A stretch of DNA of 64,000 nt from Schmidtea polychroa (taxonomy: Eukaryota), in NCBI GenBank assembly GCA_044892525.1, contig CM097886.1, positions 27,218,001-27,282,000 on the forward strand. The letters are read 5' to 3'. The notes below the pieces were generated by a model. The model was given only the letters and a program-made list of their open reading frames with translations. It made no database searches and was not told the origin of the DNA. The translations under genes were made by a program, and so were the position numbers. This document shows positions 1 to 64,000 of this stretch, piece by piece; positions within the stretch are counted from its first letter, which is position 1, and the number at the start of each line of letters is the position of its first letter.

Positions 1-1981
1 TAAATACACATTGCAAATAACAAGAATATGTGAAAACCACATTTCAGTGAATTGCAATAAATTTAAGGATTTCCTATTTAACAATAATAAATAATAGAAA
101 TAAATAATAATAAATAATAAATAATAAATAATAGAAAAAAAAGATAAACAGAAAATAAATGACTATAATGATTAATTTAAATTTAGCGTATTTATGTTAT
201 TTAAATTAAAAATAAAATATTTTGTTTTAATTAATTCAAATTAAAGAAAAGTGATCATTATCAATACTATGTGATTGAAAATGACAGGCGAATAAATTTT
301 GTTTAATGAATTTTTAATTGATAATATATAAAATAAATAGTAAAAATAGAAAATATCTGCGAGAGAATCTGACAAAAGGCATTTTAATTTGATCAATATT
401 AATATTTATTTAATTTTAATATTTTTATGATTTGTTATCATAGAAAAGCTCACCGATGAGTGATTTTTTTCCGACCCCTTTTGGAATTATGAATTGATTT
501 GTACCACTGTGTGTTTCTTTTATAAATATTGATCAATTTTCAACTTATAAAAAATATCTAATTTTTCAGTTGTAGTAAAATTTATAAACTATTGGGCAAT
601 GTTGGGTAAATGACGAATGTTAATTTAAATAATCAAAGGAAATTTGCATAAATGTTTTAATTGGTTTCTTCAAGGAAACTAAGATAGTAATATCTGGAGA
701 AAAGGGCAAACATCAAATATGTTGATGAAGTCTGGGGGAAAAAGGGAAAATTGAAAATGAATAGGAAATGTTATTAAAGAATATCTCGAAGAAATTCAAA
801 TTGGTTGGGCGAAATTAGACAGATTATTCATAGCCGTGTTATTTATTTATATATTTTTTTATTAAACTATATCTTAAATATAAGGTTAGTTATATTGCAT
901 ATTATATCCCTCTTACAGTATTACAAATTATAAAGACAACAATTTTGATAATTAACAGTTTGCATTTGGATTTATTATTTTTTTCTTGAAACACTTGAAA
1001 CACTTTTTTCTGAATGTTGAAGTATAACCACTATATACAAAGATAATATTTTATTACAATTTATCTGTCCAATCCACTCAAATAGAGCTAATGGCGAAGA
1101 AATAATATCGTCTTTTACATCTACTCAATTGGCACCATGAATTTAAAGAGTAACGTTTTTATACAATCGATCTGTCAATTTCATTTCACTTCAAGAGATC
1201 TATTAATGACTGAACAACTTTTAGAAGTTTTAGAAGTGAAACGTCATATTTAAAATTTCATCTAATAAAAAATTATAGTTAAAATTAAAATTATAGTTAC
1301 AAGAAATAATAAGCATATCAATAAATGTTCACAAGTATAATTTTATTCATTGTTTCGTTAATTTTTTTGAAGTTGTCTATACGTTAATAAAATATTATCA
1401 ATAATTAATGAAAACATTTACTAAATATTTGTTTGATTAAATGACATTCAAATAATAGTAAATTTTCAATATTAATTTATTGAACAATATTAGGGAGAAG
1501 TGAGTTATCTAGTACAGTGCGTTCTGATTGACTGAATAATAGCATGACTCATCCGAATGATGGCTCATTGGATGTCATGAGTTGGTGGAAATTTATTAGG
1601 TGAGTCAAGAAATTTAATTTTTATGATCATAATTTTCATTGTTTTTTAAAAAAAATATATTTTCAATGTCTTTTTAAAATAGTAATAAATTTGTTTTTAT
1701 ATATCGTGATTTTAATTGTAATTGTAATTTTTTAATTCATTTTTTTGTATAATATCATTGTTTCTTTAAAATATATCGTTCATATTCGGAAATCTCCCAT
1801 ATCTTGTATATCAATTGAAAGAAAAAGTTTAACAATATACTTTTTCTAATTTTGAATTCTCGAAGTATTTGTAGTTTGAATCGTTTAAATTTAAATATTT
1901 TCAAAGAATAATTCCAAAATTCATAGTGAATACAAGCTTACAATTATTACTTATGTACAATTGTTTCAGACCCAAATAAAC

Positions 1982-1982
<1 letters not shown>

Positions 1983-2049
<67 letters not shown>
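1983..2049. repeat. (TAT)n microsatellite
   Basis: Perfect ATT/TAT trinucleotide run; it produces the spurious poly-Ile ORF at 1901..2083. Confidence 0.97.
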
Positions 2050-2054
<5 letters not shown>

Positions 2055-2443
2055 ATAATTTTTATTATTATCCCCATCATCATCGTAATTTTAAATAAAA
2101 TACTTTAATAAAAATAATATATAATAATTTTGAAATAAATTGCAGATGAAGAAGTATAAATTACCCATTAAAATATTATTCATGGAGTTATGAATTATAC
2201 AAATCACTCTAATATTATCAGCAATTTACAAGTCAATTTAATCAACTTCCATTGTATTTATTCGAGTCTCTGCATCTAAGCTGTAGTGTAAAAAAGAAAG
2301 ATTTATTCAGATTTCATATTTAAAATAACAAAAACAAATTGAAAATTTAGATAATTTTTAAATTAATTTTGAATAAATCTTCAATAATAAAATATTTAAT
2401 TAGATCTATTTTATTTTATAAAATTATTATATATTATTTTGTA

Positions 2444-2529
<86 letters not shown>
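2444..2529. repeat. (TAT)n microsatellite
   Basis: Perfect trinucleotide run; it produces the spurious poly-Tyr and poly-Ile ORFs. Confidence 0.97.
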
Positions 2530-2530
<1 letters not shown>

Positions 2531-2542
2531 TCTAATAATAAT

Positions 2543-2993
2543 CAGGGCCGTAACAAGGGTGATGCGAGCGGTGCAGTCGCACAGGGCGCACATCTGAAAG
2601 GGGCGCAAAATTGGAACGTAACATTTTTTTAATGTTACCAAAAAATAACGAAATAGAAATAAAAGAAATTATCAAATGACATGCACGAAAAAAACGACAC
2701 ACTAACTAGTTTATCTTTAACATTGCTGATTGGACTGGTCGCTAAATGTGCCTTCGTAGGTATGTGTGTTTTTTGAAAAATGTTAGTCCACAAAATGGGC
2801 TCCTGTCATTTTTTCAATTAGCAACAGAATTTTAAGAGCATTACTACCTATTATAATAGCTGGAGATGAATACATAGTTAACAATCTCAACATGAATATT
2901 ATAATTATTATAGTAGGCTAATTTGAATTCGGGTTTTAGGGGCACCAGATATATGAACCGCACAGGGCGCAATAATGCCTTGTTACGGCCCTG
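2543..2993. mobile_element. hAT-type MITE (451 bp)
   Basis: Perfect 16-bp TIR CAGGGCCGTAACAAGG / CCTTGTTACGGCCCTG. 8-bp TSD ATAATAAT (2535-2542 and 2994-3001), although it lies in low-complexity AAT sequence. Subterminal CACAGGGCGC is repeated. Confidence 0.9.
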
Positions 2994-4505
2994 ATAATAA
3001 TAATAATTTATTTATATTTTAACACAACTAATTGACATAGGATATAGAGTGTATTTGTAATATATATGAGAAGAAATTAATTATTCAAAATTTTGTCCCT
3101 TGGTTACTTAAAGACATTACCTTCTTGTAACCAATCATGAAGCTGATTTCAGCGATTATTACAAGGATTGGCGTTTAGTTAAAATAAATGTTGACTTAAA
3201 CATAAATTCTCAAACAGAAACAATAAAAATGTTTTTAAGATCTTAGAATAGATCCAATTCAAAAAGTCAAAGAACTGATGACTGGAAAATATAATTTATC
3301 GAAGTCCTGGAAAAAGCTTATTCTGAAAATTTCAAGTGATAAAACATAAAAATTTTTACAAAATCATATTTTACATTTTTCAAAATTTTATTCAATTATT
3401 AATATTTAATTTAATTAAATAATTAATTAATAATTAATAATGAAATTAAAAATTTTAAATTCATTTAAGAATTTTTAAAAATTTAAAATAGTTCATAGAT
3501 CAACAATCTAGTTTATTTTTCCTTTCAATTGATTAATTATTCTTACAGTGAATATTATTTGCAAATGGAAAATTAATTATTTATAAAATCGATAATTAAA
3601 TTTATTAACCAAATGTGAAATTGCGAGCTTATAATTTGCTAAATTAGTGTACTCATTTCATACTGTACAAATCCAATAAGTTTCATTTGACTGAATTTCC
3701 CATCCATAATTGACAAAATTTTCATCTATTTAATTAATTAATCAATTAATATTTTTATGAATTATTTATTAAGACTTAAGATTTCAGAGATGAACTGAAA
3801 GTTAATAAATATTAACTAGTGGGGGAAGGCCGATTCTTAGGTTTAAGTAATTTTGTGTTATAAATTGTTATAAAATCTACCAATAGCCTAAAAAACTAAA
3901 CTAACTATTGCTTTAACCCAGATGTTGCCAAAACTATTTTATTCAAAAAATTTTATTCTTGCACTATCATAGAACTAAATACCGCAGTGTATACAAAATC
4001 AAGAATAAACAAATAAGTTAACTGGTCAAGACTTGTAATTGTGATGTGCTAAACACATTCTTATTATAGATATCTCTAAATAACTAGCGTAACTTAAAAT
4101 TATAATTTCGAAAATTATTTTATGACATTAAAAGATGAAAGCTTTTGATGAAAGGTCATCTTTCTTATGAACAGTAATAAAGGGATGCAAATTTTAAAAA
4201 AGATATGAACAATTATTGCTAATTATTACAGAGGGGCGATTGTCCTTAAACATAAAAATTCTAAGTGATTATAAATGATAATACCCCTCGATTAAATAAT
4301 AAACGAAATTCAATAATATCAAATTTATTTTTTAATTTATTTTATTTTTAACAAATGTGGTACATAACACAAAAACTTTTACATATTAGTGATTACTTCT
4401 GGTATTCCAAATATATTTAAAATTCTGATAATTATTTAAATTTCCATTATGTAAATTAAAATTTTTGAAATTATTTGAAATTTTTTAAAAATAAATCTTA
4501 AAAAA

Positions 4506-5849
4506 TGTTGGGTTATTGGGTTGGTGAAACTGTTTGTAAATTCAAACCTTTACTCTGACTCCAAAGCGTGTTTATTAATTCTTAATTTAACACTCTCGAA
4601 CACGATAAACTTTATTAATATTCACAATGGATCGTATAAAGTCTAATTACAACCAATTAACTATAAACGAATTTATCACACAGAGCTTATTTCGACATTA
4701 CGTGAAGAATAGGAATTACAACAATAATCACTAGCCGTCAACCACTCAATTACAGGGTACGTTGATTGATTGTTCTCTTTGCTTTGATCACAAATTTATT
4801 TACTCCACTTCCACTTTAGATTCAATTTTACAAAAGATTCTCGTCACCTTTTTTAACTCTCTAAATTTAACTCCTTTTAACTCTCGTTTTCTTCTCTCGT
4901 TGTCTCAGTTTTGTATCTATTTTATGTCCACCAGTTTTTCTTTATATAGATTGTTTTATTTGTGGCACTCGAGATAATCAAATGTTTTTTTATTATTGTA
5001 GATGGTCGGTGATTATTAAACTGTCAAATACTGATCTGACTCCAAGCGAGTTATTTAATAACGATAATGATAAATTCCAAAGGTATAAAACTTTATAGAT
5101 TATCACAGTTGATTAATAAGAATTCAACGATACCAATTTTCAATACACCTCAAATGTTTCAAATGATTATTACAACTCTTTGGGAAGAAAACCACAAAAA
5201 TGACAATACTCTAAGAACACAACCACCTGACTACTACCGGTAACGGACAATTCGCAAAATTGATCTGGTTACCTTTAACTTGATTTGAGTTTTTCAACTA
5301 CTTCTGATTTACTAATTTATATACGCAAGTTTCTTCAAAAATTCAAATTTCTCATAAATTTCTTTCTAGAAAATTTTTTCTCTTTTCGTAGCAAATATTT
5401 CTCTCGTTCCATATTCTTCTCGTCTCTGCTAATTTGTGTTCAGTTTTTATACATTTCCATCAGATGGCACTTATTGATAATACATTCCTTTTCCCACATG
5501 TTTCATTGAGAATTCCGTAATCCCTGACAGCAGTTGAGAAATATATTTTTTGGGCGATGCCCATGCCCTTTTTTTCTTTATCTAGAATAAGCCATAGAGA
5601 TAACATGATAATCGAAATTTTGTTTTGCTTTCTGTTATTATTTCTTTTGGCGCTTGTACTTGTTAATTAAGAATGACCTTTTATTTTATTGTCTTTGTTT
5701 ATTGATTTTCTTCTGTTCCATTCTCATTTTTCAATATCTCTCTTCCCATCCTATTTCACTGAGTTCCAGACGAATACCAATTTATTTACCATCATTTTGC
5801 CCAATCATTTTACGCCTTTAATGATTATTTTTATTTTTTATCCTCAACA
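4506..5849 (-). mobile_element. Gypsy-type LTR remnants (two tandem U5-end fragments, TG starts at 4506 and 4997)
   Basis: TGTTGGGTT at 4506 and CCTCAACA ending 5849 (reverse complement TGTTGAGG, the same as the LTR start at 56013). CTGACTCC motif at about 4555 and 5036 is shared with other LTRs in the window. No TSD seen. Confidence 0.6.
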
Positions 5850-7139
5850 GTACTACATAATATTCTAATTTTGAGTTAGTATTTGAAAGGAAGTCAAGAT
5901 TACCACTAGCCTGTATCCTTGTCCACAAATATGGATTAATTAAAATGATTGCAAGTTTATCCTCAAGAATTACATAAAAAGCTAATAAAGAAATCAAGAA
6001 AAAGAATAAATCTGAAAAGAAAATATCTAACAGAAATAAATGGAATTCAGAGGAAAAAATTAGGAGACAGTAATTGTTAAAAACAAGGCTGTAGTGCATC
6101 TGATAAAAAGTATATTGGGCCATACACGGTAAAGGAAATCAAGAACAAATTGAAATTTCTATTATGTAGTAGAGAACTAAGAAGAACAATTGGGAGACAT
6201 TTTAACCTTATAAAAGTAGTAAAAGAAGTTGATGAAAATGAATACCGAAATACAACTGTATGCACGAGCATAATTTGAAAGAAAAAGAATAAATCCAAAC
6301 TAGAAAGAATTAGAAATATCCAGTCCGAGAAACAGGAAACCAAAATCCAAAATATATTTCATTGTTAAGGAGTGAAATGTAACATGTTGCATTTTTGTTT
6401 AATTGTTTAATTTTTAATTAGTTGTTTGAATATATTTTAGATTTCAAGATTGTTGTAAATTTTCATATTAAAGTATATTTTATTATTAATTTTATTTATT
6501 AATTCTAACACTATTGGTCATTGGCTCTTGTGAGAATACCTTTTACTCGTATTATGAAAGAGACCACAAGAGTTACATAAATTATATCCATTGCTAGAAT
6601 CTTTGGCACTCAGAATTTTCAAAGATGTTACATGCAGATGCAAATCGCGGAAAAATGATTTCAATATATTGGGGTAATGTGAATTTAAACTAAATTTTTT
6701 CTCCTTAGGATCAAATAATAATCAAATAATCAGGAACTTCCAGATGAAATGCGAAGCTCAAAGCCATTAAATAAAAACAAGAAAATAATAAATACATTAC
6801 AAAATATTGACATTATTACTACTATTATTATTTTCTTTTAGAAATATCTTTTTGCTGTCCTTTCATTACGAGAAAAATCGTTATTGAGTTAAAATTTTCA
6901 CAGATTCTTTTATCTATTTCTCGTGTTTCTTGTTTGTACCACTTTCAAAATTTATCTTCATCTTAAAACCCTATTAATATTTTATTAATTAATATAAGAT
7001 GTAAATAACTTGCAACAAAATAATTTAATATTAATTTAATAATATAATTAATATTAATAATTTTTTAATGCCTTAACATTTGGAGTTAGAAATTGGGGCT
7101 CCTCAAATTATAATGCCCGCGGCAGTCATACGTGATGAG

Positions 7140-7322
7140 CAGCGCCGTGCTGTAACTTTTGGGGGCCCTGTGCAGAAACTAAAAAAATTTATTTTTTTCT
7201 TTCAATTCGTAGTAATTTATGGTATTGGAGAAGTTTTTCTAATGTATTTAATATTTGGGGCCCCTCAAAAATAGGGGGCCCAGTGCGATTGCACTTGTTG
7301 CACTTGCGATAGTACGGCGCTG
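7140..7322. mobile_element. hAT-type MITE (183 bp)
   Basis: 14-bp TIR CAGCGCCGTGCTGT vs CAGCGCCGTACTAT (2 mismatches). Perfect 8-bp TSD GTGATGAG (7132-7139 and 7323-7330). Confidence 0.92.
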
Positions 7323-8255
7323 GTGATGAGCATTTTATCATTTTAATTGAAAATCCACCATTTTTATTTGTATTCCTTTAATCATAAGCAAAACTGAGCA
7401 TTTGAAAAAATAATAAAAAATGTAAAAATATTTTTTATTTTATAATATTTTTATTGCAGAGTAGAATGTTTGTGAGTTATACAAAATTACATAATAAATA
7501 TACGAGTCTCACGGATATCTACAAAAATTGTAATAAATTGATAAATTAATTTATTTATATAAAATTTTATATATTCCTACAACCAAATCAATAAAATCAA
7601 TAAAATCAATATAAAATAAAAATTCATATTCACAATTCAAAATAATTATTACTTGACTGTAAAAATGCCGGTAAAAAATAACTACAAATTGTGTTTTTAT
7701 TTAAAAATATTATGAAAGAACCCAAATTTTATGAAAGCGACAATAATTGCGCGGGGAATTCGATTGAAAGGTTTCCCGGTTTTGCAATAGTTCTAAAGAA
7801 ATAGTTTTATGAAATTTTGATAGTGGAATAAAGTTGTAAATGTAAATTGAAAAGAATTACTTTATAATATATATTCATTATTACCATTCGAATTCGAATG
7901 GTTTGTTAGGTTTAAGAAATTCTTATTAGACAATTTCTCACTTGGACAACCAAACACTAAGTACCATTTGTATGGGCGCAGGGTCCAGCTTCAACATTTA
8001 GGTAAAATAAATATTTGCACTTAAACATTGAACCAATTTTCGCAACATGTTTTCTATATTCCTTATGATGTCATTAAAATATCAGCACTTTGTAAAATAT
8101 CAAAATTTTGATTAACAGGAAATATTTCGCATAGTTCTTGATAAAAAAAATTTCTAATGGATTTTGATAGAAGTGAAGCATAATTTTTGAATATAAGTAT
8201 AAAAATTTTCAAGAAAAAAATATAAAATCAGCAATTTTAAAAGATTTTCAACTTA

Positions 8256-8421
8256 ANNNNNNNNNNNNNNNNNNNNNNNNNNNNNNNNNNNNNNNNNNNN
8301 NNNNNNNNNNNNNNNNNNNNNNNNNNNNNNNNNNNNNNNNNNNNNNNNNNNNNNNNNNNNNNNNNNNNNNNNNNNNNNNNNNNNNNNNNNNNNNNNNNNN
8401 NNNNNNNNNNNNNNNNNNNNN
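8256..8421. other. Assembly gap (others at 22231-22374 and 48758-48943)
   Basis: Runs of N. Confidence 0.99.
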
Positions 8422-8426
8422 CTTAC

Positions 8427-8921
8427 TTGAGCACTTTTACTTTTTTCTGGATTTTCCATTAAATCCCAAATTTGACTGCGAAGTTTTGCGCATCTTCCGT
8501 TAATGTTTTCCGGCTGATAGTTAAGTTTGTTTAAATAGATTGCTTGAACTTTATTATATTCTTCTTTTGATATATCGTATTTCAAATTGTAAATATAATA
8601 ACAGCAACTCGACATCAAAGATTTATCAATACCCCAATATTCAAAATCCTCCGTCAAACTCATGACGCACATCGTATTCGTATCGTAGAGAACTCCAAAT
8701 TTCAGTAGATGAAGAATTGTAGTGAAAAATTTCGGATGTCTATCAAAGAAATATTCCTCTATATCTGCCTGGAAATCATCACAGTATTTTAGAATTTGTT
8801 GCGAAGTTATTGCCGAATAAAGTCGACACAAACGAACACTGTAGGCTCTTTTTAATATACTCTTCCATGAAACTTTAAACAATTGACCTCCTACATTTAG
8901 ATTTGCAATTTGAAAATGCAT
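8427..8921 (-). CDS. Voltage-gated K+ channel, Shab/Kv2-like: N-terminal T1 (BTB) domain exon (partial gene)
   Basis: LNVGG...LCRL...YCDDF...EYFFDRHPKFFTTIL...MCVMSL.EDFEYWGID...SSCC...LRSQIWDLMENPEKSKSAQ matches Kv2 T1 through the pre-S1 segment. Ends at a GTAAG donor (8426-8422) just before an N-gap. The start is uncertain (ATG at 8921 used; the frame is open to 9077). Confidence 0.85.
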
Positions 8922-10632
8922 ATAAAACGAATTTAACAAACCATTTAAAAAAATACTAAAATTAATTAAAATGCAGAGAGGAAAATGAAAAATATAGTAA
9001 TTAGTTAATAAGCGGAAATCGGATTGGTTGAAAATTGTTAATAATTTATTTCGATTAGCAAGCAATGGAAAAAGCATGGAAAATTATTATGCAAAATTCA
9101 TCAACCACATCAAATTGTGCCTGTTGAATAATTTTATTCCTATCCAAAAATGTTCTAATTTGAAATGGAAATTGCATTACAATAATCATTTAATTTTGTC
9201 AATAAATGTGGATAATTATTTTTTTGTATTATAATGTTTTTTTCCTATATGTGTCTATCATGTCCATCTGATTGGGCTTGAAAACGGTTGTTTCGAAAAT
9301 TCGTGTTAAATATAAATAGAAATTATTATCTAAGAAAAAAATGAAATAAAAGAAATCGATAAAAAGGTCATTGGTGTAAGAGATAAAATATTTTAATAAA
9401 ACTGAAAATCTTTGAATTAATTATATTTATTTAACATATTCAGCGTCACCGACCTCATATGAGATTTCTATTAAATGCTGTTACAATTCCAATGGTAACA
9501 ATCATAATTAAAAGATAAAACAGTTCAAAGATAATCGTCATAAAATCAACCATAAAAACATGGTTTTTGAAACTCTCTATATTAATTTCAACATATTTGA
9601 GATATAATCACGTTATCTCTTTAATCCGAAGTTAATGAATAGATACGAATTTATATTGAAATAAGGAAATAATGCTAGATTTGACATATCAATATTTTTT
9701 AAATTAACCAACTTTCCGCGATCGGATCAATCTGAAATTTTGATAGCGTGCAGTGTTCCTGACAACAAATCTACTTGCCAAATTTCAGCTCAATCCGATC
9801 ATGGAAAGTAGGTTAATCTGGGCTCATAAAATTTGCATAGAACATACAAACATAATTCAGCGAAGTTAATAGAGACGGTAAAAATGAACTGAACTAAATT
9901 GAGTTTCGATGAAATTACTGAAGTCATTCTAAAGAAAAGTTTAGAAATAATTAAGTAAACGGGATGATTATATGAAATTTCATTAGGATAAAGATGAAAG
10001 GACACTTTCTTAAGTATGTGACATCACATCTGACAATGATTAATTTGTTAATATGTTACTTTAGAACTGACATCGACTCAAACCACGTCGAGCTCATCTA
10101 AATATGTTGGATATATAACGGTTTTAGTAGGAAGAAAAATTCTAAATCTGCCTTGTGTTCAATAATCAACAATAAAGATCGAACGATATTGAAACTTTAT
10201 TTGTTACTCAATTTCATACTACCTCTGTTCAAGTCAATTAACAACAATATTAAAATAGCCCAAACAGACTGGCAAACTGTTTCCAAAAAGGAAATATCGG
10301 GAATTCACATCTTCTTGGTGAATTTGAAACTGTTTCATTATTTTGTCTCTTCAACCTTTGTCAATTTTATTTCGTTATTCACCCAGAAAAAATAATATTT
10401 GGAAAATCTACCTGACTTTATATAGGCTAATTGTTCAGGTCAGGCCAAATCTTTCATAAATTAAACACAGTTATTTTGTCATTTTAAATGTTTTGTGTTT
10501 GTCAAAAACAAAATTTGTTTATCCTATAGCAATGATCTATGAGTATAGAATTTTTTAATTAATTAATTAATTAATTAATTTTATCAGATTTTAATTTTCA
10601 ATAAAATTTTACAAATATTTTTTAATGAACAT

Positions 10633-13600
10633 TTAAGTTTTAACATCTTTCATGGCTGATTTGTAAATTTGAATATCCTCTTGGAAAACCTCTAAAGGAT
10701 GTCTTGTCCATCCAATAACTTCTCTTATTTTATCAACATCACTATCTTCATTTCCGGATGTACTGAAGTCCGACTGTCCGGAATCAAATGCATATCTGGC
10801 TTCAAAATAGTTACTAACATTATCCTGTTGTATTTTCAACTTTGTCATGAAGCAAACTAAACAGCTTTTCCCGATATCTTCAAAACAATCTGGACAAAAT
10901 TGACTGAAATCTTCTGGACAAACAAAAAATCCTTCTTTTTCTAAATCTTCACAAATGAGACATCTGTATTTACTAAAGACTTTAACCCAATTAAAAAAGT
11001 AGGGATAGTCACGGCGTAAACTTAAAAGAAAACTGTATTCAGCTTCCAAACGATTTTGTTGAACTTTGAAGATGATGATATTTTTTTTTGACCTCATATA
11101 CCGTTGTCGACCTAATAATAAAGTGTTGTATAAATGGACAATTCTCTGACGTTCTCTTTTTGGATAAAAGTAACCACAAATCACATGTCGAGATCTAGCC
11201 AAATAGCCATTGGATAGAGTTAGAATGTAAATTATGATCGACGTTATCATAAACAACCTTTTATGGAAGTCAGAGACTTGCCGGATATCTGGCGCACAAT
11301 CAGCAAGGCTATAGGTTATATTAAATCCTCCTAAAGCTTTTACTTCTTCCAGTACTGTATCAATCAAATATTTAATAAATCCATCCCCACTCGCAGTAAT
11401 ATTGAAAAATTCATCACCTTTTATAGTCAACTTAATAAGACTTACGTCTCGTATAACGTCGAGTGCTGTATAGAATACTTCTGCAACCAGAAACGTCGTA
11501 AACAGTGAGAGAAAAATCGCTGTAATTTTAATGAAATCTCGGATGACTTTGCTAATCTCTTCGGAGGTATAGAAATTTTGATTGAATAGAACCTTCTTTC
11601 TTTCATAGCTTTTCAACGGTAATAAACTTGTCCTATTCACTAATTTCCGTTGTTTGTCAATCAGTTGAAAATAATTTGTTATATATTTGTTGTCATAGTC
11701 GATGTCGACTAAATATTTCTTACAATACGAAAACGATCGGAAAATGACCAGCATCAATAGGATCTTCAACACGACCAATACTAAAATGATCAAGTCAACC
11801 AGTAGAACTACAGTGTCGGATAAAGTAAATGTAAGCACCGCTGTTCCATGTAATACTGCATCACCATTTATGTTGAATTTCTTTCTAGTAAACATCCAAG
11901 TGACATTAAAATCAAAGATCTCGTTCATAGCAGCAACGCCACTTTTTGTACCCTGATGCATTCCACCGAATCCGTCTTTAGTATTAGCCGCCTCTTGTTC
12001 GTTGGCACATTTTTGGGATTTTTCTAATGCCTTCTGAACATTGCAAGACGAATCCGAGTCAATTTCACTGTAACACATGTCTTTTAAACTAAATCCAAGA
12101 TTCAAGGAGCCCATTATTAAGTTTTGCATTGTTTGGCAAGCCGTTCCAATTGTTTTCTGACAAATTTGGGTTTTCATTAATTCAATGCTTGAGCATCCAC
12201 TGAACATTTTTGTTCTCATTTGACTAGAGATTAGACTACTTTTATTACTAAAGACATCTTTATACTCGTCGATGACTACCATACTCTTTTTAAATTGTTC
12301 CTCCAATTCTTTATATTGACTTCGTAATTTCTGAGTTTTCTGTTGGAATTTTCTTTGTTCACTTCTATCAAGTTTATGAAGCAATTTGGAAAATTTATTT
12401 TTCAGATTTATTTCCCTTGTCAAATTTCCGTTTGGTATGGCTGCTCGAATTTGTTTGGATTGATTGGCCGAATTGTCAATTTCATTATTTATAGGCTTAG
12501 AAGCATTGTAAACTTCTAAGGTTGATTGCTTCAGTTTATTCGAAGACTCGATAGTGTTTATAAGCAATCTTTGCATTGGATTGATCGCGATCCTTTGAAT
12601 GTCTTTTGATATATTTAACGCTACACCCATTGAACAATGAAGTGATAACATCACGGCTTGTATATTTCCAGCAATACAAGCCAAGGGACCGACAGCGGTT
12701 ATTCTTGCCAATTCCGCCATTAAAAACGCTCTTCCAGCTTTCATTCCAAGATTCGGTATCAACAAAATTGCAACTGTGCGAAATTTCGTAGATTTGATGA
12801 AAGCAAAAGTGAATGATACATACGTTGTATAATAGATTACATCAACTAAAGTTGTCGACACTTGAGACTGACCTTCAATTGCAGTGGAAAAAGCTGTGAG
12901 AAATAAATTCGCTATCTGGGAACCGATAAAGGCTTTCGCAAAAAACCGAAAAACTACAACAGTATATGGTGGATCTTCGTCAAAAATCGCTCGTTCAACT
13001 ATTGGAAAGTATGTCTTCAAAAGCTTTTGAATGAAGGTCGTGGCGTAGATTTCTTTGACATGTCGTAAATATGGTGTTCCTTCAATTACTTTTCCAATAA
13101 GGTTTGTCTTTTCTATTTGGGTGCGCCTTTTCATTTGATTGAATTGATTTTCTTTGGTTGGTGGGACTTGCAGCGGAGTTCCACGAGACTGGAGTTCCAA
13201 ATGCCTCGTTGGGATATATGATGTAAAAGAAGCAATGCCTATATTTTCGCCATAAATTCCTTGGATCATTGTTTTAATTGATGTTGAAATTAAATGAAAA
13301 ATAATAATTATCGAAATTTGTAACATTAAAAGCAAAACAGACAAAACAATTTCTGTAGTTAAAGCTCGAAAGATAATATTTTCAGTAAGTCTAAATCTAC
13401 AACCTTCATTATAATATCTTTTTAATGCACTTGGGTCATGTTTTGGACAAATTATGGTTTTCGCTCTATCACAACAACTTAAAGGAGCCAACGCGACCAA
13501 ACCAGGTTGGTTAAGGTATTTAAAATTTGCTAGCTCATAGTAATCAACTAAAGAAACCCATTTAATGTTAAACCAGTCAGTCGGTCCAGTCACTCCACAA

Positions 13601-14097
13601 CACTTTGTTCTTTGCTGCATTTTATCTATCATATCCTTATCGAAATTGTAATCAACATTCTTCGAGTAACTATCATTTTTTCCATAAAACCTCATCCTTG
13701 CGTAAAGCTTATGTTGTATATCTGTCTGTAAAAGCCCGATCCCATCAATCATATGAAGAATTGCTGAAATGTTCAATACTATAAAGATACAATGACACAA
13801 ATAAATTGGTCGTATAAATTTCCATAGAAGTCTCCTCGCTTTGATATTAATAAAAAGTCCAAAAAGAAGCATTGAGGCTATAGCCAAAAGAAAGCAGTCA
13901 AGACTGACACAAGTCATACATGACAAAAGGGTATCATAATATTGCAGCTTCAGGTATGCAGCGAATTCATAATTCATTGGCATTAGGGGCAAATGAAGAA
14001 TTAGTAAAAATCCACTAAATAATATCAGACAACCTGAAAAAGCTAATCCACAGTAAATTATTAAAGTCTGTCTAACAACATCCACTTTGATAGCCAT
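10633..14097 (-). CDS. Intronless fusion ORF, 1154 aa: peripherin/ROM1-like tetraspanin (about aa 1-290) + DCST1/DCST2-family DC-STAMP protein with C-terminal C4C4 RING-like domain
   Basis: N-terminal part: four hydrophobic segments and an EC2 with IDKMQQRTKCCGVTGPTDWFNIKWVS, APLSCC, EGC (PRPH2-like). C-terminal part: FRTVAILLIPNLGMKAGRAF..GPLACIAGNIQAVMLSLHC, DIDYDNKYITNYFQLIDKQR..LLPLKSYE, YFYPKRERQRIVHLYN, and CLIC..CPEDFSQFCPDC..CLVC, all DCST1/sneaky-family motifs. One uninterrupted frame. Confidence 0.92.
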   Translation of the reverse strand: MAIKVDVVRQTLIIYCGLAFSGCLILFSGFLLILHLPLMPMNYEFAAYLKLQYYDTLLSCMTCVSLDCFLLAIASMLLFGLFINIKARRLLWKFIRPIYLCHCIFIVLNISAILHMIDGIGLLQTDIQHKLYARMRFYGKNDSYSKNVDYNFDKDMIDKMQQRTKCCGVTGPTDWFNIKWVSLVDYYELANFKYLNQPGLVALAPLSCCDRAKTIICPKHDPSALKRYYNEGCRFRLTENIIFRALTTEIVLSVLLLMLQISIIIIFHLISTSIKTMIQGIYGENIGIASFTSYIPTRHLELQSRGTPLQVPPTKENQFNQMKRRTQIEKTNLIGKVIEGTPYLRHVKEIYATTFIQKLLKTYFPIVERAIFDEDPPYTVVVFRFFAKAFIGSQIANLFLTAFSTAIEGQSQVSTTLVDVIYYTTYVSFTFAFIKSTKFRTVAILLIPNLGMKAGRAFLMAELARITAVGPLACIAGNIQAVMLSLHCSMGVALNISKDIQRIAINPMQRLLINTIESSNKLKQSTLEVYNASKPINNEIDNSANQSKQIRAAIPNGNLTREINLKNKFSKLLHKLDRSEQRKFQQKTQKLRSQYKELEEQFKKSMVVIDEYKDVFSNKSSLISSQMRTKMFSGCSSIELMKTQICQKTIGTACQTMQNLIMGSLNLGFSLKDMCYSEIDSDSSCNVQKALEKSQKCANEQEAANTKDGFGGMHQGTKSGVAAMNEIFDFNVTWMFTRKKFNINGDAVLHGTAVLTFTLSDTVVLLVDLIILVLVVLKILLMLVIFRSFSYCKKYLVDIDYDNKYITNYFQLIDKQRKLVNRTSLLPLKSYERKKVLFNQNFYTSEEISKVIRDFIKITAIFLSLFTTFLVAEVFYTALDVIRDVSLIKLTIKGDEFFNITASGDGFIKYLIDTVLEEVKALGGFNITYSLADCAPDIRQVSDFHKRLFMITSIIIYILTLSNGYLARSRHVICGYFYPKRERQRIVHLYNTLLLGRQRYMRSKKNIIIFKVQQNRLEAEYSFLLSLRRDYPYFFNWVKVFSKYRCLICEDLEKEGFFVCPEDFSQFCPDCFEDIGKSCLVCFMTKLKIQQDNVSNYFEARYAFDSGQSDFSTSGNEDSDVDKIREVIGWTRHPLEVFQEDIQIYKSAMKDVKT

Positions 14098-14409
14098 TAT
14101 ATAAATAAATAATTAAAATAATTAATATAAATAATGAGAATAATTAATAAACATATTGATAACATTATATCTGCAATTATTTTACTACAGAAAAATGTCA
14201 TTGGACCCCTACACCAGCCTAAAAGACAAAGATCTACATCCGACAGTTCTTGTGGATAATTCGTTTGAAATCAGATTTTTTGAAACTACAACAATTTCTT
14301 GGTGTCATGAAGACTTCCTATGTAATGGTATTGATAGAATTTTTGTTGCACTATTTCAATGAACTAAATTTTAATATGGATTTTAATAAATAAAACACAT
14401 GGTCATCGT

Positions 14410-14660
14410 CAGTGTTGAAGTGGAGACGGTGTCACCGGGAGTGAAACACTGACTGGGATTTCCATGCTGGTACTTTGCACTGGTGACAAAAAATTCCAAT
14501 TTAGTAATAATAAAGTATTGGTATAATATTGCTGATAATATTGCTTTTTTATGTATTTTAAATTACTTGGTGGGGGTAGGGGTGTTGTGGTGTGTCACCG
14601 GTTAAAATTAACAATTTAAAATTCCTAGAACATATAAAAAAGTTTACGACTTCATCACTG
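14410..14660. mobile_element. hAT-type MITE (251 bp)
   Basis: 12-bp TIR CAGTGTTGAAGT vs CAGTGATGAAGT. Perfect 8-bp TSD GTCATCGT (14402-14409 and 14661-14668). Confidence 0.92.
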
Positions 14661-16329
14661 GTCATCGTTTTGAATAATTAAATAGGGAGACTTCATTTGA
14701 AGCTTATAAATGAATAAAATTGCAGTTAAGGTTTGTTTATATAAAAATGTAAAAATCATTTCATATTACAGGCATCAGTAGAGATAGAACAGTTAGATAT
14801 AACGAATTTTAAGAGAACTGTTGAGTTTAATTACAATCTGACTACGTTCTTTTTTAAACATAAGAATATTCAACACAATATAATTTTACTTTCAACAAAA
14901 TAACTTCAAAATTTATAGGGTTGTGAAAATTGCCTTACTTTTGCCTATATGACTACTAGTGAATTTACATATAGGGTTCATTGTCACAGCTCAACTCTAA
15001 CAGTTATGGCTTCAATTAAAAAACATTTTGACCAAACGACATATGTCTCAAGTGAATTTGGTACTGTGCATCTTGGGTGGAGCCCCATGAACCCCGATAC
15101 CTGCAAAAATTTGCATCCTGTGGGTTCAGGATACAGATAATACTTAAACGAATACTGTGTAATGAGTACCCACTCAATCTTTACACACTTTCATAACCGT
15201 TGCACTATTTAAAGTATTTGCTAATCGTACTGTAACACCTAAAACACTCACTTAAACATTTTCCAATTTGTTTCCCAACACGAATTTAGTGTAATTTTGA
15301 CCTCAGTATACCTTTTCAACCCACCGTCCACATTTATATTGTTTAAAAATTCCTACCAATCGTTAATTACTCTTGATTTCCTTCACACAACTTTATTCGG
15401 AAATTCAGAATTCTTTAAATTTTAATTGTAATCTAATGCACCTACCTCAAAAAATTTCCAATTGGTAAAATCTTATTTTTGATTATCACCAATCTATCAT
15501 TATATTTTTTTAGATAAACCTTTGCCTGCTGCATCAACTGGGGTGGCCAGCAAGAGGTGAATGTGCTATTACCGCACTGGTAATGCTCTGGTGCGCCGTA
15601 GGTTCACATACTACAGATAAAAATGTCCAAAATTCGATTACTTGTTTTACAGTATTGTTGATGATTCAGCAGAATTCTTGGCTACTTTCGGTTGACCCAC
15701 GCGCACCTTATACACCTAAAAATACGCTCCTTCTGTTCGGGTTACAACGCTTTTTACCACAGGGCTGCAACACCAAACAATATAAAATATAATCGATTTC
15801 AAGAGGAAAATCAGATGATCCACTACGGCATATTGCTAGTTTCTAGTTCCCTTCGGCGCTGTTTGACGGCCGGTGCTCTGACGATGGACTCCATTACCCA
15901 CAGCTCTGTTTCTAACAAGAACACGCAAGCAACATTGAGTTCTGGCTTGCGTTTAACAGTCATCCGTGGAATCTTAACATTTGAAAAACTAAATTCTGGG
16001 TGTATGGTTTAATACTAATTAATTATATAGTATTGAAGTTCTTAAAGTTCCACTGGAAATGAAAATTGTGGAAATTCACAATAAAACTTTAATCATAGAT
16101 GTCGAATACGGTATCTCCAAAAATCATACAACATTACCATTGACAATATTCATTATGGATCATTACGGAATGACCACTAAGCCGGATTGGGATTTAAGAA
16201 AAAATAACTCAAGTGTGATGCAATCGGCATCTGCTTCCATCAATTTTTCAACCAACTGTTACACGTGGAATTCATAACCACTTAAACATTTTGTTATTAT
16301 TTGAGCTAAACGGTCATGATATTTTTACG

Positions 16330-17335
16330 ATCTATGGGAACTCAGAAAAGAAAACGGAAGTAAAAAGAAATGAGAAATGAGAAAGAGGAAGGAAAAAAAA
16401 GAAATTAAACAAGAAAATAAAAACCAAGGTCAGTACTAATTAATTAGTACAAAAAGGAAAAGGAATTTTGAAATCGGAAAAAAAAGGAAAACAACAATAT
16501 TTTTATCTCGACAGCTTGGCAGTGATAACGTAATTGCCGGGAGAAGGCAGGTGAATAAAAAAGGATAAAGGGAAACTATCTTGACAGCCGTCAGAGATAA
16601 AAATGGAATAGTCGGGGAAGGCAGGAGAAAGAAAGTGGAAAAACACTTGATTATCTTGAGTGCCACAATTAAGCAAGCTATATAAAGAGAAACTAGCGAA
16701 GACAAAATTAGACAAAATTAGAGACAAAGAGTGACGCGGAACTGAGACGAAAACCGGAGAGGCAAAATTAGACAAAAGTGAGACAAAAAGTGACGCGAAA
16801 TTGAGACGATTTGAGAGACAATTTCTGAGACAATACTTGAGACAATTATAGAGAAAATTTGAGAGACAAAATTATAAGAGAAAAATTAGACAACGTCGAA
16901 AGAAATGTTATTGGAGAAACGATTTGTGGAATAGAATTGTAAAGAAAATTATTGTGAAGAATAATTATTGGGGAAGATTTGAAGAAAAGAATTAGTTAAA
17001 AATTAAACGAAAGAAGTTACTTGAGTATTTGAATAAATTTGTGAAGAAGGTCAAAGAAAACAACCAGCTCAAAGTCCCAGTTGATAAACCAATCAGTAAT
17101 TTGTGATCTTTTAATCCGGTGTTATACGCAAGTGCTATTCCTCACTGAGTGTTGTAAGAAGCATTGTGTAGTCATTAAGCAGAGTGTTGAATTGATTGTT
17201 AGTGTACAGTGAAAGTTTAATTGTGATTATCAATAAAGATTTCTGTTGTCAAGTGTTATTTGTGGATCGTATAAAGACACGTTTGGCGTTAGATTAACAT
17301 TTAAATTTATCACAAACCCAATAACCCTACTGAAT
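16330..17335 (+). mobile_element. Probable Gypsy-type LTR (boundaries approximate)
   Basis: The 3' end AAACCCAATAACCCTAC resembles the reverse complement of the LTR end at 4506. Purine-rich body with short GAGACAA repeats and an AATAAA near 17231. Confidence 0.5.
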
Positions 17336-17454
17336 GAAAAAAGTGCACTGATGTATGTGCTGATGGTACACATGTAATAATAGGCTGCCGTTATCGTGTT
17401 TTCACCAAAATTAAGAATGTATGTAAAAATAATAAAACAAGAGGGAAATAATCA

Positions 17455-18620
17455 GAGCCAGAACCCAGCTAATTGAAGGCCTATTGCAATTATGTTTACC
17501 AACTTTAGAATATTCATGAAAATCATGAACAAAAGGCTGCTCCAACGGCTTTTAGAACACAGATTAAAAATAGAATAGCAGAAGTAGGTGATTATAGCCA
17601 TAGGATGCGATGAGAACAACTATACCTTTTAACTCAAAAGGAAAAATCAAGCATGAAAAGATACGATAATCAGTAATGTCATTTCGTTTTTTATAGATCT
17701 TGCGGATGCCATTGGAAGCATACCTCACGAAGTAATTTGACATACACTCGAAGGAAATGGACTAAACAAAAAACGATAAAGCTATTTCAAGAATTCTAAA
17801 AAGATTGCTTCACCATCTACCAGAGTGGAAGCACAACATCAAGCGAAATCAAGCAAGTTAGAGGTGTAAAGCAAGGATGCCCACTGTTCATGACTATCTT
17901 TAGCCTCTGTATAGAATATCTAATACGAGCAATAATCAACCGCAACAACAAAATACAACTGGCAGAAGAAAAGATAAGTATATTAACATAAGTGGACGAT
18001 CTAGACTTAATGAGTCCAAAACACCACCTAATACTGGAAATGCTGGATATATAAGTGGAACAAACTAAACTAGCACAGCTACCCTCCAAGACCGGAGAAA
18101 TGGAAATATTAAAGAAATAAATTATTTGATGTTGGGTGGGAAAGCATTATCTTCATCAACAAATAAAAAATTAAGCATATCAACGAAGATAACCTTTATA
18201 CTTATTTTGGTGTATTAATTGGTCACATAACAAAGAACGACCAAAAGCGAGAAATATATTTCAACCACTGCTCAGAACCCAACAAAAAATTGAAGCATAC
18301 AACATTTATTGCCATGCAAAATTTATCTTCATTTTACATACCGAAGAAATAGCTAAAGTTCATGCTGAAAAATGTGACCACAAAATAATAATGATGATAA
18401 AGGATTGAAAAGTTCTCGACCTAATCCATAAAAGCACCGTTATGGACGCTGTCATATACGCACTTAGTGCAAAGAGAGGTTTGGGAGTTCATCAGAATGA
18501 AAAACAAAATACTGATTATAGACATCAAATATTCAAGATCAAAAACTGTAACAAAGACAAAATCTGGCTCAAGATTTTCAAGAAGAAACCAGCTTACGCA
18601 CAACAGTATATAGTATATAC
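17455..18620 (+). pseudogene. Degraded reverse transcriptase of an RLE-type (R2/R4/NeSL-like) non-LTR retrotransposon
   Basis: Frameshifted and stop-containing motifs NPAN*RPIAI, VKQGCPL, FSLCIEYLIR and (Y>*)VDDL; AKRGLG follows downstream. Confidence 0.8.
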
Positions 18621-18624
18621 TGTT

Positions 18625-19126
18625 AAGCATAATTAATATGTAAGGAAATATAAAGTAGTGAGCTACTATATGGAGCAATGAATTATCTAGTGTGTCATTT
18701 TTACGATGCTGACACAATAACCGTAACACTTTATTGCTTTCATTTGGGGAAGCCACAGTAATTTTCGTAGGTCTTCTACGACCCTTTTTCGATCGTTTTA
18801 GCCTTGTTCACTTGATATTCTTAGTCTCTGGAATCCAATTTATATAGTATATACATTCGAAGTATGCTCACTGGGTACCTGGGTTAAAAGGAACAATGAA
18901 ATTCCAATTAAATTGGATTCCAGAGACTAAGAATATCAAGTGAACAAGGCTAAAACGATCGAAAAAGGGTCGTAGAAGACCTACGAAAATTACTGTGGCT
19001 TCCCCAAATGAAAGCAATAAAGTGTTACGGTTATTGTGTCAGCATCGTAAAAATGACACACTAGATAATTCATTGCTCCATATAGTAGCTCACTACTTTA
19101 TATTTCCTTACATATTAATTATGCTT
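18625..19126. repeat. Near-perfect inverted repeat: arms 18625-18840 and 18910-19126, 69-bp spacer
   Basis: The arms are reverse complements apart from one 1-nt indel that I found. The left arm is bracketed by a 14-bp direct repeat TATATAGTATATAC (18607-18620 and 18841-18854). Confidence 0.95.
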
Positions 19127-19519
19127 TTTCACATTTTTGTTAATAAATATTTTTACTAATGGGGAGGGTGGTTACGATAAACATTAAGTTATTATAAATA
19201 AAATTAAGATATAATAAAAAGTGAGTTGCTATAATAAATTTATTTACCATTCAAAATAGACATAAACATTTAAAACCTTAAAATTGAAGTTTTTAATTTT
19301 TATCGTTAACCCCCAATACTTAAACACTACCGTTAAAATGATGCAATTTGATAATTTTAGGTGTTGGAAGAGGCTCAACTAGAATCTTGTAGAAAATGAA
19401 TAAAAAATATTGATCTATAGTTAAAAAATTGAGAATAAAGATTTTCTTATAAATTGTAATTATTTTGAAATATTTTTGATTTTGAATTAGTTTATTCTTT
19501 GTTTGTTTAATATTTAAAA

Positions 19520-20465
19520 ATGCAAGACTTCGAATTTAAAGATTTTGAGAATTTAATAAATGAACCGATTGACAAAGTTAATCATAAAAGAGAATCTTGT
19601 GGGGACTGCAAGTACGCCATTTTTTGAAAATTATTTCTTAAAATTAACGTAGGAGACCTACTAAAGTATGTTGGTGTAAATATTTACCTAAAAGTAAACT
19701 AAATATTGACACAAAAATAACGATTTTACAGCATCCATATGAGGTATTGTTAATTTTGATAGAAATTATAATTACGAAACAAACTTTATTTGCTATTTAT
19801 TAATTTTAACGTACTCGTAACATATTGTCGGTAAATAGCTTTCTGTAAAGCACGTTTATTTTTCAAAATTTTACTAATATATAATTTAAATATTCACTAT
19901 TTTTTAGGAAAATCGAAGAATCCAGACAGCAATAATATTACAATTAGCTATTAATAGTGATAATATAGTTGTTTTGAAAGGTCGAAATTTCAGTGCTATT
20001 AAGTAATTTATTTTAGTTCGTGGCTTACCCCTTTTTAGATATCCAGAATTAATAAATGAAGTGAAGAATACTTCTGTTGCAGTGTTATATCCATCTAAAG
20101 AGGCAGTTCCGCTGGACCAAATTGATTTTAAACCACACAATTTAATAATTCTAGACGGTACATGGTCACAAGCGAAAGGAATTTATCTAAGAAATAAATG
20201 GTTGCATGATCTACCTAAAGTAATGATCCCGTCGTCAGCAGATGAAGTATTTCAAAGACGTAGTGAATTTGTAATTCGTACCCAACCGAACAGTAATTGT
20301 ATCAGTACTGTAGAAGCAGTTGGAAAAGCTCTTTTGTGTTTGGAAGAAGAAAATAAATTTAACATAGAAAGCTATGAAGGATTGATTGCGCCGTTGCGAT
20401 TCATGTGCCAAATTCAATTGAATCACGGGGCAGTTTGCCATGATGCGAAGTCAGTTAATTTATAA
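19520..20465 (+). CDS. DTWD2: DTW domain-containing protein 2 (tRNA-uridine aminocarboxypropyltransferase); exons 19520-19611, 19653-19743, 19908-20002, 20039-20465; 234 aa
   Basis: The spliced frame gives CGDCKRPTKVCWC..ILQHPYEENRR..LYP..LIILDGTWSQAK..VIRTQPNSNCISTVEA..PLRFMCQIQLNHGA, which is DTWD2-like and includes the DGTW motif. All introns are GT..AG and the total CDS is 705 nt, in frame. Confidence 0.93.
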
Positions 20466-20776
20466 TTAAATATAACAAATTTGTCTTTATTTATTTGAAA
20501 TATTTGAAAAATAGGTTTAACTCTTTAATTTAAATGCCGTAGTAAAAATCAATTGTAAAACAAACAGCTGATAAAGTTTAGAATTTAGATTTAAGTAAAA
20601 ATAATTCGTTGGCTTTTTCGAATCTTTAGTCTCGATTAATCGAGAGTTATAACGTTCATTCCTTCCACTTTAGCGATATATCATTACAAATTAGGGAATT
20701 ATCGATTTTTGAAAATTTATTATTGTTTTTGTTAAAAGTTTTTCTAAATTCATAAAACTTCAATACTTAGCAGTGC

Positions 20777-20790
20777 GTTACCATAGCAAC
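20777..20790. promoter_or_regulatory. RFX X-box motif
   Basis: GTTACCATAGCAAC is an exact fit to the X-box consensus GTYNCY-AT-RGNAAC. No target gene identified. Confidence 0.55.
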
Positions 20791-21166
20791 TGCGTCTACT
20801 TGTAAACGATTTTAATTTATTTTTGTATTAATTATATGTCAAACAAGCTTTGCAGCAAGTTTCAAATTTATTAAAAACACAAAATGAGAATTTCCCTTTT
20901 AAATCTGTCTAAGAAAATATTTTGATTTATCTGCATGCTGATTGGATCCTTGTAATTTTAAAATAATTTTAGTTTAGTTTTTTACATTTTTTTGTTGAAA
21001 TTTCTGTAATCGCTGTGGAAATATTGTGCCAGGTTTAACGTTTCTATTCTGCTTCTATGATTATAAATGAATTTTTTGCACTATTGTCAACCGGAAATCA
21101 TTCCCGCAATTTCACTTGGTTTCTTTTCGGAATTGATTATTGGTTGTTTAGATTCGATGAATATGT

Positions 21167-21991
21167 CAACGGTGGGCAAATGCGGCTCTTAGAGCCGCAT
21201 GCGGCTCTTCGTTGAGTAAACTGCGGCTCATTGATAATTGAATTCTTGATAATCGAATTCGATTTTTTATTTTGAAATTTTTCACTAAATGTTTTGAGAA
21301 GAAAAAGTAAACGAATACAGTGAAAAATTGGAAGAATTGCAAGCGGATTTCAAATGTAGGTTTGAAGATTTGAAAAGTTATAAATCTACATTTGCATTTT
21401 TTGTGAACCCATTTATTTGTGATATTATTGAAGATGGATTTCCAATTTCTGAAGTAATACTTGTTAAAAAAGCGGTTGGGGAATTGGAGTTATTAGATAT
21501 GAAAGAGGACCAGGCTTTGCAAATGCACCATAAAGTTACTTCTATAATTGAATTTTGGAAACTCGTACCAGAGGCAAAATATCCACACTTAAAACAAGCT
21601 GCTTGCCGTCTAATTTCAATTTTTGGTACAACATATTGTTGTGAATCTTTGTACTCCACAATGAAGTTCGTAAAGTCGAAATATCGTTCACAGTTGACCA
21701 ATCAGCATCTTACAGAATTGCTGCGAACAGCTTTAACAAAGTATACACCAAATTTCAAAGATTTGACCAAAAGTCTTCGTTAATTCAAGAAATTTTATTA
21801 CTTTTTATTAATGGATTTTTATGTTTGTTACTTAATGTTTGAAATAATTATTTTGTTTTTTTTTAATAGCGTTTAAGTCTCTTTAATCAAATTAATGAAA
21901 TAAAAAAAAATATGTACTTTACTATGGTGGCTCTGTAAAAAATAAATTTTCGGAAAATGGCTCTTATTGAACCCATGCGTGCCCACCCTCG
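21167..21991 (+). mobile_element. Non-autonomous hAT deletion derivative (825 bp) retaining the transposase C-terminal dimerisation domain, copy A
   Basis: TIRs CAACGGTGGGCA and TGCCCACCCTCG; TSD GAATATGT/GCATATGT (7 of 8 match). ORF 21328-21783 (FWK..YPHLKQAACRLISIFGTTYCCESLYSTMKFVKSKYRSQLT). Near-identical to 30935-31759. Confidence 0.92.
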
Positions 21992-22139
21992 GCATATGTC
22001 AATAAAATGGTTTCGGATTCTCATTATGCACTGGTTGCTTATATAAGAAAAATATTAAAATTTACCAATTTCTACAAAACCTAAATTTCTTTTCAATCTC
22101 ACAATATTTACTTCAATAAAGATCTTTTTAAGTTGTATG

Positions 22140-22440
22140 TGTCACGCCGGGTTCACCAAATTGTCGGTTTTTTATCAAATCGATAACTACTATCTGACTC
22201 CGAGCGTTTTTTATTTAACGACAATAAAAGNNNNNNNNNNNNNNNNNNNNNNNNNNNNNNNNNNNNNNNNNNNNNNNNNNNNNNNNNNNNNNNNNNNNNN
22301 NNNNNNNNNNNNNNNNNNNNNNNNNNNNNNNNNNNNNNNNNNNNNNNNNNNNNNNNNNNNNNNNNNNNNNNNNNTCCCGCCGAGTATACAGAACAAAATA
22401 TAAAAGTCAATCATTCACACCCTTAAATACAAAACGTATG
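22140..22440 (-). mobile_element. LTR fragment spanning an assembly gap
   Basis: TGTCACG terminus plus the shared CTGACTCC motif at about 22195; interrupted by Ns. Confidence 0.45.
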
Positions 22441-22619
22441 TAGAAGAATAAATAAGATCATTGAGCCCTTTTTTGTGAAATGATGACTTATTTGCATCAA
22501 TTTTTCGATTCAGAAATAATAAACATTTTCCAGAATATTTCGAACAGCTGCATTTTTCAAATCTTGAGACTGATTATAAACAAAAGATTTAAAATGAAAT
22601 AAATTAATGTTAAAATACT

Positions 22620-22693
22620 TTTTGACTGCGGCCCCATTTGGAGGCGACAAAATTCAATGTGGCCTATGGAAATAAAAAGGTTCCCCACCCCTG
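22620..22693 (-). mobile_element. Isolated hAT terminus
   Basis: The reverse complement reads CAGGGGTGGGGAACCTTTT.., a typical hAT TIR, with a subterminal GCGGCCC. No partner end found. Confidence 0.55.
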
Positions 22694-23144
22694 GGCTAGG
22701 ATTAGGATCGTGACAAAATGTGTCCGCACACAACGCGAATGTCCAGCATTAAGTTTGCTTAAACTGAAACATAAAAACATCAAGTAAACCATAATAATAA
22801 AAAGAACACACAAAATTTAAAACATTAAATAAAAATAAAATAATAATAACCCAGCATAAAACCTTACTCAAATATAACCCAAAAACATAAAATAACCAAA
22901 AACAAATTCGAATAAAGGCGAATTGGAAAAAAATGAAAGTCAAATTTCATACTTAAAGAAAATTATAGCAAAATTTCAACTGAAAACCCAGAACAACCCA
23001 TAAAAATGGCGAAATCCATCATGGCCACCAAACGACCCAATAAAATTTATAAATAAAATAAATATTTTAGTTTAAAATATAAAAATTTTAGAAAAGAAAG
23101 TTTCACTAAAAACAATTAAAAATTAAGAATTAGATTAAATTTAG

Positions 23145-23375
23145 CCCTTTAAATACGATTTTTTTATTTTAATAATTAATAGCAACATTTAGACTGACAA
23201 AATTTTATAGAAAAGAAAAAAGCAGACAGCAAACAGCAACAAAGCAGACAGGTTCGGACATGTTTAAGAGCATATGACCGTACAGTACTAAAATCCCAGA
23301 TTTGTAAGAATTTAAATTATTTTAGTAATTATTAGAAATTCTCTGGGGCAATATGCCCCTTCAGGATTGAAAGGG
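23145..23375. mobile_element. Degenerate piggyBac-like MITE
   Basis: Ends CCCTTTAAATAC and GGATTGAAAGGG, flanked by TTAG and TTAA (a TTAA-like target). Confidence 0.45.
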
Positions 23376-23639
23376 TTAACATGGAATGTTCTTGAAATTA
23401 TTAAGACAAAATCGCCTTCAAAATTGATAAAAATTAAAAATCGAATGTTACCGAATTAAAATTATTCGAATTTGTTTTACTGGACTAATCCATGCACACG
23501 AACTCACACACAAAAAATATCCCATCCTCTTTTTTGTTTGTATATGGCTCCAACTAACTCCTCTACTTGTGGAGCCCTGTTGTTTGGGTACATCCTACTA
23601 AAATTATCTTCATTTGTCTTTACGCATGATTCTTTTTCC

Positions 23640-24258
23640 TCTGCTTCCTCGATTCCATTAACCCGACTGTATTTGGTTCCTTTTGGTCTTGTTTCTCATT
23701 CGTTTTTTTGTAACTCGACTTTGTATAACATTCTTCAGATCTATGATCAGTTCTGTTGCATCTTTTACACCATATCTCTTAACATAACCTTCTTATATGA
23801 CCTTCTTTCCCACAACAAAAACATGACACTTTTTTATTCCTACTTATATGTCCGCTTCTGTGATACGTCCAGCACTCTATCTTACTTCTTACTGGGCAGT
23901 CTATTTCCGTGTGGCCTATTTCGTGGCATAGCCAGCACTCTGGTTCTTCTCATCGCCTGACTTCTTCTCTTTTATCTTTCTGCTTGTACTGTCCTCTTCT
24001 CTGTGGATCCTGATAGACCACTCTTGCGTAACTTTTAATAGCGTTTATCTGATCGCTCTGTTTGTCCACTTTATCCATCGGAATTAATGTTTCCTTCATC
24101 TCCTCTGTACTTTTTATCTTCCGCAATATTACTTCTTTCTCAACTTCTTTATTCTCAGCACATACTATCAAAATCTTTGCTGTTATTTTCTCTTTGGTGA
24201 ATTCTTTATTCTCAAACAACTTGTCGAGAAGGTCCACTTTTTTAAAATATGTTATCAT
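23640..24258 (-). pseudogene. Gypsy gag C-terminal fragment with four zinc-knuckle-like motifs
   Basis: Minus-strand frame reads ECWLCHEIGHTEIDC..ECWTYHRSGHISR..CFCCGKEGHIRRLC*..CKRCNRTDHRSEEC. Confidence 0.8.
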
Positions 24259-27110
24259 AATTTGTAACTTTCTCTCCTAGTACTCGTGGCGGTCCGATTG
24301 AAAGTCTTTCTTTCTTTTCGAATACAATCTCGTATGGAGACTGCTTAGTGGTTTTCTGTGAAGGTTTTTTGAATACCAAGATTATACAGTATTCAAGGAA
24401 AAATTGTGATTGAAAATTACTTCCACAATCCGTGTTTATTTTCTCTGGGACACCGAATTTTGATATCCAATTTCTCCATTGTTCTTGTGCAACCTTCGGT
24501 GCTTCTTTCGTTGCCATTGCTATAAAACGTCTATACTTCGAGAAATAATCGATAATTCTATGTATATATCTGTAACCCTCCGTTGTTGCTTTAAAGAGTC
24601 CTGTTATGTCGATTCCCATAATCTGGAAACTTCTTTCACCCACAATGTTTTGTAAAGTTTTACGTTCTTATTTCGCAAACATTACTTCCCGTATCTCTTT
24701 ATCCATGGCTGGCCAATAAAATTCATTTTAAATGGCTCCAATTGTCTTTTCAATACCTATATGCCCTAAACAGGAATGAAACTGCGTAATGATGGAATCT
24801 CTTTCCGTTGATACCACAAATAAACACTTTTAGTTCTTTGCTGCAATTCTTTAAATTACTTAGATTTTCTTCAGTTAAATAATTGCCTTTCTCCATCAAA
24901 TTAATAATAAACCGAATATATGCATCATTGTCTAGTCCCCAATCATATTCTTCCTTGATTTTTTGATTCATTGTCCTTTCAGGTTCATGGTCATTTCCCT
25001 CAACCCCTTCATCCTTGTATACTTTGACATTTATCCGTTTCTTACGGTCATCATGGGTGATCATACATTGTTCACACGGTGGTAATCGTGACATTACCCA
25101 GCGTTAACATGCTCACTGCCTTTCCTATATTCGACCACCATATCAAAAATTTCCAATTCAGCTCTCCAAACACAATATTGAGATGTATTTGCGCTATCCC
25201 AATTCAAAAGCCATTTCAATGCTTGGTGATCAGTCCTTACTATAAATTTGGATCCAAGTAGATAATGCTTTAATTTTAACACAAATGTATAAATTTTCAG
25301 TAGTTCTTTCCTTGTTATGCAATACTGTCTCTGACACTTACTCATAGTTTTTGACACATAAGCATAGTCGAGACAAATCTCATTAAAATCATCGATTTTC
25401 TCCCTACGATCATTAACTACCATACCTTTGATGAAATATTCACCAGAATTGCTCATTTCTATATTATTCGATAAAATAAAAATTATAATCTCGCTGAGCC
25501 TCGTCACTCCTCACAACCGCTCTCCGACTCCCCAATACGGTTGTCATTCGTTTAAAGATGAAGAAGGAACTGTCTTAGGTAAAAATGGAATCTTAATCCC
25601 TTGCAACTCAATTTCGTCATTTGCTGCATCAATAATAATTCCGTACTTCTTCATGCTTCTAAGTCCTATATAAATATGTGGAAATATATTAGGCATAATG
25701 TCAAAAACATGACTCGTTAATATAGGTCCAATTGAAATATTTAACTTTATCTTACCGGTACATTGCACTGTACTTCCATTAGCGCATGAGACTTTTGTCA
25801 TTGAATTGTAAACTCTTAGTGGTAGGTTATCTTTGATAATATCTTCAGTAACTCTTGAATTATTACATTCAGATATGCTCCTGAATCAAACATGACTTTC
25901 ACCTGTCGATTTCCAATCACACATTTTGTAACAGCTTTATTTCGGGCCTTCTCAGGTCTGTTAACAGAAATCAGTGTTGGTTCGTACTTCTTCAGTTGTT
26001 TCTTTGGATTTTTTCCTTCACCATTGATAAAGTTAGCATATTTCTCTTCCATTGTTGGTTTTGTCGCAAGACCTTATCATCTTTGCTGTTCTTTGCTCAC
26101 TCCAACTATCCTTTGTGTTTGCGGCACAGTTATTTTCCTGTTCTTCCGAATCTACAGTATCTGTAATTTCAGTTCTTATATCCTCCTCGCATTCTTCTTG
26201 GTGATACCTAAACTTGTTCCTTTTATCGCAGAATCTCGCTTGGTGCGCTCCACCACACTCGAAACATTTCATTCCAGTCTTTGCGCCGTTCATATTACCT
26301 CGGCAATTAGCTGAAATGTGACCTTTCTTGCCGCACAGGTAACAAGTTCGTTCTTCTTTTGGTTTTATCCATTCTTGTTTTTTACAGAATGGGGCTATGT
26401 GACCTAGTTCATTACATTTGTAACACTTAAGATCCGCCATTCTTGTAAGAGTCGCATCGTTTCCAGGCCGTGTTCCTTGCGCCTTCAAACTTTAAATAAT
26501 CTGTTTCAATCTTTGTATTTCTTTATTTAATGCGACTATTATTCCTTGATCCGGGGAACTGAGCTTCCTGAGCTGATGTCCTTCTTCCATTGTTGTCATA
26601 CCTTTGTCTTCCGCCTTTATTTCTTCCACAGCTTCTTCTAATGTTTTCGGCTGTCTAATTCTAAGGGCTGTTGAAAGCAAATTATGCCGTAACCCTTCGA
26701 TAAAAGCTTGAGTCATCGTATTCTTTTGCCAAAATCACCGGTACTTTCGTTTCTGGTATTGTATCATTTAATATGTTGACTATAACCGACGTTTTCGATT
26801 TCTTTTCACTCAGCAATTTCGTAATCTTATCGGTGTACCACTTTATTGATTTTCCTGGATCATTTTCTGCTATGCAATTTACTTCATTTATTACATCTTC
26901 GAAGTTGGATGATGATGAATACTTACTGAATTACGGATGTAATCCAAAATATAACTTAGTAATATCAATATTTATCAAAATCAAGAAGAAAATTTTATCG
27001 ACTCACTTGCAGAGGCAGAGAAATTTTCATCGTGTAGCTGTTAAGATGTGCATTTCTATCTATGCCTGATTGTTTATCTCTTCAGTTAAGTCCGACTGAG
27101 ACAACATAAA
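24242..27110 (-). mobile_element. Degraded Ty3/Gypsy internal region: gag (3 CCHC knuckles), protease, RNase H, integrase; RT not present
   Basis: CYKCNELGHIAPFC, CYLCGKKGHISANC, CFECGGAHQARFC; protease VMFDSGA; RNase H YCITRKELL..FIVRTDHQALKWL; integrase IMGIDITG..IDYFSKY..FGVPEKINTDCGSNF. Multiple frameshifts. Confidence 0.88.
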
Positions 27111-27179
27111 TTTTGTCTGCTAAAATTGTGAGTTCTACATTATCGTTTGTTGTCATTGCTAAAGTCGCCTTTATAGATT

Positions 27180-28100
27180 TGGGTATGCTATACAAAAATA
27201 ACTATTTCATGATCCCTGGCGCATGTTTAGTGATGACATGCAAAATTGTCTGTGAGTTGTTTATAACAACATCGTTTGGTTATTTTTAAGGAAATTTACT
27301 AGTGAGTTCAATATTTCCTTGCTTGGGAAACCAATCAAAATCAACCAATTCTCTGAATCTATCGACAACAAATAAAATAATCATTATTGGGAAATAGGAA
27401 TTTAGACACAAATGCACTTACTATAATTGAATAAATTAATTGAATATGGAAATAGTGTTCGACTGGTAATATTTTCTTGTATTGATTTTGAATCTTTGGC
27501 AATTTATAAATATTTCATGACATATTTCATATATTGATAACACAGCTTGAATTCTTTTGTAACAAAATATTCTAAAATTATAATGTATAGTTTATAAAAT
27601 TTTCTAACACTTAGATTATTAAATATATTCAGCAGAAAAAAAATTCCCATTTGACTTTATGTCTTTTCTGTTGAAGTAATACGGTTTTTCGTTGAAAATA
27701 GTGTTTTCAATTTTGATACTTCATTAGGTTCTATTCGAGAAATATTTATCCAAATCTAGAAGATCTAATAATTCATCTGTATTTGGAATGGTAAAGATTG
27801 ACCTTTCAGTTAAATACACGATAATCCAAACATACTCCTACATCACTGCTATTTTTCTTTTTTAACCAAACTAATGAAAAATTACAAGGTGATGTTCCAA
27901 TATAAAACCATATTTCAACATTTCCTTGATATTTTCAATTTTTCTATTAAATGTACTGGTTGCGTTTTGGGTTTATTACAATCGGATTACACTTAGCGAA
28001 TTTTTCATGCCTCAGTAATTCGGTATTTCCTAAGTTATATCTTTGTTTCATAAAAAGGCAATCAAAGAAATAATTAGATTATTTATGAATTTACCTCATG
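27180..28100 (-). pseudogene. Heavily decayed Gypsy reverse transcriptase
   Basis: Residual SPCNFSLVWLKKKNSSDVGVCLDYRVFN resembles SPWNSPLVLVKKKDG..LCxDYRxLN; many stops. Confidence 0.5.
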
Positions 28101-28505
28101 CAATTAAATGAATGGCGTTTATCTCATTTTTATATATTTTTATTTGCAACTTATTGTTAAATCTGTTATAATCTAATTCTCCTATTAGCTGAGGGTTTAC
28201 TACTTCTCGAATTTGTAAAATTTTATCAATTTTTACGTGTAAAATAGTTCTACTGCAAATTTTAATTGGGAATGTTGAAAAGGAAGACGCACATTAAATA
28301 ATTCTTGACAATTAATACATTTAAGAATTATAATTATTAGAAGCTGCTAGATCATCTTCTAAATTATTTTTTAAATCAGGTTAAAAAAAACGTCATAATT
28401 CTTATTTATTTAATGACATTGTATAATTTTCAAACAAATTTTCAACCTTGAATAAAATATTTTCAAAACTATTTATTAAAATTTCGATATTTAAAATATA
28501 TTTAT

Positions 28506-29042
28506 TTAAAAATTATTTACTAATAAAACTTCTTTTAATAAACTTATTAATTTACGTTCTATCACACCATTTGTAATATGGTGTAATGAACTTGAAAAGC
28601 ATAGTGTAATTCCCATTGATTTTGTAAAATCTTTCATCGTCTTAGATTCAAATACTTTTCCACAATCTGTGTGAATTTCCTTTGGTGCTCCAAATCTAAG
28701 AATCCATTTTTGTAGTATTGTTTCCTTCACTGTTTCCTCATCCTGTTTAGCGACAGCAGTCAGAGAGATATATCTGCTAAATTGATAAATTATTGCGATT
28801 ATATATCTTTTCTTTCTGAATGTTTCCGGTAATGGGCCAGATATATTAATGCAAACTTTCTCCCACGGTTCCTCTGCTGCCAGTTTCATTGTCTCTTCCT
28901 TCACCTTTGTTGTCATAACTTTCGTTCTTTGACATGCCTCGCATTGTCCAATTGTTTCTTTTGCTGATTCTTTTATGTCTCCCATATCGTAATTGTCCGA
29001 TACATATTTTGTCACCTTTTCTGTTCCTGCATGTGATAACAA
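28506..29042 (-). pseudogene. Gypsy integrase fragment (HHCC finger remnant + core)
   Basis: LSHAG..CEACQ; PWEKVCINISGPLP..YIIAIIYQFSRY..WILRFGAPKEIHTDCGKVFES. Confidence 0.9.
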
Positions 29043-29169
29043 AATATGTTACTCTTTATCATTTATTGTCTTTTTTCTCTAGGTATCCATATCTTACTCT
29101 CTAAAGTTTTTACCACGTTGTCTACCAGTATAAATTTCCAACTTGAACCCTATGCTGTTTCCTTTTTTA

Positions 29170-29860
29170 TTTGTTCTATTTCTCGATTTCCGTAATCAGC
29201 GACAATATTTTGAATACGTGCATTGGAGTCACATACTTCTTTCGACTTGGTTCTGTTGCATGACCACCAAGTGATTGATCAATGATGGTGTTCAGAAGAC
29301 CTTGTTCTCTCTTCAGAACATTCAAAAATCTCCATAGATTTGGTTGACAAGCCCCGATTACCGATTGCATCTTCCTATTCCATCCTTCGACGCTGTTGTT
29401 TGTACGTGGCTGATCATTATTGACTCAGCTGTTGATGTTCCAAACTTCATGAGGAAATAGCGGAGGAGCTCGGTTGCTTCGCCTTCTTCCTATGTAGTTG
29501 TCTTCGAAATCATCGATCACTTTCAGAGAGCTGGTATTGTTCTGATTGACAACGAGATATTTTGCTGAAATCCAAGAAACTGAACCTTCCTGTTGATTCA
29601 TTGTGACAGATGATAAAAGCAGACTTGCAACTAAACTTCACTAAGGACCTCGACCACGGAATTCATTTCTGCTTTCTCGTAATCTATCACAACTGATGAA
29701 GGGCTGATGTTTGGAATCATTGCCTTTATTTCCTGAAACAATCGACGATATGTTTCAATGGTTTTATTGGGCAAGAGACATTAGAGTTAAGGAATGACAT
29801 CACCACTGAAAAGTGCATGAACTGTATACAGCTGTGTAGGTAGATATGCGCTTACGGCAG
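29170..29860 (-). pseudogene. MULE (Mutator-like) transposase, central/C-terminal part
   Basis: QLYTVHALF..LLPNKTIETYRRLFQEI..VIDYEKA and PRTNNSVEGWNRKMQSVIG..PNLWRFLNVLKREQ. Confidence 0.85.
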
Positions 29861-30229
29861 CAATTTGGCACCCCCTATTAATCAATAATTAATCAGAATT
29901 TAACAAATACTTTCATTAATTATTTCCTTTTATTTTATTATTTTTATTTAATTAAGTAATATAATTTTATTTCTTTATTTTATTAATTAATTTTGTTTAA
30001 ATTTAAATTATTAATTCTTATATGTAATTCTTATTACTCTTTTTTACTAATTTACGCAAGCTGAGACAAAAATGTTCAAAATATAAAAATATATTAGTCA
30101 AATTTATTATACATTTAATTCTAAAAAAAATCAATAAAAACAAATTTTTTAACAAAGATTTATTTAAATAACATCCGGTATATCTTCAGCTGTTTCTTTG
30201 AGTTGTGAGTATGATGGATCCGGATCGAA

Positions 30230-33200
30230 TTATTGAACAGCAAAAAAGTCACTTGCCATATAATGCCCATATGCATAACTTTTATTTTTCCCCACCCAAA
30301 CACTTTTATTATCTGAGTTGGTAAGTGCAGTTTTTTCATTTTTTATGGTGAATAGCTGGTGATTTTTGCTAGTTATTCTAGTTTGAAAAAATTTGATTAG
30401 TGGTATAACATTCCAGGTACGACTGATGTTTTGTGTCACTACCTTTCAATGTTACTCCTATAGCTTTCTCTTGTCTCGTCATCACCTAACATGCTATAAC
30501 ATTTAGGTCTAAGAAAAACCCACTCGTTATATTTAAGACCTTTATTCTGGTCTTTGAACTTTCCAATGACAAGGTTCTTACTGTATAAGGGATGAGTAGG
30601 ATCATAATTAGAAGTATCTAACAAATTATCTCGGATCATGGCTGGTTCAAGAACATGAAGTTTACAGTTAATAACTTCAAGGAAAAATGAATCCGTATCA
30701 CCTGCAACGATATTAATTTTACAGTTGAATTCGTTACGATATTTCTGTAACTCTTCATACTGCAGCTGATACATTCTAAGTTTCGATAGATCAAGTACAG
30801 ATTGTCCAATGTAGCTGGGTCTATCTAAACAAATAGCTTCCTTATTTAGCTAGACTGATACTAAGTCATTGTCAATTTCATAAGTCCTTTTAAACGTTGG
30901 TTTAGATGTATATGTAATATATGTATGTATATAGCAAGGGTGGGCACGCATGGGTTCAATAAGAGCCATTTTCCGAAAATTTATTTTTTACAGAGCCACC
31001 ATAGTAAAGTACATATTTTTTTTTATTTCATTAATTTGATTAAAGAGACTTAAACGCTATTAAAAAAAAACAAAATAATTATTTCAAACATTAAGTAATA
31101 AACATAAAAATCCATTAATAAAAAGTAATAAAATTTCTTGAATTAACGAAGACTTTTGGTCAAATCTTTGAAATTTGGTGTATACTTTGTTAAAGCTGTT
31201 CGCAGCAATTCTGTAAGATGCTGATTGGTCAACTGTGAACGATATTTCGACTTTACGAACTTCATTGTGGAGTACAAAGATTCACAACAATATGTTGTAC
31301 CAAAAATTGAAATTAGACGGCAAGCAGCTTGTTTTAAGTGTGGATATTTTACCTCTGGTACGAGTTTCCAAAATTCAACTATAGAAGTAGATTTATGGTG
31401 CATTTGCAAAGCCTGGTCCTCTTTCATATCTAATAACTCCAATTCCCCAACCGCTTTTTTAACAAGTATTACTTCAGAAATTGGAAATCCATCTTCAATA
31501 ATATCACAAATAAATGGGTTCACAAAAAATGCAAATGTAGATTTATAACTTTTCAAATCTTCAAACCTACATTTGAAATCCGCTTGCAATTCTTCCAATT
31601 TTTCACTGTATTCGTTTACTTTTTCTTCTCAAAACATTTAGTGAAAAATTTCAAAATAAAAAATCGAATTCGATTATCAAGAATTCAATTATCAATGAGC
31701 CGCAGTTTACTCAACGAAGAGCCGCATGCGGCTCTAAGAGCCGCATTTGCCCACCGTTGGTATATAGCCTAGAAGCCGAATTGCATAGTGGCAGATTCAG
31801 GCGTCTTTTCAGATTCTCTACGGTTTTTTGCCGCAGAGACTATTATTTAATAACTTATAATAATTTTTATCCAAGGCATTACTCGATTCCGCCGTAAGTC
31901 GGGTATTGGTATCGATTTAATCTTTAAAAATATTATCGTTTGTGAATTTAATTGCCCTATGTACATTACTTAATTTTACACCAAGAGAAAGAAAAAGCTT
32001 GAGAAGTCTCCAATGAAGAACATAATTCTTATTGGGATGATGTGTAAGCATCAACTTCTCAACTTTAGAGCCAGATGGACACATCTTTTCAGCGGCAACT
32101 GGAAAATCATTCAATTTGTCGTGAATCACATCAGGAATTTCCAAATCAACCTCCAAGGTATATCCAAATGGAAGTACTTCCAAATCTGCAGATTCACAAA
32201 AATCAATTATTTTATTTAATTCTTCTCTATTGGTTACCCACTTAAAATCCTTATATGGAAGTTTTTGGCTTAAGGCCCACATATACAAATTATTTATATC
32301 AATGTAAAAAAGTTCTGCATTGTCGGAGGATACTACATGATGTTTGTTAACAAATGTTAATCCACCACGGATCCCCCTTCGAAAAAATTATACATTTCCA
32401 TATCTTGCATAAGCTCGATAGGAGATTTCAAAGTCATTAAAGCTGAACTCCAACTCAAACCTGGAATGCCCAAGAAATTAAGAGATTCAAGTCGATTATA
32501 TGCAATAGATTTGAACGAAATTGTTGAAAATAGTCAGCTAGTAAGAAAACATCCAATTTAAGATGTAACATCATGTAATCAAACAATGATCTACAATGAA
32601 ATTCTTTCCAGATATGTTGTGCCTTTTCATATTCATCGACCGTGACTCATTCCCAAATTGGTGGTAAGTCATACGTATCTTTTAAAACTTCTAAAGAAGT
32701 TGCAAAATTATATGTGAATATCCCCTTTGAATTAACAATAGTCTCTCTAAATTCAGCTGATGTTAAAGGCAGAGATGTCAGTGTTTTTACTGCATCATTT
32801 AAAGTGGAACTAACACATTGACAAGAATCGATAAATTTAATGCTTAAACTATAAACTCTTGCCGTTAAAGTCAAAAACTTTTCGCTGCTGGTAGGAATAC
32901 AACTAATATCCCAATTTTTCATTTCATTTAAACCATATTTAAGAATATGATGTAAATCATATCCACTTTAATTATGAAAAATTACAGGCATGATAAACCT
33001 AATTTGTCTTGAAATATTACATTTGGAACAAGCAGCCCCCAAATATTTACCCGTGTAATGATCCTGATCGTTAAATGGGTTTTCTAATAGTTTATTGCAC
33101 TAGTAACAAATGGTTGAAGAACGAAAGGATCTTTTCTGGTCAGAAGAAAGAAATTCCATTTTCTTTTTGGAATCATTTAAGAAGTAAGGTAAAACTATTT

Positions 33201-35147
33201 TTACACCAATGTCATTTATTTCAGTCAAAAACTGTTCAATACAGTTTAAAACATAAAAACTCATATCTTTTCGCCAGTAAAATTATTAATTAATAATAGT
33301 CCGGCTGAAATCGGCAAGTGGAGCTAAAAATATTTGTCGTCCTTAGGTAAAACAATCTCAAAATCAGCATATACAACAAAAGGAGGAGTCACAATCTTAG
33401 ACCAATCTTTAAATATCAAGTTCTTATCGGAAGGTAAACTATACAAAGTTGTACCTAGTTGGTTTTTCTCACATAATGTCTGATGTTTCTTAAAAGTTTC
33501 AGCCAATCTGAATCCATTCAAGCATCGTTCACAACAAATACTCCGTATTCTAACATTTGAAACAGTATTAGAATTCAAGAGCCTGTCAAGATTAGTAACT
33601 GCTATGTAATGAAAAGAGTCACTTTCCTCCAACAAAATTATATTAATGGGAATTCCACCTACAATTAAATTTTGGATGTTATGATTATTTTTGACTATAA
33701 CCAAATTAGGCTTCGTTTTCTTTTTTGAACATAAGCGTTCCCGTAGAGTTGGGGAAATTAGATTAAAAAAGTATATAGCGATAATTTACAATGGTAAATT
33801 ATTGCTATAGTAAAATTACAAATTAAATAAAATTGATTAAAAATATACAGCTGAAGAATCTAAAAGTTAATTTGGGAATTTAAAACAGGAGATTTCAGAA
33901 ACAAAGAAACTACGACGATTTATAAATTGAAAGTAATAAATATTTTCCGACGATTTATATATCTACCAAAGACTATAACTGAAAATCAACTATTAAAGAA
34001 AACAACAAATACCATACCTCAACTATTTCCAGACTATTTAGAATTAAATCAGTCCCACAAAAAAGACCTCAGTATCAAAAGATTCTTTGCCAGTCTTATT
34101 GATCTCTAAAACTGTCTGACAACTATCAAATATCAGAGGAAACTCAAACAGTGGAATTGTACGAAAGGCCAGGAAGATATATTAGAGATATTAATTCACC
34201 TGGATACAAAGAGATTCCTCGGCCATCTATTAGTGAGCAAAGGACTGATTGCAATATAAAGTGCGTATCTATTTTATTGTTTTTTTTAATAGAAGTTGTA
34301 ATTTTAGAGTATTGTTCTTCACACTCATTCGATTATTGTAATATTTTTTAACTTACATACATTCACCCCAGCTGTCCCGAGACTGTTTATTTACTGCTGA
34401 CTCGGCTGGGCTTTTCAAATCTGTTACATACGCAATCATACATCAATTACTCAAATAAAAAAAAACAAATATAAATCAACGAATACTATAATATATGACA
34501 TCTACAAAAGGATGTTTCAAAACATTAACATTTATAGAGTCAAATTCATCATACGAAAGAACATTAATCGCATATCCAGGATTTTTAGCCTCAAATTTCG
34601 GGATATTACACAATTTCATTGGTAAATCAGAAGAGTCGAAGACAAGATTTGATGGATTATAGCTAGATGTTCTATTCCTGGCATAACTATTAATCTCATC
34701 ATATTTTATAATAGATAAAACACTATAGATGAAACACATACCGTCAGTGTTTTTCACATTAACCGTACAAGATTTTAAGGATAATTTTGGAGGAGTATCA
34801 ATATCTCCGTGACCACTCAACCTACTTATTTGTGAATATTTTGTCAATTTAAAACTAATTTTATTAATTGTCCAGCTGCTACTATTTTCACAGACTAGAG
34901 TTACTTTTTCATACAAAAGAGCAATACTGTCATCTAAAAAAGTATTACTCATGGGTTTCGCCGAATTAGATATTATAAAAGACTGAAATTGTCCATCTTT
35001 TTCCAATTCTACATCAATGCAGATTTGAATTTTAACATATCTCATTTCGGATATAACAGAATTTAATTGAGTTAATAATGGTGCAGGGATAATAAATTTA
35101 TTTAAATTTAAAGAAACCATTTTAACAATAGCATATATTAAATTCAA
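30230..35147 (-). mobile_element. Polinton/Maverick protein-primed DNA polymerase B remnant (fragmented, interrupted by an hAT insertion)
   Basis: Collinear fragments NVKNTDGMCFIYSVL, CERCLNGF..PFVVYADFE, DHYTGKYLGAACSKCN..PVIFHN*SGYD, WALSQKLPY..GYTLEVDLEIP, AGDTDSFF..IGKFKD. Confidence 0.9.
30935..31759 (-). mobile_element. Non-autonomous hAT deletion derivative (825 bp), copy B
   Basis: TIRs CAAGGGTGGGCA and TGCCCACCGTTG. Perfect 8-bp TSD GTATATAG (30927-30934 and 31760-31767). ORF 31143-31598 differs from copy A at 3 of 151 residues. Confidence 0.95.
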
Positions 35148-36627
35148 ATTAAATTTAATTTAAGGTTCATTAGAACCACCATATTGAACAATATTTTCGT
35201 CATTTTATGAATGGAAATTACGAATAGTTTCGCTGGTTGTGGACAAACAGTAACAATTCGTCTTTTATTTAGATTAATAGATGCAAAAAGATTCTTTGTA
35301 CAAGAAAATTGATTTAAATGTGCACAGTGTTGACTATAAAAGTCAGAAAAAGTTATATTTTTGGAGCTCTTACAAATGAGACATATAAAGAAGGTGAATG
35401 TTTATTCATGTCGATAGTATTTTTTCCTTATTTTATGGAATTTGCGGTCATCATGGACTTTACATTGACAATACTTCGGTTAAAGATTACCTTAATTATA
35501 ACATACCATTAAAATTATTCAAAAGTTTTTTAAATATCATAAAATAAAAGAAATTCGTTATATAATTGTAATTATTACACAAAATTTAATTACTATTACT
35601 AAATAATTTTAAAGAAATCTGATTAAATAAATGTTTACGCAAAAATTTGCAAATTATTATTATTTATTACAAGAAATATTTACAAAATTTATTTACTAAA
35701 AATATTTACTAAATTAAAAATATAAACATTTAAATAAAAAATTATATTAAATTTTATATTAAATTTTATATTAAATTATATTAAAAAGTAATCAATGCTT
35801 ACATGCTCTATATCAGCTTTTATGTCCTCTTCGTTGTATGCCATTGTCATTTTCTAGAATTTTCGTCGCTTTTCAGGAAATAAATCATGGCATTGATATT
35901 TCGAATGTTCCAATTTCTTGCAATGCATACACCGAAAATTTAGACTTTCCGATCTTTGTGGCATTCATGACATGTCTAGCATCGAAAGGCTTGACGTGTT
36001 CGATTATGGTCTCGAGCTTGAAATTCTCTCGTTTTGTCATTATTATTTGTATTCATAGACCACCATCCGTTTGAAATGTTGTTTTCTTGGAAATTCATCT
36101 TTATATCTTGAATAAACGACTTGGTCTTTGTTTTTCCGGGTTTTATAACCATATCTTGGCAACATCAATACGTTGATTTTTATTTATTGAATCTATTTCA
36201 GTGTTGTAAACTTGCTCATGCCTTTTAAATATTTATTTCAATTCATCAAATGACTTTTTAATGCTTTATTCTCCAGAGAATTTAAATTTAAAATTTTTAC
36301 AATTAACATTTTTTAACATTTAAATTTTTTTTAAATCTTCAGATGCATCATTTCCTTGATGATAATTGAGGTCTTCATTAAGTTTGACATTAAGACTTAT
36401 TTTTTAAATTCATTTCTTAATTTTTCTGTATAATGAAGACTATCATTTGTTGGATCATATTTCTTGATAGCATGATTGAAAGAAAAACATTGACGAATAT
36501 TTATTTATTCATTTATTTTTTTCATGGTTTGATGACATTTGCAATTGTGCTCGCCATATTAGCCACAGCACTTCTAGTATTAATAGAATTCATAATTTAA
36601 ATCAGAATCCAAATTTAAAACAAATCG

Positions 36628-37120
36628 TTAATTTGTCAGAGGAGGTTTTTTAACATTATAATTAATGAATAAGTAAGGATCCCGCAAAACGAAGTTGGTA
36701 TTTCTCAGAGTACTTCCGAGAGCATCCGGGATATCAATTTCTGCGATGGCTGTCGGATTCGGATATGGCTGTTGGATTTTCTTCCGTGTTGGTTCAATTG
36801 CCAGTTGAAATGCTGTGTATGTTGGAAGTTGTCTTGCTGCCTCCAATGAAATTCTTCCAGTGCTGTGTTGAATTACCTGACAAGGCTTCTGCAGCTCATC
36901 TTCTCATCTCCGCTACTGATTTGGCAGTTTCATTCTTCGCCAGATCAGCCGAATGGCTGTATTCGGTGATCATTGTTGCATCATTACCAAGAATATCCAA
37001 TCTTCCTTTACAGATCACTTCGACGCACCTCCATGATGTACTTTCGCCTTGACTCTCGCTTTTCGATACCGAAATCCATTATTCAGTAAAAATTCTTTTC
37101 CTTTCTGAGATTTTATCTTC
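36628..37120 (-). pseudogene. MULE transposase N-terminal part with FLYWCH zinc finger
   Basis: SQKGKEFLLNNGFRYRK..SWRCVEVICKGR..HSAD, then QPYPNPTAIAEIDIPDAL..FVLRD. Confidence 0.8.
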
Positions 37121-37924
37121 TCCATCATTAGTTGAGAATGTAAATTTAAACCTAACTTTATAATTGATATTATGTTTATTTCCAATTGAAAATTTGTTGC
37201 TTAATTAATTAATCAATAATATTTATACAAATCATGTAGACATCACATAACTTTAGATCCTCATTATTAATTTAAAGTTTAAAGGTTTCATCATTTCACC
37301 TATCCTGAACAACTTATAAATTTAATAACTTTAATTTTCAGTTAATTTCAACAGGCATATATAATTAACGAAATTTTAGTTTTATTTTGTACAATTTCTT
37401 TTGATGTCTTCCAGTTCTTGGGCCACCTTAACTAGTTTCAATTGAATGTTTTTTCTGCTTGAATGCGTTTATGAGACCTTTGATAATTAAAAAAAATTTA
37501 TTTTATTTTTCAACCGACCAAGCTTCATTATTTGCGATTGCTAAGGAGATTGGACGGGCTTCTGAAGGTTTAAGTTTATTATAATATTATTCAGCGTAAA
37601 AAATAAAAAATAAAATAAAAGCAATGATAATTAACTGCAATTGCGCATGGGTATTTCTTAACTGGCTGTCCTTTAATGAAAAGATAAACAATTTCATTTT
37701 ATGCAATTTAGACGAAAACATAGCATGGTTTAGCAAATACGTGTCAAAACCATCATAAATATTTTAAAACATTGGCGAGTATAATTTATTTTGACAAGTC
37801 TATGTTCTTATTTTCAATTGCAGTTAACAACAGTAAAAAATTTATGACATAGACATTGGGCGTTTTCGACGGGACTCTTCTGGCGGCATTAGTTACATTA
37901 AGCTATTTTGACGGTGGTATTTTG

Positions 37925-38167
37925 TCGCAGTGCCTCACGCAAGTGTCAGATAAACTTCAAAGGAAAATTATTGATTTCCAATGCCATAACGATTGAAAAA
38001 GTAACATTTCAGAATATAAAAATAAATTTGAATTTTATGAAAAATATGTATTTGAAGCAAAATGGCCAAATTAAAGACATTCAATTAGAATTATAAGTGC
38101 TTTTGGTAGTTCCTATCTTTGTGAATATTTTTCTCTAAGGTGAAACTTTGCAAAAATAAAACTAGAA
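37925..38167 (+). pseudogene. hAT transposase C-terminal fragment
   Basis: Frameshifted KLQRKIIDFQC..FEFYEKY..FGSSYLCEY..K..KTR. Confidence 0.6.
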
Positions 38168-38178
38168 TTGGTAAATTA

Positions 38179-38342
38179 TGAGGTCAATGCGCGTCTGTGT
38201 GCGCGTTGTATTGTGGGATGGGTTTGTGTGCGCACACAGGCGCGAGCAATGTCATTTTTTGTGTTAAATTATTGGTTTATCTCGCGTCTGTGTGCGCTTT
38301 TTGCTTTGTTGATTGGAATTGTGTGCGCACACAGACGCGAGC
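38179..38342. repeat. Cluster of GC-rich direct and inverted GCGTCTGTGTGCGC motifs
   Basis: GCGTCTGTGTGCGC occurs twice on +, and its inverse GCGCACACAG(G/A)CGCG twice. Confidence 0.7.
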
Positions 38343-38459
38343 AAGAGGTATGACAATTTTGATTAGGTTTTTGTGATTTTGTAATTTTTTAGATTTTGAT
38401 TTTGAATAGGATGATGAGTTATGTTTTTTGAGTTTAATGGAGTCGAATTATGATAAAAT

Positions 38460-39026
38460 ATGGCTGCTTTTAATGAGGAAATTTATGAAGCAAACAATAT
38501 GATCGAGGATAAATGTTCTTTTGAATCTGATAACGTCAATGGTGTTTTTGGCCAACTAATATCAAATTTATTTGGTGGATTGTTTGCCGTTGGTATTCGA
38601 GGCAATAATTGTGATGCAGTAGCTACACAAAGAAAGGTTCCAGATAAAATGATTGAGAAGAGTTCAGCTACAAGATTGTTTAATATTACTGAAAGTACTG
38701 GAGGTGTTATGACTGGTATGATCCCTGATTGTCGATCTCAAGTATGTCGTACACAAATGGAAGCAGCTCGATTTAAATATAAAAATGGATATGAAATGCC
38801 TCGTGACATAATATGTCGTTGTATTGCGGATATTAATCAGCTTTACACCCAATCGGCTGAGATGCGACCATTAAGTTGTTCAATGATGGCAATGATGGCT
38901 AGGGGTGAAGTTTTCTATTCTAGTGGTAAAAAGCCTAAAACGTCTAACACGACTGTTTCAAGCAACCGACGGTATATACCGCTTGGGTCAGACGCGTTGG
39001 TGCTGTACAAAGCGGCGAATGTATGA
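38460..39026 (+). pseudogene. PSMA6: Chimeric ORF containing a proteasome subunit alpha type-6 fragment (homology about 38574-38905)
   Basis: GGLFAVGIRGNNC..TQRKVPDKMIEKSSATRLFNITE..VMTGMIPDCRSQV.R..EAA.FKYKNGYEMP..IADINQLYTQSAEMRPL aligns by eye to PSMA6 residues ~33-137. The flanks are unrelated and there are non-conservative substitutions. Confidence 0.85.
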
Positions 39027-42000
39027 GCAAAGGTGAGCTCGCTTAATCCGACTGCTTGGCTCATATATTCCTAAACGATCAGGGCTGTCATTGGAAGGTA
39101 TTACGTCACGAATTACTATCCGACGCCCAAATCGGTGAAAAACATTTAGTCGAGGTTGGCTAACGTCAGGAGTTGGGAAGAGAAGAGTTGGAGTGCTGAC
39201 GCTTCTACCACGGACAAAATAAATTAGTCAAACACAGAAACGAAAAGGAACTAGAAATTTATTATCAGCCTAACATCAAACAAACTATGGCCAATAGAAT
39301 CCAAGAAGTTGCCTGCAGATAAAAATCCGGATCATCCAAATCGGTAGATGCGGGGGCCTGAATCGCGTGGTTTTTGTATGACCGTCATTTGAGGCGGTAG
39401 AGGGCCCAAGGTAGCCAATTTGGATAACCACCGAGCCTTTGCCCACTGTCAACACAAGCGGCGAGTCTTTGTGCGATGATTTCGAACCTTTGTGGAGGAA
39501 TCTGTCGGTGTTGAGGGAGTTATTGGGATAGATGGCGGGATCGGAGTTTTGGATGGTCAAGTAGCATCGACTGCTGGATGACTAACTGCTATATTATGGC
39601 CATGTATCGGATCTAACTCTATCAGGGCGGCTCCCTGTGGAACTCTAGCTTCGAGCTACATTGTAGTATACATTTTGAGTAATAAGTCATGCCGCCGATG
39701 GATTACAAGCCTTTAGGCTCTACTTTCTGTTACGGGCTTCTCTCTTGCTCGATCTGCTCGAAAAAAACCTTTCGTGGAGGGTGTGAGCTTTATAGGGTGC
39801 GAGCAATGTTGCTTCAACTTTTTCAGCCGTTTCTGCTCCCGCCTTAATTTCTCGCGCAACCTTTGAATCTCTTCGGCCAGTTGGATTTCTTTGTGACCTA
39901 GTTTGGTCATGCTAAACAATTACAAATTACGACTAGTAATGATTAACATTCCCCTATCACGTAATGGTGATTATCCCATCGTTGATGAGAAGTTGGCTAC
40001 GCGTGACGATATACTAGCGACAAGTGTCAATTGCGATAATGGTTGACACTTATTATGGGTGAGCCTTTAATTTGTCGTGACGAGAACATTTAGATTATTT
40101 TATTGGAAAAGGATTTCTAACTAAAATCTTTCTTTATTCATTAGTATTTATATCATTTTAACCTATTAATTACAATTGGAGAAAGTAACTTTGGCTGGAA
40201 CCTTAATTTAAATGTTTAGATAAATTTAAAGATAACTTTGCAATAACAATTTAATTCATTCCTTATTCATCGATTCATTATTCACCGAATTTAATTTGTG
40301 TATCGAAATGGTCTTGCATCTGGTGTAAATAGATGTTTATGTCGTTGGTCGATTAGATCTAATCACTAATAGAAAAGTCGGAATTAATCGGGGACGGACT
40401 TTGATCTGTTTATGAAAAATATGCTATCGGCAAGATTTCCGCCGAAAACTGTCTGACGTATTTGTGTGTGGAACTTTGGTCTGTTATATTTGTATTAATT
40501 TTTCACAACCGAAAATTTCTTGTGAGTGAGATGTGAATTCATTACTGAATCTGGAAAATGTGGTAATGACACGATTTATGGTAGATGGTGGTTCAAGTAA
40601 TTATGGTTGGGACTTTGCTCTGTGGCTGGTCTAGAATGGATACGGATGCTATAAGAGTTGTGGTTGGTGGTGGGAACTACTTATATCGAATTTTTGTTGT
40701 TCGCTTGACCAACCAGGATCAAGTTAGGGTGTATATTTTTAATTTAAAAATCCATTATTTTATTTATGAATTCCAATCACTCTGATTGGCTGTTTTCCAT
40801 TTTTTTGTTTTAATCTAATGATTTATTTTATAATTATTCTCTTTGATCCTGCTTGGTCGATACATCACTTTTTATGTACCATCTTTTCGCATAGACTCAC
40901 GGGTGTTTTTTGGATTTTTGTGTCTCTTTTTCTGCGATGATTTTTTACGTTTTATTGTTCTATCGTATGTTATGTGTGCAACTTATTGCTTTTTTATGAT
41001 TTTATTAGTTTTGTTTTATTTTATTTTTATTTCCTCGTGTTATATTTCTATTTCTGTTTATTTGATGTTTTTAATTCATTTTTATTAAACTTAGTGCTTT
41101 TTATTTGCTATTTTACATTTTACTCCTGTTTTTCTGTCATTTGAACAAACAAGATGAAGAAAGACTTATTGGAGAGATTTTCGATATATTAACTTTCTAG
41201 CCAAACAATAGTTAAGGGTATGCGAATGCTACTATCTAAGAATGGTCATGAGACCGAACGGTTAAGAAGAATTCAATTCAAGATCGTCTGGACTCTCGAG
41301 AAACCGTCACATGACTATTTCATACGACAGAGCATCCATGATTGGAATCATGTTGGTAATGGGCAGAGTCGGCGAAATCTACAAAGCAAGCGAGCCCCTG
41401 CGTTATGACTACTCATCTGTAACCTTTCTTTGTGGGTTCGTGACTTCCGTTAGAAGGTCTTATGTCGAAACAACTTCTTTTATACAAGGTTCTCTCTGTC
41501 TCATGCGCGATCGAATCCCTAAAGTGGTGACAGGAAAATACTAGGATTTCTTTGACAAAATGGGAGGGAGTAAATTAAACATTCCGCTTAGTTAAGAAAA
41601 ATTGAGTGGAAGGTCACACAAATTCCAAATACTAAAATTTTATAAAATTTTTTGTTCAAATTGTTAAGCTAGCAAATATTAGCACGAATCACATAGGGGG
41701 TTTTCCCCAGACACTGGTCTCTTCGTCCAGGTCAAACTCTGCAGTGTTGCCTATAGTCCAAAGCAGACCTGCTGGAGGGAGAGTTGATTCTTTTCTTTTT
41801 CGTTCTCTCTCCTCTTGGGTCTTCAAGGAATCTTTTGGATCAGAGGAAGTTACCACCAGCTTGGGTCTTCTCTGTCAATGTCTTGTTTTATTTGACCGAC
41901 CGAAGCCTACGAAATCCCCTTCGACAATAGGCTCTTCCTTTAAAATAAGAACTTTGGTCAATGCCAAGTCTGTTTCGTTGAAACAAACTTTGACAAAGTC

Positions 42001-45000
42001 TTCGTTTGCTTCGTTTGGCTTCTTAATGCGCATGTCTTTGGGAATTGGGATCGTAATCGTGAATTAATCATGGAATCTGTGGACAGGTGAGTCCTATGTT
42101 AAGACTACTCCCCACAGTATTCACGGTACGGGTTCCTGGGTGCCGATAGAAGGTCTTACCCCCTTTTACTCTCTGCCTCGTCCCTGGTCCAATGGGACGG
42201 CGTTCATGCTTGTACAATTTAGTGACCTTGATTCAAACACTCTTATTTGCCTTGAGCCAAACTATTGAGTAACCTGTTAAGCTCTCCAGAAACCAATCAC
42301 ACTAGAACCGGAACTATCGCTATCCAAGAGTTATCACCACTCCATATTTACAATTTTCCAAAACTCAACCTCACCTCATGGTATTACCGGTTATCGCAAA
42401 TTCATTTCACATCTGAGGACAAATGTTTCTTCATAACAGCATCAATCGCTCTTTTTAAGTTCATCTTACACGTTTCAATACTTCAGCGTCTTTAGCTATT
42501 TATACAAAGGTCTGTCGACTACATCAACGGGTGAACAAGCAAGACAAACAAAAACTCAAGCAACATTCAAGGTTTTATTACTAAATACAAAATCAGGAAT
42601 TATATCGAAAAGAGTCCGGTACTGTCATTGGTTAGGAGTTAACGCTGCTTTGGGCAATTACAGATTTAGCGGCAAATAGAGATGCCTCGAGCTCGTTCAT
42701 CTTCTCCCTCCTTTTCGCAGTTCTCTCTGCTCTAGACGGACGTTTTCGTTTTTTCAATGTGGTGTTAGTTGCTCGACTGTTATCAGTTGTCGGAAGTCCA
42801 GGAAGTGACACGCAAGGGATTTGTACAGCGAAAGAACTAGTTGCTGCTAGCCCGCTCAAAATGGGGTCTGTAATCTTTGGCAGATCTGGCCCATGTCCTG
42901 TACAATGAGATACTGTCGAGTTGTTCAGTTCACCCGCTCGATGATTAAACGGAAACATGTTCACTTCGTCCTTGATCGGATATTCACGGACTCTTCTCTG
43001 TAATTCCAACTCTGTATACAATTGATGCAGGGCCTCGGATTGGACCTTGATGGTTAATCGCTGAGTACTTTAATTTTTTCCTCTTTCATTTGTGGCGTGG
43101 AGAACCACGTGTGTTTTAGCGTTTCGATACGTTTTTTTAGAACCCCTATGTGTTCGTGTAGTTTCCTTATATCTTCGTTTTTTTCCGAGCAGGAGAAACA
43201 CGGTCTCGGCCCACGTGGCGGTAGATTGGGTTCTGACATATATACAATAGAAGAATTATTTAAAATTCGTTGATCTATCCACCTCGGCTCTACTCAGACA
43301 TTCTAGTTAATCTGCGAGACATGCATACTCCTAGAAATCATAAACGGAACAAAACGGCACTCTTTTTTATTGGGACTAACCCTAGAATTTACATCTCTAC
43401 CTGAGTTTACTGACGGGAAAGGGTTTGATCAAATAACCAGTGAGACCTTCACGGCAATAAACCGACAAATTTTAGATAGATATATATTTTCCTAATCAAA
43501 TCTCGTTATACTCTCATTGCGGTTCTCGCTAGTGTTATTAGTAAATTTGGAGAAATGAATTAATGCTGTTATGAGAATCCGGTCACTAGTTAACAATCGA
43601 TTATTTTTTTAAGAATTCCCCATATTCTACACCCGATGCCTTCGAACCCCCCCCTTTTGGATCGTTTTTGGTCAGATGAATATCTTGTTGTTCAGCTCCC
43701 CCTTAAGTAGGTATTTATCTGTACAGCTATAGTTGTTGAGTGTCATCTATTTTAATTCTTTAAATTTAAATTTTAAATGTTTCTTACAAGAATGGTGTAA
43801 GTATTATCATTTGAATTATTTGAATTTTCATTCGTATTTATTTATTCGTGTTACTAATTACGATGCACCTTTTTAAATGAGATTTACGGATATGGTCTAT
43901 TATCTGACTTCCTTTGTTTACGGGATATTCAATCATTCCTGTTACGCGACTGATGGTTTCCTACATAACAATTACCATGAGGTTATCTCGTTCGCTGACA
44001 AAATCCATCCAAGCAGGATGTCGTAAATAATGCATCTCAAAGTGACGGCGGATTCAAAGTCGACGAAGTTGGTTTCAGCAATTCGACCCGAAAATGATAA
44101 TTTGATCGTCGACTAATTTGTTTACCCTATCGGAATTATAATATCCTGTTGATCGGTACGCCTACAGCATCAAAGGTTCGTCGTTCTAATGGTTTAGCAA
44201 TGTTGATGCGAAAAATCTGTAATTTTCTGACATTTGTTGTGAATTTCTATCGTATCTATAAATCTCAAATTTCTCTCAAAGGAAATTGTATTTCTACTGG
44301 TTGGAAAATTCTATCGTTCGAATAATGAATAAAGTTTTTTATAATAGTAAGGAAAATATTCTGACTGTCTGCAACGATGGGTTCTAAATGATGTATCAAC
44401 AATGGAAAATGAAGATTTTCACTAAGTACTGACGAAACAGTTCTCTGCGCTATGACTCGAATTATGGAAAATATCGTAAGTTATGAAAGGTGTTGTCTAC
44501 ACATAATGAATATTCGCTCTGCTATCCTGCTCACACTCCGAAGATGACGACGAGGAATTGTTCTATTCGTTTACAAAACGTATCTATCCACCACGGGTCT
44601 TTCCACCTTTCACGGTCCACTCGAAAGCCACCGGTACAAGTACCGACTACTTTCGAACTACCGTGCCAGACGAATTGACCCTCTTGCCATATAGTTATGA
44701 ATTATCAAATAATCAAATACTTAAAATACCATATGAATGAATGAATAAATTCTCACTGGCGACCATATTCCTTGCCTCTGCGCACGATAATTCGGAGATC
44801 TAACTATCAACAAAATCAGGGCATTCAATTCGCAATCCTCTTTGTACGACAAACATTTTCTTTTTCGAACATCATTCAACATCATTGAAAAATTCGTAAC
44901 AATTTGGATACATAAAATGTTTCCCCATAAATCTACCAAATGGCCGGAGACCATGCGCAGTAGTCCAAGCAATATCGTCGTCAGGCATCATGAAGAGAAA

Positions 45001-45659
45001 ACCGAACTGTAATCATTAATAATATTTTGTGTAATACATTACAATGTTTCATGAATTTATAATGACATAATGCAAACAATCAAAAATTTATTTACTTTTC
45101 TTTGTAAATAGTGATTTTTGCTGAGTGAGATTAGAGAAATCTTCCTCTGTGTTTCAAAATGATGTTCTCAAAGTATTATCAAAGGTTCTTTGTGATCTAA
45201 GTCTCTTTATCGCAAATTTAATGAATTCCTGTACTAGTGGTTCCGTTTAAGTTCTGTATCGTATTGATTGAAGTTCTGAATTCCTTTAAGTAGTTAAGTC
45301 GCCCTGGATAAAATTTTTAAGAGTTAAAAGTTGGTCATTACTAAACAAATTTTACCTGGATGGAATTTTTAAAAGTTAAGCGACTGATCTAAACGGCCGC
45401 CTTATATAATATTTTTCGTCCAATCAGGACTTCGTTGGGGTGTATTTTCTATTTTTTCCTTGTTTTTTGGGTTTTTATTTGTTTTGCTCAATTTATTTAT
45501 TTATTTTATTCATTTATTTCTTTTTCTATTTTTTCCTATTTTTTAGTAAGTTTTTATTGTTTATTCCACGTATGATTGTTGTTTTAATTCTTTTGTTTTT
45601 ATTTATTAATTTTCCTATTTTCTTATTCATTCCGCTTCCCGTTATTTTGTTATTATTTT

Positions 45660-46570
45660 TGTTAGGTTCGATGGGTATGTATTCGAACTAACACAAAATG
45701 TTTTCTGACTCCAAAAAATTTATGACGCGTGTAGGTAAATAAATAACAAATATGATTTAAAGATTTATTAAAAGTAAATATATTTGTACACAATTGTTGA
45801 TATTACAAAAACAACCTAGCTGCTTCTAAAAGGACAGAAAACGGTTATACAACCCAGAAATCGGTTAACCCCTTTTAAATTACATCTACAACCAGACAAC
45901 ACAAAAAGATACGTGCTGACGTTACGATTCCCTTTATTATAATGTTTTTAGGTGATGGAATATATTTATATAAATAAATAAATATATATATATATATGAA
46001 AATCAATAAATACTAACTAATTAATTATTTAATTCCTTTAAATGGCGAGATGAACCACCGATTGGTTATAGATACTCCTACAAATTTGCTCTCTTTTTCT
46101 TCTCAATACTCCAATAGGTATTGGGTCTTAGTTATAGTGTTGCAGAAATAAAAAATTCCACGATAATTTTTGATTCTCCTTCCGATCAATAAACTAAATG
46201 TCAAAATAAATATGGAATGTCGAAAAATGTGAATTGTCCAATGAGATAGATACTAGAATTTCTCTCAGTCTAATTTTAACTATTCCTTTCTTGATCGATT
46301 CTTACGTGTACGATTTTTCTCTCTCCGTCCCTCCACTCAATTTTTCAACTAGTATTTATATTAATTTTATTTATTTTAATCTATTAATAGTAATTATTTG
46401 ATTACTATTTTTATTATAAACCTTTTTTTAGTAATTATTTATTACTACTTATATCCTAATTCTAATTTTAGTAATTATTTTTCTATTTTAGGTAATTTTT
46501 AAATACTATTTTTTATTAATTATTATTTAATTCTACAACTTTTGATTCCGGTCCCTACTGAACCCCAACA
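45660..46570 (-). repeat. 3' LTR (911 bp)
   Basis: Termini TGTTAGGTTC..GAACCCCAACA; adjacent PPT; visibly related to the solo LTR at 57650-58638. Confidence 0.85.
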
Positions 46571-46830
46571 TGTCTTCCCCCTAACAAGATTTTCGTCCCG
46601 AAAATTAAAGCGGTAAAGACAAGACCATTGCAGCTGATACATAAAAATAAAAATAATAAAAATATATGTATAATGCAAGCAAAATCAACACCAAAATCAA
46701 ATTAGTCAAATATTGTTCGTAAAGTAAATGTTTGTCAATTTGAATAACTGGATTGGATTGAATTGTCGAAGGTGCTGGGATTGAGGACGTATAGCAAATT
46801 GCTAGGTCCATTGAATACATAACCGAATTG

Positions 46831-47559
46831 CTAATATTTTCTCCTTTTCATGGCCTTGGCACTTTCGTTACGGATCCTTTGTTCTACTATGTCTGGTCTG
46901 TAACTGACCAACAAAGTCTCCCGTGTACTTACTTCTTTGTACACAATTGAGGAGATGATGTATGAGCCCTCCAATACTCCGTAATCGGGGAAATTGGATA
47001 CGGCTACTTCATGGATTGGGCCTCCGTCGTATTCCTTGATACGCGGTTTCCATTTGCTGTCGGGTCTCTGCCACCAACTAGGATCTTCTCTATCGAGATC
47101 TTCCCGAATTTTGATGGAGTTGCCCCTTTCGACGAACTCGCCTTCCTTCACGATAATAGGGTCTCCTGCAATCGTGGGTTTGAGCTTTGTTGCCAATATC
47201 TTGGTCAATGCAGGATCTGGTGGCTGATAGTGGGTTTCTAAGAGATCGTCATCCTCATCCTGGATGGATATCCTCGGCATTTTCTTTTTTGTACTCTTAG
47301 AAATCTCCTTCCTTTTTGTAGAGGTAGGGACATTTTTCTCTTTGTCCTCTTTCTGGGTGGGTTCCTTCGTTGTTTTCTTTTTGAATTTTAAATTTTGTAG
47401 CCTAAGTAGGGGTGCTACAGCTTGGGGTAATGCTCCTCCTTCTGCTCCTTGTTTGGATTCACTCAACGGGGCCAATGCTTTGAAGATCTTGGTGACCCGT
47501 TCAACTAGCTTTTCTGCCGGCGGTGATTTTTCTGTTTCCATTTTAGCCGAATTCACCAC
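46831..47559 (-). CDS. Retrotransposon accessory ORF, Lys/Glu-rich, unknown function (first ATG about 47541)
   Basis: Intact 242-codon frame between the DEDD-like ORF and the PPT; basic stretches (FKKKTTK, KKKMPR, MKRRKY); no family recognised. Confidence 0.6.
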   Translation of the reverse strand: MVNSAKMETEKSPPAEKLVERVTKIFKALAPLSESKQGAEGGALPQAVAPLLRLQNLKFKKKTTKEPTQKEDKEKNVPTSTKRKEISKSTKKKMPRISIQDEDDDLLETHYQPPDPALTKILATKLKPTIAGDPIIVKEGEFVERGNSIKIREDLDREDPSWWQRPDSKWKPRIKEYDGGPIHEVAVSNFPDYGVLEGSYIISSIVYKEVSTRETLLVSYRPDIVEQRIRNESAKAMKRRKY

Positions 47560-48629
47560 TCTACCGTCATTGGTAAGGGTGACTTGGAGGCAGTTATCAT
47601 CCGCGCTCTCGCAAGTGGTATAGTCTCTTTACCGGTGACTGCTTTTGCCAAATATGCCAAACGGTAATACCCGTTGCATTTCTTTAAGTCCCTAATTTCA
47701 AGGCATTTAGCTGCGCCTAACTCACGGATTCCGAGTGCGCGTTGCATTGGAAATCTGATTACTTCCAATAGGTCTTTTACTAACAATCCCACGATGATTT
47801 TCCAGTCGCAGATTTTCCTAATTCTTTCGGCACAGTCTTCTCCGTCAAACTGCCCGATTATTTCCCTCTCGGTCATACCATGCGCGTGCGATTGGTAATG
47901 TTTGACCTGTGCTCTGGGAGTAACTCTAGTGTTGAGGATTAGATCGCCATTGAAATGTGAGATTGAAATGCCCACAATTGCCGGTTTTAGAAATTGTGGT
48001 AGTGTAGCGTAGTGGGCTGCTACGAAGATGGTGAGGTTATCCTCTTGTCTTGGGTCCAAACGCTGTCTTACGAAAGACTTAAACGTTTTGATGTCATTAT
48101 CATTGACATTGTATGTCCAGTTTGGGTCATTGACCCATCTCGTTTGTGTTTCTCTGTGAGGTTCCAGAATTTCCATTGCTACGATGGTATCTATTCCTTC
48201 ACATAACAGTGAGATGTTCTTTTCCCTTCCATCCCCGTTTTCGATTTCCAGGGTTGTATGCTTTTGCAGCAAAATAGGGTTTGTGGCACCAGGAACATAA
48301 ACCGTAAATGGTTTGTTAATGGCGTGTATCCACAGGTGGTTGGTCAGACTATGTCTGCCAAACTCAGGCATCACCTCGGTAAGCCTAATACTAGCGTTAT
48401 GCTTGTCCGGGATTCTTGAGATAATCATTTGACGCTTTGGGGCCTCGTCAAATTTGAAATTATTGGGTATGCCTGACCAATGTCCGTAAAACCAGTGCCT
48501 TTGTCCTTTTCTGCTTTGATCCGTTACCTGCTTCTACAGGTTTTTATAGATAAGTTTTTCCTTCAGTAAGGTCGTAGCACGTATAATGCTATGTCTTCCT
48601 TGGTATTGGAATATTGGATGGCTCTGCAT
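47553..48629 (-). CDS. Retrotransposon accessory ORF with REX4/ISG20-like (DEDDh-fold) C-terminal domain lacking the catalytic acidic residues; one premature stop at 48534-48536
   Basis: ISISHFNGDLILNTRVTP..VKHYQSHAHGMTEREI..KIIVGLLVKDLLEVI..IRE..YRLAYLAKAVTG parallels REX4 VSIVN.NG..L.D.YVKP..VTDYRT.VSGI..KILVGH...NDL.VL..IRDT..SLK.LA...LG. Homolog in copy 2. Confidence 0.7.
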
Positions 48630-48958
48630 TCCTGAAATAAACCATAAAATTAACCATAATATCAGATATACCGATATGCCATAATAGGCTAAAAAGATAT
48701 GCATGAGTCTTATTATAAAAGATCTACATATGCTGAATTTTAATGCTACCTGAAGCTNNNNNNNNNNNNNNNNNNNNNNNNNNNNNNNNNNNNNNNNNNN
48801 NNNNNNNNNNNNNNNNNNNNNNNNNNNNNNNNNNNNNNNNNNNNNNNNNNNNNNNNNNNNNNNNNNNNNNNNNNNNNNNNNNNNNNNNNNNNNNNNNNNN
48901 NNNNNNNNNNNNNNNNNNNNNNNNNNNNNNNNNNNNNNNNNNNGGGAGTCTGTAATTG

Positions 48959-49877
48959 TCATAATTGCGACATCAGTACTCCATCGTAAGCCCTTATGGC
49001 TTGTCTAAAATATAGCTTGGTCCAAATACCCATAACTATCAATGTGGTTATTAGCGATAGTACGGCCGATACTGTAATCCATACCCCTATGGGTATTTTC
49101 AGAATATATCCTGCATTAAAGTTTGTGATGGCATTATAATCACAACAGTTTGTCGGGTTTGGGGTCGTTTGGCAAGATATTTGTTTGATAGGTGGCAATT
49201 GTCTAAGATGTTGCCACATCGCGGGATGTATCACCATGTTCTCCCTGACTACTTTTGGTGGTATTTTCGTTATAACTGGCTTTTCAGAGGTAATATCTCC
49301 TCGAATACCTCGAACCACTTATCGTCCTGCCGTTTCCTCGGACTATAGTATATAACTAGAACCGAATATTCTACGGACTGATTTAGATACATTTCTTCAG
49401 AGGGAGAGTTCTGGTCTAACCATAATGTTTCTCTCGTGGTTGCTCCGTCTATAATACTGACTTTCAGCTTCTCCTCCCTGCTAATTTGCTGGCTAAACTT
49501 TACTTTATCCTTTTCGTAGGATATCGATATACGTTTTGTGAAATCCGCCGTCCTTAGGATCCAATTTGATACGTGATATGTATACCAACCACTCTGATAT
49601 AACCTTGATGCTGCGATATGCAGTTTATAATCCGTCTCGGCTTTTAAATCATATAAATCCCACTCTTTTTCTTCTGAATTGAGTTGGCGGATCCGCAAAT
49701 ACTTGTTGTAAAAATGTAAATTGTGAGTATGCTAATTCCGTGATACGTTCTTATAAAATGTAAGTGTTCCACTTGCATAGCCATAGGCTGAAAATATGCC
49801 TTTTTATCCCTTTTTGCCATTGCCAAAGTCATCATACAGCTTATTATCAACAAAAAGGTTACTAATTTTGGAACACC
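48959..49877 (-). CDS. env-position ORF: signal peptide + FN3-like ectodomain + transmembrane helix + short tail; in frame with integrase, two frameshifts
   Basis: After RYPLRSR comes GVPKLVTFLLIISCMMTLAMA (signal-like), then LYDLKAETDYKLHIAAS and LNQSVEYSVLV (FN3-like E-F strand motifs), then IPIGVWITVSAVLSLITTLIVMGIW (TM) and RQAIRAYDGVLMSQL*. Confidence 0.7.
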
Positions 49878-50167
49878 CCGTGATCTCAATGGGTATCGGT
49901 GTTCTTGTGCTTCTTCGGTAGTGTTTGGTTTCACCTGTTTCTCTAGTGCTTTTACTTTTGAATTTCCAGAGATCCCCTTTGTTGGGATTTCGCACTTTTT
50001 ACACCGATTAGCATGTACCATTATTGGTTCTGCTTTTTGATTGGCAACAAGTTGTAGTATGAGGTTTGTATCTGTAGTTCTCAATATCTCATATGACCCT
50101 TTGAAATTCCGCATGAGTTTTGGTGATAAGCCTTTCTTGTTATAATGACTTTCAATTAAGTCGTGTT

Positions 50168-52376
50168 CTAATGGGAAAAACTACATTTTTTGTCACTTGC
50201 CAGCTTCTTAAAATCCGGTTTGAATAATGTTATTGCAATGCGCAAGCAGTGTTCCAATTTCTTACATCCTAAGCGCATTCTCTGTTTGTTCATAATAATG
50301 TTCATTGTCGAGAATGAGCTTTCACAAACATACGTTGAAGCAAACATGGTGAGTAGAGTTAATGCGATTTCACGAACAATCGGGTAACTGAACGCCGAAA
50401 GTATCCAAAAACTTCCAGGCTAACTTGTTTATCTTGTAACTGCGTCTTTAAATCCCCATTGCTTTGAAGATCTATAAGCTGAAGCAAGAAAGTGCTTTCG
50501 TCAATCCATGTATACGTTTCAGCAGCTACACGTGCAATACATCTTTCTTTACCGAGTGAGAAAGGGTTTGTAAGGAACAGGAGCAAAGTATCGTTAAATG
50601 TGAAGTTCTCAAATCGCTGTTTAAAATTTACAATCAATTTTCGAATAAAACAACTCATTTTAGCAACACATTCAACATTCAAATTAGATTTTGTTGCCTC
50701 TGCGAGGGTTGGAAAATGTAAAAATTCCCGACTTTCAATATCTTGTTCAAAAAATATTAGCTTATAATATTAGCTTATTAGATTATAATACGTTATAATA
50801 AAGATCGGCAACATTGTGTCCTCTTCCCTGCAACTTTGTGTTCAAATCGTTCAGATGGCCAGATATATCACATAAAAATGCAACATTCATCTTAAACTTA
50901 TCATCATCAAGTTTCTCTTTGAACACTGCTGCCTTTATTAATTTGCTAGTCGACAAAAACATTTTCACTTCGTCTTGTAGAGACCAGAGTCGTTGAAGTT
51001 TACTGAGCCATCTAACGTCATTGTGTGCTAATAAATCGCCATATTCAGCTTCAGTAAGAAATGATTTGAAAAGTCTATGTTGGAGTGATGAAGTTGATCG
51101 AATAAAGTTTATAAGTTTGATTGCGCTAGACATAGTATCAGCTAATTCTTCTGATAGTTGAGCGCACAGCACAGATTGGTGTATTATGCAATGAATTGTT
51201 GCAATGCATGGATTGTTATCAGCAAGCCTTTTTGATAGCCCATTCACTCTGCCATTCATGGCTGGTGCTCCATCAGTTGTCAAAGAGACCATTTTTTGCA
51301 AGTCGATTTGATTTTGAACAAAAAACATATGTATTATTTCGTTAATATCATTAGCTCCTGTGTGCTCCATCAGTGGCAGTAAACATAACAATTCCTCATA
51401 AAAGACATCTTTATAAAGAAACCGAACGTAAACGGCCAATTGTACCACATCATTTCCATCGGTTGATTCATCCACGGCAATTGCATATTTATCCACTGAT
51501 TTAAGCGCGGAGCAGAGGATCTCGAATGATTCCTCACCTAATATATCCACCCGTCGTCCGGTGGTCGTGTCTGATAGTGGAATGGTGTTGATAGTCGAAA
51601 TTATCTGCGCTTTTTCATTATCGCTAAATACTGAGTCTATTACTTCCCGCATACATTCTTTTACTATTTCAGCATCACTAAATGGTTTCTTATTCTTTGC
51701 AAGAGTCCATGAAACTCTCAGGAAGGCCTCCATTGCTCGTTCTTGATTCGATATGCTTTTTGTTAATATAAGTCGTGCACGTTTTAATGAAGATTGAATC
51801 GATTTTATTTTATCACGCCTGATAGTGGTATTTGGTGGGTATTCTTTCTCAAATTTGCTGTGCTTAGTTTCAAAATGTCTTTTCATATTCGACACTTTGT
51901 AAACTGCCACGCTTTCGTTGCACAACAAACAAACAGGTCGACTTCCAATTAACGGTATAACAAACAAAAATTTGTCTGTCCATGAATCATGAAATACTCT
52001 GTTCTCTGAATCAACTTTACGGTTACTGTTCATAAGTGGCATTGCATTCTTTAATTTTTTTAATTACAAAAAAATCAATTTTAATGTATTAATAAAATAT
52101 TTCAAATTGATGCGAATCTGCATTCAAAAATTATGGGGTAAGCAAGAAATGTATATCGCTTAAATATATTTTTTAAAAAACAACAAACCCATATTAGCTG
52201 ATCTATTTTAATACGCCTTAAGGTCAAATATTATACATAAAAAAGTACCTGTGCGCTTTTATGCAGATATCACCAAATATTTTTATATATGTGTAATATT
52301 CCAAGATATTGAAAGGGCCTTTTTCAAATTTCGGCGGGCTTGATCAGGCCCGCGGGCCGCCAGTTGAATATCCCTG
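50168..52376 (-). mobile_element. hAT (SPIN/Buster/GTF2IRD2-like) transposon: 5' TIR and frameshifted full-length transposase; 3' end lost
   Basis: TIR CAGGGATATTCAACTGGCGGCCCGCGGGCC ending at 52376. ORF 50783-52042 has CLLC..RHFETKH, IAVDESTD, TTDGAPAM, IHCIIHQ and VRWLS. It continues via 50359-50682 to MFASTYVCESSFS..FSH* at 50168. Confidence 0.93.
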
Positions 52377-52688
52377 CTATAGACCATATATAAATATAAT
52401 AAATTATGTTAAAGAAAAGATAATAATTATAAGTGATTGATTAATATTATATGATATAATATAATTCAAGGTTATAATAATAAGCACATATTTAGTATTA
52501 AATTATTTGTTAATTCTAATTTATAATGATTTATAATTTGATAATAATTTTTAAAAGTTATATTAAGTAATAATACATTTAGAGTTTCATACTTTTCATA
52601 TAATAATATTAATACATAATATAATAATATTATATATAATAATAATATATAATAATATTTCAAATAATAATATTAATATAAAAGTTTG

Positions 52689-53413
52689 CTAGTGTTTAGT
52701 ATATTGTCCAGATATGCTGTAACTAGCTATAGCTGCTGTTTTCATGCATTTTTTAGAAAGTGTATCTATTTCTTTGTCAGTAAGGCCTATTTCTCTTAAT
52801 GTTTTATTATTTTCATTATCCCATGTACCTAAGGTATCTACAACTAATGCGGATAATGTAATTTTTGTTTTATTTGCTTTACCAGTCTCTAGAGCCAGGC
52901 TTGTAGTTAGTTAGCATTTCTAATTGCTACAAAGTTTTCTAATGTGTCATAAGGCACTTTTATGTCTAATAGGTGTATTTTATTATTTCTGTTAGATTTA
53001 ATAATTAATTATGGTCTTAATGTTGTCGTAACTCTTGGTAGTGATTTCTCTATATCTACTTGGAATTGCTTTGATTTTAGGTATTCTTGTTTAACTTCTA
53101 ACAAATGGTTATGTTTGTTTCTCCTTGCGTTTTGAGTGTGTGTGCAATGGTTAAAAATGTGTGCCTTTGTTTCCCAGTCTATTTTACATAACCTACATAG
53201 TGTATTTTGCTTTTCTTTATGCCTATTTATGCTATAGTTTAGACTGAGAATATTATTTTTTGCTTTAACCAAAAAGTAATATTGATTAATCTGTTCTTGT
53301 TTTTTATTGGGGTATGCTGATATATTATTATTTCCTATTGTTTTGGCTATATGCCCTTGGTGTATCATAGTATACCATTTTTCAGCATACAACTTACTAG
53401 TTAATGTATGCAA
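52689..53413 (-). pseudogene. C-terminus of an RLE-type non-LTR retrotransposon (CCHC finger + restriction-like endonuclease)
   Basis: CRLCKIDWETKAHIFNHC..KHN..LRP*LII..LLDIKVP..DTLGTW, followed by an AT-rich tail. Confidence 0.85.
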
Positions 53414-53419
53414 TATTGA

Positions 53420-55210
53420 AGATGTGTTGGATTGGGAATTTGAACACTTCCAGTAAATCTTTTACTAACAATCCCACAATGATTTTCCCATCCCAGATTT
53501 TTCTGATTCTTTCGGCACAGTTTTCTCCATCAAACTGTTACTTCACTTTTGGTCATACCATGCTCATGCAATTGGTAATGTTTGACCTGTGATCTGGGGG
53601 TAACTCTAGTATTAAGGATTAAATCGCCGTTGAAATGCGAAATCGAAATTATCACTATTACTGGTTTGATGAATTGGCGTAATGTAGCGTAATGAGCTGC
53701 TACGAAAATGGTAAGATTATCTTCTTGTCTGGGGTCCAAACGCTTTCTCACAAAAGATTTGAAAGTTTTAATGTCATTGTCGTTGACGTTGTACATCCAA
53801 TTTGGCTCGTTGAACCATCTCGTTTGTGACTCCCTAACATGTTCTAAGATCTCCATTACGACGATGGTGTCCATCCCCTCACATAATAGTGAGATATTCA
53901 TTTCTCTCCCATCTCATTTTCGATTTCGAGCATTGAATGCTTTTGAAGCAAAATAGGGCTAGTGGCGCCAGAAACAAAGACCGTGAATGTTCTGTAAATG
54001 TCGTGAATTCACAGGTGGTTAGTTACACCATGTCTGCCAAACTCGAGCATGACATTGGTTAGCCTAATGCTGTCATTGTGCTTGCCCGGGATTTTTGTTA
54101 TTATCATTTGGCGTTTTGGAGCTTCGTCAAATTTAAAGTTGTTGGGAATAGCTGAGTAATAGCCGTAGAACCAATGCCGTTGCCCTTTTCTGCTTTATTC
54201 GGTTATTTGCTTTTCAAAATTTTTATAAATCAACTTCTCCTTGAGTAGGGTGTTAGAACGTATAATGCTATGTCTTCCTTGGTATTGTGATATTTGATGG
54301 CTCTGCATTCCTGAAATAAAAATGATTAACTAAAATATCAGATATTCATATGATTTTTTCCTCGGGGGAGTCTGTAATTGTCATAATTGCGACATCAGCA
54401 CTCTGTCGTAAGCACTTATGGCTTGTTTAAAATATAGCTTGGACCAAATGGCCATAGCTATCAGTGTGGTGCTAATGATAATACTGCCGATACCGTGATT
54501 CATACTCCTATGGGTACTTTCAGAATGTATTCGGCTTTAAAGTTTGTGGGAGCATTGCAATCACAACAATTCGTCAAATTTGGAGTCGACTGACAAGATA
54601 TTTGTTTGATAGGTGGTAATTGTCTAAGATGTTGCCACATCACGGAATGTATCACCATGTTCTCCCTGACTATTTTTTGTGTAATCTTTGTTGTAAAAGG
54701 TAATATCTCCTCAAATACCTCGAACACCCCGTGATCTCGACGGGTATCGGTGTCCTAATAATTCTTCGGTGATGTTTGGCTTCGCCGGTTTCTCTATCGA
54801 TTTCGCTTTTGAATTTGCTGGAATACCCTTTGGTGAAATTTTGCACCTTTTACACCGGTTGGCATGTACCATTATTGGTTCTGCTTTTCGATTGGCGACT
54901 AATTGTAGAATGAGATTTGTATCTGTGGTTCTCAATACCTCGTATGGCCCTTTGAAATTCCGCATGAGTTTTGGTGATAAGCCTTTCTTGTTGTAATGAC
55001 TTTCCAACATCACCTGGTCTCCAACCATCATGCCATGTTCCTTGGATTTTAGATCATAATAATCTTTCGATGCTTCCTGATTGAATTTTATACTGAACCT
55101 GCTTTAGCCCATGCTTCCTGCATCCTTTCCCTCATATCCATTAGATAATTATCTTGATCTAAATACTATCTTGCTTTGGGGAAAAATAACAGGTCCATTG
55201 GCATTTTACT
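53420..55210 (-). mobile_element. Ty3/Gypsy element copy 2: integrase tail, internally deleted env-position ORF, DEDD-like ORF
   Basis: Collinear with 47750-50155, with many synonymous differences; lacks the segment corresponding to 49316-49874 of copy 1. Confidence 0.9.
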
Positions 55211-55477
55211 TTGCCTCAGGTAGAGTTTTATAAAGGATTATCGAAACAAGATTTTCCTAAACTGAGAATATTTGCATCAGAAATGTTGTCAATTTTTGGC
55301 AGCTCATACATATGTGAACTAACTTATTCAAAAATGAAAAATGCAAAAACGAATAACAGAAATAAACTATCAGATAATCATTTGCGTGATATTTTAATAA
55401 TTGCAACGTCAAAAATAGAACCAAATATTACAAAACTGGCATCTTCCATGCAAGCGCATCCATCGCACCACCACTAA
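55211..55477 (+). pseudogene. hAT transposase C-terminal dimerisation-domain fragment
   Basis: EFYK..FPKLRIFASEMLSIFGSSYICELTYSKMK..RNKLSDNHL..IEPNITKL..QAHPSH. Confidence 0.88.
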
Positions 55478-56012
55478 ATATATATATAATATTTTGTATT
55501 TAATATTTTACAAAACTGAATTAAAAAGTTTTAATGACACACATACACAAGGGAACATCGACAGACGCACGCACGCGAGGCAATGGTTTAATGATGTGCT
55601 ATTGATGTAGAAGTTAGCCACGACTATCTAATGTCAATAAGGGAACAGTTTGAAGCTACTGTTAGCAAATTTAAGATAATCATATGAATAAATATATTGC
55701 TAGATCAGAGATCAAATAAAATAGGGTAAAGATTTATTGCTTTAAGTCTATGAGACAATCCCCTATCGTTCATTGATAAATTGAAAATACATAAAAAAAA
55801 ATTTCATGATATATATTTTATTAATGTTTTAGATATCATAAAGCAGTTGAATAATAATAATAATACCGAAATCACATTTCAAATATGGTGACAATCTTAT
55901 ATAAAAATATTTTTAAAATTTTCGTAGAGGTCCATCATCACATTTGCATAATCAAAAAATTCACATCAAAACATATTTCTAGGATGAAAAAATTTTTTTT
56001 AAGGGGGAGATA

Positions 56013-57039
56013 TGTTGAGGTCTGTAAATTAAAATAAATTTAAATGAAATTTAGGTTGAAAATTTAAATAAAAAGTAAATGAAGAAAAAAGACAAATAAA
56101 AGCGTGATCATACACAGAATTGATAGTGAAGGAAAGTATGATGGAATGGAAAAAGCAGTTACAAAAGGCAAGAATCCGGAAATCCGAGAAAAATCAATAA
56201 ATTGTAAAATCATCGAAATCGTATTGGGAAAACGGAACAGGTAGAGATTAGCTAATGGTCAACTAGATGATGATTAGGGATTCATCAGAAAATGGTTAGG
56301 AAGGGTCGAAAAACATTTAAATGTGTTAAAACAGAAAACGTTAATTAATTAATTAATTGGCTAATAGAAAACCCGAGCCAATGGAGAACCCGAGAGATGA
56401 AGGAAACCCGAGCTGGGTAAAAATAGAGAAAAATAAATAGAAGGAAGATTTGTGCCCATTAGCGTGACACAATGATTAATTGGAAAAGAACAAGGAAAAG
56501 ATTGTGCGTGCAGAAAGGCCGGACGGGCCATTAATTATCTTTGTTCGTTGGACCATTATGGTTGACAGTCGAAGCAGATATGTGGAAGCGAATGTCAAGT
56601 GAGAGATTGGTTCAGCAATAACCATTTGTCATCCTGATTTCTAAGAGTATATAAGGAATGGAAAAATCAGAGCAAATCGGCATTTTGCCTCAGTTAGGGT
56701 AAGTAGAAACGAGAATAGGCGAAACGTAAAAACAAATTAAGGAGATTAGGGAAAAAGAAGATAGAATAAGAATAAGAGAAGGTGAAAAAGGATCGAATCA
56801 AAGAGAAAAAGGAAATCGTTGGTCGAGAGAACCTAAGGAAATAAAAGGTGAATATTATCTTTTGTCAGAGCATCAACACCGAGCTGAGAATCGGTCAAAC
56901 TTAACTTTGATTATTTATTGTTTATTGTTGAGAAAAAATTATATTTTTGTGATTCAAATATACGTTGGGTAGTTATTGTTTTGATTAAAAGGACACGAGG
57001 AGTCAGTGGTTACCGACTTAAATTAACTAAAACCCAACA
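56013..57039 (+). repeat. Gypsy-type 3' LTR preceded by a polypurine tract
   Basis: PPT AAGGGGGAGATA (56001-56012), then TGTTGAGGTC...AAACCCAACA; GGAGTCAG motif near the 3' end. Confidence 0.75.
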
Positions 57040-57343
57040 AATTCATTTAACTTTATATAAATTAAATTTACTTCTATTTAATTTTGTTCTAACTCTGCTT
57101 TACAAGTTACAGTCTTACATTAGTTGCTAGCAATAATTTTATATGGACGCTGGACTGGGCCGGGCCTCAGTTTGAATTGCAGCCAGGGGCCCCGTGCAAG
57201 CTTAATCCGCCCCTGGCTCACCGGCAGAGATTATACCTGTCCAAAATTAATAATTAATCTTATATATCCTAAAAATTTAACTTCTAAATGTCAATAAAAA
57301 AAGATATGTAAATTTGAATTTGAATTTGGTAGTATTTAGATAA

Positions 57344-57494
57344 ATAATAACTTGTAGGTTTCATTGATTAGAACAAATTTTTACAATTAGAATTTAGTTA
57401 CTGGTCTAATATGATTTAGATCTATAATAAATTGTAGGTTTCATTGACTACAACAAATTTTTATAATTCGAATTTAGTTACTGTTCTAATATGA
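57344..57494. repeat. Two-copy tandem duplication (about 80-bp period)
   Basis: TTGTAGGTTTCATTGA..AACAAATTTTTA..AATTTAGTTACTG..CTAATATGA occurs twice. Confidence 0.85.
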
Positions 57495-57649
57495 CCCGGT
57501 TAACTCCTATCAATTAATAAATAATATGTACATAGCACATTGTGTGATAATCTCCCTCCATATTTCTATTTTTAAAAGTGAAACCTTTCACGAGTTGGAA
57601 GGAAGCGATGGGATCGAAAGAGTCGTAATATTATCTTTGGTATTAATAG

Positions 57650-58638
57650 TGTTAGGTTCGAAGCGGTATTCGATCTAACACAAAAGGGTTCGACTCCACA
57701 AATTATGTAATAGGTGAATATTTTGCGTGAATATTTTGATAATAAATAAATAACAATATAATTTATACTAAAATTTTATTTAAAACTAATTAAATTACAA
57801 GAAAAATTTGATAGACTAAAAAGGAAACTGGCTGCTCTCAAAGTTAAGATATCGGTTATTCAAACCGCCCTGAAGATTATTTCTAAGTATCAAGGCTGGC
57901 CCTAAATGCGCCAACAGCCCGATATAGGTTCAAGGATAAAGAAGAGGGATTTCTGAAATTTAAGCTCGATACTATTAACCCAGATAAATGGTTAATAGCT
58001 TTATTTAAACCAGTCAAAACAGCTACAAAAAGTGTTGACTGATGACTGAACCCTTTAGATATATTTATATATTTAAAATTGAATAATTATTTTAACTGTA
58101 AATTATTAATAGACTAACTAAGATTATCACCTAAATTGTGGTGAATAAATTAGACAATAAAATCCGCAATAGATATTCCAATCGAAAAATTTCCAAACTG
58201 TTTTTTTTCTAATCACTGATCGATAAATATTAGGCTAATAAATTCCGATGAAAATTAAAACTATCGTGATTGGTTGCTAAAATTAACTTTGATTTGGATT
58301 TATTAATAGTGAGCCTCCTAAAAAATATATTCTTTTCTCGTATCTCTTATTATTCCCCCTAAACTAAAATTTATAACAGTATTTATATTATTTTTTATTT
58401 AAGCTATTCTATAAATAGTAATTGTTTAATTACTATTTTTACTACTTGTTTTTATTTAATTACTATTTTTTATTAATAATCTAAATATAGTAATTGTTTA
58501 TTACTATTTATATTTCGTTTCTAACATTAGTAATTATTTTCTATTTTAGGTAGTTTTATAATACTATTTTTAATTTATTTTTGTTTCTTTCCTATCCTGT
58601 CTTTATTTCCCTATCTTGGCTCCTATTGAACCCCAACA
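57650..58638 (-). mobile_element. Gypsy solo LTR (989 bp)
   Basis: TGTTAGGTTCG...GAACCCCAACA termini with a 4-bp TSD ATAG (57646-57649 and 58639-58642); related to the LTR at 45660-46570. Confidence 0.92.
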
Positions 58639-60438
58639 ATAGTGCTAGCTGTGTGTTGTAATTTAGTCATGCCTTACCAACAAAAGCGCCGTATCTTTGT
58701 CAAGGACAACGTCTCGTCAACGGAGGTACCCCATGAGTCTACTACGGATCACAACGTAGTTCCTCTCTCTTCTCACGGGGACACATTCGACCAATCCCTG
58801 GTCAGGCTCCTTACTAGGTGGATCTGGTATAAGATCCACGAACGGATGTACGAAGATATCCCGTTGGTGGACCCAAACGTCGAACCGTACCTCAATCAGA
58901 CCAAGCTAGACCTGATGGGTGCCTTCGACGACGTTCGGTTCGCGGTGGATCGGCTATGGCGAGTTAGAAGATCTCGGCGGAATGGAAAGGTTACACTGCC
59001 TCCCCAGCAGAACCAAGGCCATCCAGCGAGGATTGGACTTCCTGCGGAAGAGGATAGGTGAACCCCGGGAAACGAGGTCGACCCCGAAAAGTGCTGCCGG
59101 GTTATTGAAGCCCTCCTGACGATGTATCTTTTCGCGATTGAGATGTACTCGCTTAACTGTCTCTGTATTTTACTATCACTGATTCTCAATTGACTACATT
59201 TGCGTAACCCGCGTCTCTGTATTGTGACTCCTTTGATGTTATTAATTTTTATTTCTCAACGCATGTTAACAATACAAACTGTTTTATGTCATTTTTATAA
59301 TATATTTCGGTTTTATTAAATATTATCTAATTTGGGAATCGTTTTAAGGACTCGTTGACCCCATTGTTCATTACCCTGTAAGAACTTAAATTTTATTTAG
59401 TATTATTATTTAGTATTATATAGATAGCTTATTGTAAATTTATAATAAAATTTTTAAGATTGTTCAATTATTTTTCTTATTATTCTGAACCGACTATTTA
59501 ATATATGTACATCGGAGATATAGTTGCATTTTTTGATTGTTACAATGATCTATCAGGCATTTTATCTACTTCTATTGAGGATTGTTGGATTTTACATTTG
59601 TTTGTCGATAAAACATTTGCAAATAAGCAACGATAATATAATTCATTTAATTATCGATATAAGCTTAGAAATTTGTTATTATCGTATGTTTGGCCTCATT
59701 GTGCGTCTGGTTCATTATTAAAGAAACTTCTCCAGACAAAACAACTTGCGATAGAAAAAAAGCAGTATGTAAAGGCATACAATTAATTTCAACGAAGAAT
59801 TTATTGTAATTAACATTGTTGAAGATCTTGACCATCATCATAGATATCATTGTAAATAAGACGAAAGTTTCTGTTTCCTGCATTTCTGGCATATTTGATC
59901 CATTGATTTTGACTCAATTTCAGTGACTTCGTTAGACATGTTTGAATTTGATGATTTTTTAAATTGAATTTGATGATGATTTTCGAAAAAGTCCAAAGTA
60001 AAGGATTATTTAAACAATCGTTTTTAATTTTTTATTTTAATTTAATAATATATTTTAGTTCAATTATTAAATTTATAAAAGTGCTAGTCAGAGGCACTAC
60101 ACAGTACACGAAAATGTTAAATTATTAGAATATCTGTAAAAGTTCAATCGAATTGGATGATGAAAAAAATGAACCAAACAAACTTGTAGGCAATAACACT
60201 CCAATATTGTTTCATTCAGATCGCAACTGTAGTTATCTCTAGTCCTACCAATGAAGATAATTTTTCGACAGCCAAGTAGGACAAAAACACATCAGTGGCC
60301 AAATAAAAATAAAAAACTTTGGTAATACACTCATTGATTTCTAGAGTATATTATTTCTAACTAGCGTTATTGTACTTTCTTGGCTCATTAATAGTTACAA
60401 AAGATTCTGCTTCGGATTGAGTAGTTTTCAAATTTAAT

Positions 60439-60960
60439 TCAATTTTCATTGATATTTCTAATCAATTTGTCGAAGTTGTTGAAATCGGCATAAAATAAAG
60501 CTTTTTTGATCTCCTTTTTCACCCCCGTCAAAAATTGGTCGCAACAATTCTTCCACTTGTTTCCCCACATCAGCTTGTTCAGTGTCACTTCAAAAGCTTC
60601 TTTAGCAAGAGTTGTTAAATGATAAGCAAATTCACTTACCGACTCATCTGGCCTTTGCACTTGACTGTAAAATTTTGGGCGCATTATTAAATTTATGTCA
60701 CATCCGATTAACTTGGCTGCCAAGACATCTTTCAGCTTTGTCCAATCATTTGCGATGGTGCTTTTTTCAATCTGTTGCCAAGCCTCTCATGCTATTTCTT
60801 TAAATACAATGTTGACCGTTGCACCATAATTGATTGGCTCCATCCAACAAAGTTTGCGTACATATAGTAGTCTGTCATTCAATCAACAAATTCAACCGGG
60901 TCTTCTCCATACTGATCAACTGCCAGTCTCTGACAGCTTGCATAATTATTGCAATTATTT
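60439..60960 (-). pseudogene. Gypsy gag capsid-like fragment
   Basis: FYSQVQRPDESVSEFAYHLTTLAKEAF..DQFLTGVKKEIKKAL is Retrotrans_gag-like. Confidence 0.7.
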
Positions 60961-62929
60961 GGTGGAAATGTAGACAAAGTTTTTTGGATAGTAGATACAG
61001 GGTTTGAATAGTAGACGCAGGTTTTTCCTCATTATTATTTGAATTGCTCACTATTTTTCCAAATTGTTTCTTGTTTCGAAAATTATAAAATCTGTTTTGT
61101 ACAACTTCTTCTCGTCTAAATTTTAAAATATTACAATTTTTAATCTTACTTTTTTTTTAATTTTGTATTAATTTTTTGACAATTTTCTTTACAAATTCTT
61201 TCGTAACTTTTCATAATGGCTTCTCAATATTTTCAAAACTCTGTACTTTATTTTAATTACAACAATTATTTTTTAAGCTCAATCACGATAATTTATTTTC
61301 TCTATTACTCTGGTTTCTACTTTCTCAATAACTTTTCACTTAAAAATCAACTGTTCACTTTAAAATTTTCAAAAATTCGATAATACTTCACAATCGTTAT
61401 TGTAAGTGTTAATCACCTTTCTGGTACAATACACTATAATTTTCCTTAGATTAACTTGAATTAATTTCTCTTTGAATCTCTTTGATTTTCGTAAGTCCTC
61501 GCTAAATTTGTTTCTTCGACCAACTGGTAACTCGTCTTTTTTCAGCTTTTCCTTTAATACTTTTCTAAAAGGCATTATCAATATTACATTAATTCTTCTA
61601 TGGATTACCGACATTTTCTAATGATTATCAGCATTTACCCAACCGTTCTTTTAATCCTGGTGGGGATTACCGCTATTCCTATAACGCATTGTTTACCATT
61701 TATTTTAATCTTCTTTTATTTACATTTATTTGTTATCCTACTAATTTTTTTCTCATAGCTTGAATTTCCCGTTGCCTCTTGCTTCCCATCAGCGAATATA
61801 AGATGGTTTCTGGATTTATTTCATGATTTCGTGTTTAACCATACCAATTCCCCTAGATATTAATTTTCCATTTTATAAATTTTAATTAATTTTTGCACTT
61901 TTGTTATTTTGGTGTTTTTATTGACTTTTATTTTTTTATTATTGTTTAATAATGGTTAGTTTTCTTGCCGTGTAGTAAAAACATGTTTAAAGAATATTGC
62001 AAATATTCTTGCCGTAATGTGTTCAGTTAAAAAAAATATTGGCAAGAATTTTACCAAGGAATTAAATTTAAATAAATTAATAAATTGTATTTTCCAAGGT
62101 CTTGATATGTTCACAAATATCGAAAACCGATATTATAAAATTTTTCAACAAAAAACAAACAAAGCACTATTAACATTAAAATATAAAAACAAAGACAAAA
62201 ACAACTAATATATTTATTATATATTTATTAACAGGAATATTATATGCTCGACACAGGTGAAGCGCTGGGTTCAAGATGATTTTGATTGTTATCCGATGAT
62301 AAATGCAGTATATACTCGCGCATTGAATCCATGCATTGATTCCCAACATCTATTAATATATCTTTCAAAATTGATTCTAATTTCACTTTCAATTCTGGCG
62401 ATTTACTATACACAAAATACAATCAATTATAAATATTAAATAAATCACAAAAAAAGAGCAACTAAAATTGAAAAACCAGGTTTTTGCTTTATAAATAAAA
62501 AAGCACTATAACTTACTTTAAAATCGCAATAAAACGAGTATTTTAAAATTCATTTCTACAACAATGCTTATGAGAAACATTAAATAGAGAATATTCATTT
62601 TTATCCATTCAATTTTAACCATCAAATTGTTTCTTTAAATTTTTAATAATTTCAATTTTGTTTTTGTTGATTAATAATAAAATATAAATATAGCAACTAA
62701 ATTTTCTGAAATAATCATTTTCTCTTGAAATTGTATAATTTTAGGCAATAGATTAATAATCTTCTATTTCATCGTGAATATCAATAAATTCAAATTTTAT
62801 AGAATCTATCATTCTGTAAATATCATTCTCTCATAAATCCTGTAAATAATATCCAAAATTAATAATAATCTGGCATAAATGATATAATCATATGTTTTGT
62901 GCAAGACTAGTAAAACAGAAATCATTGGC

Positions 62930-63300
62930 TTAAATCCAGCAATCATCAGTGAGGAAATATTTATTATTTGATTTCTCGACTTTAAATATGAAATCTGCTG
63001 GAAAATATCGTTGATGGACTTAAATTACTACACCAACCAATCAGCAGTCAGGAAATAGTTAATTTTTGATTTCTCGACATTTAATAATAAATCTGTTGGA
63101 AAAAAATAGTTTGATTAATTTAAATTATTAAATCAACCAATCATTAATCAGTAAATATTTAATATTTGATTTCTCAACTTTTAACATGAAATCTGCTGGA
63201 AAATATCGTTGGATTGACTTAAATTATTAAATTAACCAATCAGCAGTCAGGAAATATTTAAAAATTTGATTTCTTGATTTTTATTATAAAATCAGCCGGG
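62930..63300. repeat. Minisatellite, about 99-100-bp unit x4, with dimeric higher-order pattern
   Basis: CAATCA..CAG..AAATA recurs at about 62940, 63039, 63139 and 63237; alternate units are more alike. Confidence 0.85.
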
Positions 63301-63918
63301 AAAAAATCTTTTCAAAGAGAAACTGAAATTCTATTTTTAATTTTCAAATATATAATATAATACTACAAATATTAACGGGCCAATCTTGAAAATAATATTT
63401 AATACGAATAAAAGTGTGCAGGACTAGTAAAAAAGAGTAATATCAGTGAATGACAGAGAACACTTAATTGAAATATAAATGACTATGAAAATATAAAATA
63501 GACATAATTACCGAATCAAAACACTGATAACACTAGAATACGTTTCACTGTCCTTTTTATAAGCCTAAAATAAAAAAAATCAATTATTTACCATTGGGTT
63601 TAATAATCAATAAACTTTTTCAATATTTTCAACTTTCATTTTTAAAAGTTTAAGACTTTTTTCATTATTTAACTTTTCTGTTGCAGATACAGGGATTTTC
63701 GTTTTCGATTTTATATTTTGATCTAAAAAAATCAATTGTAATTAAATTATCACCACAAATAAAGTAAGTTATCATTAGGATTGTTAGAAATTTAAAATCT
63801 ATACACATACACATACATTTATACTTATCAAGAGAAAAAGAATTTTTTTTTATTTCATACTACTTATGAATTATCAGTAGAATTAGAATCTCGGAAATCA
63901 CAATTCATCAATATATAA

Positions 63919-64000
63919 CAGCGGTTCTTAAGGATTTTTGGTCACGACCCAAAATCCTAAAATATTTCTCCAAACGACCCAAAAAAAAATTTTTTAATTG
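63919..64000 (+). mobile_element. Left end of an hAT-like element running off the window
   Basis: CAGCGGTTCTTAA..TTTTTGGTCACGACCC with a repeated CGACCCAAAA subterminal motif. Confidence 0.55.

Follow-up and report, generated by a model that had tools for sequence, protein, structure and literature searches.

The fusion gene and its reading frame

On the minus strand of the window, meaning the whole 64-kb stretch of Schmidtea polychroa DNA that was analysed, positions 10633..14097 hold the entire coding frame of a tetraspanin-DCST1 fusion protein of 1154 aa plus stop, for which no intron needs to be assumed. The ORF listing and translation give 1154 codons without a stop from an ATG start, with only 5 further open codons upstream of this ATG (total open frame 1159 aa). 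As the runner-up ORF of the window is only 419 aa long, at a GC content of about 30%, a frame of this size is far beyond chance. Contigs from four separate DNA runs of S. polychroa span the gene with zero differences, one of them being continuous over 10588-14526, linker included. An earlier sequence-only reading had described a single stop-free, intronless frame of 1154 aa, which the ORF listing, the translation and these identical contigs bear out, and had pointed to the linker as a place where a stop or mis-join might lie; neither is present in the contigs of the four runs. Depth across the gene and its flanks in these runs is even, with repeat spikes, and confirms the sequence rather than expression. 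It should be mentioned that the four runs belong to one study and may have been the source of the assembly. No words of the gene or its junction were found in the RNA-labelled runs of S. polychroa, the matching runs all being DNA and from that one study.

Both Pfam domains that had been expected, Tetraspanin and DC_STAMP, were found above their curated cut-offs, and the presence of a complete tetraspanin and a complete DCST protein in one polypeptide is upheld by Pfam and Foldseek. With the transmembrane (TM) layout taken from a hydropathy scan and the helices of the AF2 model, we read the product as a predicted 10-TM protein, having four tetraspanin TMs and six DCST1 TMs. A search of the S. 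polychroa genome for the tetraspanin module yielded neither another copy nor a paralogue standing by itself.

The tetraspanin module

The tetraspanin module occupies aa 1-282 (13252..14097, minus strand), as delimited by Pfam, hydropathy, AF2 helices and the homologous flatworm modules. The Pfam domain PF00335 (Tetraspanin) covers aa 18-266 and scores 49.1 bits, the cut-off being 32.1. Hydropathy places the TMs of the module at about aa 12-34, 62-84, 95-117 and 243-270/282, with a short cytosolic N-tail before TM1; the first extracellular loop is small and the second large. Four long helices and short helices in EC2 are seen in the AF2 models of both the whole protein and the module alone. The large extracellular loop EC2 (aa ~118-243; 13369..13746, minus strand) has six cysteines within the motifs C165-C166-G (CCG), D-W, P-L-S-C207-C208, C216 and G-C232, and the longer forms quoted in the sequence-only reading (TKCCGVTG, APLSCC, NEGC) are present in the translation. 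The description of an N-terminal four-TM tetraspanin with intact EC2 cysteines thus agrees with Pfam, hydropathy and translation. The module retains the CCG, D/N-W, PxSC and GC framework, and an alignment of 10 flatworm modules shows no variation in the CCG, the W, the S-C and the cysteine of GC. Conservation between sister species is alike in the two halves, at 92-94% for the module and 89-97% for the DCST part, bar one lower value in the DC_STAMP region.

Peripherin-2 and ROM1 are the tetraspanins of photoreceptor disc rims. When a profile of the flatworm modules was compared with PDB sequences, the matches were led by peripherin-2 (2.8e-20) and ROM1 (1.2e-14), with CD63 next best (4e-10), followed by TSPAN15 (4e-5) and CD81 (1.8). 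The query alone matches peripherin-2 with an E-value of 4.5e-7, TSPAN15 and CD63 being at about 0.1, and protein-atlas neighbours of the module carry the names 'peripherin-2-like' and 'ROM1a'. By these searches the module is far closer to peripherin-2/ROM1 than to other solved tetraspanins, and the earlier label of a peripherin/ROM1-type tetraspanin is supported by single sequence and profile alike. The peripherin link is drawn from sequence profiles, and the fold level gives it no support. AF2 modelled the module alone with low confidence (pLDDT 55.8); in Foldseek the 30 top matches of this model in Swiss-Prot are all tetraspanins, none significant and with no preference for peripherin, while in the PDB PRPH2 ranks first (E-value 0.45) among matches that are likewise not significant.

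Common to the module and to peripherin-2 (PRPH2/RDS) and ROM1 (PDB 7zw1) are the KCCG..G..DWF.I.WVS stretch and the PxSCC motif. However, identity to these proteins is only about 20%, the module has a shorter EC2 with six cysteines, and where peripherin has a long cytosolic C-tail, the linker and DCST1 follow instead. Human PRPH2 has an extra, seventh EC2 cysteine (C150), which forms intermolecular disulfides. This oligomer-linking cysteine is absent from the module, whose EC2 has six cysteines and none in the aligned stretch just before CCG, and peripherin-style polymerisation is therefore not assured. The cysteine pattern is that of the '6-cys-a' type given for RDS, and the flatworm module fits the tetraspanin pattern CCG--[DN][WY]--PXXCC--C--GC of the same source, in which the RDS lineage is reported to be without a reliable protostome orthologue (PMC2965184).

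The linker, the DCST1 part and the C-terminal finger

The module is followed by a hydrophilic, cytosolic linker some 70 aa long (aa ~283-355; 13033..13251, minus strand), mostly of low confidence in the AF2 model, with pLDDT <50 at aa 276-313 and 332-353. The linker possesses basic clusters and is occupied in all fused homologues. The sequence-only reading had held that the two topologies are compatible, being joined at a cytosolic junction, and with four TMs before the linker and six after it this argument is sound. Co-modelling of aa 1-290 with aa 355-1060 gave a score of 0.00, which counts neither for nor against contact between the halves.

The DCST1/Sneaky-homologous part is complete (aa ~356-1082; 10852..13032, minus strand), as judged by Foldseek, by the names of HMMER matches and by the tree. 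Its six TMs lie at about aa 380-405, 418-440, 466-484, 763-785, 858-876 and 948-966 according to hydropathy and the model. In Foldseek the region from aa ~315-356 to 1082 aligns with mouse DCST1, human DCST1 and fly Sneaky over their entire lengths, with E-values of 1.2e-27 for residues 25-710 of mouse DCST1 and 2.9e-26 for residues 2-691 of Sneaky; DCST2 follows with 4e-19 and DC-STAMP with 4e-10, the matches to DC-STAMP and OC-STAMP ranging from 1e-8 to 1e-10. The best-scoring HMMER matches outside the flatworms bear the names DCST1 or sneaky. Between the third and fourth of these TMs lies a helical ectodomain (aa ~485-762; 11812..12645, minus strand) with long AF2 helices and conserved cysteines, of which C488, C635, C646, C675, C685 and C697 are invariant or near-invariant in homologue alignments. 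The DC_STAMP domain (PF07782) lies at aa 801-990 (11128..11697, minus strand) and scores 119.2 bits against a cut-off of 25, with positions 1-191 of the 191 of the profile matched; it was also recovered by a six-frame search of the genome.

A cytosolic, cysteine-rich, zinc-finger-like domain of the form C-x2-C...C-P-x-D...C-x2-C...C-x2-C is found at aa 1046-1082 (10852..10962, minus strand), in which C1046, C1049, C1060, C1068, C1071, C1079 and C1082 are invariant in the alignment of fused homologues. The fourth ligand position has Asp, an amino acid capable of binding zinc, where other DCST1/Sneaky proteins have Cys. This Asp is present in every flatworm sequence covering the region except the full-length Macrostomum protein, which has Cys. 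Of the earlier description of a complete DCST-family half ending in a C4C4 RING-like domain, the completeness stands, but the finger is C3-D-C4 (seven Cys and an Asp) and not C4C4. The protein ends in an acidic tail (aa 1083-1154; 10636..10851, minus strand) of low pLDDT, which is poorly conserved, with an occupancy of 0.32 and an identity of 0.04 among the fused homologues.

The S. polychroa genome also has an unfused, intronless second DCST gene, which lies on another contig and does not adjoin the fusion gene. It has its top scores with proteins named DCST2 and falls inside the DCST2 clade with 100% support, which identifies it, on sequence, as the DCST2 orthologue; DCST2 thus remains a separate gene. 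The fusion protein falls outside that clade, although the DCST1 grade is not itself a resolved clade (support 27). By its sequence relationships, the DCST half is specifically a DCST1/Sneaky orthologue. With DCST1/Sneaky/SPE-42-type proteins it shares the TM layout, the cysteine-rich helical ectodomain, the DC_STAMP domain, the C-terminal cysteine-rich finger and the presence of a separate DCST2 partner gene in the genome. It differs from these in the ~355 extra N-terminal residues that form the tetraspanin and the linker, and from DCST1 and Sneaky in the Asp at the fourth cysteine position of the finger.

Distribution of the fusion among flatworms

The same N-terminal module lies ahead of DCST1 in Macrostomum, in a tapeworm (Taenia) and in seven fluke genera, among them Schistosoma, Paragonimus and Echinostoma; the search of related species that the sequence-only reading had proposed recovered the fusion in over 10 further species of flatworm. 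The homologues were obtained by exhaustive HMMER search, a word-index search with the whole protein, the module or the fused alignments having given no matches. Pfam reports both Tetraspanin and DC_STAMP in Paragonimus, Echinostoma, Trichobilharzia, Calicophoron and Taenia, as well as in an unnamed 1129-aa protein which aligns with the query end to end, while the Tetraspanin match of Macrostomum is under the cut-off. The module profile detects the module in Schistosoma spp., Fasciolopsis and Dicrocoelium. In Schistosoma the tetraspanin half is missed entirely by Pfam.

Fused entries include KAF8572061.1 (Paragonimus westermani), VDP83715.1 (Echinostoma caproni), CAH8826299.1 (Trichobilharzia regenti), KAL5966444.1 (Taenia solium) and PAA57369.1 (Macrostomum lignano). 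These are orthologues with the tetraspanin module followed by DCST1, but they are only 19-25% identical to the S. polychroa protein and are multi-exon where checked, whereas the gene here is a single exon. In Taenia solium 509 codons form one open frame that runs from EC2 through TM4 and the linker into the first DCST TMs, and a 3,681-nt contig of a relative, transcript-like in form, has the entire 1129-aa fused ORF with short flanks. The query and all fused proteins form one clade (SH-aLRT 99), with Macrostomum as the first branch and the parasitic classes nested within. By the module profile, none of the non-flatworm DCST proteins among the best 150 representatives has the tetraspanin module, and six long non-flatworm DCST matches examined for a Tetraspanin domain had none, their extra lengths being other domains or likely merged gene models. 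Judged from these comparisons, the fusion can be dismissed neither as an artefact nor as a peculiarity of the S. polychroa genome.

The atlas cluster 'DCST1 family' has 50 members, of which all have DC_STAMP and 70% have Tetraspanin. Database names are automatic only ('E3 ubiquitin-protein ligase DCST1', 'DC_STAMP domain-containing', 'unnamed'). The literature search found no paper linking DCST1 with flatworms and none on a tetraspanin and DC-STAMP within one protein. The earlier impression that the architecture had not been described therefore holds for papers but not for public protein databases, where it is already present under these names.

Predicted role and alternative explanations

DCST1 and DCST2 are the most widely conserved fertilisation factors of animals, and tetraspanins recur at fusion sites, the known ones being separate proteins on the side of the egg. 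According to bioRxiv 10.64898/2026.05.13.724128 and PMC8989947, DCST1, a multi-pass protein of the sperm membrane, is required along with DCST2 for sperm-egg fusion in mouse, fish, fly and nematode, and the two form a heterodimer. The former proposes that the pair makes up the ancient core of the sperm fusion complex and is possibly the part of it that inserts into the membrane, and names CD9 and CD81 as egg tetraspanins needed in mammalian gamete fusion (bioRxiv 10.64898/2026.05.13.724128). The likeness of CD9/CD81 to the protein described here is that of a tetraspanin at a site of gamete fusion; however, they are separate egg proteins acting in trans to the machinery of the sperm, whereas in the flatworms the tetraspanin is linked covalently, and in cis, to DCST1.

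The protein is probably the flatworm orthologue of DCST1/Sneaky bearing an N-terminal peripherin/ROM-like tetraspanin, with a predicted role in sperm fusion. In an ancestor of rhabditophoran flatworms a complete tetraspanin of peripherin/ROM-like type would have been added to the N-terminus of DCST1, an architecture then inherited by Macrostomum, the tapeworm, the flukes and the schistosomes. The fusion protein would be made in spermatids or sperm, where its DCST1 part may pair with DCST2 as the core of the fusion machinery. The tetraspanin part may work in cis, oligomerising like peripherin-2/ROM1 and organising or curving the membrane, which could gather DCST1/2 into a patch competent for fusion. 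The ectodomains of the two parts would be turned towards the egg, with linker and finger on the cytosolic side. The S. polychroa gene itself is predicted to give one transcript that runs through both halves, to be expressed in testis and to take part in fertilisation.

A rather improbable alternative is that the one gene mostly yields tetraspanin and DCST1 as two unlinked products, by an internal promoter, an internal start codon or cutting of the linker, with the covalent link being transient or minor. The low-confidence linker with its basic clusters would suit such a scheme, as would the Schistosoma gene models of 793, 929-935 and 1197-1198 aa that stand side by side in databases and the lack of words of the gene in the RNA-labelled S. 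polychroa runs. Nevertheless, the frame is open over the junction in lineages as deeply separated as S. polychroa and Taenia, all fused homologues have the linker occupied, the relative's 3,681-nt contig has the whole fused ORF in a transcript-like form, and a cytosolic linker lies beyond the reach of secretory-pathway proteases.

It is less probable still that the protein serves somatic cell-cell fusion or membrane shaping and not fertilisation, for example in the neodermatan tegument, embryonic yolk syncytia or other syncytial tissues, in parallel to DC-STAMP/OC-STAMP in osteoclasts. Although the DC_STAMP family does include somatic fusion factors, and both DC-STAMP and OC-STAMP were matched in Foldseek, the protein is nearest to DCST1/Sneaky and not to these two, the genome also has a DCST2 orthologue, just like animals whose DCST1/DCST2 pair is sperm-specific, and the fusion is also present in free-living flatworms without a neodermatan tegument. 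An assembly mis-join or chance read-through of two neighbouring genes is scarcely credible, its sole foothold being the single study behind the DNA runs, against 1154 codons without a stop at about 30% GC, contigs of four runs identical over the junction, the recurrence of the architecture in over 10 further species of flatworm and an open frame in Taenia.

Significance of the fusion

What the analysis describes is an inherited flatworm fusion of a tetraspanin with DCST1. A peripherin-type, rim-shaping tetraspanin welded to DCST1 and retained by the whole flatworm phylum is natural evidence that the two act jointly in one membrane, and it predicts a tetraspanin partner of DCST1/2 in other animals and a role for membrane curvature in fusion. 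A wider reading, speculative and on balance unlikely, is that a peripherin-like tetraspanin was the ancestral cis-partner of the bilaterian DCST1/2 sperm fusion core, fixed covalently in flatworms and separate elsewhere, the arthropod 'peripherin-2-like' tetraspanins being an example of the separate form. If true, membrane curvature made by tetraspanins would contribute to DCST1/2-driven sperm-egg fusion, and the flatworm protein would suggest that a component of the fertilisation machinery on the side of the sperm has so far been missed. Current flatworm annotations such as 'E3 ubiquitin-protein ligase DCST1' and 'unnamed protein' conceal the tetraspanin half. Planarians, Macrostomum and schistosomes are open to RNAi, which makes a direct test possible, and in parasitic flatworms the fusion protein may provide a lineage-specific handle on fertility.

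Reading frame and genomic neighbourhood

The tetraspanin-DCST1 fusion is encoded on the minus strand (10633-14097) and, as the sequence-only reading had it, occupies one uninterrupted frame of 1154 codons; the ORF listing starts it at an ATG, with just five further open codons upstream (open frame 1159 aa). The window is AT-rich (GC about 22-40%). The frame is not a product of chance, since the second-longest ORF in the 64 kb has 419 aa. Pfam matches to both expected families lie above cut-off, namely Tetraspanin (aa 18-266, 49.1 bits against 32.1) and DC_STAMP (aa 801-990, 119.2 bits against 25, the entire profile being covered), and the motifs KCCG, PLSCC and EGC quoted for the large extracellular loop (EC2) are all present in the translation. 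A hydropathy scan gives four transmembrane (TM) segments within the first 270 residues, in keeping with the proposed four-TM tetraspanin at the N-terminus, and together with the helices of the AF2 model it predicts more in the DCST part. Public DNA sequencing of this species, in four runs, yielded contigs that cover the gene with no differences, and a single contig runs across 10588-14526; all four runs come from one study, and the assembly may have been built from them. As these contigs match the gene, there is neither a stop nor a mis-join in the linker (aa ~283-355) at DNA level, the place where the join had been thought open to challenge.

Just downstream of the gene lies a very high-copy repeat (9499-9896) with a contig depth of 11,000-350,000, as against 15-260 on the gene in the same runs; loose ends are numerous there, as are short alternative joints. 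A 274-aa ORF with a BTB_2 domain of the potassium-channel-tetramerisation type (8253-9077, minus strand, E 7.5e-19) is found on the same strand as the fusion gene, 1.5 kb downstream. There are also remains of mobile elements on the minus strand, these being an integrase-core (rve) and H2C2 zinc-finger fragment (28506-29042) and the 419-aa ORF (50783-52042), which has a Spin-doc zinc finger and DUF4371 and looks like a transposase-derived protein. An open frame on the plus strand with a proteasome-subunit domain (38460-39026, PF00227, E 7e-21) is probably a single exon of a gene for a proteasome subunit.

The DCST part and its paralogue

Confidence in the AF2 model of the whole protein (mean pLDDT 68.7) is high for the DC_STAMP part and the membrane part of DCST and low for the tetraspanin part and linker. 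With Foldseek, residues ~315-356 to 1082 align with essentially the full length of mouse DCST1 (residues 25-710, E 1.2e-27), human DCST1 (residues 3-684) and Drosophila Sneaky (residues 2-691, E 2.9e-26), which bears out the earlier view of a complete DCST-family protein; matches to DCST2 (about 1e-19) and to DC-STAMP and OC-STAMP (1e-8 to 1e-10) are weaker. When 1.84 billion representatives were searched exhaustively with HMMER, 656 relatives emerged, the top non-flatworm matches (scorpion, barnacle, wasps, weevil, bedbug, lamprey and starfish) being named DCST1 or sneaky.

Exactly one further DC_STAMP match exists in the 781-Mb genome, an intronless 788-aa ORF on the minus strand that has no tetraspanin (locus L001:1039-3405; G000:C3:38427173-38430745). 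It lies on a different contig, so the two genes are not adjacent, its best-scoring matches are another protein set, named DCST2, and it falls within the DCST2 clade with 100% support. On its best matches and its exclusion from the DCST2 clade, the DCST1 proteins of the tree being an unresolved grade without support as a clade, the window gene is assigned as the DCST1/Sneaky orthologue, with DCST2 as a separate gene.

The C-terminal finger (10852-10962, minus strand, aa 1046-1082), first read as C4C4, proved by alignment to be C3-D-C4. Eight Cys are present in the finger of non-flatworm DCST1/Sneaky proteins. In all flatworm sequences covering it the fourth position is Asp (C-P-x-D), except in the full-length Macrostomum protein P0088, and the remaining seven Cys are invariant. 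This form is a clade-specific marker and a putative metal site.

The tetraspanin module

When the first 300 aa were compared with all PDB sequences, peripherin-2 (7zw1_A, E 4.5e-7) and ROM1 (E 1.5e-4) ranked ahead of CD63 and TSPAN15 (E about 0.1), the alignment with peripherin-2 having the KCCG..G..DWF.I.WVS and PxSCC stretches in common. A profile of ten modules likewise found peripherin-2 (E 2.8e-20) and ROM1 (E 1.2e-14) before CD63 (E 4e-10), TSPAN15 (E 4e-5) and CD81 (E 1.8), and neighbours of aa 1-300 in the protein-cluster atlas are 'peripherin-2-like' (Arthropoda), 'Tetraspanin-3' and 'ROM1a'. The Cys pattern is of the 6-cys-a type, which is listed for RDS, the peripherin-2 lineage, among others; RDS orthologues are found in invertebrate deuterostomes, with no reliable protostome orthologue listed (PMC2965184). 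The proposed peripherin/ROM1 type thus holds at the level of sequence and profile, but fold searches with the module-only AF2 model, itself poor (pLDDT 55.8), gave only tetraspanins and without significance, and the EC2, with six Cys, lacks a counterpart of peripherin's extra Cys. The latter links peripherin oligomers. The module is best called peripherin-like, short of a proven RDS orthologue.

Overall identity among ten flatworm modules is just 17-21%, the invariant positions being CCG, the W of D/N-W, the S-C of PxSC and the last GC cysteine. Along the query, occupancy and identity differ little between the module, the linker and the bulk of the DCST part. Identity between Schistosoma species is 93-95% for the module and mostly 95-97% for the DCST part, one pair having 78% over the DC_STAMP region; in Trichobilharzia the module has 92% and the rest 89-94%. 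By this protein-level identity, a proxy for constraint, sister species appear to conserve the module as well as the rest of the protein.

Distribution of the fusion in flatworms

The top HMMER match, P0001 (1129 aa), aligns with query residues 1 to 1084. Both Pfam domains were detected in proteins from six sources: P0001, Paragonimus, Echinostoma, Trichobilharzia, Calicophoron (an N-terminally truncated model) and Taenia solium; in Macrostomum lignano the Tetraspanin match (27.9 bits) is under cut-off. A profile built from the module detects it in Fasciolopsis, Dicrocoelium and the 1197-1198-aa DCST1 proteins (P0009, P0152, P0156, P0160, P0161, P0163, P0165; E 1e-35 to 1e-38) of schistosomes, among them S. 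haematobium, S. bovis, S. curassoni, S. intercalatum and S. margrebowiei. Pfam Tetraspanin gave no match even at E 1 in the two scanned, P0009 and P0152. As shorter models of 793-935 aa coexist with these in databases, schistosome annotation of the gene is inconsistent.

In Taenia solium, independently of annotation, one 509-codon open frame (L006:3064-4590, on MIEF01007207.1) extends from the CCG motif via TM4 and the linker to the first DCST TM helices. The model KAL5966444.1 splices out 29 stop-free in-frame codons there (L006:3343-3429), including the conserved tetraspanin 'GC' motif, and this intron is probably wrongly called.

Among 199 proteins scanned with the module-built profile, no non-flatworm protein has the module; where a non-flatworm DCST protein has a long N-terminus, as in a few cases, other domains or none are found in place of a tetraspanin. 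The 50-member atlas cluster 'DCST1 family' (DC_STAMP 100%, Tetraspanin 70%) records Platyhelminthes as its sole phylum. The query and all fused proteins, sought in related species as had been proposed, form one clade (SH-aLRT 99) in which Macrostomum branches first, followed by P0001, the query, and then Taenia and the flukes. This suggests that the fusion arose once, at the base of Rhabditophora or earlier, and the query's position puts its organism with the free-living flatworms.

Fused proteins are already in public databases as 'E3 ubiquitin-protein ligase DCST1' or 'unnamed protein product', and domain-architecture listings will therefore show the Tetraspanin and DC_STAMP pair. Among 8.4 million openly available papers and preprints, none was found that contains both DCST1 and a flatworm, and none of those consulted describes a tetraspanin-DCST protein; nor is it mentioned in the consulted passages of the SPARK preprint and of a review on DCST evolution. 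The architecture is apparently undescribed, as had been supposed, but not new to databases: the fusion is real, widespread among flatworms and previously present only under automatic names.

Possible function

The order, completeness and conservation of the parts are observed directly. The established topologies of both families are compatible with joining, as had been argued: both tetraspanin ends are cytosolic, the DCST TM count is even and the finger is cytosolic, which gives a product with 10 TM segments whose linker of ~70 aa is cytosolic. Two modules would be extracellular, EC2 of the tetraspanin and the helical, Cys-rich ectodomain of DCST.

It is unlikely that the one locus gives separate tetraspanin and DCST1 products; the 3,681-nt contig of run ERR14224704 that carries P0001 in one ORF (213-3602) appears transcript-like. 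Slightly less probable again is a role of the fusion protein in somatic fusion. An artefact is scarcely credible, the fusion being inherited in flatworms and no accident of this genome.

We consider it likely that the gene is a DCST1 orthologue with a peripherin-like module acting in sperm-egg fusion, the doubt falling almost wholly on function. By orthology, the protein would be expressed in sperm, pair with DCST2 and be needed in gamete fusion, as holds in mouse, fish, fly and worm (PMC8989947; 10.64898/2026.05.13.724128). DCST1/2 have been proposed as an ancient core with a hydrophobic tip that is inserted into the membrane of the egg (10.64898/2026.05.13.724128). From its likeness to peripherin, the flatworm module may oligomerise, shape or organise the membrane in cis and so concentrate DCST1/2.

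Follow-up and report, generated by a model that had tools for sequence, protein, structure and literature searches.

An errantivirus of Schmidtea polychroa encodes, behind its integrase and in one long reading frame with Gag, Env and Pol, a second membrane protein that stands beside the element's own gB-type fusogen and is under purifying selection. In two of the five families that carry it, this protein ends at a stop codon set in a readthrough context, with an exonuclease-like ORF in frame behind it. Taken as a whole, we put at about 0.5 the probability that the protein is an FN3 attachment factor beside the fusogen and that low-rate readthrough extends it into a disabled exonuclease-like protein.

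Two broken copies and the complete element

The window, as we call the whole stretch of 64,000 nucleotides that was analysed, contains two copies of the element (Table 1), the first of which is a broken 3' remnant. On the minus strand, its integrase C-terminal frame (49647-50180) passes through RYPLRSR into a hydrophobic signal-like stretch, as the initial annotation had read it. The next minus-strand frame (49273-49731) contains LYDLKAETDYKLHIAAS and LNQSVEYSVLV, and a third (48962-49318) contains the stalk, the transmembrane helix and a tail of 20 aa. The copy thus occupies three reading frames and carries two frameshifts; the annotation had correctly seen that the beta segments are shifted, and had counted one frameshift. 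In copy 2, a deletion of ~580 nt has removed the signal peptide and both beta domains, and its integrase end is matched by MLVIN_C (E 0.011) and SH3_Tf2-1 (E 0.013) in Pfam. Both copies end within the integrase on their 5' side, where they adjoin sequence of hAT-type DNA transposons. No match to the family's gag, env or RT was found anywhere in the 64 kb; since both copies are truncated on their 5' side, the gB-type env is not represented in the window.

Table 1. Parts of the two element copies in window coordinates
Feature	Position	Strand	Remarks
C-terminal end of integrase	49878..50180	-	ends in RYPLRSR (49878-49898); element cut upstream
Putative internal signal peptide	49815..49877	-	hydrophobic core; small residues at -3/-1 by eye
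Beta domain 1, FN3-like	49549..49814	-	frameshifted in copy 1
Beta domain 2, seven-stranded Ig-like/FN3-like sandwich (predicted)	49285..49545	-	model, Foldseek, VIA
Stalk containing Pro and Cys	49097..49282	-	second frameshift at its start
Predicted transmembrane helix	49022..49093	-	hydropathy 2.0 over 19 residues, natural copy
Predicted 20-residue cytoplasmic tail	48962..49021	-	reading frame
TGA CAA TTA stop, CARYYA readthrough context	48953..48961	-	sequence; accessible text of PMC4132726
Splice-acceptor-like site	48630..48680	-	branch-point-like CTGAT, U-rich tract, CAG two bases before ORF2 ATG
ORF2, broken in copy 1	46831..48629	-	beta-rich N-part, exonuclease-like domain, long charged tail
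ISG20/REXO4-like exonuclease domain of ORF2, lacking the first catalytic motif	about 47620-48035	-	sequence comparison
3' LTR region, degraded	45600..46600 (approximate limits)	-	LTR comparison
Copy 2, older remnant	53428..55218	-	retains TGA CAA TTA; signal and the two beta domains lost by deletion

The sequence adjoining the cut 5' sides of both copies consists of hAT/SPIN-like transposase remnants (zf-C2H2_12, DUF4371; 50168-52063 and 55190-55477), and a 3' fragment of a non-LTR retrotransposon (zf-RVT, E 1.6e-4; 52689-53461) lies at the 3' break of copy 2. Elsewhere in the window, a tetraspanin-like N-terminal part (E 7.5e-13) and DC-STAMP (E 2.6e-34), two membrane-fusion-related domains, share a single uninterrupted frame of 1,159 aa (10633-14112, minus strand), and a BTB_2 (KCTD-type) domain (E 7.6e-19) occupies a frame of 276 aa (8253-9083, minus strand). 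Inverted repeats of 837 nt (21161-21997 and 30929-31765), 99% complementary and 8.9 kb apart, are likely a young DNA transposon, and at 18625-19126 two arms of 218 nt form a perfect inverted repeat around a spacer of 66 nt.

Across the genome, the DNA search yielded at least 40 scored matches and the protein search at least 151. The initial annotation had looked to a consensus for a continuous ORF; natural copies already provide one, with the complete extension of 322 aa continuing the integrase frame, free of stops and shifts, at 18 of 29 other loci (8 of the remainder have one stop, 3 are frameshifted). Among the ~150 matches listed, five place the extension inside open frames of 3,366-3,369 aa, four of them without a stop inside the match. 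One frame of ~3,370 aa comprises gag, env, PR-RT-RH-IN and then the membrane protein: zf-CCHC is found in gag (E 7e-9), a signal-led fusogen of the gB type between gag and protease (PF24664, E 1.9e-86), and rve and Integrase_H2C2 were detected by Pfam in a natural copy. LTRs flank both long-frame copies that were tested (988 nt at 99.7% and 1,010 nt at 99.4%), and the one copy spanned from LTR to LTR gives a full element of ~14.7 kb; in three further pairs of stretches, LTR pairs were looked for and found in none. With gag carrying zinc knuckles, then a gB-type env and then pol, LTRs at both ends and a recent multi-copy spread (two long-frame copies, at least 151 matches), the element is a GAG-ENV-POL errantivirus of the Ty3/gypsy group with its fusogen upstream of pol, a layout that has already been published.

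This layout corrects the initial annotation, which had placed the FN3-like protein in the env position. As the gB-type env lies upstream of pol, between gag and protease, the FN3-like protein is a second membrane protein, not env; the annotation's suggestion of an accessory gene is supported. By hydropathy, the 5' 2,592 aa hold only four hydrophobic segments (two in the gag region, the env signal and the env transmembrane helix), and the 3' part holds two, the signal and the transmembrane helix of the added protein. A ToxA_N match (E 0.14-0.24) is at chance level.

Anatomy, fold and selection of the membrane protein

The membrane protein is present in five families of elements in this genome, A to E, whose relations to one another rest on pairwise identities. 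The extension of family B is 44% identical to that of A, the window's family, and decayed; families C, D and E have open frames of 3,334, 3,419 and 3,437 aa with the succession RYPLRS, signal, three beta domains, stalk and transmembrane helix. In all five, hydropathy and N-glycan sequons fit a plan of signal, ectodomain, single transmembrane helix and tail, in line with the type I anatomy proposed earlier. The tail is not conserved between A/B and C/D/E. It ends in E-T-W-V in D and E-T-F-V in E (L092:4200-4259, L089:4300-4360) and in E-T-R-L in C, which resemble PDZ-binding ends, and in S-Q-L in A and T-T-L in B. A motif resembling the post-integrase RYPLRS, RYNLRS or LYNLRS, also precedes gag in families C and D (L070, L092); this type of motif is reminiscent of the chromatin-binding motif of foamy viruses. 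We rejected RYPLRSR as a furin site, as it is not R-x-x-R with the right spacing and is predicted to be cytosolic. A second family D element follows the first at ~1.4 kb in a tandem arrangement (L092:7503-9998).

The structural model of the A/B protein is weak overall (mean pLDDT 50); within it, domain 2 is predicted as a seven-stranded sandwich, with pLDDT blocks mostly at 63-87. Foldseek returned for this domain a list dominated by FN3 chains (best E 1.5e-3, none below E 0.001), and in VIA, whose best Z-score was 7.9, FN3 and other Ig-like sandwiches tied. Domain 1 is of low confidence in its own model. A profile comparison over 129 columns (E 5e-5, probability 68%) weakly links the two A/B domains with the final two of C/D/E, and in it the second half of domain 1, together with domain 2, aligns to the sister-family domain that superposes on fibronectin. 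In the model of sister family D two domains are resolved, one of which superposes on fibronectin as an FN3 domain would (Z 9.2, rmsd 2.0, 77 residues), and Foldseek lists 242 PDB matches below E 0.001, led by CD45 and fibronectin FN3 (E 2e-6). The Pfam FN3 family, looked for at E 1-10, gave no match, and Atlas matches for the membrane protein all lay below 0.9. Together, the models moderately support an FN3/Ig-like fold for the window's family, and the fold is better supported for the sister family. Structure prediction thus returned the kind of sandwich that the initial annotation had read from sequence motifs, and it also agrees with the view that the protein is not a fusogen: the confident domains are small beta-sandwiches, the viral matches of the family D model are phage-tail FN3/Ig repeats and decoy receptors at 5-15% identity with no fusogen among the viral rows listed, and the element's fusogen family, PF24664, matches another region than the post-integrase protein.

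The membrane protein may be a captured host protein; capture had been suggested by the initial annotation. No host or viral donor emerged: relatives outside this genome's elements numbered zero both in a 5.8-billion sequence set and among 1.84 billion representatives, the PDB held no relative by sequence (best E 0.84 and 0.56), and searches of the planarian's own genome, which score a limited number of candidates, returned among the matches listed only strong element-like ones, so that a host donor may yet lie in this genome. CEACAM IgV matches from the PDB sequence search and a match to a GCN5 fragment were dismissed as being at chance level.

Selection was estimated from 136 pairs of 17 stop-free copies in four divergence bins, after one locus with an indel and four that were nearly identical had been set aside; the pairs are not independent. 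The extension has dN/dS values of 0.17-0.26 across the four bins, 0.09-0.19 against older subfamily copies, 0.25 between A and B and 0.16-0.37 among C, D and E; a single pair of decayed B copies gives 0.57. For comparison, integrase lies at 0.03-0.08, env at 0.06 and ORF2 at 0.11-0.17; in pairs comparable to those of the extension, the values are 0.08 for integrase and 0.06 for env. The membrane protein is thus under purifying selection, as the initial annotation had surmised from the two window copies. Its observation that these copies differ in the stalk and transmembrane region mainly at synonymous sites is true per site; by count, about half of the differences are synonymous, with 16.5 synonymous and 15.5 non-synonymous changes in 66 codons of the stalk (dN/dS 0.21) and 4 and 6 in 29 codons of the tail (dN/dS 0.44).

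Fold neighbours and rate of change also bear on another reading, in which the protein acts on the producing cell, either imitating the ectodomains of cytokine receptors or receptor phosphatases, as a decoy or in signalling, or blocking re-entry. EpoR, IL receptors, CD45, CD148 and neogenin are indeed among the neighbours, the membrane protein evolves faster than env or integrase (dN 0.54 between A and B, against 0.09 for integrase), and host-modulating domains occur in giant planarian relatives, according to the accessible text of PMC6431247. However, the neighbours are tied, so that no single donor is indicated, the tail is short and differs between the two groups of families, and translation together with Env and Pol speaks for a role at the site of particle formation. 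We therefore regard action on the producing cell as rather unlikely and prefer a role beside the fusogen.

The stop codon and the reading frame behind it

What the initial annotation overlooked is the leaky-stop context at the end of the tail and the exonuclease-like ORF that follows in frame. Once two duplicates and one row truncated by the locus end are removed from 45 rows, 42 distinct loci remain; at 41 of these the frame ends in TGA CAA TTA, at the other in TGA CTA TTA. The same context is found in family B, despite its divergence, and in copy 2; in further family B loci it is kept in two of three, the third reading TCA. By way of background, it occurs at 4 of the 2,481 TGA triplets of the window. 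According to the accessible text of PMC4132726, UGA-CARYYA yields ~15% readthrough in a mammalian reporter, and the TGA CTA context promotes readthrough as well. Across three diverged lineages, a 16-nt block on the stop does not vary while the codons before it differ, and the frame behind it is open for 761 aa in four copies. The intervening linker of 66-67 codons is free of stops in all three lineages, with length differences of 3 nt, and at 29 of 37 family A loci as well as in B and B2. Shuffled sequences left it stop-free in 10-18 of 5,000 cases, and its other frames hold 8-9 and 3-4 stops. With a CARYYA context, an open in-frame ORF downstream and conservation of both, the sequence suggests that TGA CAA TTA is probably read through into ORF2 in families A and B.

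ORF2, the 761-aa ORF behind this stop, has a homologue in families D and E that forms an ORF of its own (E 3e-27 between A and E). Its central domain belongs by homology to the ISG20/ISG20L2 group of DEDDh exonucleases, with E 2e-10 against ISG20L2 for family E and E 0.084 for a direct comparison of family A; the N-terminal part had no match in the Atlas. The catalytic D-x-E and H...D motifs are kept in D and E (as D-A-E) and absent from A and B, which read A-A-H for D-A-E and lack the His of H-S-A-L-E-D, so the A/B domain is predicted to be catalytically disabled.

A rival reading of the stop alone takes it for an ordinary terminator, with ORF2 made solely from spliced or trans-spliced RNA and the linker and CAA TTA as by-products of RNA or DNA signals. 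A U-rich tract and YAG lie 2-8 nt before the ORF2 ATG at 12 of 12 matched loci (A, B, D, E) and in both window copies, the acceptor pattern having matched just one of six A loci and three of four B loci tried. Moreover, in alignment the free ORF2 of D/E begins at the ORF2 ATG of A/B. The linker shows no third-position bias: the three codon positions have 24/15/21 differences, compared with 128/106/220 for ORF2. U-rich DNA also reads as hydrophobic peptide. Since the linker diverges unlike coding sequence and contains further conserved blocks of DNA, it may be conserved for the sake of splicing; random substitution, moreover, leaves it stop-free in 1-6% of trials. A conserved hairpin after the stop was looked for and not found (z -0.6 to +0.75). 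An ordinary terminator would nevertheless leave unexplained the invariant block on the stop, the match of frames, the stop-free linker and the 3-nt indels. Nor was a spliced contig seen: public contigs, from a run that is possibly RNA, cover the region and contain no splice joint, though such contigs can show neither absence, nor strand, nor level. We hold it improbable that the stop is an ordinary terminator. Given the lack of third-position bias and of a hairpin, and the shared acceptor-like site, spliced RNA is the likely main source of ORF2, to which readthrough would contribute a minor further product in A/B. Families D and E have double stops, 379 and 432 nt before their separate ORF2, and C has no ORF2 (six loci), so readthrough is not needed across the clade.

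Known systems and proposed function

GAG-ENV-POL errantiviruses with an HSV/gB-type envelope are known in Platyhelminthes from Chary and Hayashi (PMC13524379, accessible text). They include Smed_errantivirus_4, which likewise is a multi-copy element of ~15 kb with a gB-type env between gag and pol; counted by eye, 35 of the first 50 aligned env residues are identical to those found here. The main text mentions neither fibronectin, FN3, immunoglobulin, readthrough nor accessory, the seven supplements mention neither fibronectin nor FN3, and the text searched gives no account of a membrane protein behind the integrase or of ORF2. In the giant planarian elements Burro/GYPSM1 (PMC6431247), env also lies in frame between gag and pol within a single polyprotein, and there is accessory cargo; these elements, however, exceed 30 kb with an ORF of 4,873 aa, and the accessible text has no mention of fibronectin or readthrough. 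The bdelloid LTR elements Juno and Vesta carry a 3' exonuclease ORF behind pol (ORF3, DEDDy; PMC5408684, accessible text), whereas ORF2 is of the ISG20/REXO4-like DEDDh type, has lost its first motif in A/B and is in frame with a membrane protein. Soybean SIRE1 extends its polyprotein past a single in-frame stop by suppression, but it is a plant copia element with an env-like ORF behind the stop (PMC2194720, accessible text); here, the membrane protein precedes the stop and an exonuclease-like ORF follows it.

Thus, the element type is published, and neither the second membrane protein nor the leaky stop was found in the literature searched; an FN3 protein in such elements is undescribed there (Repbase, bioRxiv supplements and the 2018 planarian genome paper lay outside its scope), as is any fusogen partner for gB-type errantiviruses. 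To our knowledge, accounts of envelope-carrying retrotransposons name one surface protein per element. For the choice of cell, class III fusogens often rely on a partner, and herpesviruses have gC and gD as separate attachment proteins beside theirs. An Ig-like/FN3-like surface protein accompanying a gB-type fusogen is the model that we apply to the present protein, although gC and gD share no sequence link with it and are products of separate genes rather than of a gag-env-pol polyprotein. By this analogy, the odds are about even that the protein assists the fusogen in attachment or cell contact; as FN3 folds serve many functions, the attachment role is a conjecture drawn from context.

A possible mechanism would start from the two predicted internal signal peptides, which would direct Env as well as the FN3 ectodomain to the ER and leave Gag and Pol cytosolic. 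Signal peptidase would free the FN3 protein from the polyprotein; as both derive from the same polyprotein, it would be made one-to-one with Env and in the same membrane. ORF2 would come mostly from spliced RNA, and readthrough would add a minor, membrane-tethered form. A two-part envelope from one gag-env-pol polyprotein, made up of the gB-type fusogen and an FN3 attachment protein, with a leaky stop that in this lineage hangs a dead RNA-binding exonuclease on the inner side of the latter as a link between membrane and element RNA, is a bolder version of this scheme and a doubtful one. The same topology could also mean that the second signal simply anchors the Pol end to the budding membrane and that the ectodomain is a tolerated passenger: in such a layout signal peptidase would be expected to part Gag from Pol, and Pol would therefore need a membrane route into particles. 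Yet the transmembrane helix of Env would already tether Pol, and an ectodomain that is kept in five families under purifying selection hardly fits a passenger, so that this idea, already weakened by the dN/dS values, appears very unlikely.

As a partner of the fusogen, the second surface protein, selected and clade-wide, is a direct candidate for the role, and with such a candidate it can be tested how these elements pass between cells in an animal rich in stem cells. The leaky stop would add a case of recoding in an animal LTR element, in which an accessory ORF appears to have been rewired from a free and catalytic form (D, E) to one that is predicted to be dead and fusable (A, B).
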